A stretch of 64,000 bases of DNA, taken from the IMG/VR virus record IMGVR_UViG_3300027895_000005, positions 38,139 through 102,138 of that record. The stretch is one strand, 5' to 3'. The DNA is from a virus. Below, one piece after another: positions 1 to 64,000 of the stretch. A model generated the notes under the pieces. It did not search any database. It was not told where the DNA came from and saw nothing but the letters and a program-made list of their open reading frames with translations. Each line of letters starts with the position of its first letter. The first letter of the stretch is position 1. Both the position numbers and the translations under genes were made by a program.

Positions 1-1692
1 CGCACCAGAACCTTTCCAGTTCTTCGCCTCGATCTCGAATTCCTTCCCTTCGGGGGTGCGCACCTTGATTCGGCCGTCACCGTCCTTGCTCGCATCCCAA
101 AGTTGCCTCGCCATTGTTTCCGCGCGAACCCATTGCGGATCAGGCGATTCTTTCCCGTCCCCCTTGTCGGGTTCAGGTCGTGGCGTTTCGGTTGGTGCGT
201 CGCCGTTTTTCTCCTCTTCCCCTACCTTGACGCCAGCCTTCTCTCGCCGGTCCTGGATCGTGTACAACCCCTGCAATTCGTCCCATCTGCCCGGCGGCGG
301 ACTCGGCTTCTTCCCCTGCGCCTCCAGTTCGGCGATACGTGCCGCGACCTTCGCATCGGGCCAATTCTGCGCTTTCTCCAGGTCCGCAACCACCCGGGCG
401 CGCAGTTCCGTGGTTGCGGACTTCGAGACGAACACCGACCAGTCCTTCGGGTAAGAGACGGCGTCGGGAGATTTAGCCTCGCCCTTGTCCTTTTCCTTCT
501 CTTCCCCTCCTCCTTCTACCTCAATCATATGATCCAGACGGGAAAGATTCTCCAGTAATCCGATCCGGTGCGGACTGTCCTTCGGCGTTGCGTCCAGCGC
601 CTCGTGCAGGTAGTCCGCGATCTCTTCGAGACGATGAAGCGTCTGCTCGCCGTGCGCGCGGCGGATGCCGCCCAGGGAAGCCCGGGCCTTGGCCTTGCCC
701 TTCGCGGAGAGTCCCGGAGCCGTGTCTTCGTCATGGAACCACTCCGAACGTTCGGTCAGCGCACCCTTGATCTTCTTGCGCAGCTTGTCCTTGTCGGGCG
801 TTCCCCGCTTCGCTCGCTCTTCACGCGCAGCAGCGGATGTGCTGCCCCTGGGCGGGGTGATCTTATCGACGTAGTAGTGTTTGCCGGCCAGCTTGCCGCT
901 CTTGAACGTCCGCTCGATGGCGCCGGGCGTGCCCTTCTTGACGCGACGGTGCTGGAGGGGTTCGTCGGGGTCAGGTGATCCACTTGGATCACCTGACCCT
1001 CCAACGGAAGGCGTCTCTTCCCCGTCTGCCAGGTCAACCGCCATCCATCGGCCGTCCTGCTTCTCGACGGCCCAGCCGTGCGGTTCCAGCTCGTCGTTGG
1101 CTTCGTCAACCTCGGAGGGTGCAGGCGGCTTGCCGGCGTCGGACAGGGCGTTGTAGAGATTGGCGTAGAATCGGGCCAAGGTGTGGGCCTCGATCCAACT
1201 CCCCCCGGACTGACCAGAGATCTTTGCACCTTCGGGAACGCGCGGCGCCTCGTACCGCAGGGCGTCGAGGAAGTTGCCGCGAGCGTGCTGCAGGGGTTCT
1301 TCTTGCGGATAAAGGAACGGACCCTCTTTGCTGATCGGCGTGCGTCTGAATGCCGCAAAGCCCTTGCCGCAACGCGAACATTGCGCGCTGCCGCGAAACT
1401 GTACCCCCTGTCCAGGAATGCCGGTGTATGCATCCCCGCCGCAATACGGGCACTCGTACACCCACAGGCGGCGAGGATCGCCCTCTCGTGCGTGCTGCTG
1501 CGGCTCGTCAGGTGGCGCAGCCTGCTCCGGATGTAGCAGCGCCGCCGCTTCCTCGTCGCTCATCGCGGCAATCCGCGCTGCTTGCTGCTTGGCGATCGCC
1601 AAGCCTTGCTCATCCGTGGCATCGAACAAGAGCGCGAGCATGGCGCTCAGTTTCTCGGCGTGGATGTTGGGTGGTGGTTCCTGTGCGATCAT
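1..1692 (-). CDS. Large head-region protein, partial (>=564 aa, runs off window edge; absent from ORF track)
   Basis: Manual translation from ATG 1692 (TGATG overlap with upstream stop): MIAQEPPPNIHAEKLSAMLALLFD... open to position 1; CPYC..CSRC Zn-ribbon; ends ...EFEIEAKNWKGSGA. Confidence 0.85.
   Translation of the reverse strand, partial: MIAQEPPPNIHAEKLSAMLALLFDATDEQGLAIAKQQAARIAAMSDEEAAALLHPEQAAPPDEPQQHAREGDPRRLWVYECPYCGGDAYTGIPGQGVQFRGSAQCSRCGKGFAAFRRTPISKEGPFLYPQEEPLQHARGNFLDALRYEAPRVPEGAKISGQSGGSWIEAHTLARFYANLYNALSDAGKPPAPSEVDEANDELEPHGWAVEKQDGRWMAVDLADGEETPSVGGSGDPSGSPDPDEPLQHRRVKKGTPGAIERTFKSGKLAGKHYYVDKITPPRGSTSAAAREERAKRGTPDKDKLRKKIKGALTERSEWFHDEDTAPGLSAKGKAKARASLGGIRRAHGEQTLHRLEEIADYLHEALDATPKDSPHRIGLLENLSRLDHMIEVEGGGEEKEKDKGEAKSPDAVSYPKDWSVFVSKSATTELRARVVADLEKAQNWPDAKVAARIAELEAQGKKPSPPPGRWDELQGLYTIQDRREKAGVKVGEEEKNGDAPTETPRPEPDKGDGKESPDPQWVRAETMARQLWDASKDGDGRIKVRTPEGKEFEIEAKNWKGSGA
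968..999. repeat. Perfect 15-bp inverted repeat inside coding sequence
   Basis: gggtcaggtgatcca-ct-tggatcacctgaccc. Confidence 0.9.
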
Positions 1693-4600
1693 CAGCCGGC
1701 CCCTCCAATGGCTTGCTCGATCGGGCCAAGGATCGCCCGGCGAATCGAGTCGATCATCTCACCCTTGCCGCCACGAGCCTCAGCGCCTGGCACATTCTTC
1801 GCGATCGCTCGCAGGTCGTCGGTGGACCGAGATGCAAGCTGCATCTCATCCAGTTTCGATTCCACGTCGGCCCTGACGCGAGCCACGTTGCCGGTGTTGA
1901 TGTGTCCCGCCCTGCCAAGCGCCGTCATCTGGGCGGCCATGTCGTCGTAGAGGCTGCGCGCCCTGGCGGCGTGTTCGTGGGACGCGGTGGCTGGCGCTGG
2001 CGATGGCCCGGGTGTGGGCGTCGCCGGCTGTGCTGGCGTCGGCGGCTTCGCTTCGCCCTTGCCTGCCAACTTCCCCTCGATCCACTTCGCCACCGCAGCC
2101 TTGCCGGTGCGAGGCTGGTCCGCAGCAGGAACGGCGTAGTGATACAACCTGCCCTTCTCTTGCAGGCTCTGGTCTTGCTGTTCCTGCGTGAGTCGGTGGC
2201 TCTCGTTCAGCTTGTGCAACTCGATGAGGCGATGCCGCTTCATCGCCTCGACAACGTGCATGGCATCACCGGCCGACATTGGCTTGCCGGTTCGCTGCTC
2301 ATGCAGTCGCTGGATGTTGGCGGCCACGTCCGGCACGGTTAGCGTGAGGCTCTTGTACAGGGGCGCTTCATCGACGACTTCCGCCACGTCGGCGATATTG
2401 TCGCGCAGGAGGCGGTCGCCGTGTGCGGGGTCGATCAGCGTGGTGCGCTCGCCGCCCAGTCCTTGCGACACCATCAGGCCGTCCTTCTGCGACACGACCT
2501 TGCTGCCCGGAGGCGGCTTCAAGCTGGGGGCGGATGGCGAGACGGGCGCGGGCGCGGGCGCTGCCGGCTTTGGTGGTTGCGGTTGCTCCGCTGCCGGTTG
2601 CTCCTGCTTCCGGCTCACATAGTGGATCGGATTTGTCCCGCCGACGTCCATTGCCGCCTGTGCAAGCTTCGGGTCGGTCTTACCCCGCGCCTCGTGCGTC
2701 GTGCCGGTGAGCGTCTTGCCCAGGTGCGGCCGGATGGCGTCGTGCAATTGCTCCCGCGAAAGGCCGGTCTCCTGCTGGAGCGCGTGGAGCGGAATAAGTC
2801 CGCCCGGGTGCCTGTCGTGAAGTTCTTCGACAGCGTCCATCACGGCGCGTTGATGGCCCGTCTTGACCTCCTCGGGGGTCTTCTCCTTCCGCTTGACCGG
2901 CTTGTACATGTCCGATCGCACGTTCAGGCCGTGTACCGTGTCGATGCGGCTCTTGAGTTCGTTGCGCAGTTTGTCGGTGGTCATCGACTGGCCGCCCTTG
3001 AACTTGAGAGCGTCAGCCGAACGCAGGAGATCCGCCTTGCTCATCCCGTCGAGGACGCTGGCCGCTCCCTTTACATCTTCGGCGGTCCATGAGTCGGGAC
3101 CGCTGTCCCACATCTTTCCCAGGTGAGCGACGGCGTCGTGGGTTGTGGCGGCGTGGTCGGGTGCGACAGGCTCGACATGCATAAACGTCTCACGTTCACC
3201 CGGTACACCGCGAAGGATGTCTTCAGGCGAATGTTTGCCGGCCAGTAAACCTGCGGCAACCAGGCGAACCTTGTCATCTCGTCGCAATCCACGCAGGGCG
3301 TCGTCGAACTCTCTCCGCGAGGCGTCCACCTTGTTGCGCAGAGCCGGAATGTTGACCATGCCGCTCGCGTCCTTTGGAGCGTCCTTCATGGCCTCCTGAA
3401 CGCTCTCTTGCACCTTCGCCAGTCGCTCAGGAGAGGGGCGCGGCTCGCTGTAGACCGGCGTCTGCTCTGCCCTGCTCCGTTCGGCGTCCGACTTCTCTTG
3501 CGCCGACCACTGGCTGGCGTCGTGGGTTGTGGCGGCGTGATCCTTCGCGGCCGGCTTCACCGCGGGCAGTTCTTGCGGGACGGGCGCGGGGGATTGCTTC
3601 AATCCCCCCGCTTCGGCGTCACCTCGTTGGGCGTTTGCGGTTTTTCCTGCTCCTTTTCCGGGAGGAACTTCCAACTCAGAGGATCGCCCTGCGTGAACCG
3701 GCTTTCCCGCACCGGCTTCTCCTCGTCCGGCTGGTTCGTCAACGGTTTGTTCGAGTTCGACATGGTAACTCCCGTTCTCGTTCTTGAAGCTCTTGACGCG
3801 GAACTTGCTGTTGTGGTTGAGGAGAAGCTCCCACTCCTCCGGGACGACTGCGTAGGGCTTCACGTCCAGCCCGTGCCGCGCGGCAATCGTCATGGAAAGC
3901 TGATTCTGCTTCCCAAAGCCGAAGTCGCTCCGCGCCAGCTTCTCGTCCGTGGTGGTGGACTGATAGCCGGGTAGCTGAATCTCGCCCCCGCCATTCGCTG
4001 CCTTTTCTAGTTTACGCAGGAACGTGGCCTTGTCTGCCGACTTCATGCTCTTCATGTCGATGCCGCGATAGACGTTGACCGGCTTGTCCATTGGTGGAGA
4101 CTTGGCGAAGGCCTTCTGGAGGTTCTCATGAATACGGCGGATATCCGGATCAGAAGGCTGGCCACCCTTGTAGAGGGCGCTGTTCAGGTCGCGGAAAACC
4201 TCCTCTTCGGAGTACCGCTCCAGAGCATCCTTCTCCCCTGCCTCCAGCGCCGGCCGCGTGAAGTCGGGCAGGTAAGGCGACGGCGCCATCGCGTGTGGGT
4301 CGTCCGACGGCTTCGGCAGGGACGCCGGTTTGAAGCTGGGCCGATCGTCTGGCTTGGCCTCGGGATGCACCGCAGGCGCTTGCGGCGGCGCAACTGGCTC
4401 AGGAGCAGCAACCTCTGGCCGGGCGATTGGGGCTGGTTCAGGCTTCGCTGCTGGCGCTTCGGCCGGCCTCTGCGGCGCTGGCTGGTTCGCCCCTCCTCGC
4501 TTCGCTTCCAGTTTCGCCTTCAACCCCTCGATATCCGTCAGGTCGTGGCCGTGCAGGTCGTCCCCCAGGATCGCGTGCAACGCTTCGTAGGCTTGCTTGT

Positions 4601-5261
4601 ACCGGGGGTTGGCGTCCGGGGCGGGTTGCGCCTGTGCGCTCGCTGGCGTTGCCTTCTTGCGTGCGGGAACGGGCCTCTCGCCCTTGACGTGCTTCACCAG
4701 TTCGTCCGCGAGCGATCCCTTGCGCAGTCCGCTCGCACCCTTGACCTTGAGCGCCTTTCTCATCGTGTGGAGCTGGGCAATCGTCATCGTCGCCATCTTG
4801 CCGGCCACGCCTTGCACCATCTCTGGCGTCACGTCGGCAGCGTTGATCGCTGAGAGAGCGTCGGCAACGTCCTGCTCGGTCGCTTTGGCCGGACGCGGGG
4901 CCGGGGCGGGCTTGGGCGCAGCGGTTTTGCGTTCCTGGGGCGGCGCGTCGAAGTATCGGACCGTCCCTTGCTCGTTGATGTATCTCTTGTCACTGAACGG
5001 TTTGCCGGTCTTGCTCGTGCCGCCTGCTTTCGTCCAGGCGTATTGCAGCACGTCGGCCAGCACGCCGTGACCGGAACCGCGCATCAGTTGCAGCGGCCCG
5101 AACTCGTCAGGGGAGAGCGGTTCGTCGGGCAATGAGCGTACAGACGCCAGCGCCGCCGCTTCGTCGATGAACGCTAGCACGTCGTCGGGCAAGACGTCGC
5201 CTTGCGGGGCGCGCAGAACCGCGTCCAGAATAGCGTCAGCGGCGTCGTACAGGTCAGGCAT
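1692..5261 (-). CDS. Large multidomain protein with VIP2/exoenzyme-type ADP-ribosyltransferase domain (approx. 3746-4230)
   Basis: R-S-ExE motifs VYRG, YQSTTT, PEEWELLL; start chosen at MPDLY (5261), coupled to upstream stop; Pro/Ala linkers, repeated helical modules. Confidence 0.85.
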   Translation of the reverse strand: MPDLYDAADAILDAVLRAPQGDVLPDDVLAFIDEAAALASVRSLPDEPLSPDEFGPLQLMRGSGHGVLADVLQYAWTKAGGTSKTGKPFSDKRYINEQGTVRYFDAPPQERKTAAPKPAPAPRPAKATEQDVADALSAINAADVTPEMVQGVAGKMATMTIAQLHTMRKALKVKGASGLRKGSLADELVKHVKGERPVPARKKATPASAQAQPAPDANPRYKQAYEALHAILGDDLHGHDLTDIEGLKAKLEAKRGGANQPAPQRPAEAPAAKPEPAPIARPEVAAPEPVAPPQAPAVHPEAKPDDRPSFKPASLPKPSDDPHAMAPSPYLPDFTRPALEAGEKDALERYSEEEVFRDLNSALYKGGQPSDPDIRRIHENLQKAFAKSPPMDKPVNVYRGIDMKSMKSADKATFLRKLEKAANGGGEIQLPGYQSTTTDEKLARSDFGFGKQNQLSMTIAARHGLDVKPYAVVPEEWELLLNHNSKFRVKSFKNENGSYHVELEQTVDEPAGRGEAGAGKPVHAGRSSELEVPPGKGAGKTANAQRGDAEAGGLKQSPAPVPQELPAVKPAAKDHAATTHDASQWSAQEKSDAERSRAEQTPVYSEPRPSPERLAKVQESVQEAMKDAPKDASGMVNIPALRNKVDASRREFDDALRGLRRDDKVRLVAAGLLAGKHSPEDILRGVPGERETFMHVEPVAPDHAATTHDAVAHLGKMWDSGPDSWTAEDVKGAASVLDGMSKADLLRSADALKFKGGQSMTTDKLRNELKSRIDTVHGLNVRSDMYKPVKRKEKTPEEVKTGHQRAVMDAVEELHDRHPGGLIPLHALQQETGLSREQLHDAIRPHLGKTLTGTTHEARGKTDPKLAQAAMDVGGTNPIHYVSRKQEQPAAEQPQPPKPAAPAPAPVSPSAPSLKPPPGSKVVSQKDGLMVSQGLGGERTTLIDPAHGDRLLRDNIADVAEVVDEAPLYKSLTLTVPDVAANIQRLHEQRTGKPMSAGDAMHVVEAMKRHRLIELHKLNESHRLTQEQQDQSLQEKGRLYHYAVPAADQPRTGKAAVAKWIEGKLAGKGEAKPPTPAQPATPTPGPSPAPATASHEHAARARSLYDDMAAQMTALGRAGHINTGNVARVRADVESKLDEMQLASRSTDDLRAIAKNVPGAEARGGKGEMIDSIRRAILGPIEQAIGGAG

Positions 5262-5526
5262 CGATCGGCTCCGGGTTGCGGCTGATCTTCTCCCGGATCG
5301 TGGCATGAACGTCGGGAATGGCCTCCAGTCGCAGCTTCATGGCGGTTGCCTGTTCCAGGGACGAGACTACCCACCCGTGCTCACGCCCACACTTTTGCAT
5401 GCACGGGTCGCCATTACCACAACCGGCTCCGGAGAAGTCGCTGTGCCGTCCGGCCGCTTGAACGATTTCCTCATCGCGGGCCAGCCAATCGGCGTCCATC
5501 TTGCTTTGCGTTCGCACCTCAAACAT
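5254..5526 (-). CDS. Hypothetical protein (90 aa, MFEVRTQSK...)
   Basis: Overlap-coupled between portal and ART gene. Confidence 0.6.
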   Translation of the reverse strand: MFEVRTQSKMDADWLARDEEIVQAAGRHSDFSGAGCGNGDPCMQKCGREHGWVVSSLEQATAMKLRLEAIPDVHATIREKISRNPEPIDA

Positions 5527-5665
5527 TGCCCTGTTCCTCGTCCTCTGGCTTGGCCGGCTGGGACTGCGCCGCCTTCTTCCGCGCAGACACTTCCTCCGCT
5601 CGCTTGTCCCACGCAGCCTCAGCGGCTTCCTCTTGCTCATCTGTCAACTGGATCTCGTCGCTCAT
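5519..5665 (-). CDS. Small acidic hypothetical protein (48 aa, MSDEIQLTDEQ...)
   Basis: ATGA overlap with portal stop. Confidence 0.6.
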   Translation of the reverse strand: MSDEIQLTDEQEEAAEAAWDKRAEEVSARKKAAQSQPAKPEDEEQGNV

Positions 5666-8600
5666 GATTTGCCCTTGTTCTGCTGCATGTAGTTTTGCAG
5701 CGTCTGGTGACTGCGCGACCCTTCCGTCAGATCGAACTTGGCGTGATAGAGCGGCCCGCCGTTGACCTTCCACCAGTCGCGGCCGTTGATCTTCTCGCGG
5801 CGCTTCGCCGGTTTACCAAGCTTCACGTCCAGCTTGGCGCACTCACTGCGAACGTGTTCGGCCGCTTCTTCGGATAACTCTACTTCCTTTGTATCGTATA
5901 TGTCGAGTACGCTCTGGGCGTCGGGGAACGTCTCGCGGATGCGCTGCGTCAGCTTGGGCCGGTCTTTGGCGATACTCTCGACGCTCTCGTCATAGCCGAA
6001 CAGCGGCCAGGTGTAATAACCGTTGTAATCGCCGCCGTGGGCCGCGTGCGTCTCGATGTAGGCTACTCCAGCGCGGGCGCACGCTTCCACCTGCCCGGAG
6101 AATACCTCCAGACCCATACCGTCGCCGCGATGTTCGGGCTTCAAGACGAAGACGTCGTTGTGGCAGTACACCTCGCCGTTGCTGTTGGTCTGGAACGTGC
6201 GGGTGCATTCTTCGATCTTGGGGTGCTTGACTTCGATCTCGATATCGCCGCTGCCGTCGAGGCTGACCTTGACCTTGGCCCCTTCGGGCGCGCCTACCAG
6301 GACGTCGGCGTCGTCGAAGTCAGGAGGGCTGGGAAGATCCTCGAAGAGGCGATCCCAGACCTTCTGAGCGCCAGCGTAAGGGCCATCATCATCGTCGTCT
6401 GCAACTTCGTCGTCCTCATCATCTTCGGGAGCCTCCTGATTGTTCTCTTCCGCGAAGTTCTCTCCGGCGCGCTCCGCTTCGCCGCGGTCAGCGGTCCACT
6501 CGCCCCTGTCGCCCACATAACCGTCATCATCTCCCCACGACTCCCAGCGATAAACGGTCTCAAGGTCGCCTTCGGTAGAGTCTGGGTTGGGATCGTAGGT
6601 TCCCTCCGCAATGCGAATGCTCTGCGGGTAGTGATTCCCTTCATCGTCATAGAAGTCCCAACCACAGTGGCGCTCACCCCTACGCCTTTCCGGTTCGACA
6701 GCATCCTGGTCGATCACGCCATCCCACTCAAACGGTTTGGCCTCTTTCTTCTTTGGCTTCTTGTCCTTGGTCTTCGTCTCGCCGCCGCCGCTACCCGTGC
6801 TCACGAACTCCCCGCCGTGCGGCCCCTTGCCCGCGTGTTCGTGCCCCTGCTTGTCCTTGACATACCGCCCGGGGTTCATACGCCGCTGATACTGCTCCAG
6901 CACCTTATCGGCCAGATCCTCACGCCCTGCCGCGCGCAGGCGGGCCAAGACGGGCGTCAGGCGGGCGTAGGGGGATGGTTCACTTCCCACGGTTGAAAGT
7001 GGGATCACGGTTTCCTTGCCGTCGCGGTCGGCATCCTCCCTGTCGTACCGAAGCGCCAACCGCTCCACGCTCTCGCGCATGTTCCGCAGCGCGTCGAGGA
7101 AGTCGCCCTTGTCGGCGTCAGGATCACCACCCTCACCAGCAGCGGCCTGCTGTGCGGCAGCGTCGTCGCCGGCCGGTTCCGCTGGATTTCCGCCCTCCGG
7201 GCCACCACCCCCGGCACCGCCCATCAGCGCCGCCATCGGGTCGCCGCCCGGATCACCAGGGGCAGCGCCGGGCGCGCCAGGCGGTTGCGGCGGTTCGATG
7301 AGTTCATCACCGTCGGCTGGCTTGCTCACGCCGCCAAAGGCTCGGCCATCGTCTGCCTTGATTTTTACTCCTAGGTCCACAAGCGTCTTGAGACCGGCCA
7401 GTTTTTCGGCCGACTCTTGCGTTTCGGTCTTGAACGCCCACCACACCGGGAACTTCGCTTCGGGGTAGGTATAGCGCTGCATGGTGTTGAGCAACGACGG
7501 TTCCAGGTCGTTGCCCGTCAGCGCTTCGGCGCACCATGCGGCATCTTGCAGGGTGATGTTCCTCTTCGTCTCTTGCATGAACGAAGCAGACTCATGGTTG
7601 CTGTGTCCGCTGGCGCTTGTGGCTGACGAACTACCCTCTTGCCCTACCACACATCGCTCAATGGCCTTGTCGGCGTACTCGATCATCTTGAGTAGGAAGT
7701 CACAGCCAGTCGTCGGCACCTCGATGCGCTGGATGGTGTCGATATCTTCCTGCCCAGGGATGACAGGGACGAAGAGATTGGCCCTATCGGTGTTCTCCCG
7801 GGCGGCTTGCTGCACCGCAGCCAGAGACTCCGGATTGCCCGACTGATACCGCCAGAGGTTGATGCCCAGTCCAACGCGCGAGATGAAGTTGGTGATGTCG
7901 CCGAGCCAGTCTTTTTTGATCCAGTCCCACCAGAAGATGTGAGACCGGACACCGACACCATGCACCGCTTCGGCCTCTTCGCTGGCAAAGAAATCCCTTG
8001 CCTCCATGTACCATTTGGAGATGAAGAACCGCTCGCGCCACGTTCCCCTAAGAGACAGACCTGTACCGCCGACGCTGGTGGTCAGCAGTTGCGCGCCGGG
8101 CAGGCGATAGGCTTCGGCAGGGTTGACTAAAATGTACGGCGTGCCGTCGAGCTGGTGGCCGATGCTGTCGCCGTTGATGGGCCAGGCCTGACGGATGGTG
8201 ATGCCCGTGCGCTCCTTGTGGGGAGCGCCAAGTTGTTCCATGCGGCTCTGGTGCGCCTTCACGGCGGTCTTGTCGGTCGGGTCGTCCTGCATCGCCTGTT
8301 GCAGATAGCGAAGAACCCGGTCTTGCCTCATCATCTGCTGTGCAGCGGCCGGCAAAGGTTCGGCTGGTTTCGCCGGGTCGTCTCGCACCAGGCATTTCGT
8401 CCACTCGACCTGCACGCCGTAACGGCCGAACCAGATGGCTTCCAGCAGCCACGGGATGATGCGCGGCAACTGCCGGACGCCCTTGACGAGCCTGGTCAAG
8501 CCGTCGCGGACGCGCACCTGCTCAGGGTCTTTTTCGTCGGGGACTTGTAGTTCCCAGGGAAGGTTGGCAGCAGCGAGGATGCGCTCTTGAAGAAGCGAGC

Positions 8601-8856
8601 GGAGCCAGCAGTCGTGGCGCATGTCCTCGGCGGAGTCGCGAGCATGGCGTACAGCTTCGTCGTAACGCGCCTGCCAGTTGGTATTGTCTCCCCCGGTTAT
8701 CCTTGAAATGAACAAAACGCCGTTCGGAAGCGCGATTCCGCCGGGACGTGCGTCACCATCGGGAATGCGGTCGCGACGGTCATCCTGCCAGGGGCGGCCG
8801 TCAGCCCCGAGGATGCGTGGTTTACCATTGAGGTAGGGGGCGGTAAGGGTCGCCAT
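5662..8856 (-). CDS. Portal protein (DUF935/Mu gp29-like) with C-terminal extension ending in a GNAT-like domain
   Basis: N-half LLEAIWFGRYGVQVEW, MIEYADKAIERCVVGQ; downstream of terminase; C-term HNDVFVLKPEHRGDGMG...NGYYTWPLFGYD. Confidence 0.8.
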   Translation of the reverse strand: MATLTAPYLNGKPRILGADGRPWQDDRRDRIPDGDARPGGIALPNGVLFISRITGGDNTNWQARYDEAVRHARDSAEDMRHDCWLRSLLQERILAAANLPWELQVPDEKDPEQVRVRDGLTRLVKGVRQLPRIIPWLLEAIWFGRYGVQVEWTKCLVRDDPAKPAEPLPAAAQQMMRQDRVLRYLQQAMQDDPTDKTAVKAHQSRMEQLGAPHKERTGITIRQAWPINGDSIGHQLDGTPYILVNPAEAYRLPGAQLLTTSVGGTGLSLRGTWRERFFISKWYMEARDFFASEEAEAVHGVGVRSHIFWWDWIKKDWLGDITNFISRVGLGINLWRYQSGNPESLAAVQQAARENTDRANLFVPVIPGQEDIDTIQRIEVPTTGCDFLLKMIEYADKAIERCVVGQEGSSSATSASGHSNHESASFMQETKRNITLQDAAWCAEALTGNDLEPSLLNTMQRYTYPEAKFPVWWAFKTETQESAEKLAGLKTLVDLGVKIKADDGRAFGGVSKPADGDELIEPPQPPGAPGAAPGDPGGDPMAALMGGAGGGGPEGGNPAEPAGDDAAAQQAAAGEGGDPDADKGDFLDALRNMRESVERLALRYDREDADRDGKETVIPLSTVGSEPSPYARLTPVLARLRAAGREDLADKVLEQYQRRMNPGRYVKDKQGHEHAGKGPHGGEFVSTGSGGGETKTKDKKPKKKEAKPFEWDGVIDQDAVEPERRRGERHCGWDFYDDEGNHYPQSIRIAEGTYDPNPDSTEGDLETVYRWESWGDDDGYVGDRGEWTADRGEAERAGENFAEENNQEAPEDDEDDEVADDDDDGPYAGAQKVWDRLFEDLPSPPDFDDADVLVGAPEGAKVKVSLDGSGDIEIEVKHPKIEECTRTFQTNSNGEVYCHNDVFVLKPEHRGDGMGLEVFSGQVEACARAGVAYIETHAAHGGDYNGYYTWPLFGYDESVESIAKDRPKLTQRIRETFPDAQSVLDIYDTKEVELSEEAAEHVRSECAKLDVKLGKPAKRREKINGRDWWKVNGGPLYHAKFDLTEGSRSHQTLQNYMQQNKGKS

Positions 8857-8888
8857 ACCCGTAGGATGGCGTCAGGCTGGACAAATGG

Positions 8889-9479
8889 TCAAAGGGAACG
8901 TGAAGCAAGCACCGCAAACTCCAAATCCACTTCCGCCCAAAACTGCACCCTTTCCACTTCCGTCAGGCACAACAACTCGCCAGGCTTGCATTCCGCGATT
9001 CGGCGCACCAGATCGACTGCCGCCGAGTCCCCATCGCGAATTGCTCGCTCGACATCCAGAGGGGCGAAGTTCGCGTTTCGGCGGTTAACCGGCAGTGACT
9101 CCACTGCGGCGATGATTGCCTGGTACAGCCCCTTTTCCCGCATCATCGTTTTCAGTTTCCGGGCTAGATCCAGGATCACCCCGGCCGCACTACGGTGACC
9201 GATGGTGTTATACCTTGCAAAGGTGGGTCCAGGGCGCCGCGGAAGGTCCGGCGGCTCTCCCTGCCGACAGGACGCGAGGGCGTCCAGGACGGCTTCCTCT
9301 TCCGCGTAGGGAAGATCGCCCCACAAGCCGCCATCTACCGCCCAGAGCACCAGGACCATCGCCTGTCGTTCGGGCGACAGGGCTTCCGATTCCTCGTTCG
9401 GGAGCCAGTCAACCGATGCGCCGATCCGCGTGCGGAAAGCTTTGACCATTTCAGGAGTGACGACGACTTTGTCAGACAT
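8889..9479 (-). CDS. Hypothetical protein
   Basis: 196-aa ORF, operon-coupled. Confidence 0.65.
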   Translation of the reverse strand: MSDKVVVTPEMVKAFRTRIGASVDWLPNEESEALSPERQAMVLVLWAVDGGLWGDLPYAEEEAVLDALASCRQGEPPDLPRRPGPTFARYNTIGHRSAAGVILDLARKLKTMMREKGLYQAIIAAVESLPVNRRNANFAPLDVERAIRDGDSAAVDLVRRIAECKPGELLCLTEVERVQFWAEVDLEFAVLASRSL

Positions 9480-10701
9480 GGGTTTGCTCCGTCGTCTGCG
9501 CCGCTCTCAGAGCGGCATTCTCCCGCTTGAGACGGCGGATCATCTCAGCTGCGGCGTAACCTGACGACGTGTCGAGAGCGCATTCTGGCTCGCCTTGCAG
9601 CTGGTTGTCGAGCGCTGCGAATTCGAGATCAATCTGACTCTTGCGCACCCAGCCAGCCTCAGAGATTTTGTCCGCTTCCAAGAATCGCAAGTTGCTCCCC
9701 TGCGGCGTGGCAACCACAACCACCTTCCGACCGCGTTCCTCAAGGTTGTCATGCAACTCCTGGCAGAACGTCACCACCTCTTCTCGGAGCGACTTGTCAG
9801 CCAACCATTCCCGAGGATGCTCCAGCACCAGCACGTCACCTGTCTGCGGCGTCAGTCTTCGCACCCGCACGCTGTCGCTTACCCTGCCGGCGTCTTCCAA
9901 CCAGTCGGCGTAGATCTCGATGAGCGGGAAGGCTTCGGCAGGCCCCTGCGTGGTGGCCGTATCGGCGATGGACTGGACGAATTCACGCTCGCCGGGAGAG
10001 AGCCCGAGGAGGGCCAAGAGGCGGCGGATCATGATTTCCACGGGACGCGGAATAAACTGCACACCAGCGTCCGTCATCTCCGCGCCGATATATTGCGGCG
10101 GTTCGTCCTCGTGGGGGATGTATTCCTGTGGCCCCATGTCTGCGTCTGGCTGCTCGGCGGCGATTGACTCCCTGGCCGCAGCGATTGTCTCCTGCGTTTG
10201 GCGGGCCATTCTGCGGAGGGCGTCAAGCCGAGGCGGGGCGCTAGTCGTCTCAGGGATGACGATGGTTCTGCCCGCCCTCGCTTCTTCCTCGATCTGCAGT
10301 GCCCTGTCCCTGTCCCTTGCCCGACGCATGCTGTCGCGGATGTTGCTGGCATCGTGGTTCCAGCCGGACGTTCCGTCCTCGTTGGCGACTACAGGCAATC
10401 CAAGGTTGGCGCGAATGTCGTCTACGCTCACTCGCGAACCCGCCTCTTGCGCGTCCCTCAACGCTTGCATCTGGCGAGCGCCCTCGAGGATCTGCTCAGC
10501 CGTCACCGGGGCTGATCGGCCCGTGCTGTCGGTGAACGTGGCTAGCGGGCCAGCGGGATCCGTCGATTCCCGGATACGATTCGCTGCCACTCGAAACGAC
10601 TGTTCGGACATCTCTTTCAGTCGCGCCAGGATACCGCGAACCTCGGCCACAACCTCGGCGTTCAGTTCTTCGCGCGTCATGGGTTGCCCTCGATCAGACA
10701 T
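9472..10701 (-). CDS. Hypothetical protein with internal TIGR02996-like motif
   Basis: IEIYADWLEDAG; start trimmed to MSDRGQP. Confidence 0.7.
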   Translation of the reverse strand: MSDRGQPMTREELNAEVVAEVRGILARLKEMSEQSFRVAANRIRESTDPAGPLATFTDSTGRSAPVTAEQILEGARQMQALRDAQEAGSRVSVDDIRANLGLPVVANEDGTSGWNHDASNIRDSMRRARDRDRALQIEEEARAGRTIVIPETTSAPPRLDALRRMARQTQETIAAARESIAAEQPDADMGPQEYIPHEDEPPQYIGAEMTDAGVQFIPRPVEIMIRRLLALLGLSPGEREFVQSIADTATTQGPAEAFPLIEIYADWLEDAGRVSDSVRVRRLTPQTGDVLVLEHPREWLADKSLREEVVTFCQELHDNLEERGRKVVVVATPQGSNLRFLEADKISEAGWVRKSQIDLEFAALDNQLQGEPECALDTSSGYAAAEMIRRLKRENAALRAAQTTEQTHV

Positions 10702-10876
10702 TGTAAACTTCGCAGTGCGCCGTCTGTGTCGGGTCAAACCGCGACGTCAGTTCGTGCAACTGCTCGCTGTTGATGACGCCCCTGTTGTAGGCATGGCAGA
10801 GGATGCGCGAGATGCGGCGATTCCAAATCCGATGAGTCAACCTCAACACTAGCCACACAAGAAACTTACGCATTAT

Positions 10877-11104
10877 TTACGCTCCCACCCAGTCGGTTCG
10901 GTTCGGAACGATCTCTTGACGCCCGTCAGCGTGAATGAGACGGATGAGGCATTCAGCCGGAACGCCCATGTCCATCAACGCATACGCCTCTTGCTCCAGA
11001 CGGTCCCAGATCAGATCGACCCGACGTTGGACGAGCGAGATCACCTGCTCCTGCATCCACGCAGCAGAGTCCATCTGCACCTTGTCGCCGCGAAGAACGT
11101 ACAC
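10877..11104 (-). CDS. Hypothetical protein
   Basis: 75-aa ORF in minus-strand operon. Confidence 0.55.
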   Translation of the reverse strand: MYVLRGDKVQMDSAAWMQEQVISLVQRRVDLIWDRLEQEAYALMDMGVPAECLIRLIHADGRQEIVPNRTDWVGA

Positions 11105-11482
11105 TCAGGTCAGCCTCCGCTTGAAGTACGCCGTCACGCCCTTGACCCACCCGCCCTCTTCCTCTTGCCATCGTGGATGGTCCTCCTGTACAGAGATCAA
11201 CTCCCAACCAAGCGCGCCGTACTCGTTAGCCTTTGCTGCGAATGAATCGCCGCGAGGGACCCACACCGAGAGGTACTCCCAGCGCGGTTCGCCAGGGTTG
11301 TATACGGGCTGCATCTCCGGGAGCAGTTCAGCGCTGGTGAGGGACGGATTCTCCACCCTGAGCGATCCTGGCACGGCCAGCACCGTTAGGGGTTCATCGT
11401 CCCCGGCAACGGTTTCCTCGCTGGCAGGAGTGGGGACAGCATCGTCAGGGGAATCAGGACGGGGGCGCTTGCTGCGGGACAT
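11105..11482 (-). CDS. Hypothetical protein (C-term WEYL..ANEYGALGWELISV..YFKR, DUF4177-like)
   Basis: Motif recognised by eye. Confidence 0.6.
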   Translation of the reverse strand: MSRSKRPRPDSPDDAVPTPASEETVAGDDEPLTVLAVPGSLRVENPSLTSAELLPEMQPVYNPGEPRWEYLSVWVPRGDSFAAKANEYGALGWELISVQEDHPRWQEEEGGWVKGVTAYFKRRLT

Positions 11483-11491
11483 GAGTGGTCC

Positions 11492-11665
11492 TCAGATATC
11501 GTCGAGATTGTTCTCCAGGCACGACTCGCACCACCAGGACGGCGGATTCTCGTCTTCGGGGTAGACATCTGCGAGGTACGGGCTTGGCAGGAACACACAC
11601 GGCCCCTTGAAACCGCAGTGGTCGCACGTCGCGACGGCGTCTTGATCGGGGCAGTCCTCGCTCAC
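11492..11665 (-). CDS. Small Cys-rich protein (57 aa; CDHC...CESC)
   Basis: Manual translation from GTG overlapping upstream stop. Confidence 0.6.
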   Translation of the reverse strand: MSEDCPDQDAVATCDHCGFKGPCVFLPSPYLADVYPEDENPPSWWCESCLENNLDDI

Positions 11666-12018
11666 GCCTTTACCTCGCCCTCTATCGTCTGGCTGGCCGG
11701 CAGGGGGATGTCGGCCTCGATGAAGTGGACGGCGGTTGCGACTACCTCGCCGTCCTCATGGCACTTGATCAGATCCTCCAAGACCCCCTTGGCCATGCGG
11801 GCATCCGCTGTTTTCTCATCAACAAGGTAGTTCCAACCACCAGCATCCCACTCGCCCTTGTCGTTGACGGCGACCGCAATCCGCACACGAACGGTCCTTG
11901 GTGGTTCGGCGTCAACCAGCGACGTCGTTCCATCAGGGTTGATGTGGATTCTCTTTCCCGGATGTCGCTTCTGAAACTCAGCTACAAGGTTCTTGGCCTG
12001 CGTCACGGCGTCCGACAT
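11662..12018 (-). CDS. Hypothetical protein
   Basis: 118-aa ORF after terL. Confidence 0.65.
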   Translation of the reverse strand: MSDAVTQAKNLVAEFQKRHPGKRIHINPDGTTSLVDAEPPRTVRVRIAVAVNDKGEWDAGGWNYLVDEKTADARMAKGVLEDLIKCHEDGEVVATAVHFIEADIPLPASQTIEGEVKA

Positions 12019-12060
12019 GCTTTACCCCTCCCCTGATGTGCTCGCCTCATCCTATCGACT

Positions 12061-13521
12061 CTACCGCCTGGGGAACAGCCTTCCCCGACCGGGCGGGACC
12101 ATTTCGGACAGGCGTGGAGCTTCGCGGGGGGCTTGCTCGGGGGCGGGAGCGGACGAGGGGGCGTCCCAGGGGCCACCGTGCAGATCGAAGTGGGCAATCA
12201 TATACCTGATCGCGTCCGCGGAATGGTTGTCCTTGTCCACGGGTTCGTCTTTCTTGTGGCTGTCTTCCCAGATGTACGCATCTACTTCCTCGTCGAACCC
12301 GATGGGGGACTTGGATTCTTCCAGCAGAGGGTCGCGACCGTCGAGGCGGTCTCGGAAGAAGAACAGCCTCGCCTTGCCATCTCCCGCATCGCGAAGCCTC
12401 ACCTGTACCCGTTCGATTCCGGGAAGCTTGTCCTTCTTGGCCTTCGTCGTGCCCATCTTCAAGTATCGCTCAAGAGTGGCCCTACCCTCCGCGTCGTGGT
12501 CGCAGACGATGGCCTTGGGGCGGATGCGGGCGAGGATGGAGTCTACCGAATGGCCAGTCTTCTTCGCCCAACTTTCCGCCTCTTCGTGAAGCAGTTGCAG
12601 CATCCGCTTGGCGTGGTCCTCCACGAGCGTCATCGTCCGGTAGATCTCGCGGTAGCAGTAGAGGCGGCCGTCGTGGTCCTGTGCGAAGAACAGACAAGCG
12701 AAGGGGTTGGTATACCCGAAGTCGATCGACCAGTACCGGGGCCACTCCCAGGGCACGTCGAAGCGGTCGATCAGGTGAATCGTACGGTCCCAGCCTTCGT
12801 ACACCACCCCTTCGGCCTGTACCCATCGGCCGAAGCGCAGGCGCTGCTTTCGCGGGCCGGTGAGATTGTCCAGCTTGGCGATGTAGTCACGGCCAACCGA
12901 TGTCCAACCACCGTTGCGCCAGAAGAGCGGGTTGTCTTCGTGCCGACTGTCGAGCATCACCGTCTGGCCGCGGTCGCATCGCTTTTTCAGCCAGTGGGTT
13001 GGGGCGTCGGGGTTCGTGTCAGCGATGATCTGCTGGTACGGCATCTTCCCGTGACGCAACGGTCGCGTCAGCAACTCCCAATCGTTCTCGGTCAACTCGA
13101 TGGCCTCTTGAACATAAACGACGTCGTACTCCGTACTGAGCGTCTTGCTCGGCTTGTCCATGCCGCCCAGGACGATGGTTGACCCGTTGGGGTAGTGGTA
13201 AGCTTGCCGAACTCGCCTCTGTCCGCCCGTTTGTAGTGCTGGATGGTTCGGCAGGAGGACTTGAGACTCAAAAGTGACCAGCGCAGACTCGGTGAGCGAC
13301 TCTCGCGTCTTGCGGACAATCAGGCCGCGCATGCCAGGATAATTTCTGGCGCAGAGATTGAGTTTCTCGAGGGCCGCCCTCGTTTTGCCGGTGCCTGCAG
13401 GCCCAGCCAAAAGTACCTCCGGCGACCTGTCAAGAATCATCGCCAGGCACTTACCGACCGGATGATACGGCCGGTTGTTGGCAGTCACCTCTCCAGGCTT
13501 GGGATAGCTGGCGGCGCTCAT
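12061..13521 (-). CDS. terL: Terminase large subunit (PBSX-like)
   Basis: Walker A GPAGTGKT, Walker B VYVQEAIE, nuclease SIDFGYTNPF and DNHSADAIRY. Confidence 0.95.
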   Translation of the reverse strand: MSAASYPKPGEVTANNRPYHPVGKCLAMILDRSPEVLLAGPAGTGKTRAALEKLNLCARNYPGMRGLIVRKTRESLTESALVTFESQVLLPNHPALQTGGQRRVRQAYHYPNGSTIVLGGMDKPSKTLSTEYDVVYVQEAIELTENDWELLTRPLRHGKMPYQQIIADTNPDAPTHWLKKRCDRGQTVMLDSRHEDNPLFWRNGGWTSVGRDYIAKLDNLTGPRKQRLRFGRWVQAEGVVYEGWDRTIHLIDRFDVPWEWPRYWSIDFGYTNPFACLFFAQDHDGRLYCYREIYRTMTLVEDHAKRMLQLLHEEAESWAKKTGHSVDSILARIRPKAIVCDHDAEGRATLERYLKMGTTKAKKDKLPGIERVQVRLRDAGDGKARLFFFRDRLDGRDPLLEESKSPIGFDEEVDAYIWEDSHKKDEPVDKDNHSADAIRYMIAHFDLHGGPWDAPSSAPAPEQAPREAPRLSEMVPPGRGRLFPRR

Positions 13522-14051
13522 ACCTGTTCAGGATCGAACCCAGCATACGCCTTGAAAGGCAGGCCGCCGCTTGTGATATCCTTCTTTTCGGGTTCGTTCA
13601 AACCCCACAGTTTACGGAGATCGGCAAGAGCTGCACGAGCCTCGGCGATGTAAGCCGTGTCACCGACCTGCCCCTTCACTTTGCGAGTGACAATCTGGCC
13701 GGGCATCGCTCGCTCGACTTCTGCTTCGCCTTCATCGGCAGGTTCGATAACAACCGTTGTCTCTGTGGTCACTTCGACGGCGTCTTTCTTGGATCGCTCC
13801 CAGGCCTGCAAGGCCTCGTCAATGATATGGTCGAGGCGATTGGATTGATCCGCTTTCATCCGTAGGACGTCTTCGGTGATTTCCTTGAGTGCGCGGTCGC
13901 AGAGTCGGGACAGCATCTTGGAGATTGTGGACGGATCTACTTCCAGTGTCGCCGCAATCCTCGCGTGCGTCCATCCCTGCTGTCGCAACGCCCAGGCCTG
14001 CCGCTCTCGCTCTCGCACCACCTCGGGAATATCCTTCTGCCGACCGGCCAT
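13518..14051 (-). CDS. terS: Terminase small subunit (N-terminal HTH)
   Basis: HTH WTHARIAATLEVDPSTISK; directly upstream of and overlapping terL. Confidence 0.8.
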   Translation of the reverse strand: MAGRQKDIPEVVRERERQAWALRQQGWTHARIAATLEVDPSTISKMLSRLCDRALKEITEDVLRMKADQSNRLDHIIDEALQAWERSKKDAVEVTTETTVVIEPADEGEAEVERAMPGQIVTRKVKGQVGDTAYIAEARAALADLRKLWGLNEPEKKDITSGGLPFKAYAGFDPEQV

Positions 14052-14191
14052 TATGACACCCTGACGTGAATCTGCGCATCAACGCCACCCCTAGATTCGC
14101 CAATACATTCCGAAGTAATCTTACCCTACGGCGAATCTTCCTATACAATTTGACGCAACGCCCACCCTCTCCACCGGGGCCAGTCCCCACA

Positions 14192-15442
14192 ATGACCGAC
14201 GAGACCGAAGAACCTGGGGCGCTTTTTGCGGAACTTCCAATGGAGCGGATGGACCCACAGGCGGCTAACCTGTTGGATCTCGAGCGCGATCATGGGCTTC
14301 CCCCGGCAGGCATGGACGCCTTGAAGTGGCAGGGGGGGCAGGACGCCATCAATCCGCGTGACTTCTGCGATTGCGAGGGTGAATGCACCTGCGCCGAGGA
14401 ATGGCTGGAGTTGCTGCTGGCCTTTGACCGCAAGGGGTATTCCGATCCCAAACCGCCGCGCTCGCCGATGTGGGAACAGAACTACGAGAAACGCATCAAT
14501 ATCATGGAGGAGCGGGCGCTGTCTGGGCGTGCCATCCGACGCAAAGGGGACTGGGACCACGAGGCCGGTCTCAAGGTGGCGAGGAAGGTCACAGCGGGCA
14601 AGGCAACTGTGGCGTGCGAGGGGAAGCCGGCGCGGGAACAAACGAAGGAGGAAAGAGACTGGGCGCTGCACAAGGAAATCCTTGAGAGCAACCTGCGGCG
14701 GGAGGTAAACCGCGAGTACGTGCTGGCAAGGGTGGCGTCCGGGACGGGATACGAGGACCCGGAGGCGACGGCGTCGATTCGTCAGGAAGAGGAAAAGCGG
14801 TATCTGATGGCGCTGGGAGTGCTGCGGGAAAAACCAGGCGACAACGAGACGGCGACCATCACGAAAGCGAAGGTAAGACGTGAAGCAAAACGGAAAAATG
14901 CTGGCCGACATAGCCGGGGAGTTGAGGGCGGCGCACCAGCGGAGCGAAACTGTGCTGATATGGAAGGGGACGGCGATCGAACTGGGGAAACTGCTGCTCG
15001 AAGCAAGGAGGCTTATCGGTTCGAAGGGATGGCTGACGTGGCTGGCGGAGAACACGAAGATCAGCGCGAGGACGGCACAGAACTACATGAGGCTGGCGCA
15101 AGCCGGGTGACGGCAGAGGAAGAATCAACCGGGACGGAAACACCAAGGGAGGCGAAAGCGAGCAATGGATCGAAACGAGCAAGAACTGACGATGCTGGCC
15201 GAGAAGATCAACGCCGGGCATCAGAGGATCGAGAGCGGACTGCGAACCACGCTGGCCGACGCCGTCGAGGTCGGCAAGTGGCTGATCCTGGCGCAGGACA
15301 AGGTCGAGGGCCACAAATGGGTGGAGTGGATGGAGAACAACCTAACCTTCTCCGTGCGGACGGCGCAGAAGTACAAGCGGGTGGCGAATCACGCTACCGA
15401 GAAGGGGGAGTATGCGCCGTTCCCGGCGCATATGGGAGTTGA
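14192..15442 (+). CDS. Hypothetical protein; 3' half overlaps two DUF3102 ORFs in another frame
   Basis: N-half looks protein-like (CDCEGECTC); C-half low complexity, real end uncertain. Confidence 0.5.
   Translation: MTDETEEPGALFAELPMERMDPQAANLLDLERDHGLPPAGMDALKWQGGQDAINPRDFCDCEGECTCAEEWLELLLAFDRKGYSDPKPPRSPMWEQNYEKRINIMEERALSGRAIRRKGDWDHEAGLKVARKVTAGKATVACEGKPAREQTKEERDWALHKEILESNLRREVNREYVLARVASGTGYEDPEATASIRQEEEKRYLMALGVLREKPGDNETATITKAKVRREAKRKNAGRHSRGVEGGAPAERNCADMEGDGDRTGETAARSKEAYRFEGMADVAGGEHEDQREDGTELHEAGASRVTAEEESTGTETPREAKASNGSKRARTDDAGREDQRRASEDRERTANHAGRRRRGRQVADPGAGQGRGPQMGGVDGEQPNLLRADGAEVQAGGESRYREGGVCAVPGAYGS
14880..15110 (+). CDS. DUF3102-like protein
   Basis: IELGKLLLEARR...WLTWLAEN..ISARTAQNYMRLA. 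Confidence 0.7.
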   Translation: MKQNGKMLADIAGELRAAHQRSETVLIWKGTAIELGKLLLEARRLIGSKGWLTWLAENTKISARTAQNYMRLAQAG

Positions 15443-15785
15443 CGAGTCGTTTGAATTCATCGCGGACGTCGAGGAAGACGACGCTTCGGGCATGACTCCC
15501 GAAGAGATCGCCGCCGTCATCGCCGAACGCGAAAAGGCAGCAGCGGAGCGTTCGGCGAAGCGTGATACGCGGGTGGCCGAACAGAGCGAGGACCGGAAGT
15601 TCCACCGGAAGATGGTGACCTTGAAAAACCTCGCCCGGGTCTTGCCTGAGATCGACTACGAGCCGAGCGAGGAGGAGCGGGAGAGCCTGCGCAAGCCGGT
15701 GATCCAGCTCGCCCACTGGCTGGGCGTGCCCATCGCCGAGGAGGTTGCCGCGGGTGAAGTTGCCTGCGGGGAAGCAGTCGCATAG
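15165..15785 (+). CDS. DUF3102-like protein
   Basis: VEVGKWLILAQ...WVEWMENNLTFSVRTAQKYKRVA. Confidence 0.8.
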   Translation: MDRNEQELTMLAEKINAGHQRIESGLRTTLADAVEVGKWLILAQDKVEGHKWVEWMENNLTFSVRTAQKYKRVANHATEKGEYAPFPAHMGVDESFEFIADVEEDDASGMTPEEIAAVIAEREKAAAERSAKRDTRVAEQSEDRKFHRKMVTLKNLARVLPEIDYEPSEEERESLRKPVIQLAHWLGVPIAEEVAAGEVACGEAVA

Positions 15786-15821
15786 GATACAGGGGTTCTT
15801 CCGCATGTGGTTCTCCTGATG

Positions 15822-15862
15822 ACCCCCGCGCGACGCAAGCAGCCCGTCGCGCGGGGGTTTTT
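15822..15862 (+). terminator. Rho-independent terminator
   Basis: acccccgcgcgacg / cgtcgcgcgggggt stem followed by T-run. Confidence 0.8.
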
Positions 15863-15880
15863 CGTTGGAGGAGGAAGCCG

Positions 15881-16060
15881 ATGGACAAGTGCCAGGCGGA
15901 ACGAAAGATGGCGAAGCTTGTCGAGACGGGGAAGTATCTCCTGGAGGCGCGAGAACTTGTCGAGCCCGGGACATGGCTGATGTACCTGCGAAAGTGGGAT
16001 ATCAGTCCGGGAAGGGCGCGAAGGTGCATGAAGCTGGCGCAGGCAAAGGGGGCGTCATGA
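15881..16060 (+). CDS. Third DUF3102-like protein (59 aa)
   Basis: Manual: MDKCQAERKMAKLVETGKYLLEARELVEPGTWLMYLRKWDISPGRARRCMKLAQAKGAS; RBS ggaggagg. Confidence 0.7.
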   Translation: MDKCQAERKMAKLVETGKYLLEARELVEPGTWLMYLRKWDISPGRARRCMKLAQAKGAS

Positions 16061-16308
16061 GCGACAACGCGAACTACACCCTGGTCGTGCCCTTCCTGAC
16101 GGATGAACCCCTCTTCGCTTTTGGCGTGGAGTACGGCCTTCTGTTCGCGCGAATGAGCGACCCCAACGTGAACGAGATCCACGACTACTGCTCGATCTGG
16201 TTGCAAGAGCAGATCACCCTGACGGCGAATCGGTGCGGGTGGCGCATCGTCGAGATGTCCACGGTCGATGAGTGCTGGTTCTGGCTGCGGATGAAACGCA
16301 GCCGGTGA
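16057..16308 (+). CDS. Hypothetical protein (83 aa)
   Basis: ATGA overlap. Confidence 0.65.
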   Translation: MSDNANYTLVVPFLTDEPLFAFGVEYGLLFARMSDPNVNEIHDYCSIWLQEQITLTANRCGWRIVEMSTVDECWFWLRMKRSR

Positions 16309-16378
16309 GGGTTGCCGGCCGCAAGGGTCGGCGGTAGGATGGGATGACCACACGAGCCAGGGGTGTCAGAGGCCCATT

Positions 16379-16416
16379 CCCCCGCGACGTTGTACCAGGA
16401 CGTCGCGGGGGTTTTT
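16379..16416 (+). terminator. Rho-independent terminator
   Basis: cccccgcgacgt / acgtcgcggggg + ttttt; near copy of the 15822 terminator. Confidence 0.85.
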
Positions 16417-16420
16417 CGTC

Positions 16421-16740
16421 TACCGCGCTACTACCGCGCAACGCGCGATATTTACCTCTGGACGGGGTAATGTGAAGCAGTACGAACGCTTGTGAAGTCC
16501 GCTCAAAAATCCCCCTGTACACAATCCATCCCTCTTTGTATCCTGTTACCCGTCCGATGTTTGCGGCACGACGACGCAGCCGGACGACTGCCGTTCATAC
16601 TCACGCGCGAATGGTTCATAAGGCCAAGGTCAGTGGTTCAAATCCACTCGCCGCTACTGTCATAACATGATGCTGGCAATGGACTTGCGAACCGGATTCA
16701 TGAGAATCCGCGAGCATGGAACGGCAGGATCGGCGCGGTA
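16421..16740. repeat. Candidate integrase arm-type sites
   Basis: taccgcgc at 16421 and 16432, inverted copy gcgcggta at 16733, flanking the att core. Confidence 0.5.
16616..16657 (+). other. attP: att core (attP): 3' half of a tRNA with CAT anticodon
   Basis: TCATAA-GGCCA-AGGTC-AGTGG-TTCAAAT-CCACT-CGCCGCT-AC; perfect T arm; no 5' half; about 120 bp upstream of integrase. Confidence 0.8.
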
Positions 16741-16778
16741 AGATGTCGCGCTACCTCTTGCAGGGAGGCTTGCCTTCC

Positions 16779-17963
16779 ATGCCACGCATTCCACGAGCTC
16801 CTGGTTACCGGCTCCATCGGGCGTCCGGTCAGGCGGTCGTCACCTTCAACCAGGGCAAGCAGCGCCACACGGTTTATCTGGGCGTGTACGACAGCCCTGA
16901 ATCCCATGCCATGTACAAGCGGAAGGTCGCCGAGTGGTTTGCCGCGGGTGGGACGGAACCTCCACCGCGCAAGGCGGCGATCACGGTGAGCGAACTGCTC
17001 GCCGCCTACTGGGTTCACGCGAAGGCCTACTACGTCAAGGACGGCGAACCCACCACGCAGCAACGACGCATCAAGAAGACCATCGGGATGGTGGGGGACC
17101 TGTACGGATCAACCCCGGCCAGCGAGTTCTCGCCGCGCGCACTCAAGGCCGTGCGCGAGGTGATGGTGCGCGAGGGGTGGAAGCGGAAGGTGGTCAACCA
17201 GCGGGTCCAGCTCATCGTCCAGGCGTTCCGCTGGGCCGTCGAGGAAGAGCTGGTCGGTGCGACCGTCCACCAGGCCCTGACCGCTGTGGACGCCCTCAAG
17301 AAAGGGAGGACCCCGGCGCCGGAAAGCGAGAAGGTGGAACCTGCCCCCGAGCATTCCATCGAGGCCGTGCGGCCGATCCTCTCCCCTGCCCTCCGCGATG
17401 CGATGGACGTCCAGTTGCTGACGGCTGCGCGGCCCGGGGAAGTCCTGGACATGCGGCCGTGCGACCTGGACGTCAGGGGAGAGGTGTGGTTCTACCGCCC
17501 GGAGTCGTGGAAGACCGAACACCACGAGGGCAGCGAGAAGGTCGTCTACATCGGACCGCGGTGTCAGGAGATCCTGCGGAAGCGGTGGCCGGCGAAGGAG
17601 GATGAGTACTTCTTCTCCCCGCGCCGGGAGATGGAGGAGCGGTGCAAGAGGCTCCGGGCGGCGCGCAAGTCGCCGGTCCAGCCGTCACAGAAGAACCGCC
17701 GCAAGAAGGGGCGTAAGCGTCCCTGGGGGGAGAAGTACCTCGAGACGTCCTACGGGCACGCGGTAACCAGAGCGTGCATCAGGGCAGGCGTGGAGCACTT
17801 CTCCCCCCACCAGCTCCGCCACAGCGCCGCAACCCGAATCCGGGCGCAGTTCGGGATCGAAACAGCGTCGGTGATACTGGGGCACGCACACCTCTCCACT
17901 ACCGAGATCTATGCAGAGGCCAATACCAGCGCAGCCGTCAAGGCAATGAAAGCCGCGGGCTGA
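16779..17963 (+). CDS. int: Tyrosine integrase
   Basis: N-term PGYRLHRASGQAVV; catalytic ARPGE, HQLRH, LGH, TTEIY; RBS gggagg before MPRIP. Confidence 0.95.
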   Translation: MPRIPRAPGYRLHRASGQAVVTFNQGKQRHTVYLGVYDSPESHAMYKRKVAEWFAAGGTEPPPRKAAITVSELLAAYWVHAKAYYVKDGEPTTQQRRIKKTIGMVGDLYGSTPASEFSPRALKAVREVMVREGWKRKVVNQRVQLIVQAFRWAVEEELVGATVHQALTAVDALKKGRTPAPESEKVEPAPEHSIEAVRPILSPALRDAMDVQLLTAARPGEVLDMRPCDLDVRGEVWFYRPESWKTEHHEGSEKVVYIGPRCQEILRKRWPAKEDEYFFSPRREMEERCKRLRAARKSPVQPSQKNRRKKGRKRPWGEKYLETSYGHAVTRACIRAGVEHFSPHQLRHSAATRIRAQFGIETASVILGHAHLSTTEIYAEANTSAAVKAMKAAG

Positions 17964-18053
17964 CGATGGGTGCAATCCTCGCGGAGTCTCTTGAAGTCCG
18001 GTCAGGTTCGGTCATAGACTGATGAGGGTACCTCCCGGCCGTGGAGCCCTGTC

Positions 18054-18449
18054 ATGCCGGCCAGCAGCGAAGCGGTCCAGCGCCTGCGAATAGCGCTCAG
18101 CGAGGCGTCCCGTGCGGCGGACGCCATTCTCGAAGAAGACGACCCCTGCAAGGTGGCCAGGCTGTGCCGAGTCGAGCGCGCCTGCGTGGAATGCCTGATC
18201 CGCGCCGGCCAGCGATGCACCCTCCCGCAACTCCGCGAGGTGGTCGAGGCACGCCTGGCAGAACCTGTCGCCGAGGGGATGCTCAAGGCGATGTTGGCGC
18301 GAATGACGGCGCCTGAGGTGAACATCCTTCACAGCGATCGAAGCGCCCATCCCCCGGGCTATCAGCTTACCCCTGCCTTCCTCTCCCTCTTCCCTGTCGA
18401 ACGAATTGAGAGACTGCGGACGTCCGCTGTACGATCTGACTGTGCCTGA
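18054..18449 (+). CDS. Hypothetical protein
   Basis: 131-aa ORF after int. Confidence 0.55.
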   Translation: MPASSEAVQRLRIALSEASRAADAILEEDDPCKVARLCRVERACVECLIRAGQRCTLPQLREVVEARLAEPVAEGMLKAMLARMTAPEVNILHSDRSAHPPGYQLTPAFLSLFPVERIERLRTSAVRSDCA

Positions 18450-18590
18450 GCGGAGTTCGCCCGACGTCGGCCGCGCCTTTCGCGATCTCTTGCCTCATTT
18501 CCCTGCCATTCGCGGCACAACCAATCCGGCTCGTGGTCCGACGAAGGGGGTGCGCGTATCCTGCAACAGCACGTCAAGCAGGAGGAACCG

Positions 18591-18980
18591 ATGAGCGAGC
18601 CGCTGGATCTGGGACCGCTGGAAGAATTCGACGACGAGAAGTCCATCGACATGCAAGAGGCGCGGAAGCTGATGCGCGGCCGGGCGGGCCGGGCGAGCCT
18701 CGAGGTTGTGCGGCGATGGGCCAACCCGTGTCGCGGATGCCGGCCCCGGGGAGAAGCTGGTCCCGTACTCGTACTGCCGGCGGTCAAGGTGTCGGGGGGC
18801 TGGCGCACAATGGCGAGCTGGGTTGCGGCATTCGAGAGGGAGAGGCAGCGTCAGGGGATGGGGACGAGGGTGTTCCCGCAGGAGTCGCGGACGCCAAAGC
18901 AAGCGGCAGCAGGGCATCGCCGGGCAACGGCGTTCCTCGAGGCGGAAGGGGTTATCAAGCCGGTTTCGCCGAAGGGGTGA
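18591..18980 (+). CDS. DUF1580-like HTH protein, probable excisionase
   Basis: SLEVVRRWA..G...LPAVKVSGGWRT..WVAAF; C-term RRATAFLEAEG; RBS ggagg. Confidence 0.65.
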   Translation: MSEPLDLGPLEEFDDEKSIDMQEARKLMRGRAGRASLEVVRRWANPCRGCRPRGEAGPVLVLPAVKVSGGWRTMASWVAAFERERQRQGMGTRVFPQESRTPKQAAAGHRRATAFLEAEGVIKPVSPKG

Positions 18981-19143
18981 CCCGCCCGCCCTGGTCCCGG
19001 CTGAACCGGCACTTGAGGACGTCAGCGTGAGCCTTGTGGAGGTCGAGTTGAGCTTTGCGCTCGTGATTGAATCGAAGGAACGCCGTTGCATAGACGCCGC
19101 GGCAGGCGTCGGTGAGGTTGCGGGAGAGGTCGTCGGGGTTCAT
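18955..19143 (-). CDS. Hypothetical protein
   Basis: MNPDDLSRNL..., weak support. Confidence 0.35.
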   Translation of the reverse strand: MNPDDLSRNLTDACRGVYATAFLRFNHERKAQLDLHKAHADVLKCRFSRDQGGRVTPSAKPA

Positions 19144-19183
19144 GGGAGGCGCCGGAAAGAGTGAGGGGTAGGCGAAGGGGTGA

Positions 19184-19567
19184 TCAGCAGAAACTGTATC
19201 GGGTGTGGCGGTCGGACACAATGAAGCCGTTCAGCCAGATCGTAACGCTGACAAGGTCCTCGCGCATCCGGACCTCGTAGAAGAGTTCGTCTGGTAACGG
19301 GTTAAGCGCGAAGACGTCGGGGTTGAATGCGAGAGCGCCGGGATCGTCCTGAAGCAGCCGGTAAACGGCATGGCGCTCAGCCCACCAGCAATCCGGCCAG
19401 CCTAGGACCGGGAGCGCCTTGTGACGAGCGAGACCGCTGCGAAGGCGATCGAGATGGGAGTAGCCCAGTATTGCATCAACCCGAACAAGTGCCGGTTGCC
19501 TGATGCCGGCAGAAAACGCCGGAGCGCGATCATACAGGTGGGGACGAGGAGGCAGGTCGGTCGCCAT
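19184..19567 (-). CDS. Hypothetical protein
   Basis: 127-aa ORF downstream of BRO gene. Confidence 0.45.
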   Translation of the reverse strand: MATDLPPRPHLYDRAPAFSAGIRQPALVRVDAILGYSHLDRLRSGLARHKALPVLGWPDCWWAERHAVYRLLQDDPGALAFNPDVFALNPLPDELFYEVRMREDLVSVTIWLNGFIVSDRHTRYSFC

Positions 19568-19643
19568 GAGAAGTCCTTCGTGGGGGAATTGGCGAGAAGA
19601 GGAGCACCCGCAGAGCTGGCAAACGGCTCTGCGGGTGAGGGGG

Positions 19644-20366
19644 TCAATCGGTAAAGGCCAAGTCGGTCTCGATCTGGGGATGCTCCTTCGACCAGTACCA
19701 GGCGATGGCGTGAGTGAGGCACCAGAGATGTTCCGGTTCGCACATCAGACGCCCACGGGGATCGTCGGCGAGCTGGGGAGCAGGCCGGCCGACGTGACAC
19801 CGATAGGCGCTGTCCATACGCCGCACGATGTTCTTCAAGGTCTTGTCGGTGACGCCAGGCCAGCAACGGATGGTGTACTCGCGAGGGTCGATCAGTTCAA
19901 TCGGCCGTTCGCGGATGACGGGTTGCGCGATCTGGGGCTGGTGGTAAATCCCCATCTGAGAGAGAACCTCCAAGACCAGTTCACGCATCGACTTCGCCGG
20001 GTCGGCCGGTGCCGGATAACAGCCGTGCTTCCGGATGCAGGGCAGAACGTCGTGGCAGATCCAGCGAGTGAAACCCTTCGCTGCCGGCTTATCGCTGCGG
20101 ACGATGACCTTGTAGAGACCCGGTTCGGTCACGAAGGTGGCCTCCTGCTCTCGGCCAAGGGAATCGATGACCTTACTTCGAGTAACCTCATCCGGATCGA
20201 GGCGATCAGCCACGCGACTGACCTGGTCGAGGGCAAGGACGCGGCAAGCGTCAAGGAGACAGAACAGGGGATCGGACAGCGTGCCGGCCATGCGGATGCT
20301 CAGGCCGTGGGGGTTCAGTTCAGCGGGAACGGCGAGGGACAGGGTCAGGTTCGTGTTGTCGGTCAT
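19644..20366 (-). CDS. BRO-N domain antirepressor-like protein
   Basis: PLFCLLDACRVLAL, FVTEPGLYKVIVRSDKPAAKGFTRWICHDVLPCIRKHG. Confidence 0.9.
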   Translation of the reverse strand: MTDNTNLTLSLAVPAELNPHGLSIRMAGTLSDPLFCLLDACRVLALDQVSRVADRLDPDEVTRSKVIDSLGREQEATFVTEPGLYKVIVRSDKPAAKGFTRWICHDVLPCIRKHGCYPAPADPAKSMRELVLEVLSQMGIYHQPQIAQPVIRERPIELIDPREYTIRCWPGVTDKTLKNIVRRMDSAYRCHVGRPAPQLADDPRGRLMCEPEHLWCLTHAIAWYWSKEHPQIETDLAFTD

Positions 20367-20462
20367 AAAGGAAGAGCCTCATGGTGAATGATCGGGGTAA
20401 GCAGACGAGCATCGACATGGGGTTTCTCCTCGCGAGCGAACAGTGAAGGGGCGAAGAAGCTG

Positions 20463-20708
20463 TCAGTCGTCAGCGCGGCGTTGCTTGTTGTGCTGACGTT
20501 TACCGATGACGTCCCGCGCCTCCTCCAGATAAGCGGGAGTCTTCTCAGTGAGAATCATCCGGATCACGTTGGATAGGTCGAGACCCTTCGCCTCGCCTAT
20601 CAGTTCTAGCTCCTCAAGGAGACCAGCGGGAATGCGGATGTTGACTTGCTTGCCGATGGCAGGACGGCCAGCGGAACGCGGTTCGGCGCCTGTTTTATGC
20701 TTCGCCAC
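20463..20708 (-). CDS. Ribbon-helix-helix regulator (repressor candidate)
   Basis: KQVNIRIPAGLLEELELIGEAKGLDLSNVIRMIL; GTG start. Confidence 0.75.
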   Translation of the reverse strand: MAKHKTGAEPRSAGRPAIGKQVNIRIPAGLLEELELIGEAKGLDLSNVIRMILTEKTPAYLEEARDVIGKRQHNKQRRADD

Positions 20709-20780
20709 GGTTGCCCCTTGGGGTGCGGTGGGAATCAGCAATCCAGGCATAGGGTAGCACCGTGGGAAATGGGCCGAAAG

Positions 20781-20911
20781 ATAGCGCCTTATCATTATAG
20801 CGCAAATACTGGACCGTCAGCATAGCGAAAAGTACCTTTTTCAGGAATTCCTGAATTCTGTTCGGATTACGCTATGTATCGCTTGACAACGCGATACGGA
20901 ACCATTATACT
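20781..20911 (+). promoter_or_regulatory. Divergent control region with sigma70-type promoter and palindromes
   Basis: TTGACA 20883 -17bp- TATACT 20906; gtatcgc/gcgatac flanking the -35; ttcaggaattcctgaa palindrome 20840-20855; repeated ATAGCG. Confidence 0.75.
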
Positions 20912-20954
20912 CCTTACAGGTGAATGAAAGCAACCCTCCAACAGGAACCGACCG

Positions 20955-21125
20955 ATGAGCACCCCCGAACACCATGCCGGCTTCGCCCGCGAAGCCAACC
21001 GCGATTGCGAACCGGCCGTCCCCACCTGCTACTTATGCGGCGAGGCATGCAGCGGCAACACGCTGGAGATGGTCTACCTCGACGATGTGGCCGTTGACGT
21101 CCCGGTGTGCGACCCGGACCGCTGA
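20955..21125 (+). CDS. Small Cys-containing protein (56 aa)
   Basis: Manual translation; first ORF after promoter. Confidence 0.55.
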   Translation: MSTPEHHAGFAREANRDCEPAVPTCYLCGEACSGNTLEMVYLDDVAVDVPVCDPDR

Positions 21126-21166
21126 GACCCGCCCGGACCACCTTCACCCCCTGACGAGCCCGAACC

Positions 21167-21583
21167 ATGTGCCAGCAAACCACCGACCGCCCGACCGCCC
21201 CGAAGTCCGCACCGCCCGCCGGCAACACCTGCCGCTGGATCACGACCAACAGCGCCGCCCTCATCCGCAGCGGACAGAGCGCCCGCCTGTCGATCACGGT
21301 GGACCGCAAGGTCAAGGGCGGCGGATATCGCCCCGAGACCGTGGAATACAGCGTCTGCTGGCTGGGCGCTGAACAGGCGTGGTTGTTGACGCACGACATC
21401 GAAGGCAGCGGTTCGGGCGAGTGCTTCGTCGATTACCGGGTGTCGTGGGACTACTTTTCCTGTGACTGCCCGGCCGCGAATTACAACCTCAAGGAGCCTT
21501 GCAAGCACGCCCGTGCCCTCTTCGCCGCCCTGCCGAAGATCGGCATTCAGATGGGCGAGCTGCGGACGAAAGGATGTGCATGA
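21167..21583 (+). CDS. SWIM zinc-finger protein
   Basis: FSCDCPA...PCKH. Confidence 0.75.
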   Translation: MCQQTTDRPTAPKSAPPAGNTCRWITTNSAALIRSGQSARLSITVDRKVKGGGYRPETVEYSVCWLGAEQAWLLTHDIEGSGSGECFVDYRVSWDYFSCDCPAANYNLKEPCKHARALFAALPKIGIQMGELRTKGCA

Positions 21584-21870
21584 TGCCATCTCCCCACAAG
21601 GTCTATGCTCTGATGTACAACGGTTGCATCTACACGCTTCGTCCCACCGTGGGCGACCTGAAACGCTCGTTCAAGTGGGTCGGCTTCCGCGACGGCGACC
21701 GTTGCGGCTTCTTCAAGACGAAGAAGGACTTTGAGGCATTCGTTGCCCGGGAACCGGCCCTGTCTCCCCTTGGCCCGCACGCGGAGGCATCGTTCCGAGC
21801 GGAGACCTGGAGCACGTTCGAGGGGTCGCGGATCCTCCAGCGGTTGGCTGAAGCAAAAGGAGACGCATAA
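21580..21870 (+). CDS. Hypothetical protein
   Basis: ATGA-coupled. Confidence 0.6.
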   Translation: MMPSPHKVYALMYNGCIYTLRPTVGDLKRSFKWVGFRDGDRCGFFKTKKDFEAFVAREPALSPLGPHAEASFRAETWSTFEGSRILQRLAEAKGDA

Positions 21871-22436
21871 TGGACGAATCCCTGATTCTCCCTCGCATGG
21901 CCATCTGCGAGACGCTTCGCCAGTGGCTGGTGGCCAAGACCGCCAAGCGGTTCCCCTGGCTGCGTGACGAGTTGGAGTCGCACACCTTGGAGGCCCTCTG
22001 GCGGGCTGCCTGTCGCTGCAAGAACGACGCGAAATGGGAGAGTTTCGCCAGTACATGGATGCGCGGGGCCGTCAAGCAGGTACTCAAGCTCGATTTGCCC
22101 AACGGTTGGCGATGCCGGGTTCGCTGCGCCCAGAACCAGTTGCCGCGCACCGACAGCATTTGCGAGTACGCCGAATTTCTCGCCCGCCCGGGACGCACGC
22201 CCGCTTGCCTGGACGACGCGACCGACCGCTGGGACGAATGCCTAGCCCTCCTCAACGCCAGACAGCAAGATGTCCTGACCCTCTACTTTGGCTACGACAT
22301 GGGGACCACGGAGATTGGCGAACGTCTCGGGATTCACGAGCAGTCGGCCGCGAACACCCTCAAGCAGGCGATTGTGCGGCTTCGAAAAGTGATGTGGCAA
22401 GTTGCCGCCCAGCTGGCCGTGACGCACGGAACCTGA
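21870..22436 (+). CDS. Sigma70/ECF-like sigma factor
   Basis: Region-2-like ALWRAA..FASTWMRGAV; region 4 LNARQQDVLTLYFGYDMGTTEIGERLGI. Confidence 0.75.
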   Translation: MDESLILPRMAICETLRQWLVAKTAKRFPWLRDELESHTLEALWRAACRCKNDAKWESFASTWMRGAVKQVLKLDLPNGWRCRVRCAQNQLPRTDSICEYAEFLARPGRTPACLDDATDRWDECLALLNARQQDVLTLYFGYDMGTTEIGERLGIHEQSAANTLKQAIVRLRKVMWQVAAQLAVTHGT

Positions 22437-22467
22437 CCCACACCATCGCCCCCTGACGGAGAAACCC

Positions 22468-22797
22468 ATGACCGAGAAGATCGCTGCGGAAGCGCCCATC
22501 AAGAGGAGCCTCCGCGAAGCCGTCACAACTCTTCTGCTCGCCCATCCCGTTTACCGCGGTCTCCTCCCCGGCAACATCGCTCGCGCCGGACAGATCCAGG
22601 CCATCGAAGCCGAGGACGCCGTCCGGGAAGCTCTCGTCGAACCGGGAAGAGAACTCGACGAGTTGATGGACTCGCTCCGAATCGACGCCCACATCGCCCT
22701 TCGAGAGTTCTACCGGCAGTTCGGCGACGCTTGCCCGATCGCAACAAACGCCCTGGAGCGTATCTGCAAGATGCTCGACAGCATCTGTGCGAAGTAA
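22468..22797 (+). CDS. Hypothetical protein
   Basis: RBS ggag, 109 aa. Confidence 0.65.
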   Translation: MTEKIAAEAPIKRSLREAVTTLLLAHPVYRGLLPGNIARAGQIQAIEAEDAVREALVEPGRELDELMDSLRIDAHIALREFYRQFGDACPIATNALERICKMLDSICAK

Positions 22798-22820
22798 CCA
22801 CCTCTTGAAGGAGCACCCCA

Positions 22821-23318
22821 ATGTCCGAGACCACGACTGCCTCTCTCCTTTGCCCCCACTGCTACGGCACCGGCGACGAATATCCGAACAGCCCCAGAGG
22901 CAGCCTCTCCTGCCAACTCTGCGGCGGCAGCGGCGAGGCGAGCACCATCGACGAGCAGGCGACGGCGGTCCTGACGCCCACAGACGCGGACTCCTGCCCC
23001 TGGTGTCGCGGGACCGGCTGCGATCAGGACGCCGACGGATTCAGCCTGGAATTGCCCTGCCGACGTTGTGGGCGTGCATCGTGGGCAGAACTAGCCATCG
23101 AACTGGCCGACGGCGCTCCCCTGTCCATCCCCGTCCTCACCCCGATGGATGGCGTGCTTGCCGATCTGCAATACGCCATCGGCTTCGCGTTGACGGATGC
23201 CAAGTACGCGATGCAGCAACTCCGCCGCGACGACACCATCCGTGCGATGGACGCGGTGGAGCGGATCATCGCGGTGTTGGGCGCGTACTCCACGGAGACG
23301 AAAGGAAGGACATCGTGA
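22821..23318 (+). CDS. DnaJ-type CxxCxGxG zinc-finger protein
   Basis: CPHCYGTG, CQLCGGSG, CPWCRGTG. Confidence 0.7.
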   Translation: MSETTTASLLCPHCYGTGDEYPNSPRGSLSCQLCGGSGEASTIDEQATAVLTPTDADSCPWCRGTGCDQDADGFSLELPCRRCGRASWAELAIELADGAPLSIPVLTPMDGVLADLQYAIGFALTDAKYAMQQLRRDDTIRAMDAVERIIAVLGAYSTETKGRTS

Positions 23319-23626
23319 GCAAACCGACCCCGACGCCGTGGACGCTGTCCGAGAACGACCTTGGCGTCTTCGGCCCAGCGCCGGACGAGTGAGGCATCGC
23401 CTGTATCGTGCTCTACGACCGTAGCACGCTCGGCCAAGGGCAAGGCATCCCCGACGACGTGCAGCGGGCCAACGCCCGACTTATCGTGACGGCGGTCAAC
23501 GCCCACGACGACCTGATGGCCGCGTGCGAGGCGATCATCGCCGGTTGGGGTCATCAGGATGGGGTGTCCAGGGCCGTCGCAATGGCCCGCGCCGCTCTGA
23601 CGAAGGCGAAAGAGGGCGCGCCATGA
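23315..23626 (+). pseudogene. Phage protein (PTPTPW...ANARLIVTAVN type) with one in-frame TGA at 23390-23392
   Basis: Both halves are in the same frame across GAG TGA GGC. Confidence 0.6.
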
Positions 23627-23835
23627 AACACACTGCCTACACCCTCGTCGCCGTCCACTGCCCCACGTGCGGCGCGGAAGCAAACATACCGGCCGCCGCC
23701 GCACCCTCGGCGTTCTGCCCGTGCTGTCTGCTGCGGGAGAGCAGGGTTGTCGTGATGACGTGCGTCCAGACCGATGAGCGAGCGGCCAAACGCGGCCGCA
23801 AGGTCGGCCACAACAGGAAAGAGAGGGCGGGATGA
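23623..23835 (+). CDS. Small Zn-finger protein
   Basis: CPTC...CPCC. Confidence 0.6.
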   Translation: MKHTAYTLVAVHCPTCGAEANIPAAAAPSAFCPCCLLRESRVVVMTCVQTDERAAKRGRKVGHNRKERAG

Positions 23836-24152
23836 CTTGCCCATGCCGATTGACAACGCCGTGCCAGCCGAATTGCACCTGCGTCAAGCCGTACATGTCA
23901 CATGGATGCCGCCGATGCTGCACCTATGGAAGCGTCGAGCAGCAACGGGCGGCAGCCGAGAGAATCGCCCGGGCCATCGACCTCGCCCCTGAATTGTTGG
24001 CGGCTCTGGAAAAACTGATTGCTGCCGCACCGGCCTATCGCGGCGTGCCGATGGGCGTCATCACCAATCGGGCGCAAGCTCTTCTCGATGCCCACATTGC
24101 TGCCGAAGACGACGCTATTGCCGTCATCACAAAGGCGAAAGGCGGTGCGTGA
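23832..24152 (+). CDS. Hypothetical protein
   Basis: Cys-rich N-term, LAPELLAALEK; coupled. Confidence 0.65.
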   Translation: MTCPCRLTTPCQPNCTCVKPYMSHGCRRCCTYGSVEQQRAAAERIARAIDLAPELLAALEKLIAAAPAYRGVPMGVITNRAQALLDAHIAAEDDAIAVITKAKGGA

Positions 24153-24529
24153 TGGAGGACGTTCGCCGCCAGCGAGCAATCGCTCAACTTGATTGCGTGA
24201 TCGACGTGTTCAGCGCCTGGTCCGGGCAATACGCCGACGACGACCAACACGCCGATATCGCCTGGATCATGGCGGTTGTTCCCGAGATGGAGAAAACCAC
24301 AGAGTATCGCCGGGGCTGGCTCTGCGTCAGCGGTACGGCGAAGCAGGGAATCGGCTGGGAACTTCACGCCGGCCAGTTTCGCGTCTGTTCGCTTTGCCGG
24401 TCCATCAAGGGGACGGTCTTCATCGAGTTGACGCGCAAGATGTTCCGCGAAGCGGCAAGAAAGAGTGGGGTGAGCCTGCCCTCCAAGCACGCCACCCTGT
24501 ACCTCGACAGCACGAAAGGCGGCTCGTAA
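24149..24529 (+). CDS. Hypothetical protein
   Basis: Coupled ORF. Confidence 0.65.
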   Translation: MMEDVRRQRAIAQLDCVIDVFSAWSGQYADDDQHADIAWIMAVVPEMEKTTEYRRGWLCVSGTAKQGIGWELHAGQFRVCSLCRSIKGTVFIELTRKMFREAARKSGVSLPSKHATLYLDSTKGGS

Positions 24530-24855
24530 TGGACGATGACATGATCTGCCCCAGGTGCGGCGAAGAGTGCTGGCGCGACTCCGTTGACGTCGAGGTGGGC
24601 GTGATCCACGGCCCTTGCGGATGCCCCGAGTGTGGCTGGTCGAGCGATCCGCACTACGACCGCTCCGGTGGTCGCTCGCCCGCCTCCAAGGAGCAGCCTG
24701 GCTGGTACGTCGATCAGTGGGGGCGGGCGCAGCGGATCGAGGGGATCGTGGACCGCTGCGAGCGCTTCGGTCTCCCTCGCCACATCGTGGAGGATGCCTT
24801 CCGCGAAGACAACCCCGTTCAGCCGATTGACACCATCCTTGACCCAAGAGATTGA
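24529..24855 (+). CDS. Zn-finger hypothetical protein
   Basis: CPRCGEEC, CGCPECG; TAATG overlap. Confidence 0.7.
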   Translation: MDDDMICPRCGEECWRDSVDVEVGVIHGPCGCPECGWSSDPHYDRSGGRSPASKEQPGWYVDQWGRAQRIEGIVDRCERFGLPRHIVEDAFREDNPVQPIDTILDPRD

Positions 24856-24858
24856 CCG

Positions 24859-25113
24859 ATGACCGACGCCGAATTAAACCGCCTCATGGGCCAGGTCGCC
24901 ATGCAGATACGACGCGAGACCGTTGACTCGCTCCTGGCCGGCAACGACCTCTGCTGTTGCTCCACGCAGCAATACCTCGACAGGTATATCCGCGACCACG
25001 TCAAGAGTCGGATCACCATGATGGATCTGCCCCTCGCCCGGATGCACCTGATATCGCTCCGGATGACCGAGGTGAAGCCGGATGTGTGGACCGAACCGAA
25101 ACCAAAGGAGTAG
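24859..25113 (+). CDS. Hypothetical protein
   Basis: 84-aa ORF in operon. Confidence 0.6.
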   Translation: MTDAELNRLMGQVAMQIRRETVDSLLAGNDLCCCSTQQYLDRYIRDHVKSRITMMDLPLARMHLISLRMTEVKPDVWTEPKPKE

Positions 25114-25116
25114 CCA

Positions 25117-25353
25117 GTGAAAATCCGCATCACGATGAAGGATCCTGATTGCGAGTACGGCCCGGTTGAGGACGCCGTCAAGGCGGAACTCGAATCGGTG
25201 CCAGGACTCTCCAAGGATGAGCGCGAAGCTCTCATGGAGACCCGTTGCGAGTCGGCCCGCGCCAAACTCGATAAGTGGATGAAGTACGGCGAATACCTGA
25301 CGGTTGAATTCGACACCGAGGCAGGAACCGCAACCGTCATTCCAAAGGAGTAG
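25117..25353 (+). CDS. Hypothetical protein
   Basis: RBS aaggag. Confidence 0.7.
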   Translation: MKIRITMKDPDCEYGPVEDAVKAELESVPGLSKDEREALMETRCESARAKLDKWMKYGEYLTVEFDTEAGTATVIPKE

Positions 25354-25357
25354 ACCT

Positions 25358-25681
25358 GTGCGCAAACGCGACGAACTGAACGACCCAACTAGTTGCATGA
25401 ACCGCGCCCGCGACACCGAATGGACCTTCGTTCTCCTTGGGCGGGACCGTGCCGCCCCCGCAGCCGTCCAAGCTTGGATTAACGCCCGAATCCTCCTGGG
25501 GAAGAATAAAGCCAGCGATCCGCAGATCGTCGAGGCGGAAAAGTGGATTGCCACGGTGCTGAACGAGCAGGCTGCGGCATCGCTTCCTCGGTGCGGACGG
25601 TGCGCGATCAACCCCGTAACCGACCGCACCAACGAGTACTGCGCGTCCTGCTGGGAGCAGGTGACCAGGCAGGAGCAATGA
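25358..25681 (+). CDS. Hypothetical protein
   Basis: GTG start after aaggag; FVLLGRDRAAP. Confidence 0.65.
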   Translation: MRKRDELNDPTSCMNRARDTEWTFVLLGRDRAAPAAVQAWINARILLGKNKASDPQIVEAEKWIATVLNEQAAASLPRCGRCAINPVTDRTNEYCASCWEQVTRQEQ

Positions 25682-25968
25682 GTCTACCCCGGCGGAGTGT
25701 GGCAGCGGTGCGACGGCCGCCGCCTGCCGCCGGGGGATAAATCTCTCTGCCATCGAATGGGCAGGAGTGTTGGGGGCTTGAAGCCGTAACGGGCGCGCGG
25801 AACTGCCTGTCCCCTCGATCGCCGTACAAGAAGCGGCGCGTTGTCACGAGTCAGGCTGCTCAGGGCGCGCCACCCAGAGCGTAAGGAGCGAGGCGTTCAG
25901 CAGGCGTCCGGGGCCTGGTCGAAAACGCAATCCTGACTTTCCCCACTGTCAACCGTTTGGAGTAAACC

Positions 25969-26265
25969 ATGATCTGCCCTGATTGCAACGGCAACGCCTC
26001 CATCGTCGCCAGCCACGTCCGATACGCCGATGGTTCCGGGGCGTCCAACGTCCCCATGAAGTGCTCGCGGTGCAACGCCACCGGAGAATGTCCCGACGAG
26101 ATGGCTGAGTGGATTCGTGTTGGTGAGCGGATGCGGCAGGCGCGCCTCGCCGTCTACCGCAACCTGCATCAGGAGGCAACCCGGCGCGGCATGACCGCCG
26201 TTGAACTGAGCAAGATGGAGCACGGCAAGATCAAGCCGATTCCCGCAGAGGAGACCACCCCATGA
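25969..26265 (+). CDS. Zn-finger plus XRE-type HTH protein
   Basis: CPDCNG, CSRCNATG; RMRQAR...GMTAVELSKMEHG. Confidence 0.7.
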   Translation: MICPDCNGNASIVASHVRYADGSGASNVPMKCSRCNATGECPDEMAEWIRVGERMRQARLAVYRNLHQEATRRGMTAVELSKMEHGKIKPIPAEETTP

Positions 26266-26573
26266 CCTGTCCCCATCGCGACGAAGAAGACGCCCTGACC
26301 ACAGTCCAGGCCCAACCGATGACCCTTCTTCCGCCCGCGCCGCACCTGTGCCGGTTCTGTGCCGCGGATCACCGGCCACACGAACCACACGACGCGACCT
26401 CGCTCTACTACCAGACGCGATTCCCCATGGCGCATGGCCGGCATCCGACTTGGGTTGACGCCCTCAGTCATTGTGCTCTGGAGGTGCAACACGATTGGCG
26501 CGAACAGCTTGAAGAACTGCACGTCTGGAGTGAACCGCCCGAAGGCGTGGCGGTGGTTGCAGAACAAGCCTGA
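26262..26573 (+). CDS. Hypothetical protein
   Basis: Coupled ORF, CRFC..H..H. Confidence 0.65.
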   Translation: MTCPHRDEEDALTTVQAQPMTLLPPAPHLCRFCAADHRPHEPHDATSLYYQTRFPMAHGRHPTWVDALSHCALEVQHDWREQLEELHVWSEPPEGVAVVAEQA

Positions 26574-26609
26574 CGCCCGCAAGGATGATCGCCCCTGGCC
26601 CCTGGACGG

Positions 26610-26876
26610 ATGCGCGATGTGTCGCAGAAGCTTTACAGCATGGAGGACGTTCGCCAGCGCCTCGGCATCTCGCAATCCACGTTCTATCGGTGGATTCGCG
26701 AGGGGCGCTTCCCCCGCCCTCGGCGCATCGGCGCCGAGTGGAAGTACACCGAAAGCGACTGGAGCGCCTACGTTATGTTCGGCGGTCGCTGGGGTCCCGG
26801 GCCGTTCGATGAAGACGAGAAGACGCCGAAGGGGCGGGAGAAAAAACAGGATTCCGCCGAATCGGACGCGGACTGA
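26610..26876 (+). CDS. AlpA/excisionase-like HTH protein
   Basis: MEDVRQRLGISQSTFYRWIREGRFPRPRRIG. Confidence 0.85.
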   Translation: MRDVSQKLYSMEDVRQRLGISQSTFYRWIREGRFPRPRRIGAEWKYTESDWSAYVMFGGRWGPGPFDEDEKTPKGREKKQDSAESDAD

Positions 26877-26886
26877 GATTTTTTCC

Positions 26887-26945
26887 GAGTGTTCGGTTGT
26901 GTCGCGCCCGTGCCGCCTGGAGTGTTCGGTTGTGTCGCGCCCGTG
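26887..26945. repeat. Two perfect 26-bp direct repeats, 33-bp period
   Basis: gagtgttcggttgtgtcgcgcccgtg at 26887 and 26920. Confidence 0.9.
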
Positions 26946-27078
26946 TCATAAGCGTGTTTCATGCCAAAAGCGGGACGTAATTTGTCCTTGAATCGCCCCT
27001 AATCGCCTGATACCTTTTCCCTGACACGTCTCAGGGACGCCCCGAACGACCCTTTCGCCCCTCGGAAGGAATCGCCAC

Positions 27079-27318
27079 ATGAAACGCTCTAGCAGACTGA
27101 TGGCCCACGCCGCGGCTCTCATCGTACAGTCCGAAGCGTTGCAAAAAATCAAGGCCGGCGTGAACGATGACCTTGCCGGCACGGATATCGATGGGCGTGA
27201 AATCCGCACGATGCTCAACGAGCTCGCGCACGGCAACAGGCTCGCCGGACGCGAAATCATGGAACTCGTGGCGATGAACCGCACGAAACTGGACACGGTC
27301 GCAACGGCCGCATCGTGA
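27079..27318 (+). CDS. Hypothetical protein
   Basis: RBS ggaagg. Confidence 0.6.
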   Translation: MKRSSRLMAHAAALIVQSEALQKIKAGVNDDLAGTDIDGREIRTMLNELAHGNRLAGREIMELVAMNRTKLDTVATAAS

Positions 27319-27513
27319 AGCCACTCCCCTCGGCGGCCCCCTCGGCTTCGCTTCTTCCCGAGGACGTCGGCTTGTTGCCGACCGGACGCCGTTCATCACG
27401 CCTGAAACCTTTTATCGGTGGGGTTCCGGGTGACTGACCCTCGGTTTTCTTCGTGCCGAGGACGACGATCCGCCCGCCCGAGGGGGTGCGACAACAGAGG
27501 AGGGTTGACATCG

Positions 27514-27729
27514 GTGACCTACGATGAAGCCGTCGAGGCGGTCGGCAAGGAACTCTACGGGGACTACCTCGACTCCGGGAACAGGCTGCGGCTGAACATC
27601 GAGCGACTGAATGCGAAGGGTGTCGAGCTGGCAACTGGCAGAGCCAGGACGGATAGAGGCAGGTGGATGGAGAACTTCAGGGAACGTAAGTACTTGCATG
27701 ACAGGATCTGGCAGAAGGTGGACACATAA
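27514..27729 (+). CDS. Hypothetical protein
   Basis: GTG after gaggaggg. Confidence 0.6.
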   Translation: MTYDEAVEAVGKELYGDYLDSGNRLRLNIERLNAKGVELATGRARTDRGRWMENFRERKYLHDRIWQKVDT

Positions 27730-27995
27730 TGCCGACGAAACGAGACGCCGAACTCGCCGCCATCGTCTCCGAAGCGGACGCCCTCGCCCAGACAGTCCGA
27801 TTGCTCGGCCAACGCGCCGAGGACGCCTACGCTGGCGTCGTCTCGGAACTGGACAGCGCATGGCCGTACCTCACGGAGTACGCCGCCCGCGACGCAACAG
27901 GCGCGCTCGTCAAGATGGCGGCGCATTGCCGCAGTGCGTTGCGCGACCACGCCGAGGCGCTGGCTGCGGCGCCTGACCTGCCCGACCCAAGGTGA
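27729..27995 (+). CDS. Hypothetical protein
   Basis: TAATG overlap. Confidence 0.65.
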   Translation: MPTKRDAELAAIVSEADALAQTVRLLGQRAEDAYAGVVSELDSAWPYLTEYAARDATGALVKMAAHCRSALRDHAEALAAAPDLPDPR

Positions 27996-27998
27996 ACC

Positions 27999-28148
27999 AT
28001 GCACGAAGCACTGATCCGCGAATTGTGGGAATACCTCACCGGCGCGCTCTGGGGTGTGATAACCGAAGACGAAGCGGCGGCGGAGGGCGAGCAAATGCAT
28101 AGCCTCTACCTCCGGGTCAAAGCGGTACTGGAGCCCGACGCGAAGTAG
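27999..28148 (+). CDS. Small hypothetical protein (49 aa)
   Basis: Manual translation MHEALIRELWEY... Confidence 0.5.
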   Translation: MHEALIRELWEYLTGALWGVITEDEAAAEGEQMHSLYLRVKAVLEPDAK

Positions 28149-28246
28149 GCGGTGAACGAGGGATCGCCCCATACAGGCGCACCAGAGGCGTCGGCGTGGA
28201 AGGTGCGCGCCGAGACGGTGGACGGTGTGAGACATAGGAGACGACC

Positions 28247-29092
28247 TTGAGCATCACAGAACTAGAAATCCATCCAGCCGCCGACATATTTCCGCTCGAC
28301 GCGGAGACCATCGACGAGTTGGCGGCGGACATCAAGGAGTACGGCCAGCAGGTCTACATCGAGACGCTCGACGGCAAGATCATCGACGGCCGGCGGCGCT
28401 ACCTCGCTTGCTGCAAGATCAGCTTGACGCCGAAGATTCGCGCAGTGACGGTCGCCGATCCAATCGCCCACGTTGTTTCGCTCAACCTCCACCGTAGACA
28501 CCTGACCCCGGGGCAACGAGCAATGGCCGCAGCAAAGGCAAAGGAGTTGGGGGACAAACTCCGAGAGGAAGCCAAGGAAAGGCAGACAGCGGCAGCAGCG
28601 AGCGGCGGAAGATCGTCGGGCGCGACACGGCGCGGTGAAACAAAGGTTCCGGCACAGGTGCCGGAACCTTTGGGTGGCGACACCCGGGACAAGATCGGAA
28701 CTCTCTTCGGCGTGGGTGGACGAAGTGTTGACTATGCAGCAAATGTTCTGGAGTTAGCCGAGCCGGAAATCATCCAAGCCGTCGAAGAGGGGCACATGGG
28801 CGTCCGTACCGCGGCTGCCTTGGCTACCGAATCTCCTGAGAAGCAACGGGAGGAAGCAGCCAAGCCAAGGCCGCAACGGAAGGGGAAAGCCAAGGACAAG
28901 GCCAAAGAAAACACGAACGGGGATGCGCCCGCACGCGACAAGGGCGAAGAAGAACAACCCCGAGAGATCAAGGGCGTGGGAGTGTTCCGCGCACAGGAAG
29001 CAGTGAACGCCTTGACCCGGATTCCAAAAAACGATCCCTTACGGAAGCGTGGCTTCCAGATCGTAACGGATTGGATCAAGGCCAATAAGTGA
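28247..29092 (+). CDS. ParB/Spo0J N-terminal domain protein
   Basis: HPAADIFP..ELAADIKEYGQ..IIDGRRRYLAC; NLHRRHLT. Confidence 0.85.
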   Translation: MSITELEIHPAADIFPLDAETIDELAADIKEYGQQVYIETLDGKIIDGRRRYLACCKISLTPKIRAVTVADPIAHVVSLNLHRRHLTPGQRAMAAAKAKELGDKLREEAKERQTAAAASGGRSSGATRRGETKVPAQVPEPLGGDTRDKIGTLFGVGGRSVDYAANVLELAEPEIIQAVEEGHMGVRTAAALATESPEKQREEAAKPRPQRKGKAKDKAKENTNGDAPARDKGEEEQPREIKGVGVFRAQEAVNALTRIPKNDPLRKRGFQIVTDWIKANK

Positions 29093-29102
29093 GGTTTGTG
29101 AG

Positions 29103-29918
29103 ATGGCTTTCAAGATTCAGACGACCAAGGACTACCGCCTCTTCCAGAGGCACAGCAACGAGAATCGTTGCCTGAACATGAAGAAGCACAAGAAACTGAT
29201 GGAGTCCATGAAGCTCTACGGTTTCCTGGCGTGCTTCCCGATTGTGGTCTGTGAGGACAACTCCGTACTGGTCATCAAGGACGGACAGCATCGGCACATG
29301 ATCGCCGAATCCCTCGGTCTGCCCATCCATTACGTCATCGTCAAGGAAGACTTCGACATTGCCATCGTGAACAGTGCCGCCAAGACGTGGCAACTCATCG
29401 ACTACGCGGAAAAACACGCAGCCAACGGGAAGAACGACTACCGCGAAGGGTTGGACTTCTCCCAGACACATGGACTCCCCATCGGGACCGCCTTCTCGCT
29501 CCTGGCGGGAACGACCTCGTTCGGCAACTTCCAGGCGGCATTCATCGACGGCAACTTCAAGGTCAAGGACAGGAAATGGGCTGAGTCTGTTGCCTCCCTC
29601 TACGGCCCCATGTCCGGACTCTCCCCGTCTCTGCGTAACGCCCGCTTCACCGAGGCGTGTATGGCGGTTTGCCGCACCGACGGGTTCGATCTTCGCAGGA
29701 TGCTTCGCTGCGCCGAACGGTGTCGGGAACTCCTCGTCAGCTATTCGACGAAGGATGCCTACCTCGAAATGCTGGAGAAGGTCTACAACTTCGGTCAGAA
29801 GAACCTCATTGGCCTGAAATCTCTCGCCCAGATGGCCATGAGAACCCGCAACGCCGCAGTCACGCCGCCCCAACGCAAGAAAAAGAGCGACGACTCGGCC
29901 AGTGAGGCAACAGCGTAG
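29103..29918 (+). CDS. ParB-like N-terminal domain protein
   Basis: KLMESMKLYG..PIVV..IKDGQHR. Confidence 0.75.
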   Translation: MAFKIQTTKDYRLFQRHSNENRCLNMKKHKKLMESMKLYGFLACFPIVVCEDNSVLVIKDGQHRHMIAESLGLPIHYVIVKEDFDIAIVNSAAKTWQLIDYAEKHAANGKNDYREGLDFSQTHGLPIGTAFSLLAGTTSFGNFQAAFIDGNFKVKDRKWAESVASLYGPMSGLSPSLRNARFTEACMAVCRTDGFDLRRMLRCAERCRELLVSYSTKDAYLEMLEKVYNFGQKNLIGLKSLAQMAMRTRNAAVTPPQRKKKSDDSASEATA

Positions 29919-29994
29919 TTAACGCGCTTGCGCCGCTGGACCCCACGGCAGGGACCACCCGGCGGCGTGTGACTCGCCCATCAAGGAGACCAAC

Positions 29995-30213
29995 ATGACG
30001 CGAGACGAACATCTGGCCTGGGCAAAGCGGCGGGCGCTGGAATACCTGCCGCACAACCCACGGAACGCCTTCACATCGATGATCAGCGACCTGCGCAAGC
30101 ACCCGGAACTGGTGGATCACACTGCGATCATGATGGGGGTCGGGCTGATGATGGTTCCCGGATGGATCGACAACGTCGGCGAGGTTCGACGGTTCGTCGA
30201 GGGATTCAACTGA
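29995..30213 (+). CDS. Hypothetical protein
   Basis: RBS aaggag; HLAWAKRRALEYL. Confidence 0.7.
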   Translation: MTRDEHLAWAKRRALEYLPHNPRNAFTSMISDLRKHPELVDHTAIMMGVGLMMVPGWIDNVGEVRRFVEGFN

Positions 30214-30240
30214 CACCATCGCCCCTCAAGGAGGAACCCC

Positions 30241-30399
30241 ATGCGATGGATACCGCTTACTCTGGGAATCGCCCTCGGCCTGCTGCACGTCGCCCTTGTG
30301 GTCAACGAGTACGGCTGGCTGGCTGTGGTCATGAACGTGATTCTCGGCCGCTTCGCCCCGGAGCAGTTCGACGCAAGTACTCAGGAGGATCTGGCATGA
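30241..30399 (+). CDS. Small membrane protein (52 aa)
   Basis: Manual; RBS aaggagg; hydrophobic. Confidence 0.55.
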   Translation: MRWIPLTLGIALGLLHVALVVNEYGWLAVVMNVILGRFAPEQFDASTQEDLA

Positions 30400-30764
30400 G
30401 GAAGACCCGTGGACCGTGGACCGCCGCAGAAGACCGACTGCTGGACGACCTGCACGCACAAGGACACCCGCTCAAGAAGATAGCCAGGCGTATCGGCCGC
30501 AGCATCCACAGCGTGAAGACGCGCCGCAGTCGCCGCGAGTTCGCAAGCGTCATCGACGACAGGTTGCGGTCGCTGCTGACCAGTCCACACACCATCCCCG
30601 ATGTGATGGCCACGACCGGACTGAGCAAGCGCGCCGTTGGCATCGCCAAGCAGCGCCTGCGGTTGGCCGGCGTTCCCGTGCTGCCGGCGACGTGGGCCGA
30701 CAGCAGCGGCAGGATCTATCAAGGACCGTCCAACGCCCTGGCACTCCAGGAGGCCACACCATGA
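30396..30764 (+). CDS. Myb/GcrA-like HTH protein
   Basis: WTAAEDRLLDDLHAQGHPLKKIARRIGRS. Confidence 0.75.
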   Translation: MRKTRGPWTAAEDRLLDDLHAQGHPLKKIARRIGRSIHSVKTRRSRREFASVIDDRLRSLLTSPHTIPDVMATTGLSKRAVGIAKQRLRLAGVPVLPATWADSSGRIYQGPSNALALQEATP

Positions 30765-31010
30765 CTATGCACGCACGCAACGCCCAGCGGCACGCCCGGC
30801 ACAAGGGCCGCGAACGCAGGTCCGCACGGCACAGTCGCCGCGAACGGCACGCCTACCACGTGGCGCTGCAACAGGCGGCGATGATCCTGCAGCGATGAAC
30901 GATCTTCCCCTCTCCCGGCGGATGTGGCGCTCGTTGCGCCTGTTCCCCTGTGGCTGAGATCTCCACGAGGCACCGGGGGAGGGGTTTTCTGGAGACCGCG
31001 AGGGCAAGTC

Positions 31011-31235
31011 ATGCCGTTGACGAAGGCCGCGAAAGCCAGACGCACCTGCCGCCGCAAGAGGGGCAAGGGCAACTTCTACTGGACCGCACGCGCCGCCAGG
31101 GGTGCGGCGCGGTCCATGAACAGCAGGAACGGCACAGCGGTCGAAGCGTTTCATTGTCCCCACTGCCAGATGTGGCACATCGGGACGCCTGTTTCGAGCA
31201 ACCAACCGGGGCAACCTGGACGCACCGAGGAGTAG
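31011..31235 (+). CDS. Small basic Zn-binding protein
   Basis: AFHCPHCQMWHIG. Confidence 0.6.
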   Translation: MPLTKAAKARRTCRRKRGKGNFYWTARAARGAARSMNSRNGTAVEAFHCPHCQMWHIGTPVSSNQPGQPGRTEE

Positions 31236-31269
31236 CACACGATGGACGCAACGACGAGAGACAAGTACC

Positions 31270-31503
31270 ATGAACGGCATGGCGAAGAAGAAAGCCACCC
31301 CTGCGCAGCCGGTCAACCCGTGGCCGGCGCGGTTAAAGGCACTCCGCGAGTTCTACGACGACATGTCGCAGACCGACGCGGCGGCGAAAGTGCGCGTTCC
31401 CATCGGAACGTGGCGCAACTGGGAGCAGGGCCGACGCCCACTTCCGGATCACGTCACGCTTCTACTCGAGCTTACCTTCCCCGAATTCTTCCGAATCAGC
31501 TAA
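31270..31503 (+). CDS. XRE-family HTH regulator
   Basis: LKALRE..MSQTDAAAKVRVPIGTWRNWEQGRR. Confidence 0.9.
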   Translation: MNGMAKKKATPAQPVNPWPARLKALREFYDDMSQTDAAAKVRVPIGTWRNWEQGRRPLPDHVTLLLELTFPEFFRIS

Positions 31504-31511
31504 CTACGCCA

Positions 31512-31568
31512 TTGACGTACCATTTACAGACGTGTAATATCACGTCTGTCAAGTACGCCACTGGCGTA
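31512..31568 (+). promoter_or_regulatory. Promoter/operator upstream of replication operon
   Basis: TTGACG -17- TAATAT; acagacgtg/cacgtctgt inverted repeat 31526-31549; tacgcca-c-tggcgta 31554-31568. Confidence 0.65.
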
Positions 31569-31629
31569 TAGTTCTACTAACAGGATGGGAACATATTTCC
31601 CATCCTCACCGACAACACGGAGGCGCATC

Positions 31630-32040
31630 ATGTCCGATCTGAACGACCTGGCCGACCGAACGAGCGGCATCATCGACGCCATTACCGGCGGCATCCTGAG
31701 CAGCGCCGAAGCTGCGGCCGAGCGCATCCAACTCGCCGCAGAAGTGGCGAAGATCAACACCCGTATGGAGGCATTCGGTTCCGTGCTGGAGACGATCGAG
31801 GCCCGCAAGCAGGCGCTGGAGGCGAAACTCGAAACTGCCGGACCGACGATGAAGAAACTCATCGGCAGGCAACTTGAACTTTTGACGGCGCAGGAAACGA
31901 GCCTGCTGGAGCGCGTCGGCGTGACTGCGGAACCGGAGAAGCCGCGACTGACCGCACGTCGGGCCAGCGGACAGCGACAGGAAACTCTCCCGGTGAACGG
32001 CGCGGCCGCTGCCGTTCACGGCGAAGACGTTCCCTTTTGA
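31630..32040 (+). CDS. Coiled-coil hypothetical protein
   Basis: RBS ggagg. Confidence 0.7.
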   Translation: MSDLNDLADRTSGIIDAITGGILSSAEAAAERIQLAAEVAKINTRMEAFGSVLETIEARKQALEAKLETAGPTMKKLIGRQLELLTAQETSLLERVGVTAEPEKPRLTARRASGQRQETLPVNGAAAAVHGEDVPF

Positions 32041-32063
32041 TCCTGTCCCGGCCGGAGGATTCA

Positions 32064-32273
32064 ATGGCGAGCATCTTCAAGCTTGTCGCTCGCAACTACC
32101 ACGGCCCGCGCCCGGTGTGGGATCTTCCCTGGCTCAAGATGGAGGAACCTTGTCAGCAATGCGGCGTTACGGAACTGTACCGCCGCAACATCTACCGCCG
32201 CTGCTACGCATGCGGATGGTCCAATGAAACGACCCATGTGATGTTCGACTCAAGGCAGGTATTTCCCGATTAA
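32064..32273 (+). CDS. Small Zn-ribbon protein
   Basis: CQQC...CYACG. Confidence 0.65.
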   Translation: MASIFKLVARNYHGPRPVWDLPWLKMEEPCQQCGVTELYRRNIYRRCYACGWSNETTHVMFDSRQVFPD

Positions 32274-32292
32274 CCATAGGTAAAGGTGAATT

Positions 32293-32937
32293 ATGTCTGT
32301 GTGGAAGCAGAAAGCAAGCAAGAGCGAGGACGCCGAATACGAGATTCCCCCCGCCGGGAATCACGCCGCCGTCTGTATCGCCCTCATCGACCTCGGTACT
32401 CACACCGATGAGTACCCCGGCAAGGAACCGCGCGACGTCCGCAAGATTCTCATTGCGTGGGAACTCACCGACGAGCAGAAGAAGGACGGCAAGAACTTCG
32501 TCGTCGGCAGGGACTACACCCTGTCCATGCACGAGAAGGCTGCACTTCGGATTCTCGTCAAGGGATGGCGCGGTAAAGATCTCGGCGACGGAGAGGAATT
32601 CGACATCCTCAAACTGCTCAAGCAAAAGTGCCAGGTCAACCTGACGCACAAGCAGAACGCGGCCAAGACCTCGACCTATGCCCGCGTCGAAAGCGTCTCG
32701 GCACCGATCAAGGGATTGAAGGTTCCCGACGCCACCCTCGACGCGATTGCATGGGAGATCGAAGGCGGCAGCGAGTTCCCGCTTGCCGAGTGGATTCCTC
32801 GCGTCTACGGCCAGCCCGCCCTCGACTATGTGAAGGAATCGCCCGAGTGGAAGGCGCGGAGCGGCGAGGTCGCAGGGAAAGGCGAAGGCGAGCTGGTCGG
32901 AACCGCGACGAATGCGGCCGACGAAACGCCCTTTTAG
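32293..32937 (+). CDS. Single-stranded DNA-binding-like replication protein
   Basis: IPPAGNHAAVCIALIDLGTH; acidic tail DETPF; precedes primase/helicase. Confidence 0.7.
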   Translation: MSVWKQKASKSEDAEYEIPPAGNHAAVCIALIDLGTHTDEYPGKEPRDVRKILIAWELTDEQKKDGKNFVVGRDYTLSMHEKAALRILVKGWRGKDLGDGEEFDILKLLKQKCQVNLTHKQNAAKTSTYARVESVSAPIKGLKVPDATLDAIAWEIEGGSEFPLAEWIPRVYGQPALDYVKESPEWKARSGEVAGKGEGELVGTATNAADETPF

Positions 32938-32988
32938 GACAGGGATTGTTTCGCCTACTCCGTTCTGAGCAACAAAGGTCGGTTCAGC

Positions 32989-35172
32989 ATGGCCAGCATG
33001 TGGAAAGTCAAGGTTGACCAATCAACGGAGCCCTCCCCGGCAATCGACGCCGGGGAGGTGCGCCGGGCCATGTCGCTCTTTGCCGACCATGAGCATGGAA
33101 CGGAGTTTCGCGCCATCCCTCTCGCTGACGGACCCCCGCTCTCTCGGGTTCGTCAAGCAAGGGACATCGACGCCCTCATTCGCAGCGCCCGGGCCATCGC
33201 CAAGGGCAACACGCTTTACTTCGTGCTGAACCCGGTTCGCGCCAACCTAGTCAAGGCCGCCGAGGATTCCGACGTCGTCTGTCGCATGTGGTCGTTCATC
33301 GATATCGACCCTGCCAAGGCTGACGGCGTCAAGGTCAGCGCCACCAACGAGGAGAAGGCACAAGCGAGGGCGCTCGCCGACGAGGTGGACGCATTCCTTT
33401 CCGGCGAGGGTTTCTCCGAATCCGTTCTCGTGGACAGCGGCAACGGCTGGTATCTCATCCACCGTGTGGAGATGCCAAACACAGAGGAGTCACGGTCTTT
33501 GATGCAACGTTTTCTCGTTACGCTGTCGTCGCGATACACCGGGACGCGCGGCAAGATCGACACTTCGGTCTATAACGCCAGCCGTCTGGCGAAATTGCCA
33601 GGAACGTGGGCGCGAAAGGGGCCGAATGCCACGGACCGACCGCATCGCATGGCGAGAATCGTCCGCATACCCCAGACCATCGCTCCGGTTCCCGCCGAGG
33701 CGTTTTTGCGAATCGCCGGGGAGGAACCCCCGGCAACGTCCACGCTCCGCGTCTTCGCCCCATCTTCCGGCGCCCCCTACGGGGCCAAGGCGATGGCCGG
33801 CGAAATCGGCCGCATCCTTCTGGCGCCAGAAGGAGAGCGGAACAACACCTACTTCAAGGCATGCGCCAACCTCGCTGAGCTGGTTGCCGGTGGTTCCCTT
33901 GACGAGTCGGAGATGCGCTCCCAGATGCTTCTCGCCGCTGGACGTATCGGCCTGGAGTCGCAGGAGTCAATCGCCACGCTCGAGAGCGCTATCAAGGCCG
34001 GTTCGCGCAACCCCCGCCGGCCTCCCGATCCAAATCATGTAAACGGCAAGACGCCCAGCGGCAAAACGGTCAAGGTTGACGGTCAACCACCCTGGAAGGT
34101 CACCTACGACGACAACACCCTTGCTGAGGGAACGCCTGACAAGGTACTCGACGGCATCACCCTGGAAGACGGACCGCACACCAAGCTTTTTGAGTTGCGG
34201 ACAATGGGCTCCCTTCTCGCCAAGAAGTTCCCCGAACCGACGTGGGTTATTCCCGGAATCATGAGTGAGGGGCTGAACTTGCTGGCCGGAGCCCCCAAGA
34301 TGGGCAAGTCAATGCTTGCCCTTAACCTCGCCCTAACCATTGCCGGCGGCGGCATGGCGCTTGGAAACATTCCCGTTGATCCGGCCGACGTTCTCTATCT
34401 CAGCCTTGAAGACAAACAGCGCCGCGTCCAGGCGCGGGCTATCAAGATGCTCAAGGCTATCGACCCGAAGTTTCACGACAGTATCCGCAAGCGACTAACT
34501 ATTGCCACCAACTGGCCCAGGCAGGACGACGGCGGCCTTCAACTCCTCGAGTTGTGGTGTCGGCAAGTCAAGAGTCCCGGTCTGGTCATCATCGACGTGT
34601 GGAACCGATTCTCGCCGAAGCAGGACGGACGCCGCTCCGGTTACTCGCAGGACAGCGACGACCTCGGTCAGGTCAAATCGTTCAGCGACAAGCGATCCCT
34701 CGCCAGCCTCGTCGTTCATCACACGCGCAAACCAGGCGCCGGGAAGGAGGACCAGGATTATGTTCTCGAGGTGTCCGGGACCAGCGGCATCACCGGAGCC
34801 GCTGACGGGATCATGGTCCTCCTCCGCGCCCGCCAGGAGGAGCAAGCCCATTTCCATATCGTGGGACGCGACGTCGAAGAGCGTGAACTCGTTCTCGAGT
34901 TCGATGCCGATCATCTCACCTGGAAGAACCTCGGCAGCGCCGCCGACCACCTCAAAGGGGAGGTTCAGCAGGCCATCGTCCGCTTCCTCCGCACCCGCGG
35001 CGAGATCGGCGCTTCCGCCCCAGAGATTGCCGAGGCGGTCAAGCAGAAGGCGAACAGCGTCCGGCAGGCGCTCAACCGACTCCTTGCCGACCGGGTCGTT
35101 TTCAAGCGCGGCAACCTCTGGCGGTATCCCTTCGATGAAGACGGCGGCGAGCGCGACGAGATCACCTTATAG
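32989..35172 (+). CDS. Primase-like N-terminus plus AAA_25 (RepA-like) helicase plus C-terminal HTH
   Basis: FIDID, DSGNG..H, EGERNNTYF; Walker A LAGAPKMGKS, Walker B LVIIDVW, VVHHTRK. Confidence 0.85.
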   Translation: MASMWKVKVDQSTEPSPAIDAGEVRRAMSLFADHEHGTEFRAIPLADGPPLSRVRQARDIDALIRSARAIAKGNTLYFVLNPVRANLVKAAEDSDVVCRMWSFIDIDPAKADGVKVSATNEEKAQARALADEVDAFLSGEGFSESVLVDSGNGWYLIHRVEMPNTEESRSLMQRFLVTLSSRYTGTRGKIDTSVYNASRLAKLPGTWARKGPNATDRPHRMARIVRIPQTIAPVPAEAFLRIAGEEPPATSTLRVFAPSSGAPYGAKAMAGEIGRILLAPEGERNNTYFKACANLAELVAGGSLDESEMRSQMLLAAGRIGLESQESIATLESAIKAGSRNPRRPPDPNHVNGKTPSGKTVKVDGQPPWKVTYDDNTLAEGTPDKVLDGITLEDGPHTKLFELRTMGSLLAKKFPEPTWVIPGIMSEGLNLLAGAPKMGKSMLALNLALTIAGGGMALGNIPVDPADVLYLSLEDKQRRVQARAIKMLKAIDPKFHDSIRKRLTIATNWPRQDDGGLQLLELWCRQVKSPGLVIIDVWNRFSPKQDGRRSGYSQDSDDLGQVKSFSDKRSLASLVVHHTRKPGAGKEDQDYVLEVSGTSGITGAADGIMVLLRARQEEQAHFHIVGRDVEERELVLEFDADHLTWKNLGSAADHLKGEVQQAIVRFLRTRGEIGASAPEIAEAVKQKANSVRQALNRLLADRVVFKRGNLWRYPFDEDGGERDEITL

Positions 35173-35176
35173 AGTT

Positions 35177-35407
35177 CTGTCGCGCTGTCGCGCTTTTGAT
35201 GTAACTCCTTAACAGGAAACATCGGAGGAGCGCGACAGAACAGCGATACCGTCTGTCGCGCTCTGTCGCGCTGTCGCGCTGGGCGGATACCCCTGAAAAC
35301 ACGAGCGCGACAGCGCGACAGAGCGCGACAGCGAGCGCGACAGAAACACCTGATTGGCAACATGGGCAACGGCAACGTCTTACATCAAAAGCGCGACAGC
35401 GCGACAG
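35177..35407. repeat. Iteron cluster, probable replication origin
   Basis: 12 copies of CTGTCGCG/CGCGACAG (5 forward, 7 reverse) directly after replication gene. Confidence 0.75.
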
Positions 35408-35424
35408 AAAATAGACAATACACC

Positions 35425-36441
35425 ATGATCTACTTCCTTCAAGAGACCGGCGGAAACATCGGCATCAAGATCGGATACACCGCCTCGGATGCGCCGACCG
35501 GCCGGCAGAGGGCATGCCAGACCGGCAACTCCAACGATCTGATCGTTCTGGCGACCATGCCGGGAACCGAAGCCGACGAGGACGCCCTGCATAATCGGTT
35601 TGCTTACGCGCAATTGGTTCGGGAATGGTTCCGGCCGGTCCCTGAACTGATCCAGTTCATCATCGCCCTTGCGAAGACCCGTAATTCGGCGCCGCCCGCC
35701 CTTCCTGCACCAACTCCGAAACGTCCACCCTGGCCGCTGACCATTTACCTCGCCGGTAAGATCAGTCGGCACGACTGGCGTGGAACCATTGTGGAATACA
35801 CGCCGGACGTTTCGGTCGATTGGTTTGATGAAATCGCCTGGGACTGGGATGTCCAGGAAGAAGCAATCTTCGGCTTTCACCACTACTCTGGACCGTTCTT
35901 TGTCGCTGGTCGTCATGGGCAGAGCGGGCATGGCGACGATTCCCACGGCGCCAAGGCGCAGGAAGAAGAACTGGCAAGCGAAACTCACATCGCTTCCGGC
36001 AACCCCCAGGATTGCCAATACTGCGATGGTGTGGGCTGTTGCGGCCACCACGACACGATGTCAACTTGTGGCGCCTGGTTGTTGGATGCGCAAAAAACGA
36101 TTTCGCAAGCGCCTTCGGTTGTCTCGGCTTGCAAAACGGCCATCGACCGCAGCGACCTTCTCTTTGCCTGGATCGACCAACTCGACTGCTACGGAACCAT
36201 CGCCGAAATCGGCTACGCTCACGCGATGGGCAAGATGATTTGGATCGCCGGACCCCGACGCTTCCGTGATATGTGGTTCGTCTACCAACTGGCTTCCAAG
36301 CGATGGTTCGCTGACGACTCGAAGCGAGGTTTCGATTCCGACGGGCCGAGCCACGTCTTGGAAAATTTCCTCGACAACTACGCTGCCCCTTTCTTTGGCT
36401 CTCGGCAGACGACTCAGGCCAAGGGAGGCGCTACATCATGA
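35425..36441 (+). CDS. GIY-YIG (T5orf172-like) domain fused to nucleoside 2-deoxyribosyltransferase-like domain
   Basis: IYFLQ..IKIGYT..E..LHNRF..EWF; IYLAGKI..IDRSDLLFAWID..GTIAEIGYA. Confidence 0.75.
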   Translation: MIYFLQETGGNIGIKIGYTASDAPTGRQRACQTGNSNDLIVLATMPGTEADEDALHNRFAYAQLVREWFRPVPELIQFIIALAKTRNSAPPALPAPTPKRPPWPLTIYLAGKISRHDWRGTIVEYTPDVSVDWFDEIAWDWDVQEEAIFGFHHYSGPFFVAGRHGQSGHGDDSHGAKAQEEELASETHIASGNPQDCQYCDGVGCCGHHDTMSTCGAWLLDAQKTISQAPSVVSACKTAIDRSDLLFAWIDQLDCYGTIAEIGYAHAMGKMIWIAGPRRFRDMWFVYQLASKRWFADDSKRGFDSDGPSHVLENFLDNYAAPFFGSRQTTQAKGGATS

Positions 36442-37070
36442 CCCCCGTCGTCTTCCTCGCTGACCTCATCCGGCAAGGCTTCATGCTCCGCGAAGAGGGA
36501 GGCAAATTGATCGTGGCCCCGTCGTCAAAGCTGACCCCTGAGCAGATCGCCCTCATCAAGGAGCACAAGGCCGCCATCATCGAACTGCTGGCCACGGAGG
36601 AAGAATGGGAGGAGTCCACGACAGCGATTGCCGAACGCGCCGCCCTGGACAATCCCTTTCGCGGACCCGCCCAGTCCGACGGCACTGGAACCCAGCGTGC
36701 TCCTGCGAGCGGAGGGGTTCCCCACGGTGGCGATGCCTCTGTCTTCCGTCAGAAGGTGGGAAGCGCTGGCAACCGAGATGAAGGCCTCCAGCGAGAAGTG
36801 CCGGGCGGAAGCAAGGGAGGCGCGAAAGCAGAAAAGGAAGGCCGCAAAGAAGCGGAAGCGCCAGGATCCGGACCTGACGGCGCAGGGCATGTAGAGCACG
36901 TCGGTTGGTGCCGCTGCGCTCAGGGGAACTGGACCGCCCTTTGCCGGCACCCGGACCGCTGGGAGGCATGGCGGATTTTGCTCGCCATGCGGCCCGGCAT
37001 GGACGAGACGAACATCGAACTTCTCGTGAACACGGGTGGTCATCCGGACCACCGAAAGAAACCCCGCTGA
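36438..37070 (+). CDS. Hypothetical protein (TubC-N-like N-terminus)
   Basis: EGGKLIVAPSSKLTPEQIALIKEHKAAIIELL. Confidence 0.6.
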   Translation: MTPVVFLADLIRQGFMLREEGGKLIVAPSSKLTPEQIALIKEHKAAIIELLATEEEWEESTTAIAERAALDNPFRGPAQSDGTGTQRAPASGGVPHGGDASVFRQKVGSAGNRDEGLQREVPGGSKGGAKAEKEGRKEAEAPGSGPDGAGHVEHVGWCRCAQGNWTALCRHPDRWEAWRILLAMRPGMDETNIELLVNTGGHPDHRKKPR

Positions 37071-37088
37071 ACCCCAGGAGAACCACCT

Positions 37089-37577
37089 ATGACTGTCTAC
37101 CGCACCCCCAGTCCCGATGACGACGTCGCCGATCTCCTGAAAGAGGCAAGGCAAACCTATCGTCCAGACCTGGATCAGGCGGACGTCACGATCAGCGTGT
37201 TGTTCGCCGACGAGTGTTCGCACCACGGATACGCCGCCGCTGCGGTCATCCAGATCAACAGCGTGAAGAACCGCGTGAACGGGATGGCCGACTGCACCTT
37301 GACCATCGACGAAACCTGGTGGGCCGACCACAACCGTGTGAAACAGATCGGCTTGCTCCATCACGAACTCGTCCACATCTTGATCGTTCGCGACAAGGCC
37401 GGCGGCGTGAAGACGGACGCCGCCGGACGGCCGAAACTCAAACAACGCAAACATGACTTCGTCCAGGGTGGTTTCTGGGAGGTTGCGCAGCAGCACGGAG
37501 AGAACTCCCCGGAAGCCGAAGTCTACGCGCCGATTCAGAAGAAGTTCCGTCAACTTTTGCTCTGGGAACAGAGTTGA
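37089..37577 (+). CDS. Putative phage metallopeptidase
   Basis: LLHHELVHI, HD..GF.EV..HG. Confidence 0.75.
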   Translation: MTVYRTPSPDDDVADLLKEARQTYRPDLDQADVTISVLFADECSHHGYAAAAVIQINSVKNRVNGMADCTLTIDETWWADHNRVKQIGLLHHELVHILIVRDKAGGVKTDAAGRPKLKQRKHDFVQGGFWEVAQQHGENSPEAEVYAPIQKKFRQLLLWEQS

Positions 37578-37598
37578 CCCGAACCGGAGAACACGCAC

Positions 37599-37949
37599 AT
37601 GATCCACACCACCGTCCCCGACTGCTACCGCTCGCGATTCTTCGTCCACGACGTGGAGGGTGACATCGTCCGCGCCGCCTGCGCCCGCTTCGGGGTCAAG
37701 CACCCGCCGGCATCGGTGCGGACGTTCCGGGCTTGCTACCGCTACACCCGCAAGGCATTGACCCTGTCTCACGTTTCCTTTCTGCGCTATGACGGAAGCG
37801 CCTCGCACGTCGTCCTGCCGCCCTACGCAGCAGCGGCGCTCACGACACCCGCCCAGATGGCCGAACTGCTGGCCGAGGCCGTCAGGTGGGGCAGGATCAT
37901 GGCGGGGGTGGCGCGGGAGAAGCCAGGCGTGGAGGCGAGGAAGCAATGA
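37599..37949 (+). CDS. Hypothetical protein
   Basis: Coupled ORF. Confidence 0.6.
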   Translation: MIHTTVPDCYRSRFFVHDVEGDIVRAACARFGVKHPPASVRTFRACYRYTRKALTLSHVSFLRYDGSASHVVLPPYAAAALTTPAQMAELLAEAVRWGRIMAGVAREKPGVEARKQ

Positions 37950-38275
37950 GCATTCGCAAACCGACCGAGACGGACCTTATCAAGCCGTCCTTGCAACTGC
38001 TGGCGATGCGCGGAGCGTTTGCCTGGCGGAACAACACGGGCGGAATGCCAACACCTTCCGGCGGGTTTATCCGCTTCGGAACCCCCGGATCGGGGGACAT
38101 CTTTGCGGTGTTGCCCGACGGTCGGTTCCTGACGGTTGAACTCAAGTGCGGGAAAAACAAGGTGACGCCTGCGGAAGCGGCGTTCATGGCGCAGGTGCGC
38201 GACCGGGGCGGCGTATGCATCGTGGCGTACTCGATTACCGAACTGGATGCACTGCTCAAGGAGACTATGGAATGA
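37946..38275 (+). CDS. VRR-NUC family nuclease
   Basis: PGSGDI..FLTVELK..TPAEAAF. Confidence 0.85.
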   Translation: MSIRKPTETDLIKPSLQLLAMRGAFAWRNNTGGMPTPSGGFIRFGTPGSGDIFAVLPDGRFLTVELKCGKNKVTPAEAAFMAQVRDRGGVCIVAYSITELDALLKETME

Positions 38276-38748
38276 CCACCTCGCCTTACCGTCTCCACGC
38301 TCGCGCCGTGATTGCCGAAGTGCTGGCTGGCCTGGACGCCGACGTCGACGAGAAGACGGCGCGGAAGGCCCTGCGCGGCCTCTGCCGGCCCTCGCCTCGA
38401 CACATGCACCAGATGTACCTCAAGGAGGTAAAGCTTGCCCTGGACGAGCGATACGGGCCAGCACGCCGCAAGGAGTTCGACCTGACGCCGCTGCGCGTCC
38501 TCGCCCTGCCCGCTGGCGTGCTGTGCGACTGGTGCAAGAGCGATGGCTGCATCGCCTGCTCGCAGGTGCGCGTCGAGCGAGCGACATTCCTCGCCGTCGA
38601 TCCGGAGCGGATCGTGGGCTGGTGGAACTGGTTCGCTCGGCTGCGCGAGACGCCCGAGGACGGCCTCACGCGCCTGGCGTTTGCGGATTGGCTCGAGGAC
38701 GGCGGATGGCCCGAAGAGGCTCAGAGACAAAGGAAGGTGCTCGCGTGA
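38272..38748 (+). CDS. Hypothetical protein with C-terminal TIGR02996-like motif
   Basis: PEDGLTRLAFADWLEDGG. Confidence 0.7.
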   Translation: MTTSPYRLHARAVIAEVLAGLDADVDEKTARKALRGLCRPSPRHMHQMYLKEVKLALDERYGPARRKEFDLTPLRVLALPAGVLCDWCKSDGCIACSQVRVERATFLAVDPERIVGWWNWFARLRETPEDGLTRLAFADWLEDGGWPEEAQRQRKVLA

Positions 38749-39098
38749 TCGCTTTCCTCGACGGTCCGGCCGCGGGCCAACTTCTTGAACTTCGCCGGGC
38801 ACCCCTTTTTCTCCGGGTGACACAGGTTGATGCCGACGGTGGCGAAATCGCCTATGACGCCCTCGACCAACTCGACGACGTTCCGCAGTCCGTTGAAATC
38901 CTCTTCGCCTATCGTCTCGTCGGTGAGGCCGGATGGGTGCGCTACCAGATGGCCGGACCGGGAGGAAGGGGCCGGCAGTGCCGCACCATCGCCACGGGCG
39001 AGTACGCTCTGGTCGATCCGCAACCGAGCGACGAAGTAATGCGAAGTAACGCCCAATGGCAGGTGTGGGCCACGGAACAAGCGAGGAAGACGACATGA
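38745..39098 (+). CDS. Hypothetical protein
   Basis: GTGA overlap; FLDGPAAG. Confidence 0.65.
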   Translation: MIAFLDGPAAGQLLELRRAPLFLRVTQVDADGGEIAYDALDQLDDVPQSVEILFAYRLVGEAGWVRYQMAGPGGRGRQCRTIATGEYALVDPQPSDEVMRSNAQWQVWATEQARKTT

Positions 39099-39697
39099 CC
39101 CCTGGAAACATCCTCGACAGACGCAAGACGATGTACCTCATCCTGCGCGCCCTGAACGCTGCGAACGTTCCAGGCAATGACATCGTTCAGCAGGTTGAAG
39201 CATTGATCGCCGAGAACGGCCGCTTCAACGCCGAACGCGAGCGAATGCTGGCTCGCCCCAACGCCGACCGCGTCCGCGAAATGATCGACGCCGACCGGAG
39301 CGTGTTGTGCGCCCTGATGGCCGACGACGCCCTGGACCGCGCCGAAGTTGCGGAGGGGGCCGATCGCGAGCGACTTGACGCGGAAGCGATGGGGTGGCGC
39401 TGGCTGTCTTTGAAACGAAAGTGGCCGACCCAGGAGAAGATCGCAAAGGAATGGGTGTGGGGTTGGATGACCGAAGAACGAAGGGACGGCGAACCCGTCG
39501 TCCCGTCATCCTCCACGCTGCCCGGAGCGCTGCACGCCATCGTCCGCGAGACGATCTACCGCGACAGGTTCGGCTATAGCACGACCACCGCCCGCGCCGC
39601 CCTCGAAGCCGTTGTACTGGCGTTCATCAATGGCTGGCGCGAGCCGAAGATTCCCAGCATCGCCGAATTCCGTCAACAAGGAGAGTGGGCCGAATGA
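39095..39697 (+). CDS. Hypothetical protein
   Basis: ATGA overlap. Confidence 0.65.
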   Translation: MTPGNILDRRKTMYLILRALNAANVPGNDIVQQVEALIAENGRFNAERERMLARPNADRVREMIDADRSVLCALMADDALDRAEVAEGADRERLDAEAMGWRWLSLKRKWPTQEKIAKEWVWGWMTEERRDGEPVVPSSSTLPGALHAIVRETIYRDRFGYSTTTARAALEAVVLAFINGWREPKIPSIAEFRQQGEWAE

Positions 39698-39996
39698 AGG
39701 ACCTTGACCGCCTCGACCGTAACGGCTTGATACGCCGTTGCATCCAGCTCCAAAGCCGCCTTGACCAGGCGAAGGCCGCCGCCGCCGAATACCTGCGCGA
39801 GGCCTTCCTCGCCTGCCGAGACTGGGACGCCCTCAAGGACAGGCTGATCGCCTCGCTGGAATCCCAGGCGCGCGGGGCACAACGGCACCTGCAAACCATG
39901 CGCGAACTGCGCGACGCCCGGCGGCAGATCGAGCACCTGGAGCACCTTGTGGCGGCGCTGAGTCGGCGACCGCACAAGAGAAGGAGGGGAAGGTGA
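39694..39996 (+). CDS. Coiled-coil hypothetical protein
   Basis: ATGA overlap. Confidence 0.6.
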   Translation: MKDLDRLDRNGLIRRCIQLQSRLDQAKAAAAEYLREAFLACRDWDALKDRLIASLESQARGAQRHLQTMRELRDARRQIEHLEHLVAALSRRPHKRRRGR

Positions 39997-40670
39997 GACC
40001 TCGATTGCTCGATCTGTTCTGCAAGGCGGGCGGTGCCGGGATGGGTTACTCGCGCGCCGGCTTCGATGTGGTCGGAGTGGACATCGAACCACAGTCTCGC
40101 TACCCGTTCACCTTCGTGCAGGCCGATGCGCTGGAGTATCTTGCGGCACATGGGCGGGAGTTCGATGTGATCCATGCAAGCCCGCCGTGTCAGATTCACA
40201 GTCGATGCCGGCGCATCGGAAACGCCAAGCCTTCGCACCGGGATTACATCGAGCCGACGCGACAACTGCTAAACGACGTCGGCCGAAACTACGTCATCGA
40301 GAACGTAGAGGGTGCGCCCCTGGCATGGCCTATCACTCTATGCGGGTCGATGTTCGGCCTTCCTCTGATCCGTCACCGCATCTTTGAAAGTACGGTTCTA
40401 CTCTTCGTTCCTGGTTCCTGCACCTGTCATCAAGGGGAGCGGTTCGGCGTTTACGCGGGCAAGGTCACGAGGATCAACTCGCGAGCAACCCCTTATCTCG
40501 ACTCCAACGGTCGCACCCACTGGCGACCGCAAATGGCTCCCCTGTCTGAGGGGAAACGGGCAATGGGAATCGACTGGATGAGCCGGGACGAACTCTCCCA
40601 AGCGATCCCGCCTGCCTACACCGAATTCATCGGCAAACAACTTCTCGCAGCGCTGGAGGCAACCACATGA
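39993..40670 (+). CDS. Short C5-cytosine DNA methyltransferase
   Basis: LLDLFCKAGG, HASPPCQ, VIENV. Confidence 0.85.
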   Translation: MRPRLLDLFCKAGGAGMGYSRAGFDVVGVDIEPQSRYPFTFVQADALEYLAAHGREFDVIHASPPCQIHSRCRRIGNAKPSHRDYIEPTRQLLNDVGRNYVIENVEGAPLAWPITLCGSMFGLPLIRHRIFESTVLLFVPGSCTCHQGERFGVYAGKVTRINSRATPYLDSNGRTHWRPQMAPLSEGKRAMGIDWMSRDELSQAIPPAYTEFIGKQLLAALEATT

Positions 40671-41065
40671 TGCGAGAATGGGAGCGGGAGTGGAAAGCCC
40701 GCCAGGCCCTGCTCGACGCCCGCGACCGGCAACCGCCCGCCCTTGCCGCCGCCGTGCGTCTCTGGCAGGTCGCCCACGCTCGCGAGGATGCGCCGGCGCT
40801 GGGGGAACTGCTGGAGTGGCTGCTGTTGCACGTCGCGGCGCTGGAGAGCGAGTTGGCCGGCGCCTTGAAGGCGAACGCTCTCTTGATGAAGGGGATGGAA
40901 TCACAGTGCGAACTGATGCACGACCTCAAGCAGCAAGTGTGGCGGTTGGAGCGGGATCTTGCGGACGCGCGAACCGTCTGCGACAGCTTCGCAAGACGGA
41001 TTGCAGCGCAGAGTGAGTTGCTGTCGAAGAGGGCAGAGAGACCACCTGACAGTTACCAAGGGTAA
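40667..41065 (+). CDS. Coiled-coil hypothetical protein
   Basis: Coupled ORF. Confidence 0.6.
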   Translation: MMREWEREWKARQALLDARDRQPPALAAAVRLWQVAHAREDAPALGELLEWLLLHVAALESELAGALKANALLMKGMESQCELMHDLKQQVWRLERDLADARTVCDSFARRIAAQSELLSKRAERPPDSYQG

Positions 41066-41070
41066 AACAG

Positions 41071-41301
41071 ATGCACGACGTCTACATTTTGTATACGAAC
41101 TGGCTGAATGATCGCCGCTGGCGAAAGATTAGCCCTGAGCGCCTTTTCTTCGGCGAGTGCCAGTGGCATCCGGGCGAGCAGTGGTTGCTCGAAGCGATCG
41201 ACCTGGACGCGCCTGGCATGTACCGCAAGATGTTCGCCATGAAGGACATTCACCAGTGGCGAACAACGCCACCAGAACCAGTACAGGAGGTATCCCGATG
41301 A
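41071..41301 (+). CDS. Hypothetical protein
   Basis: 76-aa ORF in operon. Confidence 0.6.
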   Translation: MHDVYILYTNWLNDRRWRKISPERLFFGECQWHPGEQWLLEAIDLDAPGMYRKMFAMKDIHQWRTTPPEPVQEVSR

Positions 41302-41696
41302 AACTGACAGTCAAGGTCACCGAGCAGGACATCGACGACGGTCTGGGCGGCAACGTCGCCTCCTGCCCGATCGCCCTGGCAACGACGCGGGCGCTGTGCA
41401 GCGCCGGGTTCAGGAATCTGCGCGCGACGTGGGAACACGTCCGCGCCTTCTGCGCGCCGGAAGGGTTGGTCGTCGAGCATCGCTATCTGCCGGACGATCC
41501 GGTATGCCAGGTGGGCGTGGGCGACTGCCCCGACGAGATGAGCAAGTTCGCCTCGATGTTCGACGACTGGTACGAGCGGCAGTGCATGGACGCTGACGAC
41601 CCGGAGTATCTGGATCAGGACGGCTTGCCCTACGACCGACCAGCGCCGATCGAGTTCGTGGTGGAGTTGCCGGCGTGGGACGCGCCAAACGCTTGA
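41298..41696 (+). CDS. Hypothetical protein
   Basis: RBS aggagg; VTEQDIDDG..CPIALA. Confidence 0.7.
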   Translation: MKLTVKVTEQDIDDGLGGNVASCPIALATTRALCSAGFRNLRATWEHVRAFCAPEGLVVEHRYLPDDPVCQVGVGDCPDEMSKFASMFDDWYERQCMDADDPEYLDQDGLPYDRPAPIEFVVELPAWDAPNA

Positions 41697-41742
41697 CGCC
41701 GTCGTGGCGGACGAGCGGCGGGGAACTGAGAGGGAGGGGATT

Positions 41743-44541
41743 ATGGCGACCGAGATCGAGGATGTGCTTTCCGGACGGGAACCCTGGACTGTGCAGCAGG
41801 GGGATTGCCGATTGGTTCTGCCGACGCTGCCGGATGGGTGTGTGGACGCCGTGGTCACTGATGGACCCTACGAACTCGGTTTCATGTCCAAGGATTGGGA
41901 TGCTTCCGGCGTCTCGTTCAATCCGGCGACGTGGCGGGCAATCCACCGCGTCCTTCGCCCCGGCGGTTATCTCGTTGCGATGGGCGGTTCACGGACCTTC
42001 CACCGAATGGCCTGCGCCGTCGAGGATGGCGGGTTCCAGATTCGTGATTGCCTCATGTGGTTATATGCGTGCCTAAGCAACGACACAGAACTACTGACCT
42101 CGAAGGGGTGGGTTCATTACAGTAGAATCACGACTGACAATCTCGCACTCGCATACAATCCGACTTCGGATTCGTTCCGGTGGGAGAAGGTTGAGGAAGT
42201 GATGACCTATGACTACTGCGATACCGCCTACCGAATTCAATCGGATCACACGGACCAAATCGTCTCCAGAAATCATCGCTGCCTTGTTAAACGAGGCGGA
42301 AGCTACGCATTCGTCTACGCGGAGGCATGCCAACAGCAAGAGGGTGTACCCGTTCTGGAAGACGTGCAAGGTCTGCTCGACGCCCTACCAGTGCCAGACC
42401 AGAGAGCAGGCGGCGCGCAACAAGACTTGCTCGCCAGGATGCGCCGCGAAGGCGATCGAGGGGCAGCGTGCGAGGAAGCCAGTAGTGGAGCGGTCGGGAT
42501 TGAAGATGGTGGCGTGCGCCGTCTGCGGCAAGGTATTGTGGCGGTTCCGCTCCCGGCTGGCGAGGACGAAGAAGCCGACGTGTTCACGGCAGTGCAACGG
42601 CAAACTGCGCGGTGCGGCTTTAACTCCGCACGCCAGCAAGGGACGTGCGAACTGGACGGCCGCGTCAGTGGCGTACACCAAGAAGATGACGGGGGCAAAC
42701 AATCCGGCGTGGAAGGGTGGGGTAACGTACGTCAAGCGCAAAGGCAACTACGTCGGTCACAAGTATGTCCGCTGCCCGGCGGAGTTCCTTCCGATGGCGA
42801 GGAGGGACGGCTACGTTGCCGAGCATCGGTTGATCGTGGCGCGCATCATCGGTCGGCTACTGACCAGGCTGGAAACGGTTCATCACGAGAACCACAACCC
42901 GCTCGACAACCGACCCGAGAACCTGATGCTGTTTGCCTCCAACAGCGACCACAAACTGTACGAGGCTCACGGCACGCCAGAGCCGATCTGGCGATGGTAA
43001 CGCCCGTTTGGCATCAGGGCGTCGTCTGGTGCATCCGCGTGCCCTCTGGTGCGTTTGTCGCTCGCCGCAACGGCAAAGTATTCGTCACCGGAAACAGCGG
43101 CTTCCCGAAAAGTGACGGGTGCCTCAAACCGGCCTACGAACCCATTATCCTCGCGAGAAAGCCGGGGAAAAAGGTGTTGCCGTTGGGTATCGACGAGTGC
43201 AGGATTAAAGCAGATGACGGCGTTCCCCTCTTCGGCAACGGCAGAAGGGAAGCCGTCAACGCCTACGCAAACGGTATGGGGTGCGACGGCAGGACCGGGG
43301 AGATTTCGCACGCGGGCCGCTGGCCCGCCAACGTCGTTCATGACGGGTCCGACGAGGTGATGGAGGGGTTCCCGGAAGCGGGGAGTACCTTGAAACATTC
43401 CTACCCAGATCAGGACTCCGGAACAGGCGGGGAAAGCGGGAAGTACGGTCGCTTCGGCGCAAAGACCGTTACGACTCATGCCGACTCTGGCAGCGCCGCC
43501 CGCTTCTTTGCGATGTTTCCAGAGGACGAAAGCGGGTGGATGTTTCGCCGCGCCAAGGCTATAATGGAGGTATGGAATCAACAACATGCCTTCATTGTGG
43601 AAAAGAGTTCGTCCCTGCCAAGCGAAGCCGCCGCTTTTGCTCTCGCTCATGCAGTAGTAGCGGCCAGCCAAGAGGGCAGGCGGCTAAACGGTGTGCGGGG
43701 ACTTTCTACGAACGTAACGCCCAGCGAATTAAGGACGCTCGCAGAGAGCGCTATCGCGGCGACCCTGAGTATCGAAAGAAGGTTCTTGCCCGAACAGCAG
43801 CAAGGAAAGCCCATCCCATCCAGCAACTATGTGAAGTGTGCGGTGGGCCGGCACAGCGGCACCACGACGATTACGATAAGCCACTGGAAATCCGATGGCT
43901 CTGCGGATCGTGTCACATTGGACATCACGTTGTCGAGCGAGGTTCCTGGGGTTCCGGGCTCTCCGTCCCAGAGGTTTAACTACTGCGCCAAGGCATCCAA
44001 AGAGGAACGTAACGAAGGGTTGCACAATCTCACTCCCGCGAGGGGCGTTCGGACTAACGCCCCTCGCGGGAGTGAGACGGAGAAGACTGTGCCTCGCCGC
44101 AACAATCATCCCACGGTCAAGCCGGTCGCGCTCATGTCATGGCTTGTCCGTCTCGTCTGTCCAGCGGGCGGTCTGGTTCTTGATCCCTTCGCCGGGTCAG
44201 GTTCGACCGGGGTCGCTTGCCGGATGGAGGGGCGGCGCTTCATAGGAGTTGAGCAGGAGGAAGAATACGCCGACCTCGCCCGCCGCCGCATCGCCTCGGT
44301 TAACCCTCTGGCCGACTCCTGCGAGCGCGCCGCCGCAAAGGCCCCCGAACGCGACCTGTTCACCGCGCTACCCGACTCAGCCCCCATCGCCACCGACCCG
44401 GAGCACCCGCCCGAAGCGCCCACCCCCGCCGACGTCGCCCCGGCGCCCGGTGAGGTTCCACCGAAGCGAGCGGCGAAGGGGCGAGGAAAGAAGTCGGCGA
44501 CGGTGGAGGGTGGTGAGGAGTTGTTCGAGAAGGAGGGATAA
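41743..44541 (+). CDS. N4/N6 DNA methyltransferase (beta class) with an intein and a second in-frame insertion
   Basis: VTDGPY, SGFPKS, SAARFF..YCAKAS, HPTVKP, VLDPFAGSGST; RBS gggagggg. Confidence 0.9.
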   Translation: MATEIEDVLSGREPWTVQQGDCRLVLPTLPDGCVDAVVTDGPYELGFMSKDWDASGVSFNPATWRAIHRVLRPGGYLVAMGGSRTFHRMACAVEDGGFQIRDCLMWLYACLSNDTELLTSKGWVHYSRITTDNLALAYNPTSDSFRWEKVEEVMTYDYCDTAYRIQSDHTDQIVSRNHRCLVKRGGSYAFVYAEACQQQEGVPVLEDVQGLLDALPVPDQRAGGAQQDLLARMRREGDRGAACEEASSGAVGIEDGGVRRLRQGIVAVPLPAGEDEEADVFTAVQRQTARCGFNSARQQGTCELDGRVSGVHQEDDGGKQSGVEGWGNVRQAQRQLRRSQVCPLPGGVPSDGEEGRLRCRASVDRGAHHRSATDQAGNGSSREPQPARQPTREPDAVCLQQRPQTVRGSRHARADLAMVTPVWHQGVVWCIRVPSGAFVARRNGKVFVTGNSGFPKSDGCLKPAYEPIILARKPGKKVLPLGIDECRIKADDGVPLFGNGRREAVNAYANGMGCDGRTGEISHAGRWPANVVHDGSDEVMEGFPEAGSTLKHSYPDQDSGTGGESGKYGRFGAKTVTTHADSGSAARFFAMFPEDESGWMFRRAKAIMEVWNQQHAFIVEKSSSLPSEAAAFALAHAVVAASQEGRRLNGVRGLSTNVTPSELRTLAESAIAATLSIERRFLPEQQQGKPIPSSNYVKCAVGRHSGTTTITISHWKSDGSADRVTLDITLSSEVPGVPGSPSQRFNYCAKASKEERNEGLHNLTPARGVRTNAPRGSETEKTVPRRNNHPTVKPVALMSWLVRLVCPAGGLVLDPFAGSGSTGVACRMEGRRFIGVEQEEEYADLARRRIASVNPLADSCERAAAKAPERDLFTALPDSAPIATDPEHPPEAPTPADVAPAPGEVPPKRAAKGRGKKSATVEGGEELFEKEG
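42070..43095 (+). mobile_element. Intein (342 aa)
   Basis: WLYA|CLSNDTELLT; block B VSRNH; block F VWCIRVP; VTGN|S; removal restores WLYASGFPKS. Confidence 0.9.
42209..43000 (+). CDS. HNH endonuclease overprinted (+1 frame) inside the intein; start uncertain
   Basis: Two Cys4 motifs, GANNPAWKGG, EHRLIV..VHHENHNPLDNRPENL. Confidence 0.8.
   Translation: MTTAIPPTEFNRITRTKSSPEIIAALLNEAEATHSSTRRHANSKRVYPFWKTCKVCSTPYQCQTREQAARNKTCSPGCAAKAIEGQRARKPVVERSGLKMVACAVCGKVLWRFRSRLARTKKPTCSRQCNGKLRGAALTPHASKGRANWTAASVAYTKKMTGANNPAWKGGVTYVKRKGNYVGHKYVRCPAEFLPMARRDGYVAEHRLIVARIIGRLLTRLETVHHENHNPLDNRPENLMLFASNSDHKLYEAHGTPEPIWRW
43510..43980 (+). mobile_element. 157-codon in-frame insertion in MTase carrying an alternate-frame HNH gene
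   Basis: Splits SAARFF|YCAKAS; no intein termini. Confidence 0.75.
43572..43979 (+). CDS. HNH endonuclease overprinted (-1 frame) in MTase
   Basis: CLHC..FCSRSC; CEVCG..RHHDDYDKPLEIRWLCGSCH; TATAAT at 43560 ends 7 nt before ATG. Confidence 0.8.
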   Translation: MESTTCLHCGKEFVPAKRSRRFCSRSCSSSGQPRGQAAKRCAGTFYERNAQRIKDARRERYRGDPEYRKKVLARTAARKAHPIQQLCEVCGGPAQRHHDDYDKPLEIRWLCGSCHIGHHVVERGSWGSGLSVPEV

Positions 44542-44542
44542 C

Positions 44543-44683
44543 ATGGACTGGACGCATGATCGCCTTGCAATGGTGCAACTGATCCTGCTGCACACTCGCG
44601 GATTCGCGCCCGAGGTGCGATTCCGCTATGAGCGCCTGGAGGCATACTTAATCGAGTGCATCAACCGGGAGGAGCAACCGTGA
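44543..44683 (+). CDS. Small hypothetical protein
   Basis: RBS aaggagg. Confidence 0.55.
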   Translation: MDWTHDRLAMVQLILLHTRGFAPEVRFRYERLEAYLIECINREEQP

Positions 44684-44967
44684 TCCGCAAGAACGCATGG
44701 ACCTGTCGGGAGGTGCATTGTGAGGGCGAACCGATGCCGGAGACAGCTTTCGTTATCCGCGCATGCACCCCTATCGACGTCCGGGAAGCTGCCGAGATGG
44801 CGGCACAGCGGCTGGAGGAGAAGTTCCAAGGCGACCCCTCCGAGTGGGATCTGTTGCATGTCACCACTCGGCAAATGATCGAGGTGTGTGAATCGGACGA
44901 CGTCTGGCGACGATTCACTGTTGTGTTCAGCTTCAAACCCATCTACAAGGCGGAGGAGCAAACATGA
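44680..44967 (+). CDS. Hypothetical protein
   Basis: GTGA overlap. Confidence 0.6.
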   Translation: MIRKNAWTCREVHCEGEPMPETAFVIRACTPIDVREAAEMAAQRLEEKFQGDPSEWDLLHVTTRQMIEVCESDDVWRRFTVVFSFKPIYKAEEQT

Positions 44968-45404
44968 CGCCCGCACAGGCAAAGAAGATGACCACCGGCT
45001 GCGATCCCGTCGCGTGGCTTGCCGTGGCTGACTACCTCGACGAGCAGGGCAAGGACGCCGAACCGTGGCGTACGCGCGGCCTTGTTGGGGTGGCGCTGAC
45101 GGCGTGGTTCGACGCCTACCACAACCCGACGACGGACTTTTCAGAGCCGTACAAGCCGCTGCGGAGCCATATCGGCGTCACGCCGGACTACTACCTTGCC
45201 GTGCTGAGGGCGAAGAAAGGACTGTCGTTCCGGTTGTGGACGCGAGATCTTGCCGCCAACAGCCTCAAGAGGTTCAGTGTTGGCTTTTACCACGAGGAGA
45301 AGGGGTTGCGCGCCCTGATCTTCCGGGTGTCTGCTGAGATTCTGATGCACCGTCGATTCAAAGACGAGATGTCTGATTACTGCAAAGGAGAAGGCGAACC
45401 ATGA
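44964..45404 (+). CDS. Hypothetical protein with degenerate TIGR02996-like motif
   Basis: DPVAWLAVADYLDEQG. Confidence 0.65.
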   Translation: MTPAQAKKMTTGCDPVAWLAVADYLDEQGKDAEPWRTRGLVGVALTAWFDAYHNPTTDFSEPYKPLRSHIGVTPDYYLAVLRAKKGLSFRLWTRDLAANSLKRFSVGFYHEEKGLRALIFRVSAEILMHRRFKDEMSDYCKGEGEP

Positions 45405-45817
45405 TTACGAAGGACGACATCGTCAGCAAGCTGACCGCCCGCGTGCAGGTGCTCGAACACGAGGCTGGTCAACTCCAGCAGAAGAACGACCGGCAGATCA
45501 TCATGATTCGGATGCGCGACATGGAGATTGACCAGCAAGGACAGTTGATCGCCACGCTGAAACGCCAACTGGAGGAAGCGGAGCGGGAACTGATGGCGAC
45601 ACCAGCCGAGCGCGAGCAGTGGCAACAGCAAGCCGTCCGTGCGGCAGTTGCTGCTGCCGAACGCCGCGAAGCCAGACTCCAGGGGTACGACGGTCCGCCC
45701 TGCCATCGTTGCGGTCAGCGAAAGACTATCAGTAACACGGCCGCCGGACAGTGGGCGTGCGAGGGGTGCGGCGCACGGGACCGCAGCGAGGGTGTGGTGG
45801 ATCTGGAAAAGGAGTAG
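45401..45817 (+). CDS. Coiled-coil plus Zn-ribbon protein
   Basis: CHRC...CEGC. Confidence 0.65.
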   Translation: MITKDDIVSKLTARVQVLEHEAGQLQQKNDRQIIMIRMRDMEIDQQGQLIATLKRQLEEAERELMATPAEREQWQQQAVRAAVAAAERREARLQGYDGPPCHRCGQRKTISNTAAGQWACEGCGARDRSEGVVDLEKE

Positions 45818-45820
45818 GCT

Positions 45821-45997
45821 ATGCAACCCGGCAGAACCGACCGCGTCCACGCCGAAGATCAACGAGACGATCTGCCCTGTGACTGGTGCGGTGAGATCAG
45901 GCTGACCACCGTCAACGAGATCTGGAGCGAGGCGTTTCCTGTGGGGTGGCTGTGCCGGCTGTGCGAAGAATGCGGCTCTGGTTGTGCTGGAGGCTGA
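45821..45997 (+). CDS. Small Cys-rich protein
   Basis: Manual translation; RBS aaggag. Confidence 0.5.
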   Translation: MQPGRTDRVHAEDQRDDLPCDWCGEIRLTTVNEIWSEAFPVGWLCRLCEECGSGCAGG

Positions 45998-46004
45998 GAG
46001 AACC

Positions 46005-46268
46005 ATGAAATGCTCCCATTGCGGCAAGCGGTCCCCGAAGCGTAGCGATCATCTTTGCGATGACTGCTACGGCTTCGACGACGAGGACGACGATAACTAC
46101 GGCTTCGACGACGAGGACGACGAGGAACCTGAACCTATTGGCGAGTGCGTTGAGTGCGGCAACCCGACCTACGGCGGCGACAGCGAAGACGAAGTCGATC
46201 TGTGTAGTAGCTGTCTGTGGTATGCGAACCAGCCAGGCGAAGAACCGGAGAAAGGGAAAGCATCGTGA
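46005..46268 (+). CDS. Acidic double Zn-finger protein with tandem duplication
   Basis: CSHC..CDDC, CVEC..CSSC; 27-bp repeat at 46067 and 46097. Confidence 0.65.
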   Translation: MKCSHCGKRSPKRSDHLCDDCYGFDDEDDDNYGFDDEDDEEPEPIGECVECGNPTYGGDSEDEVDLCSSCLWYANQPGEEPEKGKAS

Positions 46269-46678
46269 CCATGCTTGCAACGAACAAGAACCCCTGTACC
46301 ACCTGCCCGTATCGCCGGGACGTCCCTGCCGGCGTGTGGACCGCGGAAGAATACGCCAAGCTGCGAGAATACGACGATGAAAGCAACCCAGCGCTTGCGG
46401 TCTTTCTCTGCCACCAATCGAACGTCGTGGGTGTTGCGACGGCGTGCAAAGGGTGGGTAATGGTCCACCAGGAATCGGTTGCCGTGCGTCTGGGATGTGT
46501 CCTTGGACAACTCGACCCGGCGACGTGCTTCGCCGAGACGGAGATTCCGCTTCACGAGTCAGGGGTTGCTGCGGCTGATTTCGGCGAACAGGGCGTCAAG
46601 AGGCCGGGAAGGAAGGCGCTCAAGGTAATCGGCAAGCTGGCAGGAACGGGACGATTCAAGACGGAGGATGATGTATGA
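46265..46678 (+). CDS. DUF6283-like protein
   Basis: PCTTCPYRRD..GVW..EEY.KL..YD; FLCHQ. Confidence 0.7.
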   Translation: MTMLATNKNPCTTCPYRRDVPAGVWTAEEYAKLREYDDESNPALAVFLCHQSNVVGVATACKGWVMVHQESVAVRLGCVLGQLDPATCFAETEIPLHESGVAAADFGEQGVKRPGRKALKVIGKLAGTGRFKTEDDV

Positions 46679-46824
46679 GTTACCTGCCCGAACTGCACTA
46701 CTGCTGCGTTTGCGGAGAAGACCTCGGCGCCGAGAATGGCGACGGGATCTGTCGCGGATGCGACGAGGATGAAGAGGACTACCCAGGAGCGGACAGCTTT
46801 TACGATGAGGAGGTCGAACCATGA
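46675..46824 (+). CDS. Small Zn-finger protein (49 aa)
   Basis: Manual; overlaps both neighbours by ATGA. Confidence 0.55.
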   Translation: MSYLPELHYCCVCGEDLGAENGDGICRGCDEDEEDYPGADSFYDEEVEP

Positions 46825-47084
46825 AGAAGCAACCCAGCACCCTACCGCCTTACATGGCCCTGACTGACGCAGCACAGTCCGCAACGACGCGGATAGCCGA
46901 ACTGGAAAGCGAACTAGCAGCGGCGCGAGCGGAAGCTGACCGTCTTCGCCGAGCCTGCCAACTGGCAATCATCAGCCTGGACCTCGCCAACGACGACCCA
47001 ACGGGGAAGACGTATGCGGTGTACGTCGTCCTGCGAGACGCGCTCGTCGTCGCCGTGGAACCACCCCCTCCAGCCGGCCGCTGA
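46821..47084 (+). CDS. Hypothetical protein
   Basis: Coupled ORF. Confidence 0.6.
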   Translation: MKKQPSTLPPYMALTDAAQSATTRIAELESELAAARAEADRLRRACQLAIISLDLANDDPTGKTYAVYVVLRDALVVAVEPPPPAGR

Positions 47085-47172
47085 CGGCGCGTTGCCGCCG
47101 GCCTCCTGAGACGTCTGATCGAAGCGGTTCGGGAACGAGCCGGCCGGAGGGGATGAATATGAAGGAGCCTGT

Positions 47173-47808
47173 GTGATCCTGCTTGTTTCCGGACTGACGG
47201 GCGACTGGGCGCGAATGTACAGGGACCTCGACGCCAACGTGGGGTTTCTCGTCACTCCGTCGGGAGGCCATAAACCGGAGACGGTGTTGAGCTACTGCCA
47301 GACGTGGGCTTGCGACAACGACGCATTCCGCGACTTCAAACCGGACGCCTTCCGCAGGATGCTCGGTCGCTGGCAAGGTCGCACGCCACCCGGGAAGTTC
47401 GTCGCGTGCCCTGACGTGGTGGCAGATTATCAGGGCACGCGAGATAGGTTCGAGGAGTGGGAGCCAGAGATTCATGCCTCCGGATTTCCCGTGGCGCTGG
47501 TGGCGCAGGACGGGTTGACTCCTGGCACTGTGCCGTGGGAGCGGATCGAGGCGCTGTTCATCGGCGGCACGACAGCGTTCAAGATCGGTCAGGGCGCGGC
47601 GGATCTGTGCCGCGCAGCAAAAGAGAGAGGTAAGTGGGTGCATATGGGCCGCGTGAATTCCGCCCGGCGCATGGAGACGGCGGCTCGATATGGCTGCGAC
47701 TCGATAGACGGCAGCGGATACAGCAAATGGAGAAAGCTGATCGCTCCGGGAGTGCGGTTCCTGCGTCGTGCGGTGATGTTGGCAAAGACACAACCAGAAA
47801 TGTTCTGA
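47173..47808 (+). CDS. TGT/DpdA-like TIM-barrel protein (candidate deazaguanine DNA transglycosylase)
   Basis: WACDNDAF, ACPDVV, LVAQDG, LFIGG, VHMGRVN, SIDGSG; adjacent to queC. Confidence 0.55.
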   Translation: MILLVSGLTGDWARMYRDLDANVGFLVTPSGGHKPETVLSYCQTWACDNDAFRDFKPDAFRRMLGRWQGRTPPGKFVACPDVVADYQGTRDRFEEWEPEIHASGFPVALVAQDGLTPGTVPWERIEALFIGGTTAFKIGQGAADLCRAAKERGKWVHMGRVNSARRMETAARYGCDSIDGSGYSKWRKLIAPGVRFLRRAVMLAKTQPEMF

Positions 47809-47815
47809 GGGCCAC

Positions 47816-48481
47816 ATGAAAACCGTTTGCCTTCTCTCGGGCGGATTGGACAGCGCCACCCTGTTGCATCATCTTCACGCAGCAGGCGAGGAACTGGTCG
47901 CCCTGTCGTTTCGCTACCCTTCCCGGCACAACGCACGGGAACTGTCCTGCGCCGCAAAGCAGGCAAGCACCCTCGGAGTGACTCATCGCGTGATTGCTCT
48001 TGACGGCGTCTTCGAGGCTTTCCGCTCGACGCTGCTTGCTTCCTCGGCCGAAGACGTCCCGGATGGGCACTACGAGGACGAGAGTATGCGCTCGACGGTG
48101 GTCCCGTTCCGCAATGGGATCTTCCTCTCGGTTGCCGTGGGACTGACCGAATCGCTCGGATGTGACACCGTTGCCTACGGATGCCACGCAGGGGACAACG
48201 CAGTCTATCCGGACTGCCGCCCAGAGTTCGTTTATGCGATGAAGGGAGCGGTGGAACGCGGATCCTATCGCCGCGTAACCATCGACACCCCGTTCATCAA
48301 GTGGCGAAAGCGGGATGTGGTTGCAACGGCCGTCCGGTTGGGTGTGCCGTTGCACGAAACGTGGACGTGCTACAGAGGTGGCGATCGGCATTGCGGCCGA
48401 TGCGGCTCATGCCAGGAACGCATCCTTGCCTTCGCCGAAGTTGGCGTGATCGACCCCGTAAAAATGGAGGTTGCGACGTGA
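47816..48481 (+). CDS. queC: 7-cyano-7-deazaguanine synthase
   Basis: SGGLDS, VPFRN, YPDCRPEF, TWTCY..CGRCGSC. Confidence 0.95.
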   Translation: MKTVCLLSGGLDSATLLHHLHAAGEELVALSFRYPSRHNARELSCAAKQASTLGVTHRVIALDGVFEAFRSTLLASSAEDVPDGHYEDESMRSTVVPFRNGIFLSVAVGLTESLGCDTVAYGCHAGDNAVYPDCRPEFVYAMKGAVERGSYRRVTIDTPFIKWRKRDVVATAVRLGVPLHETWTCYRGGDRHCGRCGSCQERILAFAEVGVIDPVKMEVAT

Positions 48482-48678
48482 TCCCGAAATGTGAGACCTG
48501 CGCCGCCTGGGACAGCAGCAACCAGCGGAACGGAGCCTGCCGACGGCGCGCCCCGGCGCCGCTGCTCGAGGTGCAACTGGCGTACTCGTCCACGGTGGAG
48601 GCGATGCGTCCACGATATCCCGTTACGCTTGCTGGGGATGGATGCTTCGATCACATCCCGAAGCCGGTCGAAGGGTGA
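48478..48678 (+). CDS. Small Cys-rich protein
   Basis: CETC..CRRRAP..GCFDH. Confidence 0.65.
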   Translation: MIPKCETCAAWDSSNQRNGACRRRAPAPLLEVQLAYSSTVEAMRPRYPVTLAGDGCFDHIPKPVEG

Positions 48679-48769
48679 CCCTCTACCACCCTTTTTTATA
48701 GTAGTAGTATATGGAATATGGTCTATGGCAAATTTCTATCTCAATTGTTGTTAAAGGAGAGACGATCCG

Positions 48770-49024
48770 ATGAGCAAGGAGAAATGGTACGTCGTCCACG
48801 CGGTGGAACGGCTCCGCGACGGGCGAGAGGAATGGGCCAGAGTCGTTTGTGGTCTCGACGACGCCATCGCGATGATCAACCAGTCGAGCAACGGCTTCAC
48901 CGGCTGCAACACCGACTATCAGGTGTTCGAGCTGGGCAAGGAGATCCCGCTGGAGATCGTCAAGGAAGAGGAACCGCAACCGGCCAAGGTGAAGACGAAG
49001 TTTCGGGTAAAGGGGAAGCGATGA
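48770..49024 (+). CDS. Hypothetical protein
   Basis: RBS aaggag after AT-rich patch. Confidence 0.7.
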   Translation: MSKEKWYVVHAVERLRDGREEWARVVCGLDDAIAMINQSSNGFTGCNTDYQVFELGKEIPLEIVKEEEPQPAKVKTKFRVKGKR

Positions 49025-49530
49025 GTGCCAACGGTTACACCGAACACATCCTGAAAGAGATTGCCGGCGAACGCTGGCGGCAACTGCAGGAGTTCAGCGT
49101 TGAACATGACGCGCGACTCTCGCCCGGCCAGTGGATCGCCATCGGTTGTAGGCATCTTGGAATGGGGACCCTTGATGGCGGTCTCGTCTGCCGCAATATT
49201 TTCCGCCGGCAACTGATCCGCTGCGCCGCCGTGTGCGCTGCCGCGATCGAGGCGCTTGACCGGCAGATTGAGGACGCTCTCGCGGATGGTGGCGCCGAGT
49301 ATTCTCGCGATCATCCACCGTCGCCGCCCGACCACCTGGAAAAGTTGAAGGAACTCCTCCAGGAGCAAGCCAACAAGCAGGGTGAAGCGGTCTACCTCAT
49401 CACGGCTGACGAGGTGGGCATCGACGGTACGAAGCGTGGCGGTCCCTACGGCGTGCTCAAGAGCCAGAGTAACGCCTGGGAGAAAACCCATGTGGAGTTG
49501 ACCATCGAACCACAGAAAGGGCAACCATGA
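49021..49530 (+). CDS. MazG-like all-alpha NTP pyrophosphatase-like protein
   Basis: EIAGERWRQ..EHD..RRQLIRCAAVCAAAIEALD. Confidence 0.55.
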   Translation: MSANGYTEHILKEIAGERWRQLQEFSVEHDARLSPGQWIAIGCRHLGMGTLDGGLVCRNIFRRQLIRCAAVCAAAIEALDRQIEDALADGGAEYSRDHPPSPPDHLEKLKELLQEQANKQGEAVYLITADEVGIDGTKRGGPYGVLKSQSNAWEKTHVELTIEPQKGQP

Positions 49531-50012
49531 GCGAACGAACCGACGCCGACGCCCTGGCCGAACGACTGCTGAACGACGCTTCCTACGATCCGGATGACGA
49601 CCTACGGATGCTGGCCCGGCAACTGCTCCGACGCCGCGACGAGATCACGCAACTGTCATCGACATGTCAGAGGATCGCCGAATCCTGCGACCGACAGGAC
49701 GAAGAGACGAAGAGGTTGTGCGAAAGTCCCGACGTCCTGTCCATCGCCACCGCACTGGCCGACTCGGTCAGGGACGCAATGCTGCCGCTGGCCAACTACG
49801 ATTTCTTCATCGACGGGACGGGTGTCAAGCACTCCGTCCATGTGGTGATGGACGAGATCGACACTTCGCTGCGCGCGACCTTCAAAGATATCACCGGGAG
49901 GGAATACAACCCGGAAGTGCGCCGTCAGATGGACTGGAGCAAGCACAGGAACATTCTCGCGGCAAGGCTGCTGGAGGCGATCATGACGCCTGACGACAAG
50001 GGGAAACCGTGA
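49527..50012 (+). CDS. Hypothetical protein
   Basis: Coupled ORF. Confidence 0.65.
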   Translation: MSERTDADALAERLLNDASYDPDDDLRMLARQLLRRRDEITQLSSTCQRIAESCDRQDEETKRLCESPDVLSIATALADSVRDAMLPLANYDFFIDGTGVKHSVHVVMDEIDTSLRATFKDITGREYNPEVRRQMDWSKHRNILAARLLEAIMTPDDKGKP

Positions 50013-50317
50013 CCGACAGCGAAAGAGTGATGGGAAGCATCGCGGACAGATTGGCGATCCAGGATCAGCCAGCGCCGAAAGAAGCAATCGGCGACAATGT
50101 GAATCACCCTCGACACTATCAGGGCCACAACGGTGTGGAGTGCATCGACGCCATCGAAGCGGCATTGTCCCGCGAGGAATTCATCGGTTTTCTTCGGGGA
50201 CAGATTCTCAAGTACACCTGGCGCAGACCGCACAAGGGAAGCCACGCCGAAGATTGCAAGAAGTGTCGGTGGTATCAGGATCGCCTCATCAAGACTCTGG
50301 AGAAACCGAATGGCTGA
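50009..50317 (+). CDS. DUF3310 protein
   Basis: VNHPRHY..ECIDAIE..GQILKYTWR. Confidence 0.9.
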   Translation: MTDSERVMGSIADRLAIQDQPAPKEAIGDNVNHPRHYQGHNGVECIDAIEAALSREEFIGFLRGQILKYTWRRPHKGSHAEDCKKCRWYQDRLIKTLEKPNG

Positions 50318-51143
50318 GTTGACCGTCAGAGAGCAGCAACGCAGGCTGCTACCAACATGCGAGAAACGCCCGATCCTCGATCACGGCTACCTCCAGCAGA
50401 TCGAATGCTGGGGTTCCGACGAGTCCATCATCGAGGCGGCGAGGATGTCCACCGGCAAGGGTTTCCGCGATTGGGGACCCTACACCGAATGCACGATCTG
50501 TGGGCACTGGTGGATTGACGGAGACGGCAACGCCTGCCTGAATCCATCTCACGAGCACAGGAGGGCGGAAAAGGGCGATGCCGGCCTGCTGTCGTACCTG
50601 CACTCTCACAAACATGCTACGCCTTTCGAGATGGCCGGCATGGTGATCGAGGTTCAGGCGCCGATCATGGTGTTTCGCGAGTGGCATCGCCATCGCACGC
50701 AGAGCTACAACGAAATGTCTGCCCGTTACACGCCGTTGCCGGACAAGAACTACATTCCCACCGTTGAGCGCTTGCTGCTCAACAGCAAGACCAACAAGCA
50801 GGCAGGCGTCATCAAGGGGGCGGAAGAGTTGACGGAAGAGAAAGCGGAACTGTTTCGCCGCCAACTCCAGAAGGAATATGGCAATCAGGAACTGTTGTAT
50901 CAGTGGGCGCTGTCGTCCGGCGTGCCGAAAGAACTGGCCCGCGTTCACCTTCCCGTCGGACGGTACAGTCGAATGCGTGCGTGTGCCAACCTCCGCAACT
51001 GGCTCGCATTCCTGACCCTGCGGATGGATCCAGCGGCGCAATTTGAGATACGGCAATTCGCGCACGCTGTCGGCGACCTGATCGTTGCCAACCATCCGAA
51101 GACGTGGGAACTGTTCTCGCTGTCGCTGGCCAAGTGGAAGTAA
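50310..51143 (+). CDS. thyX: Flavin-dependent thymidylate synthase with small Cys/His insertion
   Basis: AARMS, HATPFE, REWHRHRTQSYNEMSARY, ARVHLP. Confidence 0.95.
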   Translation: MAELTVREQQRRLLPTCEKRPILDHGYLQQIECWGSDESIIEAARMSTGKGFRDWGPYTECTICGHWWIDGDGNACLNPSHEHRRAEKGDAGLLSYLHSHKHATPFEMAGMVIEVQAPIMVFREWHRHRTQSYNEMSARYTPLPDKNYIPTVERLLLNSKTNKQAGVIKGAEELTEEKAELFRRQLQKEYGNQELLYQWALSSGVPKELARVHLPVGRYSRMRACANLRNWLAFLTLRMDPAAQFEIRQFAHAVGDLIVANHPKTWELFSLSLAKWK

Positions 51144-51250
51144 ATCCGCCGCGAGTAGGCCGCACGCTCGCCGTCTGGTGCGTCGGCGTGCGTTCCAGAC
51201 GCTGGTTGCCCTCCGCGCGGTTGGGGGCTTACTAAAGGAGATAGAGATAA

Positions 51251-51676
51251 ATGCGAGTAGGATTTACTGGTACGCGGCACGGCATGACGGACGCCAAGAA
51301 AGCGACCTTATGGAATATCCTCAGCGGTCTGCAAGTTGACGAATTCCATCACGGGGACTGTGTTGGGGCCGACGATGAAGCGGCGAAGATTACTTCGGTC
51401 TGTCAGGGCGATTGCGTCATCGTGTGTCATCCGCCGCTTGTTGAGTCGCTACGTGCTTTCAACAAGCAGCATCACCAGATTCGCCAGTCAAAGACATATC
51501 TACTCCGCAACTGCGACATCGTCAACGAAACGGATGTGTTGATCGCCGCGCCCTGTGATGCAAAAAAGAAGCAGACGGGTGGAACGTGGGCCACAATCCG
51601 TTACGCCCGCACGCAGGGCAAGCGGGTTATCATTCTGTGGCCGGACGGCACGCAATCGGAGGAAAACGCATCATGA
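51251..51676 (+). CDS. SLOG-superfamily protein
   Basis: VGFTGTR, HHGDCVGAD, RNCDIV, GGTWATIRYA. Confidence 0.75.
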   Translation: MRVGFTGTRHGMTDAKKATLWNILSGLQVDEFHHGDCVGADDEAAKITSVCQGDCVIVCHPPLVESLRAFNKQHHQIRQSKTYLLRNCDIVNETDVLIAAPCDAKKKQTGGTWATIRYARTQGKRVIILWPDGTQSEENAS

Positions 51677-51876
51677 AAAAAACTCTGACCGACCGCTGCC
51701 CCGTCGCCACACGGTTCCACATCGAGAGCTATTGGGGCCACGGCACCGACTGTGACCGTCGTGTCGCCGCTGGTGAGTCTCAGCGACGGTGTAAAACCTG
51801 CGAGCGGTATCGCTGGCCGGATCATGCGGCGGCGTGCCGGGAGTTTGTGGCAGAGGAGGGGGAAGCCGATGCCTGA
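51673..51876 (+). CDS. Small Cys-rich protein
   Basis: ATGA overlap. Confidence 0.6.
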   Translation: MKKTLTDRCPVATRFHIESYWGHGTDCDRRVAAGESQRRCKTCERYRWPDHAAACREFVAEEGEADA

Positions 51877-51934
51877 GAAACAGGGAGTATCCAAGGTGCT
51901 ATTTTTGGACCTCGACGGCGTCTTTGGATATTGA
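51869..51934 (+). pseudogene. Orphan 5' stub of HAD gene (21 aa)
   Basis: MPEKQGVSKVLFLDLDGVFGY*; good RBS; motif repeated at 52715. Confidence 0.75.
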
Positions 51935-51976
51935 CGGTTGCAAGTCGAAATCCTATAATTCCCTTAGCAAGGGAGG
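51931..51976 (+). promoter_or_regulatory. Promoter and RBS-sequestering hairpin of HNH gene
   Basis: TTGACG -17- TATAAT; tccctt-agc-aaggga overlaps the AAGGGAGG RBS. Confidence 0.75.
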
Positions 51977-51981
51977 TAGAG

Positions 51982-52740
51982 ATGAATACTACAGATGAAT
52001 GCTTATGTGCGTGCGGGTGTGGCTCTCCGGTTCAGATGCCAACACGGAAGTTTTCTCGCGGTCACGCCAAAAGAGGGGAAGCGTCTACTTCTCTGCCGGA
52101 AATCGTCTCCTACGGAAAGCTGACGATCGTCTCGCCTGTCTGGTACGAGAACAAGAGGCAAATGGCCACTGTTCAATGCTTCTGCGGCAAAGAATTCCCT
52201 GCCCGCATCAACGCTCTCAAGACCGGCAATACGACATCCTGCGGGTGCAAACGGTCCGCGTCCCTGCGCGTCAGAAATAGGACGCATGGCCTCGCCCCAC
52301 GTTCCGGTCGGCATCCGCTGTATCAGACATGGGCTGATATTGTTCAGCGTTGCACAAATCGGAACCATCCGAAGTACGACGATTATGGCGGGCGAGGGAT
52401 TAGTGTTTGCTGTGAATGGTTGGAATCGTTCGCGGCATTCCTTGCCTCTGTCGGCGAGCGACCGTTCGCCAAGGCGGAAATTGACCGAAAAGACAACAAC
52501 GGCAACTACGAACCGGGAAACATACGATGGGCGACAAGGAAGCAACAGACTAGCAACACCAGGAACAACCATCTAGTTACGCATCGTGGACGGACGCAAA
52601 CCCTTCAAGCGTGGGCAGAAGAACTTCGATGGAGTCAAGCTGGAATGGCTTATCGGGTCAAGAGAATGCCTCTTGAGGTGGCGCTTGTGAGAAATCCACG
52701 GCCAAAGGAGAAGTATGCCAGGGAAACTCCTGTTTCTTGA
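51982..52740 (+). CDS. Free-standing HNH homing endonuclease
   Basis: YQTWADIVQRC..YGGRGISVC..W..F..F; IDRKDNNGNYEPGNIRWAT..QTSN. Confidence 0.9.
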   Translation: MNTTDECLCACGCGSPVQMPTRKFSRGHAKRGEASTSLPEIVSYGKLTIVSPVWYENKRQMATVQCFCGKEFPARINALKTGNTTSCGCKRSASLRVRNRTHGLAPRSGRHPLYQTWADIVQRCTNRNHPKYDDYGGRGISVCCEWLESFAAFLASVGERPFAKAEIDRKDNNGNYEPGNIRWATRKQQTSNTRNNHLVTHRGRTQTLQAWAEELRWSQAGMAYRVKRMPLEVALVRNPRPKEKYARETPVS

Positions 52741-53263
52741 TGTGGATGGAGTCCTAAACGACCATTCCCCACTCGACCCGGATGTGATGTGCGGCCAGAT
52801 CCACAAGGACAAGGTTGCACTCCTCAACCACATCCTTCGCGAGACCGGCGCGGAGATGGTGCTGTCGTCGGCGTGGCGCTACCTGATCTTCCGCCAAGAG
52901 ATGAACCTTGTCGGTATGGAATGGTTGCTGCGCTCGCACGGCGTCCTCGCCAATCGCCTCATCGGGATCACGGCACCCGATACGCTGGAGCGGGTGACCT
53001 ACAACGGCAAGCCTGCTGACTGGCCCGTCGAGAACGAGCGCGGCGCCCTGATCCGGCGATGGCTGGATGGGAACCGTCTGGGTTGGCCCGATGGCGACCG
53101 CCTACAGCCTCGCCTGTCCTGGCAATACGTCGTGCTCGACGACCTGGATCTGGGAATCAGCGCAGCCGGGCATCCGTTCGTTCACGTTGACGGCACGGTG
53201 GGGCTGACGGCAGCGGACGCGGAGAGGGCGATTCGTCTCCTTGGGAGGGTGACACATGCCTGA
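52715..53263 (+). CDS. HAD-domain protein (Swiss Army Knife RNA-repair-like HAD)
   Basis: LFLDVDGVLN, VLSSAWR, YVVLDD, GLT. Confidence 0.85.
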   Translation: MPGKLLFLDVDGVLNDHSPLDPDVMCGQIHKDKVALLNHILRETGAEMVLSSAWRYLIFRQEMNLVGMEWLLRSHGVLANRLIGITAPDTLERVTYNGKPADWPVENERGALIRRWLDGNRLGWPDGDRLQPRLSWQYVVLDDLDLGISAAGHPFVHVDGTVGLTAADAERAIRLLGRVTHA

Positions 53264-53702
53264 GCAGCGCGAAGAGACCCGCCTGGCCGAGATCCGGGGG
53301 CGGGAGAGTGCAATCACGGCCAACCCTACCTTGACGGGGACTTTTCCCTCTATTACTGCTGCCTTCACCGACCGCACCTTCCTCCTTGCCGCCATCGACG
53401 CCCGCGACGGCCTGCTCAACGATATGGCGATTGACGCCACGCCCGCCATCGAGGCGGAACGCCAGCGTGTGCTCGACGCGATCTGCCCTCATTTCACCTC
53501 AGCCCGCAGAGGGCAGGTTCTTGCTGATCTGGGCGGCGGTCACGAGGCGCTCTCGCCCGACAGCGCTCGACGGGAAATCGATACGCTCCGAGCGGCGCTG
53601 CGGAAGATCATCAATCTGCCGCCCGGCGACAGACTCACTATTGCCCGAATTGACGAGGCTCGCAATATCGCCCGCAATGCCTTGGGCTTGTCGCAGGAGT
53701 GA
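53256..53702 (+). CDS. Hypothetical protein
   Basis: Coupled ORF. Confidence 0.65.
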   Translation: MPEQREETRLAEIRGRESAITANPTLTGTFPSITAAFTDRTFLLAAIDARDGLLNDMAIDATPAIEAERQRVLDAICPHFTSARRGQVLADLGGGHEALSPDSARREIDTLRAALRKIINLPPGDRLTIARIDEARNIARNALGLSQE

Positions 53703-53705
53703 CGC

Positions 53706-54038
53706 TCACCCCTCCACCACGCGGACGCGGTTGGGGTCGGCCGCCTCGAAGCGCCAGCCCGGCGGAATGGTGACTGTTACTGCGCGGAACCCGGTGGCGA
53801 GGATGAGCACGCCAAAGGCGTCCCTCGCCTCCTGCATCGTGACGCCTGCGGGACCGTGCAATACGCCGACTTCGTCCATCGAGAGCGACCATTCCAAGGG
53901 GATGGGGTCGGCTGGGCCGGGAATGATCATCTCCGCCGGCACGAAGCTGACTGTCCAGCCTTCCAGCAGGCGTGGGCCGTCGCCGCAGCACTCCGGGCAT
54001 GGCGTCGGCGGGGTGTAGTCGCAGGGGGTGTCGCTCAT
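53706..54038 (-). CDS. Hypothetical protein
   Basis: CPECCG; RBS aaaggag. Confidence 0.6.
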   Translation of the reverse strand: MSDTPCDYTPPTPCPECCGDGPRLLEGWTVSFVPAEMIIPGPADPIPLEWSLSMDEVGVLHGPAGVTMQEARDAFGVLILATGFRAVTVTIPPGWRFEAADPNRVRVVEG

Positions 54039-54069
54039 GGCGTGCTCCTTTCTGTGCATCATACCACGC

Positions 54070-54112
54070 TTGCCGTGCGCCGGGCCATCGTGTAGAGTCT
54101 ATGTAGAGTCTA
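54070..54112 (+). promoter_or_regulatory. Candidate promoter/operator of small regulator
   Basis: TTGCCG -17- TAGAGT; tandem tgtagagtcta x2. Confidence 0.5.
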
Positions 54113-54128
54113 TTCCCCTGGAGGCAAC

Positions 54129-54323
54129 ATGGCGGCGAAACAGAAATCGGGCGGGCGCCGACTGCGTGAGTCCGGCAAGCGGGCGATCCAACTTGGCGTA
54201 CTGCCCGAAGATTACGACCTGCTGGCGGCGGCGGCAAAGGCGCAGCGCCTGCCGCTGACGGGGTTCCTCCTGCGCGCCGGTCTGACGGCCGCGAAAAAGG
54301 AATTACGGAAAGATTCGGAATAA
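54129..54323 (+). CDS. Ribbon-helix-helix (DUF1778-like) regulator
   Basis: IQLGVLPEDYDLLAAAAKAQRLPLTGFLLRAGL. Confidence 0.7.
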   Translation: MAAKQKSGGRRLRESGKRAIQLGVLPEDYDLLAAAAKAQRLPLTGFLLRAGLTAAKKELRKDSE

Positions 54324-54336
54324 TCGTGTTCTGGCC

Positions 54337-54365
54337 TTGACCCGAGTCTGACCCGAGTCTATACT
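54337..54365 (+). promoter_or_regulatory. Sigma70-type promoter with tandem repeat in spacer
   Basis: TTGACC -17- TATACT; gacccgagtct x2. Confidence 0.75.
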
Positions 54366-54408
54366 AGTAGTAGATGAGTGAGCAACGCGAACCCCGAAGG
54401 AGCCTCTG

Positions 54409-54705
54409 ATGAAGGTCAAGGTTATCAAGCAGGTCAAGCTGTCCACCGGCGAAACTGATCTCTTTGCCGACGACGCCATTCCCGAAGCGGAAGTGGTCGG
54501 CTTCGGCATCCTGACCACCGATCACGCTACCAGCAGCTACGGCCAGCCTGTCCTCCTGCTGGACGGCGCGGCTTACGACGTCGCCAGCGTGGCCTTGCGG
54601 GGCTGGGAAGTTCTGGACGCCGAGACGGTTTACCCGGCCGCATCCCCGGCTATGTTCGAGGTCTGGAAGCGCGAGTGGACGCGAATCGCCTACCAGCAGG
54701 TTTGA
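54409..54705 (+). CDS. Hypothetical protein
   Basis: TTDHATSSYGQPVL; RBS aaggag. Confidence 0.7.
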   Translation: MKVKVIKQVKLSTGETDLFADDAIPEAEVVGFGILTTDHATSSYGQPVLLLDGAAYDVASVALRGWEVLDAETVYPAASPAMFEVWKREWTRIAYQQV

Positions 54706-54762
54706 CCACACCAACGAGAAACACACCAGCGGCCCCCGCCCGCACCAACCGAAGGAGAGACG

Positions 54763-54969
54763 ATGATGAGCGACAACGAACTGTTTGCCTGCCTTGATCT
54801 AGAGCAGATCCTGGCGTGGATCTCTGACCCGACCCTTTCCGTGGGGCGTCGTGCGGCAGCTCACGGATGGGCGATGCACCTGGTCCCCGCGAGCCAGTTG
54901 GCGGCATTCGAGGATCGCGTGCGGGCGCTCGAGGCGAAGACCGGCGCGACCCCCAGCGTTTCGCGCTGA
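54763..54969 (+). CDS. Hypothetical protein
   Basis: RBS aaggag. Confidence 0.65.
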   Translation: MMSDNELFACLDLEQILAWISDPTLSVGRRAAAHGWAMHLVPASQLAAFEDRVRALEAKTGATPSVSR

Positions 54970-55020
54970 CCTCCGCACCAACCCCCGCCGTCCGGCAACG
55001 TGCCGGCGGCGTCCTGAACG

Positions 55021-55323
55021 ATGGCACTGATGGAGATTGAGATGGCTGGATACGCCGTATACGAGATCTGGGACACCACCGCCAGCGTGCCGGGCGGATC
55101 GATTGTGTCGCGTCACAAGACGCGCGAGGAAGCGGATGCCGAAGCCTCGCGCCTGGAGTCCCTGGAAGTGGCGCGGCAGGCCCGGCCGCAAATGTCGGCC
55201 GCTACCGCTCGCAAGGCGGCAATCGAGGAGTACGGAGCATCCGCCCATCCGGCGACGGTCCATCAGGTGGTGCTGGATATGACCTACCGCGGTAGGCGTG
55301 CCTACCGCGTTCAGCCGAGTTGA
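55021..55323 (+). CDS. Hypothetical protein
   Basis: Small-gene run; start uncertain. Confidence 0.6.
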   Translation: MALMEIEMAGYAVYEIWDTTASVPGGSIVSRHKTREEADAEASRLESLEVARQARPQMSAATARKAAIEEYGASAHPATVHQVVLDMTYRGRRAYRVQPS

Positions 55324-55356
55324 CACACCCCACACACCGCCGCTCCGGCGGAAGCG

Positions 55357-55620
55357 ATGGGACTTACCGAAGGAGATACCGAGATGGTGACGATTATCGA
55401 GGCTTGCCCGGCAGAGGGCTATAGCTCCTGGGATCACCTGCTGACCGGCCGTGAGGCTGATGGTGTGATCGGTCGCCAGTTCCGCACGGTCCGCGCCGCC
55501 TGTGATGCGGCTGACCGGGAAGTCCAGAAAGAGGCTGATCGACGCGCCGTTAGCGGCGGCGCGCATGTCGTGTTGACGCTCAAACTGGCGGACGGTTCGC
55601 TTGTCCACCGCACCACATGA
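55357..55620 (+). CDS. Hypothetical protein
   Basis: Start probably 55384 after aaggag. Confidence 0.6.
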   Translation: MGLTEGDTEMVTIIEACPAEGYSSWDHLLTGREADGVIGRQFRTVRAACDAADREVQKEADRRAVSGGAHVVLTLKLADGSLVHRTT

Positions 55621-55660
55621 CTGACCGCCCCTCGCCCGGCGGCAAAGGAGGAATCAGACG

Positions 55661-55918
55661 ATGCATTCAACCATGACGCGCGGCCGACTGAGCGACCGCG
55701 AAATCGTGGAAAACTTCCTCGCGCTGCCCGCCGAGGCTTTGCCGTCCGCTCAGTGGGTGGACGACGGCCCCGAATTCTCCGGCTCGTGCTGGCCGCACCT
55801 GCGAGATTTCGTGCTGCCGGCTTTCCGGCAGCGTCTCAACCATGACGGATCGCCTATCCGATTGTGTGCCGACCGCGCCGGCGGATGGCGCGACGGCGTC
55901 ATCGTACATGCTGGCTGA
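55661..55918 (+). CDS. Hypothetical protein
   Basis: RBS aaggagg. Confidence 0.6.
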   Translation: MHSTMTRGRLSDREIVENFLALPAEALPSAQWVDDGPEFSGSCWPHLRDFVLPAFRQRLNHDGSPIRLCADRAGGWRDGVIVHAG

Positions 55919-55984
55919 CGCGATAACCCGCCCCCCCCCAGCGGTCAGCCGGACCGCTGATCGCTCCGATGGAGGATGTGACCG

Positions 55985-56203
55985 ATGATCGCCAAGGTAC
56001 TGGTTCACTCCGCTTCCGGGCGGAGCTGCAAAACGGTGGCGAGTTGCGCCACGCTCGATGAGGCGCGTACTGTCGCGAGGCAACTTCGCGATGGTGAAGA
56101 GGAGATGCCTTTCCGCCGCCACGGATCGGTGAGTATTTGGTACGCAGGCGAATTCTGGGACGGCGTGTCCCAGCGCGAATTGGCAACCTGGGAGCCACGC
56201 TGA
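55985..56203 (+). CDS. Hypothetical protein
   Basis: RBS ggagg. Confidence 0.6.
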   Translation: MIAKVLVHSASGRSCKTVASCATLDEARTVARQLRDGEEEMPFRRHGSVSIWYAGEFWDGVSQRELATWEPR

Positions 56204-56283
56204 CGCTCTGTTCGGATTCCGCGCGGCCGGCGGTTGACCCCCGCGCGGCCCGGTTGGCTGCTGTCGCCCGATGGAGACCTATC

Positions 56284-56490
56284 ATGCTGCTGTACGATGT
56301 GAGCTACTACACGAAGGACGGAAAGCGCCTGGCCGACTGCGATTCGGCTGTCGGCGATCACTACATCGAGGGGGCCAGCAAGAGCTACCCCAACGAGTAC
56401 CTCGCCTGCCGATGCCTCAACGGCGATCGGTCGGCAAGCTACTGGATGCTGGCTGGGGAAGTCGTTCAGCCTCCCGCGTTCGCGAAGTAA
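56284..56490 (+). CDS. Hypothetical protein
   Basis: RBS ggag. Confidence 0.6.
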   Translation: MLLYDVSYYTKDGKRLADCDSAVGDHYIEGASKSYPNEYLACRCLNGDRSASYWMLAGEVVQPPAFAK

Positions 56491-56513
56491 CCGCCCGATA
56501 GAGGATGAGACCG

Positions 56514-56684
56514 ATGGCCGAGATCACTCACATGCTGGACGACGGCACGGGCCGTATGGTCCAACTCGTCACCCCGGAGCGGCTGACGGAAATCCTGCTG
56601 GACGACGGCAATACGCTCGACCGGCCGGCAGGCTTCCGCGCAGGTGACGAGTGGTTCGTCGTTGAGGAGGAAACCCCCCGATGA
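56514..56684 (+). CDS. Small hypothetical protein (56 aa)
   Basis: Manual; ATGA overlap with next gene. Confidence 0.55.
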   Translation: MAEITHMLDDGTGRMVQLVTPERLTEILLDDGNTLDRPAGFRAGDEWFVVEEETPR

Positions 56685-57094
56685 CTACCACCTTCACCAC
56701 CGACCTGACCCACGCCCTCGCTGCAATCACCGCCGCCGTCGACGCGGGCGACGACTCCCCGCTGACGGATGGCGTGTGGGCTGACCTGCTGGAGGAGACG
56801 GGAGATAGCCGAGCGGCGGGGTTGCGGCGGGCGGTCGCTTACGCTCAGGCCCACGCCGACGCTGCATCTGGATGGGGGAAGGCCAGCAGTGGATACGGAT
56901 GGCGGCAAACTGCCAGCAATTCGTGGACCGGGGCCGTCGAGCCTCGAATATTCGACCGCTTGCCGGAACCGGAAGAGCCGGGATTTCGCCACATTTGGAA
57001 TGACGTGGACATGGTGATTTACCCGACCAAGACAGCCGCTTTCCTCGCCCTGGCTGCGGCGCTGACCCCGGAGACCGCCCATGCAACCGACTGA
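56681..57094 (+). CDS. Hypothetical protein with degenerate TIGR02996-like motif
   Basis: DDSPLTDGVWADLLEETGDSRA. Confidence 0.65.
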   Translation: MTTTFTTDLTHALAAITAAVDAGDDSPLTDGVWADLLEETGDSRAAGLRRAVAYAQAHADAASGWGKASSGYGWRQTASNSWTGAVEPRIFDRLPEPEEPGFRHIWNDVDMVIYPTKTAAFLALAAALTPETAHATD

Positions 57095-57317
57095 CCTTGC
57101 CGTGCCAAAGCCCGGAGATCCGTCTTGTTTTATCGGTCTGGCTGTTCCTACGGCTGATATTGCCGATGCGGCTAGACGCATTTTCGATGGAAAAGGGGCA
57201 GATTACGATATTGAATTGCTCTCGTCGTGGTATTTCGCTGGCCGAGTTTCTGGCCCCGGTCCTGGGCTCTTGGACGTGGCCGCGACCGCCCTCATGGCTG
57301 CTGGACGGAAACTCTAG
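57081..57317 (+). CDS. Hypothetical protein
   Basis: Overlap-coupled. Confidence 0.5.
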   Translation: MQPTDLAVPKPGDPSCFIGLAVPTADIADAARRIFDGKGADYDIELLSSWYFAGRVSGPGPGLLDVAATALMAAGRKL

Positions 57318-57337
57318 CCCTTGCCAAGGGAGCGGCA

Positions 57338-57589
57338 ATGGCAAAATATCGCATCGCCTGGCTTATCCACGAGAAGCTTGATCTCGACCAGTGCCACGCC
57401 GCTGAGGCCGCCGCTCACGCGCAATTCCCCGACGCCGCGTGGATCGGCTTCGACCAGGAATGTCAGCGGTTGGGCTACAGTCACGACGACCGCGGCCGGT
57501 GTCGCTGCGGGACGGAGGACGGCGTGCATGATATCGCGTGCGGATATGGTAAGCGTATCAACAATCGCCCGCAAGGAGACAACCGATGA
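57338..57589 (+). CDS. Hypothetical protein
   Basis: RBS aagggag. Confidence 0.6.
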   Translation: MAKYRIAWLIHEKLDLDQCHAAEAAAHAQFPDAAWIGFDQECQRLGYSHDDRGRCRCGTEDGVHDIACGYGKRINNRPQGDNR

Positions 57590-57810
57590 CGACTCTCAAT
57601 CAGCTCAAAGCCCGCTTCGACGCGGCATGGAAACGGGCAACAGATGAGCATGGAAGGCTGGTGTTGCTTCACGGCTATGCCGACGCCGTGCCGCCGGAGG
57701 AATGGGCGGAATACAATCGGCTGCTGGCTGCGGCCGAACGCATAGCCGACGAGGGCGGGCCGGTAGGTTCTCCAGAGCGCGAAGCGGTCGTCTACGGTGC
57801 AAGGCGATAA
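57586..57810 (+). CDS. Hypothetical protein
   Basis: RBS aaggag. Confidence 0.6.
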   Translation: MTTLNQLKARFDAAWKRATDEHGRLVLLHGYADAVPPEEWAEYNRLLAAAERIADEGGPVGSPEREAVVYGARR

Positions 57811-57852
57811 GAGAAAAAACACGGGCGGCGGTGAATTTTTCACCGCCGCCCG

Positions 57853-58290
57853 CTACGGCTTCCCCGCCGGCATGCCGATCTTCTCCACCTTGACCGGCAA
57901 AGTCGGCGTCAACGTGAACGTCCCGCCGCTTGGCAGTCTCCCACCCATCCCGTTGGCGTCCAGCGATGCCTTCCACGAAAAACAGTTCGGCAGCACCCCC
58001 GGCTTGCTTGGCTCGATGGCTTCGGTCACCGTCAACACGCCGTCCTTCGCCACCCAAGATCCAATCCAGCGCTGCCCGCACCAGACACTCGTGTAGCCGC
58101 CCTGACGGTGGAACGTCGCCACGCCAGCACCGCCCTGCCAGTTGATAACGTGGCGGCCCACCAAGGAGGGCGGTTGACTCCACTTCGCCTGGAGACGGAA
58201 CGGCGTCGGAGCGGCCGTCAGCGTCAGCGGGTGCAGCGCCGTCAGGGCTAAGGCGACGACCAGGGCGAATCGGGACGTGATTCCTGGCAT
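57853..58290 (-). CDS. Secreted hypothetical protein
   Basis: Signal peptide FALVVALALTAL..AAPTPF. Confidence 0.65.
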   Translation of the reverse strand: MPGITSRFALVVALALTALHPLTLTAAPTPFRLQAKWSQPPSLVGRHVINWQGGAGVATFHRQGGYTSVWCGQRWIGSWVAKDGVLTVTEAIEPSKPGVLPNCFSWKASLDANGMGGRLPSGGTFTLTPTLPVKVEKIGMPAGKP

Positions 58291-58526
58291 GGGTGGTTCT
58301 CTTCGTTGCGTTTGAGCATCGACAGCAGGTCGCTTTCCAGATCGTCGCACACTTCACAGCGGCCGAAGCCGAACAGGCGATGCCCGAACTGACACACGCG
58401 GAAGTGGGGGTAGAGCAAGTAGTAGGTTGCGGTCAAAAAGAAACGGCGCATGGGTGATCCTCCTTCGGCACGGAGCCTATCCGATACAATGGGTGGGAGA
58501 CAAACCCACCCGGGAGACGCAGTCCG

Positions 58527-59315
58527 ATGACTACCCGTGATGCAATCCTGCGGGACATCCTCGCCAACCCGACTGACGATACACCGCGTCTGATCTATGC
58601 CGACTGGCTGGAGGATCATGAGGGCGAGGCTGGGGCGTTGTACGCGGATTTCATCCGGGTGCAAATCGGGCGGGCGCTCCTCTCATGCGAATGGGAGGCC
58701 AAAGACGGCGCGGCATGCCCGCAGTACAACGCCAAGCGTCCCGCATACCGAACGCAGGTCTGGTGCCCATCCTGCGCTCGCGACCAGCAGGTGCAAAAGC
58801 GTGAACGCGATATCCTCGAACCTCTCTGGCCGCGCCTCCCCGAATTGATTCCTGGCTGGTATTCCATTGACTGGGGGAGTCATCCGGAGTGGGAACCTCT
58901 CGTCGTGTTTGCCGACGCCAAACGCCGCCCGCTGGACGATGCCTTTCCTCCGGGGACGCAGACCATCCACGTTGTCTACCGCCGAGGATTCCCGCACACA
59001 GTCAACCTGCCGCTGGATCTGTGGATGCGGCATGGCCGGGCGATCGTGGTGGCGCATCCGATCGATCGCGTGGAGTTGACGGACAAGCGGCCGTCGCCAA
59101 CTAATCCGATAGATTTTTGGGGCTGGTATCGCTGGGAAGAATCATCGAATTTTGACCCAGACGATCTCCCTCCTGATCTCTGGTCTCTTGTGCCATGCGT
59201 CCAAGAAGACGATGATGAGAATTTCAAGTGGTTTGACTCGGAGCAAGATGCCAACGCCGCCCTGTCCACCGCCTGCCTCGCCTTTGTGCGTAGACAGGTT
59301 ACCGCTGTCACTTAA
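58527..59315 (+). CDS. TIGR02996 domain protein
   Basis: AILRDILANPTDDTPRLIYADWLEDH..ADFIRVQI. Confidence 0.9.
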   Translation: MTTRDAILRDILANPTDDTPRLIYADWLEDHEGEAGALYADFIRVQIGRALLSCEWEAKDGAACPQYNAKRPAYRTQVWCPSCARDQQVQKRERDILEPLWPRLPELIPGWYSIDWGSHPEWEPLVVFADAKRRPLDDAFPPGTQTIHVVYRRGFPHTVNLPLDLWMRHGRAIVVAHPIDRVELTDKRPSPTNPIDFWGWYRWEESSNFDPDDLPPDLWSLVPCVQEDDDENFKWFDSEQDANAALSTACLAFVRRQVTAVT

Positions 59316-59330
59316 AAAAAGGGAGGGGTT

Positions 59331-59501
59331 ATGGACAAGGGACTGCCGATCGAGGTTGTGAAGGCGCAGGATCTATCATGGGAGTGGGGTTACAGCAGCG
59401 GGCAGGACGGGAAGAGCGATCAGCCGCCGCCTGACGTCCCGTGGCCATCGCATTGGCGCATGGGGTATCGCGCCGCTGTCGAAGACCTGGAACGAAAGTA
59501 G
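59331..59501 (+). CDS. Rmf-like small protein (56 aa)
   Basis: Manual: WGYSSGQDGKS..P..WRMGYRAA; RBS gggagggg. Confidence 0.6.
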   Translation: MDKGLPIEVVKAQDLSWEWGYSSGQDGKSDQPPPDVPWPSHWRMGYRAAVEDLERK

Positions 59502-59502
59502 A

Positions 59503-59655
59503 TTACCGCTGCCGGCACCGCGACCAGAGCATGATCTGCCGCAATGCCGCCTGACTCTTGATGTTCTCGAGGTGTTTCCGTTGATGTCGCGCCGCCTTCT
59601 TCCGCGCGTGGGCTTTCAGTGCTCGTTTGCGGGTCTGTCCAGACCATCCAGGCAT
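59503..59655 (-). CDS. Small basic protein (50 aa)
   Basis: MPGWSGQTRKR... Confidence 0.45.
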   Translation of the reverse strand: MPGWSGQTRKRALKAHARKKAARHQRKHLENIKSQAALRQIMLWSRCRQR

Positions 59656-59660
59656 GGCGT

Positions 59661-59840
59661 TTACTCCCGCTTCTGTCTGGCGAACCACTTCGTGAACGCG
59701 GCTTCCCCAGCGATGCCCCACCACTCGCGGAAGAGGATCGCCTGACGGTCTGCGTTGAACGCGAACAGGACTTCGTGGTCAGCAACCGCCTGCACGGGGT
59801 GGTTACGGGGGAGTTCCGCGATTGGGATTGGAGTATCCAT
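59661..59840 (-). CDS. Small hypothetical protein (59 aa)
   Basis: Manual MDTPIPIAELP... Confidence 0.55.
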   Translation of the reverse strand: MDTPIPIAELPRNHPVQAVADHEVLFAFNADRQAILFREWWGIAGEAAFTKWFARQKRE

Positions 59841-59857
59841 GTCGTCGTCTCATTCAG

Positions 59858-59966
59858 TAGGCCGCCGGGAGTTGAACCCGGCCTCTCCGCGTCAACAGTC
59901 TGCGCCGGCTAAATGGTGTTGTCCGGAGGCTGCTTCTGCGGCGCTTTACCCCTAAGCTATCGGCCC
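59858..59966 (-). ncRNA. tRNA-like element with about 33 nt extra in the anticodon arm
   Basis: GGGCCGA-TAGCTTAGGGGTAAAGC D arm; CCGGG-TTCAACT-CCCGG T arm; CGGCCTA 3' end. Confidence 0.65.
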
Positions 59967-60050
59967 GCGCTCCCTTGAGAAACGGACCGGCCGGGCATTC
60001 CTCTCCCCGGCCGGCCCTGCACACCTCAACACCTCCGCAACAAGCGGAGC

Positions 60051-60761
60051 TTAGTACCCCAACGCGGCCAGCTGATCGGCCAGCGCCGCCAGCTTGGCCG
60101 ACAGCGGGGCGTCCACCGTGCTGACAGTGGACGAATAGGTTGCCGTGCTGCCGTAGGTCAGGCTCGGAGCGATCAGTGCAGGCGCCTGCGCCGGGAGAAG
60201 GGCCGCGCTCCCCAGGTACGCACTTGTGCCGTAACTTGCACCCAGCAGACTTGCACCCGCGCCGCCATATCCCAGCGCTGCCGTCCCGACGCCTCCGTAT
60301 CCGAGACCGGTCAGTCCAAGACCTCGACCGCCGAAGGCGAAGCCGGTACGGCCGATGCCAGCCAGACCCAGACCCGTTCCGAGACCTCCCAGACCCAGAC
60401 CACGAGCGCCCAGACCCAACCCCAGACCACGGCCGGCAAAAGCGAATCCTCGACCGACGCCGAGACCGCCAACCCCTCCGATTCCCCGGCCGACGCCAGC
60501 GATCCCGCCCACGCGGCCAATGCCGGCAACGGCCCCTCGACCGCCGACGCCCAAAGCGCCACGACGACCTGCGGCGGCGACACCGCCCCGCCGTCCAGCG
60601 AAGGCGAACCCGCCCCGTCCGGCGCTACGACCGGCCCCGATGGCGCTGCGACCGCCGAAGGCGAACCCTCCGCGACCTGCCCCCCCACGACCGGCGGCAT
60701 TCGCTTCGCTCGCCAGCAGACAGCCGGCCAGCGCCAGGCACACGATGATGAGACTTTTCAT
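60051..60761 (-). CDS. Secreted Gly/Ala/Arg-rich repetitive protein
   Basis: Signal peptide; repeated GRGGFAF and GLG units. Confidence 0.8.
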   Translation of the reverse strand: MKSLIIVCLALAGCLLASEANAAGRGGAGRGGFAFGGRSAIGAGRSAGRGGFAFAGRRGGVAAAGRRGALGVGGRGAVAGIGRVGGIAGVGRGIGGVGGLGVGRGFAFAGRGLGLGLGARGLGLGGLGTGLGLAGIGRTGFAFGGRGLGLTGLGYGGVGTAALGYGGAGASLLGASYGTSAYLGSAALLPAQAPALIAPSLTYGSTATYSSTVSTVDAPLSAKLAALADQLAALGY

Positions 60762-61132
60762 GGCTCTTCTTCCTCCTTCAACAGGGCGTTTATCTGGTCA
60801 TACAGTTCGTTGAGTTCTTCTTGAGACATCTTCGGAGCTTCGTACACCGCCCCGTAGACGGGAACGGAGATGCCAGGGCCTTCCTTCTCCACGTCCATCG
60901 TCTCCCATGCCCGGTTCCAGGGGGGCGGGACTCTGACGATCTCTGGGTTGGGAATCGGAGCAAGCCACTCCCGAGAGTTTAACCGCAGCATCCGATCAAA
61001 CGTATCGTGGAAGAGGAGTTTCTGTATCACGGCTTCGCGGCGTTCGAGTTCCTGAATCCGCGAATCCGTGCAGTCTGCCTTGTAGACGAGAACCAGCACT
61101 ACGCACGCAAGGAATCCAACGATCCATTTCAC
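60758..61132 (-). CDS. Membrane-anchored hypothetical protein
   Basis: GTG start; N-terminal hydrophobic helix. Confidence 0.6.
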   Translation of the reverse strand: MKWIVGFLACVVLVLVYKADCTDSRIQELERREAVIQKLLFHDTFDRMLRLNSREWLAPIPNPEIVRVPPPWNRAWETMDVEKEGPGISVPVYGAVYEAPKMSQEELNELYDQINALLKEEEEP

Positions 61133-61386
61133 AGCAGCATCTCCTCGTAAATGAACTTGAGCCACTTGACCACCACGGTATCAACCCCGATGACGACATG
61201 CAGGAATTCACCAATCAACGCCAGCAGCACGGCGAACACAACGCAGCCGATCCACTCGTGACTGATCCACCAGCCTATCAACGAGCCTACCACAACGGTG
61301 AGCAGCACGTCCACCACTGCCAGGCCAAGGAAATGGAAGTGAATCCCTTCACCCGGCTTGCCCAGCAGATCTTTCAGCGGTGGCAT
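61129..61386 (-). CDS. Small two-TM membrane protein
   Basis: KDLLGKPGEGIH..AVVDVLLT..LH..GVDTVV. Confidence 0.7.
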   Translation of the reverse strand: MPPLKDLLGKPGEGIHFHFLGLAVVDVLLTVVVGSLIGWWISHEWIGCVVFAVLLALIGEFLHVVIGVDTVVVKWLKFIYEEMLL

Positions 61387-61537
61387 CGGTGCTCCCCTTG
61401 ACGGCGACGATGGCGACCCTGGTGTATTCGTTGACGACCCCGGCGATGGGCACGAGGTTCCCGGCCCCGTCCATGATGACAATCTCCATGTCTCCGCTGT
61501 AGCGGGCGAGCAGATCGGTTATGTCCTTGACGGTCAT
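61349..61537 (-). CDS. Small protein, paralog A
   Basis: MTVKDITDLLARYSGDMEIVI. Confidence 0.65.
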   Translation of the reverse strand: MTVKDITDLLARYSGDMEIVIMDGAGNLVPIAGVVNEYTRVAIVAVKGSTDATAERSAGQAG

Positions 61538-61716
61538 GGCTTCCTCCTCTCCTCGGTCTGGGACGTGGGGGCAAGCGGCGTCTCGTTCAACACGGGCTTG
61601 CCGTACTCGTTCGTCACCTTGTCGATGGACTTGTACACCCCGGTATGGTCACGGATTAGAACCTCTTCGGCGGCTGGGTAGTCCCTGAGCGCTTCGTGCA
61701 ACTCCGACACGGTCAT
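61534..61716 (-). CDS. Small protein, paralog B
   Basis: MTVSELHEALRDYPAAEEVLI. Confidence 0.65.
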   Translation of the reverse strand: MTVSELHEALRDYPAAEEVLIRDHTGVYKSIDKVTNEYGKPVLNETPLAPTSQTEERRKP

Positions 61717-61970
61717 GGCTTCCTCTCCTCTGGCTGCGGCTTTTCATTCCTCGCAATCGCTGCATTCGACCAGAAGACCACCTCTTCCAACTTCGTGAGC
61801 GCCAGTGACAATTCCCGCGACGGCGGGCAGTTGCCGCGTAGCCTTGCCGCCAAATCCAGGGCGCGGTTGCGGTTGTCCTCGTACCTTTCGGCCTGGTCAC
61901 CGAACGGCGTGTGATGGCTGATGTTGTTCAGGTCGCGTTGGATGTCCGGACCACTTACCACGTACTTCAT
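61713..61970 (-). CDS. Acb2/Tad1-like hairpin protein
   Basis: HHTP..Q.ERYE..R..A..LA....CPPSRELSLALTKLEEVVFWSNAAIARN. Confidence 0.7.
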   Translation of the reverse strand: MKYVVSGPDIQRDLNNISHHTPFGDQAERYEDNRNRALDLAARLRGNCPPSRELSLALTKLEEVVFWSNAAIARNEKPQPEERKP

Positions 61971-62905
61971 GACGCCTTCCTCTTCCAGTTCTTGAGATCG
62001 AGGATTAACACGGTCTGCCCATGAGGCGTCAGTTCAGGATACAGGCGTTTCTTCGTGACCGGATCGAGCGTCCTTGGCGGCATCGTGCCCTCGGTGACAT
62101 GGGTCAGGAACGCCTGCGCCTGGTCGATGCCCTTCGTCGCGTTAACCGTGAGCAATCCGCGTTCCCCGGCCTTCGTGAACAAGGCGATCGGTTCCTTGGT
62201 GGTCCGGTTCTTGGCGATGGTCGCGGAACCATCCTGATGGCACTTAAAGCAGGAGTTCTTGTACACGACCATTGCCGCTTTGGACACCTCAGCATCGGAG
62301 TCGTCTGCCTCCTTCGGTTCGTCTTTCTTCGGCGGCGGCGCTGGACTCGGGGGAACGGGTGCAGGCGGCATCAGCGGAGGGGGAACCACGCCCACCCTTG
62401 ATTCCACGGCCGCCATCCTGCTCCGCAGGTCGTCGTGGCTCCGCTGGAGGGTGACCAGCAACTGGTCGCGCCGGACGCTCTTCGCCGCTTCCGCCTCCTG
62501 CTTCTGGGCCACTTGCCCGACGAGTCCTGTCAAGGTCTTGACGGCGACCAGGATCTCTCGGGAGGAGTCCGCGACGGCAACGGTTGTCGCGGCCCCTCCC
62601 GTGGCGACAGTAGCCGCGGTTCCGGTCGCGGCCGTCTGGACCGAGGTTGCCGTCTGGGTGCGCGTCTGCGTGGTGGTGACGTTGGTGGCGCCGGAGGGGC
62701 CGACGTAAACGGAACCGAAAACGGGGATGGGGATAGCCACATACGAGCTGACTGGTGCCGCAACGTACTGCGGATAATACGAGTAGCTTGGATAGTAACT
62801 CTGATAACCGGAGTACGAATAGGTGTAGTTCGGCTGGTAACAGTACCCGGCACGGCCCGATCCACAGAACAAGACGAGAACGGCAAGAGTAGCCCAGTAT
62901 TTCAC
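61967..62905 (-). CDS. Secreted protein with C-terminal c-type cytochrome motif
   Basis: Signal peptide, Tyr/Ser and Thr/Ala low-complexity, coiled coil, CFKCH and distal GTMPP. Confidence 0.75.
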   Translation of the reverse strand: MKYWATLAVLVLFCGSGRAGYCYQPNYTYSYSGYQSYYPSYSYYPQYVAAPVSSYVAIPIPVFGSVYVGPSGATNVTTTQTRTQTATSVQTAATGTAATVATGGAATTVAVADSSREILVAVKTLTGLVGQVAQKQEAEAAKSVRRDQLLVTLQRSHDDLRSRMAAVESRVGVVPPPLMPPAPVPPSPAPPPKKDEPKEADDSDAEVSKAAMVVYKNSCFKCHQDGSATIAKNRTTKEPIALFTKAGERGLLTVNATKGIDQAQAFLTHVTEGTMPPRTLDPVTKKRLYPELTPHGQTVLILDLKNWKRKAS

Positions 62906-62907
62906 TT

Positions 62908-63141
62908 TCAACCCTCCAGAACCACAGCCCACTTGAAGTCATCAAAGACGATGAGCACTTCCGGCCGCGGATGAAAACTATGAACGAAGATAATCTTTCG
63001 ACTTCCTCGTTTGCACATGATGCCGCATCCTTTGGCCGACCTTGACCGAATCTGCATCGTCGGGGAAACGCTACTATCGAACAGCAGCATGGGAGGCAGG
63101 AACGCAACAACGAGCACAAGGAGAAAGCAGTACACCTTCAC
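62908..63141 (-). CDS. Hypothetical protein with hydrophobic N-terminus
   Basis: Coupled ORF. Confidence 0.5.
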   Translation of the reverse strand: MKVYCFLLVLVVAFLPPMLLFDSSVSPTMQIRSRSAKGCGIMCKRGSRKIIFVHSFHPRPEVLIVFDDFKWAVVLEG

Positions 63142-63473
63142 TTCTTCTCCTTCACAGGTTCAACATCCAGCACGAGAAGGAACTTGACCTCCCCAAACTG
63201 GATGAACCCTGGTCGGTGTTTCACGCGGACCTTGCCCTTGACGCCCTTCTCCAGCCACTTGATGATCTTCGGCGTCTTCGGAGACTTCGTGTCGAAGCAC
63301 AACTGGAATGATTGTTTGCCGTCGGACACCGTGTAGACGTCCGGTTCCGGCGGCGTCTTGGCGATCCGATCCACATGGCTGACGGTGTACGCGAAGGAAA
63401 GTTCCTTCGTATCCGGTGGTGGAAGTGTCTCCGGCGGAGGGGCAAACAAACTCAACAGCATGAATAGCGTCAC
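63138..63473 (-). CDS. Secreted hypothetical protein
   Basis: GTG start overlapping upstream stop; MTLFMLLSLFAPPP. Confidence 0.6.
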   Translation of the reverse strand: MTLFMLLSLFAPPPETLPPPDTKELSFAYTVSHVDRIAKTPPEPDVYTVSDGKQSFQLCFDTKSPKTPKIIKWLEKGVKGKVRVKHRPGFIQFGEVKFLLVLDVEPVKEKK

Positions 63474-64000
63474 TTCTTTGCCTCCCTTGTTTCTCGTTCC
63501 CGCTGCTGGGCAAGCACCTGTTGCCCCATGCTGTAACAATCCTCGAACGTAAGGATTGACAGCACCGCCGGTTCCTTGAGCAGATACCCCGACAGGGCGA
63601 TGTGAGCGAGAATCGACGGCCCTTTCAACTCCGGCGGGCGAGCGTAGTTCCTCAGCGCCTTGAGCCAGTAATCGCGTTCGACGCCGAGAAACGCCGCCGC
63701 TTTCTTTAAGTCTACCGGATCGGTAGCATACCAGTGAAATTGACGACTGTACCACTGCACGGCCTTGGAGACGGTCAACCCTATCGGAAAGTCTTCCGTC
63801 GTCGTGGCTTTCTCGAAGAACTCCACGAACTTCTGTTCGTCGTCGGCCAGCGGCTTGTAGATGTCCGACTTCAACAGTTTGCGGGACTCCAGATCCTCTT
63901 GTGGATCGGTGAACGCCAGGAACGTCCATTGTCCGGCCTTGTCCCTCTTCCTGACGTCGTCCTCGAACGGTTTCAGCACGTTCGGCCAGTGGCACTGCAA
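63470..64000 (-). CDS. Partial CDS entering from window edge, begins xLQCH (possible CxxCH)
   Basis: Open from the edge; RBS-coupled downstream gene. Confidence 0.65.
   Translation of the reverse strand: MQCHWPNVLKPFEDDVRKRDKAGQWTFLAFTDPQEDLESRKLLKSDIYKPLADDEQKFVEFFEKATTTEDFPIGLTVSKAVQWYSRQFHWYATDPVDLKKAAAFLGVERDYWLKALRNYARPPELKGPSILAHIALSGYLLKEPAVLSILTFEDCYSMGQQVLAQQRERETREAKK

Follow-up and report, generated by a model that had tools for sequence, protein, structure and literature searches.

The portal gene of an uncultured soil phage (IMG/VR record IMGVR_UViG_3300027895_000005; 105 kb, estimated to be 81% complete) encodes a genuine portal-enzyme fusion and not an assembly accident. A Mu-type portal is followed by a long tail that ends in a GNAT-fold domain, modelled at residues 845-1064 and predicted to be an acyl-CoA transferase. 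The fusion is a new example of the already predicted loading of enzymes into capsids, and no new kind of system. With a probability of roughly 55%, the C-terminal domain is a cargo enzyme that would be packaged with the portal, cut free in the head and ejected with the DNA, acylating a host target.

The gene occupies positions 5662-8856 of the window (the whole stretch of 64,000 nucleotides that was analysed) on the minus strand, and has an ATG start followed by 1064 uninterrupted codons. The span 5662-7300, which the first-pass annotation gave for the fusion, corresponds to the C-terminal extension alone (residues ~519-1064). A stop or frameshift that would separate the two halves was looked for at contig level and none was found, the sequence being letter-identical in independent soil assemblies. 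The identical 1064-residue protein is present on five contigs, two separate ENA soil assemblies among them, and in the contig-level comparison a 101-kb Logan contig is identical over 5600-8900, as are the fragments of a second study. The portal plus GNAT layout is kept in seven clusters defined at 50% identity, with identity as low as 31%.

The portal core (residues 1-505; 7342..8856, minus strand) is a Mu-type portal of Pfam family PF06074 (Portal_Mu), previously named DUF935. The match to PF06074 scores 103.2 bits (cut-off 23.9; E 2.4e-29) and covers, in two stretches, positions 4-329 of the 336-position profile, so the earlier description of one 1064-residue ORF with a DUF935-like portal half is borne out; the core also matches the portal family phrog_113 (E 6.5e-16). 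This ORF alone matches PF06074 in the 105-kb record, at its estimated completeness of 81%, and the other portal profiles, PF04860 and PF05136, have no matches there, while their controls worked. The large terminase subunit (12061..13521, minus strand; PF04466, E 6e-10; phrog_2, E 3e-33) belongs to the same head operon and is encoded on the same strand, 3.2 kb upstream of the portal gene. The usual position of the MuF gene is occupied by a 1189-residue ADP-ribosyltransferase (ART)-domain protein (1692..5261, minus strand), in which PF03496 matches residues 354-515 of the 1204-residue ORF form (E 2.8e-14). The N-terminal region of this protein shares 37.5% identity with the beginning of a 2286-residue protein that follows the portal of the relative P0004. 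The phage is temperate, as indicated by an integrase at 16716-17963. Ten large ORFs from beyond the window and a 927-residue head-operon protein were scanned against PHROG without a match, and no capsid, protease or tail genes were recognised among them.

The GNAT-fold domain (5665..6324, minus strand) is divergent and was assigned by an AF2 model, Foldseek, VIA-align and a PDB profile search. The AF2 model built on an alignment of 100 sequences has pLDDT 96.7 and pTM 0.91; a single-sequence AlphaFold model of residues 825-1064 reached pLDDT 37 and was discarded. The 50 best PDB neighbours by Foldseek and VIA-align are all GNATs, with a best Z of 9.0 over 139 residues. VIA-align Z scores are 9.0 for PA3270 with CoA (1yre), 8.2 for NatD and for GCN5, 7.8 for TacT and 7.7 for AtaT (7ak8, 6ajm), and 7.5 for AcrVA5 (6iuf). 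The resemblance to GNATs of known structure is moderate (Z 7-9, TM 0.25-0.33), and the model apparently lacks alpha1-alpha2, two helices that GNATs usually have. The PDB profile search gave 17 matches, every one a GNAT (E 0.045-1.1), with motif A aligned to the CoA-binding beta4-alpha3 and placed on motif A of 1y9k and 8heh. A GNAT-like enzyme with acetyl-CoA motif A had been claimed from the letters alone, and the model, its neighbours and the profile matches all agree with a GNAT fold in which motif A is intact.

The acetyl-CoA motif A, R910-G-D-G913-M-G915 (RGDGMG; 6112-6129, minus strand), and the motif-B-like NGYYTWPLFGY (5992-6024, minus strand) are conserved columns of the alignment, and the two stretches first pointed out in this domain, FVLKPEHRGDGMG (residues 903-915) and NGYYTWPLFGYD (945-956), are both present in the protein. 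Gly913, Gly915, Asn945, Gly946, Trp950 and Gly954 are invariant or nearly so in 100 relatives, with both motif A glycines kept in at least 90% of them; these glycines and the NGYYTW..GY block argue for a kept cofactor site. Residues 992-1023 (5788-5883, minus strand) form a lineage-specific insert of 32 residues. The domain of this protein, P0001, has no Pfam match, even with the threshold relaxed to E<=10, while Acetyltransf_7 is matched by 20 of the 100 relatives and Acetyltransf_1 by 18, with a best E of 6.8e-05, below or near the cut-offs. The relatives form 1931 clusters (50% identity) at E<=1e-3, a family without a Pfam model, and their number and the near-invariant motif residues place the GNAT motifs beyond chance. 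The family seems to occur mainly in prophages of Planctomycetota and of further soil phyla that have been little studied, and prophages of a Planctomycete, of Cupriavidus and of Aquitalea are among its carriers; tblastn of the whole protein or of a solo family member against 50,697 deposited phage records gave no matches. AcrVA5, TacT, AtaT and PA3270 share the GNAT core and the CoA-binding motif with the phage domain (Z 7.5-9.0), but their sequence identity to it is 6-13% and none of the four is borne on a portal. Small GNAT effectors and toxins demonstrate that GNATs are able to disable defence proteins or translation; none of these neighbours outscores the rest of the GNATs, and they therefore give no pointer to a substrate of the phage enzyme.

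Mu-type portals with a GNAT domain form seven clusters (P0004, P0017, P0025, P0102, P0112, P0139 and this protein), and some carry further domains: ART-PolyVal in P0025, 2H in P0102 and MuF in P0139. Sister portals have other cargo, namely ADP-ribosyltransferase, 2H phosphoesterase, PI3/4-kinase-like or DUF5661 domains, and some have none; portal homologues with swapped C-termini, a search for which the first-pass annotation had proposed, do exist. Further fusions join the GNAT family to a lambda-type portal and to MuF (BFVD 'head morphogenesis'), and its members occur standing alone in phage head modules, as in a Planctomycete prophage where one lies between the portal and capsid genes, or fused to MuF or portals. 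MuF co-occurs with it in 6 of 62 proteins, and InPase, ART, 2H, papain-like and C39-like peptidases and ART-PolyVal (PF18760) are further partners. P0025, P0102, P0139, P0003 and P0008 have two to four conflict-type domains each, while in P0001 a single effector domain can be recognised besides the portal, a lower number than is typical of polyvalent proteins.

The premise that MuF proteins, and not portals, are the known carriers of toxin domains does not hold, since Iyer et al. (2017, PMC5512222; 2022, PMC9503650) describe PBECR, 2H, InPase, Nudix and ART fused to portal domains, report GNATs within phage polyvalent proteins and interpret portal and MuF fusions as packaged, injected effectors. 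The portal fusions named in these papers are PBECR, 2H, InPase, Nudix, ART and lysozyme; GNAT is not among them. Those proteins and the one described here are alike in having a virion head protein with a C-terminal conflict-type enzyme, encoded in the head operon, and the relatives share the polyvalent-protein repertoire of ART (including PF18760 ART-PolyVal), 2H, InPase, MuF and GNAT. Iyer et al. report a phage GNAT family that is usually found beside an ART; in the present phage the ART is encoded by the next large gene, and P0025 combines both domains in one polypeptide. The present family could be one of their two GNAT families (BAR32501.1 and Alice gp113, for example). The idea of portal-fused effectors has been in comparative genomics since 2017, and the literature search found no test on any portal fusion.

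The portal C-terminus faces the capsid interior, so assembly of the portal ring into the procapsid would bring the 559-residue tail into the head in twelve copies, a number that follows from portal biology and from the sole portal gene of the record. The tail would then be cut from the portal core at head maturation, by analogy with gp29 (gpH), the portal of phage Mu and type member of PF06074. In the Mu virion structure gp29 lacks its last 124 residues, a loss ascribed to cleavage by the head protease I (PMC11915804). This is a precedent for release of a C-terminal tail inside the head, although the Mu tail has no enzyme domain. In a Mu-like phage the crown and wing domains of the portal remain within the capsid (PMC11445458). 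The freed enzyme would exit with the phage DNA and, as soon as infection begins, may acylate a macromolecule of the host (most likely a protein), possibly for host takeover or for countering a defence. Virion enzymes act before phage gene expression, which makes them front-line weapons against host defences. With cargo fused to its portal, every particle would hold the same dose of twelve, placed above the DNA exit channel, which makes for a clean system for studying protein release and ejection. The missing Pfam match, the moderate Z scores and the seemingly missing alpha1-alpha2 helices are points against a packaged and freed enzyme.

T4 Alt is loaded into the head by a short capsid-targeting peptide and not by portal fusion, is freed by the head protease and is injected with the DNA, and it modifies host proteins at once. 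Alt is a virion-packaged ADP-ribosyltransferase (as summarised in PMC5512222), and it would have in common with the portal-GNAT protein an enzyme loaded in the head, released by proteolysis and injected to modify the host, while the loading route and the chemistry differ.

The GNAT domain could instead stay tethered to the portal and never be injected, acting late in the producing cell, as free portal subunits or on the assembling head, where it would modify phage or host proteins or be an internal head structure, with the fusion serving for co-expression only. We consider this unlikely. A GNAT still tethered to the portal could not exit the capsid. Neither a cleavage site nor a head protease was identified in the record: the head protease profiles PF04586, PF00574 and PF01343 have no matches, their controls having worked, and the Mu-like protease profile PF10123 also has none, an uninformative result because its control failed too. 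A missing match is no evidence that the protease is absent, because the phage is too divergent and the record is 81% complete. The T7 portal Gp8 is reported to act in the cytoplasm against RelA and SpoT (2026 preprint, 10.64898/2026.01.27.700999), so cytoplasmic roles of portals are possible. Against a permanently tethered enzyme, GNAT, ART, 2H and InPase domains recur on MuF proteins and on giant polyvalent proteins of head operons, for which packaging is the simpler explanation, and the Mu portal loses its C-terminus in the virion (PMC11915804).

It is improbable that the GNAT-like domain is catalytically dead and its fold kept as a structural or binding module, such as an internal head protein or a decoy. 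The domain of P0001 lacks a Pfam GNAT match, its model lacks the N-terminal helices of the canonical fold and relatives have it in tandem arrays of up to four copies, as would suit such a module. However, 100 divergent members keep the glycines of motif A, its Q/R position and the motif-B-like Asn-Gly-Tyr-Tyr block, and the profile can be aligned with 17 GNATs of known structure at their CoA-binding beta4-alpha3. Activity is found even in minimal GNATs, among them AcrVA5, which shares the fold (Z 7.5). Up to four tandem copies per protein would be unusual for an enzyme, and this also counts against a packaged one.

A polymorphic toxin used between bacteria, similar to MuF toxins, is very improbable. 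Particles would bring a growth-arresting acetyltransferase (TacT-like or AtaT-like, acetylating tRNA) to competitors, and a small downstream immunity protein would shield the lysogen. The phage is temperate (integrase 16716-17963), the C-termini are polymorphic among relatives, the structural neighbours include TacT and AtaT (Z 7.7-7.8) and two small ORFs follow the gene directly, one of 48 residues, acidic and overlapping the portal stop codon (5519..5665, minus strand; a called gene in L001 and L002), and one of 90 residues that overlaps both neighbours (5254..5526, minus strand; a called gene). These ORFs have no homologue beside the related portals of P0004 and P0017 and therefore are weak candidates for immunity genes; neither has a family match, and the 90-residue ORF matches nothing in Pfam or PHROG. 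TacT and AtaT score no higher than protein acetyltransferases, and the phage cannot do without its portal, as it could without an accessory toxin. The MuF polymorphic toxins (Jamet et al. 2017, PMC5576092) resemble the present system in a head-associated carrier, a variable C-terminal enzyme, a temperate phage and a gene neighbourhood with portal and terminase. The carrier here is the portal, expected at 12 copies per virion, while the MuF protein gp7 of SPP1 is reported at one or two. MuF (PF04233) is absent from the protein and from the whole record, with a control that worked, and the middle region of the protein has no similarity to the MuF-bearing P0139 beyond short peptide matches.

An assembly or frameshift artefact uniting two genes has practically no probability and is refuted, as far as contig-level data go, by the identical sequence in independent assemblies and in the contigs of the second study and by an architecture kept at 31-43% identity in relatives.

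About 340 residues of the tail between the portal core and the GNAT domain have no assigned family. Pfam searches with the tail in four pieces gave nothing meaningful, an Atlas feature search with residues 575-830 gave no usable match, and the middle region, compared by BLASTP with the ART protein, the 927-residue protein and P0139, gave short peptide matches only. The tail begins with a Pro/Gly/Ala-rich linker (residues 506-583; 7108..7341, minus strand) that was read from the sequence and contains the conserved DPMAALMGGAGGGG; the layout SKPADGDE...PPQ...DP[ML]AALMGG is common to ~15 portal relatives. The linker, GHEHAGKGPHGGEF (671-684) and the acidic run (800-824) had all been noticed at first sight and are all in the protein. 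The acidic run and the variable segment before it (707-799; together 6385..6738, minus strand) have no family and no Pfam match, and are missing in P0004 and P0017. A His-rich junction peptide, KDKQGHEHAGKGPHGGEFVSTGSG (residues 667-690; 6787..6858, minus strand), is kept in both of these relatives. Peptides of the GG[EQ]F type are found between modules in 35 of 169 stored relatives, at times two per protein; a phage literature search on GGQF found nothing relevant.

The peptide GDFLDALRNMRE...ALRY (residues 584-604; 7045..7107, minus strand) is shared across the portal clade. This GDFLDALR-type peptide is present in nearly all relatives of the clade, with or without cargo, and is duplicated in P0008 and P0010. 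A near copy, GNFLDALR, is in the 927-residue head-operon protein, and six frames of 102 kb of the record hold no third match. GDFLDALR..ALRY, which recurs in the 927-residue protein, and GHEH.GKG..GG[EQ]F, which recurs between modules of polyvalent proteins, might be an undescribed code for loading and release that marks cuts of the head protease. The portal would then launch interchangeable enzymes at a fixed stoichiometry of 12 copies, and other cargo of the head would be addressed or processed through the same tags; this is a tentative idea with the odds against it. A predicted helical element, ARLTPVLARLRAAGREDLADKVLEQYQRR (residues 631-659; 6880..6966, minus strand), follows in the tail. 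In the cargo-less relatives P0006 and P0012 the protein terminates at a ARLTPVLARLRAAGREDLADKVLEQYQRR-type element, and in P0004 this element is found after the GNAT domain, at the extreme C-terminus.

P0001, the portal-GNAT protein of this phage, is encoded by one uninterrupted ORF of 1064 codons with an ATG start, at window positions 5662-8856 on the minus strand. Its residues 1-505 match the Pfam family Portal_Mu (PF06074; E 2.4e-29, 103 bits for a cut-off of 23.9, profile positions 4-329 of 336) and also PHROG 113, portal protein. The C-terminal extension, residues ~519-1064, corresponds to the span 5662-7300 of the first-pass annotation, and all sequence features quoted there are located in this ORF, where they are read as a Pro/Gly/Ala linker (residues 506-583), GHEHAGKGPHGGEF (671-684), an acidic run (800-824), FVLKPEHRGDGMG (903-915), and NGYYTWPLFGYD (945-956). 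The exact protein is encoded on five contigs (50-200 kb), which include two separate ENA soil assemblies. Window positions 5600-8900 are identical in an independent 101-kb Logan contig, and three fragments from the soil metagenome of another study are also identical. P0017 and P0004, related proteins with just 31-43% identity to P0001, likewise run from the portal through a linker and the His-rich peptide to the C-terminal domain, all in one frame. Because of these identical contigs and this conserved architecture, the reading frame is no assembly accident and the proposal that portal and enzyme share one frame is borne out, on a check that rests on contigs, not reads, and that rare variants could escape.

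The portal gene is part of a co-directional head operon. The gene order there is an HTH, small-terminase-like gene, the large terminase gene (12061-13521), several small genes, genes for 402-aa and 196-aa proteins, the portal gene, ORFs of 48 and 90 aa, and the genes of a 1189-aa ADP-ribosyltransferase (ART) protein (1692-5261) and a 927-aa protein (1-1692). The 1189-aa protein with its N-terminal region and the 927-aa protein with its C-terminal region match one 2286-aa protein, which comes after the related portal P0004 (L068:4833-11693), so it looks as if a giant cargo protein is split between these two genes, or as if the giant is a fusion of both. The IMG/VR record that contains the window has 105,489 bp, is estimated to be 81% complete, and encodes an integrase. 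The P0001 ORF is its only PF06074 match and two other portal families, searched with working controls, are absent from it, therefore P0001 is the only detectable portal of the phage. Besides terminase and portal, Pfam and PHROG searches recognized no genes for a capsid, a head protease, MuF, or a tail in the record, and the phage has a very divergent structural module.

Residues 825-1064 of P0001 alone have no Pfam match and give a poor predicted fold. When 1.84 billion cluster representatives were searched exhaustively with HMMER, the C-terminal domain had 1931 relatives at E<=1e-3, of which 923 reached E<=1e-10. Among the matches listed, the proteins bearing the domain have 164 to 3902 aa, with one to four copies at any position; three or four tandem copies, as found in P0026, P0064, P0110, and P0154, are unusual for an enzyme domain. 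The alignment of 100 relatives has a core of ~190 residues, whose consensus in most members opens with K...QG.G.G; the corresponding P0001 stretch, RGDGMG, matches GNAT motif A. This stretch is followed by NGYYTWP.FGY, a near-invariant block, and by the C-terminal block DWWK.NG...FDL..GSRS, and a 32-residue insert (P0001 residues 992-1023) is common to only some members.

With this alignment as input, AlphaFold models the domain with a pLDDT of 96.7 and a pTM of 0.91. The Foldseek PDB matches of the model are GNATs without exception, and the 50 best VIA-align entries include no non-GNATs, with Z values of 9.0 for PA3270 with CoA, 8.2 for NatD and GCN5, 7.8 for TacT, 7.7 for AtaT, and 7.5 for the anti-CRISPR AcrVA5. 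A profile search of PDB sequences gave 17 matches, every one a GNAT aligned on beta4-alpha3, and 18-20 of the 100 relatives have weak Pfam Acetyltransf_1 or Acetyltransf_7 matches. Since the structural and profile evidence all points to the GNAT superfamily, a GNAT fold with an intact cofactor loop is well supported. The modelled domain is divergent: its TM-scores to GNAT structures are 0.25-0.33, the alpha1-alpha2 helices are apparently missing, and no single GNAT subfamily or substrate stands out in the structure and profile comparisons.

By local comparison, seven clusters at 50% identity combine this GNAT domain with a Mu-type portal, namely P0001, P0004, P0017, P0025 (portal, two GNAT, and ART-PolyVal PF18760), P0102 (portal, 2H phosphoesterase, and GNAT), P0112, and P0139 (portal, MuF, and GNAT). 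A further example in AlphaFold DB is a 1068-aa "Phage portal protein". Among 62 further family members, MuF is present in 6, InPase in 2, ART in 2, 2H in 2, and a lambda-type portal in 1, with peptidases in others, and a protein named "phage head morphogenesis domain" is the best BFVD match. Representative bacterial genomes contain 63 loci of the family (L005-L067), most of them stand-alone ORFs of 210-290 codons, in a census biased by its search with one conserved peptide. Most loci are from Planctomycetota MAGs (Pirellulales, Planctomycetaceae, Gemmataceae, Thermoguttaceae, and Tepidisphaeraceae) and others are from Chloroflexota, Acidobacteriota, Armatimonadota, Cupriavidus, and Aquitalea. 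The strong concentration of the family in Planctomycetota MAGs would fit a phage with a planctomycete host. In one Planctomycetaceae locus, a solo GNAT gene is flanked by lambda-type portal and capsid genes; a group II intron reverse transcriptase/maturase (L021:7490-8893) is located in the head module of a Planctomycetaceae prophage between the solo GNAT and capsid genes. A tblastn search of 50,697 deposited phage records gave no match to whole P0001 or to a solo family member.

Portal homologues with swapped C-termini, which the first-pass annotation suggested searching for, are found among ~20 relatives of the P0001 portal half. Some stop soon after the portal, at 596-690 aa, and some carry the same GNAT as P0001, while others carry ART (P0008, P0010, and P0016), 2H (P0002, P0003, P0008, and P0020), a PI3/4-kinase-like domain (P0003), or DUF5661 (P0022). 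The first-pass annotation held that MuF proteins, not portals, are the known carriers of such domains, which is incorrect: Iyer et al. described portal domains with fused PBECR, 2H, or InPase in 2017 (PMC5512222) and added Nudix and ART in 2022 (PMC9503650), and P0001 belongs to this already known, computationally predicted kind of system. The portal-GNAT fusion is not named in either paper (PMC5512222, PMC9503650). Two GNAT families in polyvalent proteins were reported in 2017, one of them phage-borne and usually adjoining an ART (PMC5512222); here the next large gene encodes the ART, and P0025 has the ART and the GNAT in one polypeptide.

Portal- and MuF-fused enzymes have been interpreted as packaged, injected effectors (PMC5512222, PMC9503650). 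[quoted passage not shown] For P0001, the fusion, fold, cofactor motif, single portal gene, and polymorphic cargo are established observations, and beyond them twelve tails would enter the procapsid with the portal, be released by cleavage as the head matures, and exit together with the DNA, after which the GNAT would acylate a target in the host, probably a protein. Twelve tails of 60 kDa would, by rough arithmetic, take up no more volume than a few hundred bp of packaged DNA, therefore space is no constraint. The fusion noticed earlier is confirmed, and its interpretation as up to 12 packaged, perhaps cleaved and injected acetyltransferases is supported in part. Pfam and PHROG searches of the 81% complete record identified no head protease for tail cutting, and no cleavage site was found; one alternative is an enzyme that stays tethered and is active only in the producing cell. 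Another is that the C-terminal domain is structural and non-catalytic. An interbacterial toxin of the MuF-toxin-like kind is disfavoured by the absence of a MuF domain from P0001 and from the record, and no conserved immunity gene was found beside related portal-GNAT genes.

The tails of this portal clade share a layout after the portal core, which is kept even without cargo: SKPADGDE..PPQ, a Pro/Gly linker with DP[ML]AALMGG, a GDFL[DE]ALR.MRE..ALRY peptide that is duplicated in two members, and a basic, probably helical element, ARL..V..LR..G..DLA, after which cargo-less portals terminate. In P0001 this element is followed by the His-rich peptide, then by Lys-rich sequence, a unique acidic segment, and the GNAT. 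P0004 has the helical element C-terminal to the GNAT instead, so cargo can also be placed internally, not only at the end. Nearly every portal of the clade conserves GDFLDALR (P0001 residues 584-591, window 7084-7107), and the 927-aa operon protein has GNFLDALR at residue ~139 (window about 1255-1278); G[DN]FLDALR has no third match in the six frames of the 102 kb searched, and the peptide could be a targeting or processing tag. No description of this type of peptide or of the GG[EQ]F type was found in the papers searched. The GG[EQ]F-type junction peptides, which have His-rich, R-[VI]-P-A-G, and APKGG flavours, are located between modules in 35 of a set of 169 related proteins. In P0001 the His-rich form, KD..GHEH.GKG..GG[EQ]F, is at window 6787-6858. 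His-rich and R-[VI]-P-A-G...GGQF peptides recur between modules in P0116, P0121, P0123, P0147, P0158, P0160, and others, and junction peptides sometimes occur twice in one GNAT-bearing phage protein.

Follow-up and report, generated by a model that had tools for sequence, protein, structure and literature searches.

By definition inteins are in-frame elements, and it is customary to regard their nucleases as intein domains. The locus described here raises the question of how an intein can house an endonuclease which is encoded in a different reading frame. It lies within a window of 64,000 nucleotides (positions 38,139 to 102,138 of the IMG/VR virus record IMGVR_UViG_3300027895_000005), by which we mean the whole stretch of DNA analysed, and the methyltransferase gene concerned belongs to a soil phage. 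Our analysis makes it highly probable that this gene harbours a composite selfish element made up of the lobes of an intein, a stop-free and meaningless linker between them, and a separate gene for an HNH homing endonuclease in the +1 frame. The features to which we refer are the following.

41743..44541, + strand: open reading frame of an N4/N6 DNA methyltransferase precursor, 932 aa (P0001; PF01555, E 2e-29; phrog_67, E 9e-64)
42070..43095, + strand: 342-aa intein, read in the methyltransferase frame (from Cys1 to Thr-Gly-Asn, then Ser+1 at 43096)
42070..42399, + strand: N-terminal splicing lobe, intein residues 1-110, with blocks A and B and Ser66-x-x-His69 (beta-rich, AF2 pLDDT >90)
42193..42199, + strand: Shine-Dalgarno-like GAGGAAG, 9 nt before ATG 42209
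42209..43000, + strand: +1-frame gene for an HNH endonuclease of 263 aa (P0002; PF13392 and PHROG HNH families), with its own TAA at 42998-43000
42209..42343, + strand: dual-coding stretch of 45 codons, in which the HNH N-terminus lies over the N-terminal splicing domain of the intein including block B
42365..42595, + strand: two CxxC...CxxxC zinc-finger modules of P0002, residues 53-78 and 103-129, recognised in the alignment
42457..42966, + strand: junk linker of the intein frame, residues 130-299 (stop-free; AF2 pLDDT ~32-41, without secondary structure)
42701..42955, + strand: NPAWKGG (residues 165-171) and HNH catalytic core (residues 205-249) of P0002, both with invariant alignment columns
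42967..43095, + strand: C-terminal splicing lobe, intein residues 300-342, which comprises blocks F and G and has Asn342 as its last residue (AF2 pLDDT 88-95)
43510..43979, + strand: second insertion into this methyltransferase, not an intein and flanked by ARFF and YCAKAS
43536-43979, + strand: out-of-frame HNH open reading frame in the second insertion (P0003; phrog_2340 endonuclease, E 2e-14)

P0001 is a single open reading frame of 932 aa without any stop codon, and not the pair of reading frames with half an intein each by which a fractured gene with a split intein is recognised. It carries two insertions, the intein and the second, non-intein insert. A first-pass annotation had described an intein of the Cys1...Asn|Ser type at 42070-43095 splitting WLYA|SGFPKS, and it is found exactly there: the Cys1 codon is TGC at 42070-42072, Thr-Gly-Asn occupies 43087-43095 and the C-extein SGFPKS begins at 43096. 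The point of insertion, WLYA|SGFPKS of a PF01555 DNA methyltransferase, divides a conserved motif of the enzyme which reads W.YG|SGFPKS in nearly all 72 members of the intein family described below; the C-extein starts with Ser-Gly in all of them and with SGFPK in most. The insertion is in frame, and relatives devoid of an intein exist, such as the allele of phage Mantra with its contiguous ...AWLYGSGFPKS.... A group I or group II intron with an endonuclease open reading frame was discarded as an explanation, since no Rfam intron core is matched at E<=1 over 41500-44700 and selection keeps the host frame open.

The intein shows a Cys1 nucleophile, a block B of the Thr/Ser-x-x-His type (Ser66-Arg-Asn-His69) and a C-terminal Asn followed by Ser. 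In an alignment of 39 sequences C1, H69, W320, C321, T340, G341 and N342 are invariant and Ser66 is nearly so. The penultimate residue of an intein is usually His; that it is Gly (G341) here counts against our explanation, as do, with respect to the splicing class, the conserved Cys of block F and the conserved Thr of block G. Since Pfam gave no match for the intein of the window alone (Hint_2 or Intein_splicing are matched by some family members only), the assignment had to rely on a family profile and on the fold. The profile of the N-terminal domain matches solved inteins (6zgq with E 4e-8, also 9hth and 7cfv). The AF2 model comprises both lobes with high confidence, and its top Foldseek matches are all inteins or Hint domains (16 matches to inteins, BIL and hedgehog Hint domains at E<=1e-3). 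The solved structures closest to it belong to split inteins of natural origin, from phages or metagenomes (AceL NrdHF, Aes123 PolB1). Taken together, residue pattern, profile and predicted fold confirm 42070-43095 as a genuine intein. Its frame is open throughout, and the two lobes are separated by ~170-230 codons. The absence of stops and of LAGLIDADG or HNH motifs from the centre of this frame, to which the first-pass annotation had drawn attention, was borne out for the window, where the intein frame does not match Pfam either.

The +1 frame of the same stretch (42209-43000) had been read as a recognisable HNH endonuclease ending at its own TAA within the intein, and this reading proved right. 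Residues 206-242 of P0002 match PF13392 (HNH_3) with 28.0 bits, above the curated cut-off of 24.8, and several PHROG HNH families are matched with E values down to 8e-15. The core follows the pattern EHR ... VHH.NH ... N..NL ... HK and contains the His-Asn-His residues of the beta-beta-alpha metal motif. In an alignment of 27 sequences H225, H226, H229, N238 and H248 are invariant, H206 is nearly invariant, and all eight cysteines of the zinc-finger modules are invariant as well. A profile search of the PDB with this alignment yielded only weak likeness, namely to zinc ribbons of the eL24/FCS type. The AF2 model of P0002 reaches a mean pLDDT of 84 and a pTM of 0.42. Because the model is elongated and consists of several domains, a Foldseek search of the PDB with the whole model is uninformative (I-HmuI appears only at rank 49). 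The high AF2 confidence of residues 1-40 may be due simply to the conservation which the intein frame imposes.

Selection keeps both frames open. Over the body of the HNH gene in the window the intein frame contains 0 stops where 4.6 are expected, and zero stops occur in only 0.3% of synonymous shuffles. The test for stop-codon avoidance which the first-pass annotation had suggested was extended to 43 loci, over which the intein frame contains 0 stops compared to 425.5 expected from synonymous shuffles, the loci, as in all counts given for them, not being phylogenetically independent. The third frame of these 43 loci behaves as by chance (526 stops, 476 expected). At the amino-acid level, it is the intein frame that is under selection in the lobes, and the +1 frame between them: the peak of codon wobble belongs to the intein frame up to ~42325, to the HNH frame from ~42326 to ~42990 and again to the intein frame from ~42990 onwards. 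Purifying selection thus changes frames twice, at ~42326 in favour of the +1 frame and at ~42990 in favour of the intein frame. Two findings which the first-pass annotation had regarded as fatal to its proposal, namely homologues with stops in the intein frame and a lack of purifying selection on the +1 frame, were not made: none of the homologues with an intact HNH gene has such a stop, and selection on the +1 frame is clear. Stop avoidance, frame-switching selection, the disordered middle of the model and the recurrence of the layout thus support the reading that the HNH gene is overprinted on the intein.

How the HNH frame is entered by the ribosome had been left undecided between ATG 42209, GTG 42344 and ATG 42327, and the family narrows this choice. 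The best-conserved candidate start is ATG 42209, located 45 codons inside the N-terminal splicing domain. In all 43 of the loci, which are not independent of each other, the +1 frame extends without a stop over at least 46 codons ahead of the YPFW motif (12.3 loci expected) and an in-frame ATG is present at -43..-66 (9.6 expected). This ATG is built from a host Tyr codon TAT and the G that follows it, and the ratio of TAT to TAC is 31:10 at this place compared to 103:149 elsewhere. The entropy of the host third positions is lowered across 42209..42343. Between -17 and -5 relative to the conserved ATG, 45% of the loci match the Shine-Dalgarno core over at least 4 nt, compared to 7% of background windows. 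The start codon is conserved, and a Shine-Dalgarno-like site accompanies it. With 9-12 nt, the distance between both elements is towards the upper limit of the functional range and was counted against our explanation. Of the other two codons proposed, GTG 42344 was given up, as the codon preceding YPFW varies over the loci (GTG, ATA, ACA, GCG, CGA, AGG, CCG and others), and ATG 42327 as well, as it lies in the third frame where it heads an open reading frame of 52 codons. The second-best candidate is a TTG (42284 in the window), which nearly all loci possess either at codon -21 or at codon -20 relative to YPFW; its conservation is inseparable from the constraint exerted there by the intein frame, and it was retained as a candidate. 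A search for sigma-70-like promoters on the + strand of 41500-44700 gave none, and the RNA structure near the start is nothing unusual (z-score -0.39).

Instead of starting anew, the ribosome might reach the HNH frame from the methyltransferase frame by programmed +1 frameshifting, which would produce a fusion of N-extein, N-intein and HNH protein ending at TAA 43000. Such a mechanism would suit the overlap of the two frames in a doubly conserved stretch (VPILED / YPFWK, ~42340-42360) and the lack of a recognisable Shine-Dalgarno core in 55% of the loci which carry the conserved ATG; nor is expression of the HNH gene seen in any RNA run, the sequence being present in none of those searched. 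Frameshifting, however, needs an open +1 frame only downstream of the shift and accounts neither for the opening of at least 46 codons upstream with its ever-present ATG (43/43) nor for the biased choice of TAT codons which creates this ATG. Moreover, no conserved slippery motif stood out by eye in the nucleotide alignment around the switch. We therefore consider frameshifting improbable and internal initiation at ATG 42209 the preferable reading.

The layout is not peculiar to the window. From IMG/VR contigs of uncultured environmental phages we recovered 72 distinct members of this intein family, with a GC content of 32 to 62%. HNH motifs are located in the +1 frame in 70 of them and in the intein frame in none; the other two are mini-inteins generated by deletion. 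A search with the profile of the intein N-domain likewise retrieved no form with an in-frame HNH and only these two deletion mini-inteins. The AT-rich jumbo phage LR756508 exhibits the same layout. In one member (L051) the HNH frame is interrupted by a nonsense codon and the intein frame is still open, and in the two mini-inteins (L110, 199 aa; L130, 178 aa) the nuclease has been deleted in phase with the intein left intact. These three would represent the stages of decay expected of a homing cycle. The HNH lineage occurs only in this methyltransferase family, where it is found in three different housings, and on the HNH tree the nuclease switches context.

The latter findings bear on the question of what the nuclease is good for. 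It could be a domesticated partner of the methyltransferase, for instance in a restriction-like role or as a weapon against competitors to which the phage is rendered immune by its methylase, in which case the intein would be no more than a housing. The age and stability of the layout (70/72 intact over GC contents of 32-62%) and the invariable association of the HNH lineage with this methyltransferase family, in all three housings, would agree with such a partnership. It offers, however, no account of the intein-free alleles, of nonsense and deletion derivatives of the nuclease next to an intact intein, or of context switching on the HNH tree, and the methyltransferase as a partner is not needed to explain an insertion into a conserved motif. 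Intein-free alleles, derivatives with a decaying nuclease and context switching are the pattern which a selfish homing cycle would leave behind; they point indirectly to a homing role of the putative homing endonuclease, and we ascribe little probability to domestication.

As a selfish element, the insertion would work as follows. Ribosomes in the methyltransferase frame would pass through the linker and produce the 932-aa precursor, from which the Hint lobes would excise the entire 342-aa intein including the junk, thereby joining WLYA to SGFPKS. The HNH protein would arise independently, through initiation at the internal ATG 42209 downstream of GAGGAAG, and would presumably cut methyltransferase alleles without the intein, into which the element would then be copied. 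Thus, we infer that the nuclease is translated separately, that the intein splices and that the element homes. Splicing is the step which the Gly at the penultimate position might call into question, and related HNH genes do occur in this methyltransferase gene without any intein (PMC11855218), so that the Hint domain could have ceased to splice and the 342-aa insert be kept as a tolerated loop, as has been proposed for the ShiLan domain. A loop of this kind would hardly require invariant Cys1, block-B His, terminal Asn and Ser+1 across 39 sequences, nor the strong purifying selection which the host-frame wobble reveals on both splicing lobes, and it would leave a conserved methyltransferase motif split, all of which renders loss of splicing very unlikely. 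An assembly or sequencing frameshift concealing an ordinary in-frame intein-HNH, the third finding regarded as fatal in the first-pass annotation and favoured only by the prior expectation of in-frame intein nucleases, is excluded, as it would require two compensating indels around a gene with its own stop codon, as the +1 offset is common to seventy independent assemblies, and as a Logan contig assembled independently from the reads of the sample is identical over 41900-43300 (0 differences, 0 gaps; depth ~16).

The general layout of an out-of-frame nuclease within an intein has been known since its first description in 2025. Gosselin, Arsenault and Gogarten (bioRxiv 10.1101/2025.01.02.630785) report actinobacteriophage inteins with a homing endonuclease in a separate frame, among them an endonuclease VII-like reading frame in "frame 3" as well as antisense LAGLIDADG and VSR-like reading frames, with HNH nucleases occurring in-frame only; their exteins are DNA polymerase, minor capsid protein, terminase and thymidylate synthase, and they suppose that a free-standing nuclease gene invaded the intein. 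Our locus shares with theirs a splicing domain in the extein frame, a separate nuclease reading frame between the splicing blocks, here on the same strand, and an extein/intein frame which remains open. It differs in that the nuclease is of the HNH type, the extein is a methyltransferase, the nuclease reading frame starts 45 codons inside the splicing domain, and a large family (72 distinct sequences) from uncultured environmental phages is concerned. The layout is less unprecedented than the first-pass annotation assumed, because out-of-frame and antisense intein nucleases were reported in 2025. Our literature searches found no +1 HNH gene in a methylase intein.

In fractured genes, split inteins flank a free-standing endonuclease gene (Dassa et al., NAR 2009, PMC2677866). 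A separate nuclease gene between the N- and C-terminal parts of an intein is common to both situations. In contrast to the two host reading frames and trans splicing found there, the host frame is continuous here and splicing would therefore occur in cis. Bifunctional inteins of the canonical type, in which the HNH domain is in frame (Dalgaard et al. 1997), likewise unite intein and HNH nuclease in one homing unit, with the difference that the nuclease is there a domain of the intein polypeptide and here predicted to be a separate polypeptide from another frame.

Several consequences follow from the preferred reading. The intein could act as a buffer at the protein level which removes the nonsense product, leaving the nuclease as an independent overlapping gene, and we propose this as a stable alternative to the in-frame arrangement. 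With respect to intein origins, some 70 diverged sequences offer a natural test bed for the notion that splicing preceded the invasion by a nuclease gene. For the study of overlapping genes they provide a case of selection in two frames, including 45 codons which serve both splicing domain and nuclease. In annotation, the nuclease will escape gene callers, whose output will be a single long methylase. Finally, the toleration of ~170 residues of predicted disorder between the intein lobes is relevant to intein design.

The second insertion is the counterpart of the ShiLan domain, a hidden out-of-frame HNH in a mycobacteriophage DNA methylase which lacks splicing domains, is thought to be retained as a loop and for which a leaderless GTG has been proposed as start (Arsenault et al., Genes 2025, PMC11855218): it is the insert at 43510-43979, and not the intein, which is ShiLan-like. 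The open host frame over this insert is not significant (0.52 stops expected from synonymous shuffles in the window alone), and the methyltransferase of one relative (L004) does without it. The intein locus itself agrees with ShiLan in its host family (PF01555 phage methylase), the out-of-frame nuclease and the open methylase frame, and the nucleases are homologous, P0002 residues 96-259 being 29-33% identical to the reading frames of Mantra, ShiLan and Filuzino. In contrast, the ShiLan site is EPVVVARKP (duplicated) with a frame offset of 2, and the insert described here is buffered by an intein.

A bolder view, which we put forward tentatively and with some doubt, takes the HNH gene and not the intein as the mobile unit. 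One lineage targeting this methyltransferase would repeatedly have exchanged its shielding device, and the overprinted intein form, with its truly dual-coding overlap of 45 codons, would be a long-lived stable state and not a passing stage on the way to a bifunctional intein with its nuclease in frame. The devices to be considered under this view are the cis-splicing intein of the window, a zinc-clasp loop, a gene fission and the ShiLan loop. The putative zinc clasp is an alternative housing formed by a CxC...CxxC loop ~10-15 codons downstream. At the locus with the fission (L059) the host gene is split and an antisense HNH gene is present, the junction showing Cys motifs and no intein; this locus may be a fractured relative.

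The virus record to which the window belongs, 105 kb in length, stems from a soil metagenome assembly. Three features constitute the arrangement studied here:

41743-44541, plus strand: N4/N6 DNA methyltransferase, a single 932-codon ORF (PF01555, E 2e-29; phrog_67, E 9e-64)
42070-43095, plus strand: intein within the methyltransferase ORF
42209-43000, plus strand, +1 frame: HNH endonuclease gene, 263 aa, ending at its own TAA

The insertion of 342 extra codons from 42070 onwards, which splits the conserved methyltransferase motif WLYA/SGFPKS (the slash marks the insertion point), is a real intein, as the first-pass annotation had assumed. It begins with Cys-Leu-Ser-Asn-Asp-Thr-Glu and ends with Val-Thr-Gly-Asn followed by Ser. 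A profile of its N-domain (first 97 residues, 37 relatives) matches the solved inteins AceL NrdHF (6zgq, E 4e-8), Aes123 PolB1 (9hth, 2.5e-5) and Spl DnaX (7cfv), and some members of the family match Pfam Hint_2 or Intein_splicing directly. Invariant residues are Cys1, His69 (block B), Trp320-Cys321 (block F), Thr340-Gly341-Asn342 and the +1 Ser. Its penultimate Gly, together with a conserved Cys in block F and a Thr in block G, does not point to any one splicing class. The AF2 model of the 342-residue intein-frame product, computed from 39 sequences, shows pLDDT values above 90 for residues 1-110 and of 88-95 for residues 300-342; residues 130-299 (pLDDT ~32-41) are predicted to be devoid of secondary structure. 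Foldseek relates this model to inteins, bacterial intein-like domains and hedgehog Hint domains (16 at E<=1e-3). As had been noticed at first reading, the centre of the intein frame contains neither a stop codon nor a nuclease motif, and no Pfam match was obtained for it. The nuclease is encoded in the +1 frame, where the proposed ORF was recovered with its TAA inside the intein; its product comprises two CxxC...CxxxC modules, NPAWKGG and an H-N-H core, and matches Pfam HNH_3 (28.0 bits, threshold 24.8) as well as several PHROG HNH families. The first-pass description thus holds at the coordinates it gave. Within the methyltransferase itself, the catalytic motif at 41860-41871 reads Asp-Gly-Pro-Tyr, which is Asp-Pro-Pro-Tyr in all relatives examined.

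A frameshift artefact of assembly can be ruled out, as an independent Logan assembly of the reads of a sample which may be the source of the record is identical to the window from 41900 to 43300 (differences, 0; gaps, 0). The layout is conserved. By tblastn it was found in the uncultured phage LR756508 (AT-rich, 484 kb), whose methyltransferase carries an intein at the same site and a +1-frame HNH gene of 42% identity. IMG/VR was scanned twice, independently, with an alignment of the HNH protein and with one of the intein N-domain, 80 loci coming from each; the latter scan confirmed 145 relatives in all. Pooling yielded 72 distinct inteins (178-427 aa, GC 32-62%), almost all inserted at W.YG/SGFPKS, whose HNH motif lies in the +1 frame in 70, is absent from two and is in frame in none. 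When synonymous codons were shuffled within each HNH body with protein and codon usage preserved, the intein frames of 43 loci were expected to contain 425.5 stops but contained 0, compared to 526 observed versus 476 expected in the third frame. For the window alone 4.6 are expected, and zero is reached in 0.3% of shuffles. The entropy of 49 sequences reveals that the most variable codon position belongs to the intein frame from 42041 to ~42325, to the HNH frame from ~42326 to ~42990 and again to the intein frame up to 43095. It follows that the splicing lobes are under purifying selection in the intein frame and the nuclease in the +1 frame; the middle of the intein frame is selected only to remain open.

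Three start codons had been considered for the nuclease, one of which withstood comparison among the loci. ATG 42327 lies in the third frame, and GTG 42344 was rejected as the codon preceding YPFW, a conserved HNH-frame motif just downstream, varies freely. The position of ATG 42209 (-46 or -48, counted in codons from YPFW) is occupied by ATG in 29 of the 43 loci, the remaining ones possessing an in-frame ATG elsewhere between -43 and -66. Compared to host-synonymous shuffles, the +1 frame is open that far upstream in 43/43 loci (12.3 expected), and open with an ATG likewise in 43/43 (9.6 expected). The ATG is composed of a host Tyr codon TAT and the following G, and the TAT:TAC ratio amounts to 31:10 here versus 103:149 at other Tyr codons. 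In 45% of these loci, versus 7% of background windows, the ATG is preceded at a distance of 5-17 nt by an SD core of 4 nt or more; the site in the window is

42193-42199, plus strand: SD-like GAGGAAG upstream of ATG 42209

The loci behind these counts are not phylogenetically independent. Because of the conserved ATG, the open upstream frame, the TAT bias and the SD enrichment we take ATG 42209 as the probable translation start. Consequently, 42209-42343 would encode part of the nuclease as well as part of the N-terminal splicing domain; over this segment the entropy at third codon positions of the host frame is lowered.

As the most likely mechanism, we propose that ribosomes would read through the stop-free linker in the methyltransferase frame, that the whole intein would be removed by cis-splicing, and that internal initiation would provide a free HNH protein, by which the element would presumably home into intein-less alleles. 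Such alleles occur, featuring a contiguous AWLYGSGFPKS, e.g. in mycobacteriophage Mantra. The locus was searched for promoter-like sites, RNA structures and intron cores, none of which was found. Among the related loci, the HNH frame of L051 is interrupted by a nonsense codon, whereas its intein frame is still open. L110:2221-2817 (199 aa) and L130:2501-3034 (178 aa) have lost the HNH core by in-phase deletions across which both reading frames are continuous, retain both splicing lobes and resemble natural mini-inteins that arose from the overprinted form. These decay stages fit a homing cycle.

Actinophage inteins with a nuclease in a separate frame have been described by Gosselin, Arsenault and Gogarten (bioRxiv 10.1101/2025.01.02.630785). 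There, the nucleases are antisense LAGLIDADG, antisense VSR-like or, in frame 3, endonuclease VII-like; the exteins are DNA polymerase, minor capsid, terminase and thymidylate synthase; an HNH is listed solely as an in-frame domain, and the secondary ORFs are stated to be located mainly outside the splicing domain. The present family differs in nuclease type, extein, splicing-domain overlap and family size. In a split-gene version, a free nuclease gene lies between intein halves (Dassa et al. 2009, PMC2677866). A mycobacteriophage methylase that has no intein carries an out-of-frame HNH termed the ShiLan domain (Arsenault et al., PMC11855218), whose nuclease is homologous to residues 96-259 of the window's HNH protein. 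Full-text literature searches retrieved no description of a methyltransferase intein with an HNH in its +1 frame. We consider the arrangement a new form of a recently described one.

The same HNH lineage is also found in this methyltransferase family without an intein, again encoded at +1 while the host frame stays open, 10-15 codons after SGFPKS:

L061-L083, e.g. L063:2657-4828 and L077:3044-4777: non-intein HNH insertions, +1 frame of homologous methyltransferases

The pattern CxC ... CxxC flanks the insert, in the host frame, at 17 of 21 such loci and may form a zinc "clasp" tying the ends of the junk loop together in place of splicing. In L059:2365-4503, the homologous methyltransferase consists of two separate ORFs on the minus strand (4503-4111 and 3429-2365) with CHC and CPCCGKP motifs at the broken ends; a related HNH gene (3480-4199) lies antisense between the halves. 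This locus resembles a fractured gene that lacks an intein. In the HNH tree, "clasp" nucleases occur in two or more well-supported groups that are nested within the intein-borne nucleases. Its starred branches require at least three context changes; the tree is rooted by midpoint only, and several "openframe_other" rows appear to be intein-type loci missed by the context pattern. The several housings and these context changes suggest that the nuclease gene moves rather than the intein, a bolder reading which we regard as possible but somewhat less likely than not.

The same methyltransferase harbours a further nuclease:

43536-43979, plus strand: second out-of-frame HNH ORF, 147 aa (phrog_2340 endonuclease, E 2e-14)

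It resides in an insertion of ~154 codons (43510-43979, ~460 nt) between ARFF and YCAKAS, which lacks Hint motifs, shows "RF" duplicated at its ends, is absent from the relative L004 and resembles the ShiLan domain. With 0.52 stops expected in this single sequence, the absence of stops from its host frame does not reach significance.

Between YCAKAS and NHPTVKP, the methyltransferase ORF contains an inverted repeat (44028-44077) of 22 perfectly matching nucleotides around a loop of 6 nt, which encodes a similar peptide on both strands (TPARGV..NAPRGSE) and gives only weak hairpin-type matches in Rfam. Two related methyltransferases (L065:2846-5572 and L040:2831-5689) carry, besides the intein, more long stop-free insertions at other conserved sites, located between duplicated EPVIVAQKP / EPIVLARKP motifs in L065 and between YCAKAS and the xTVKP motif in L040. 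The methyltransferase family looks like a hot spot for read-through insertions. Finally, the annotated methyltransferase of Mycobacterium phage Mantra (gp64, L002:934-3258) comprises a ShiLan-type HNH together with an in-frame LAGLIDADG-like segment (YWLAGLIDGEGCF).
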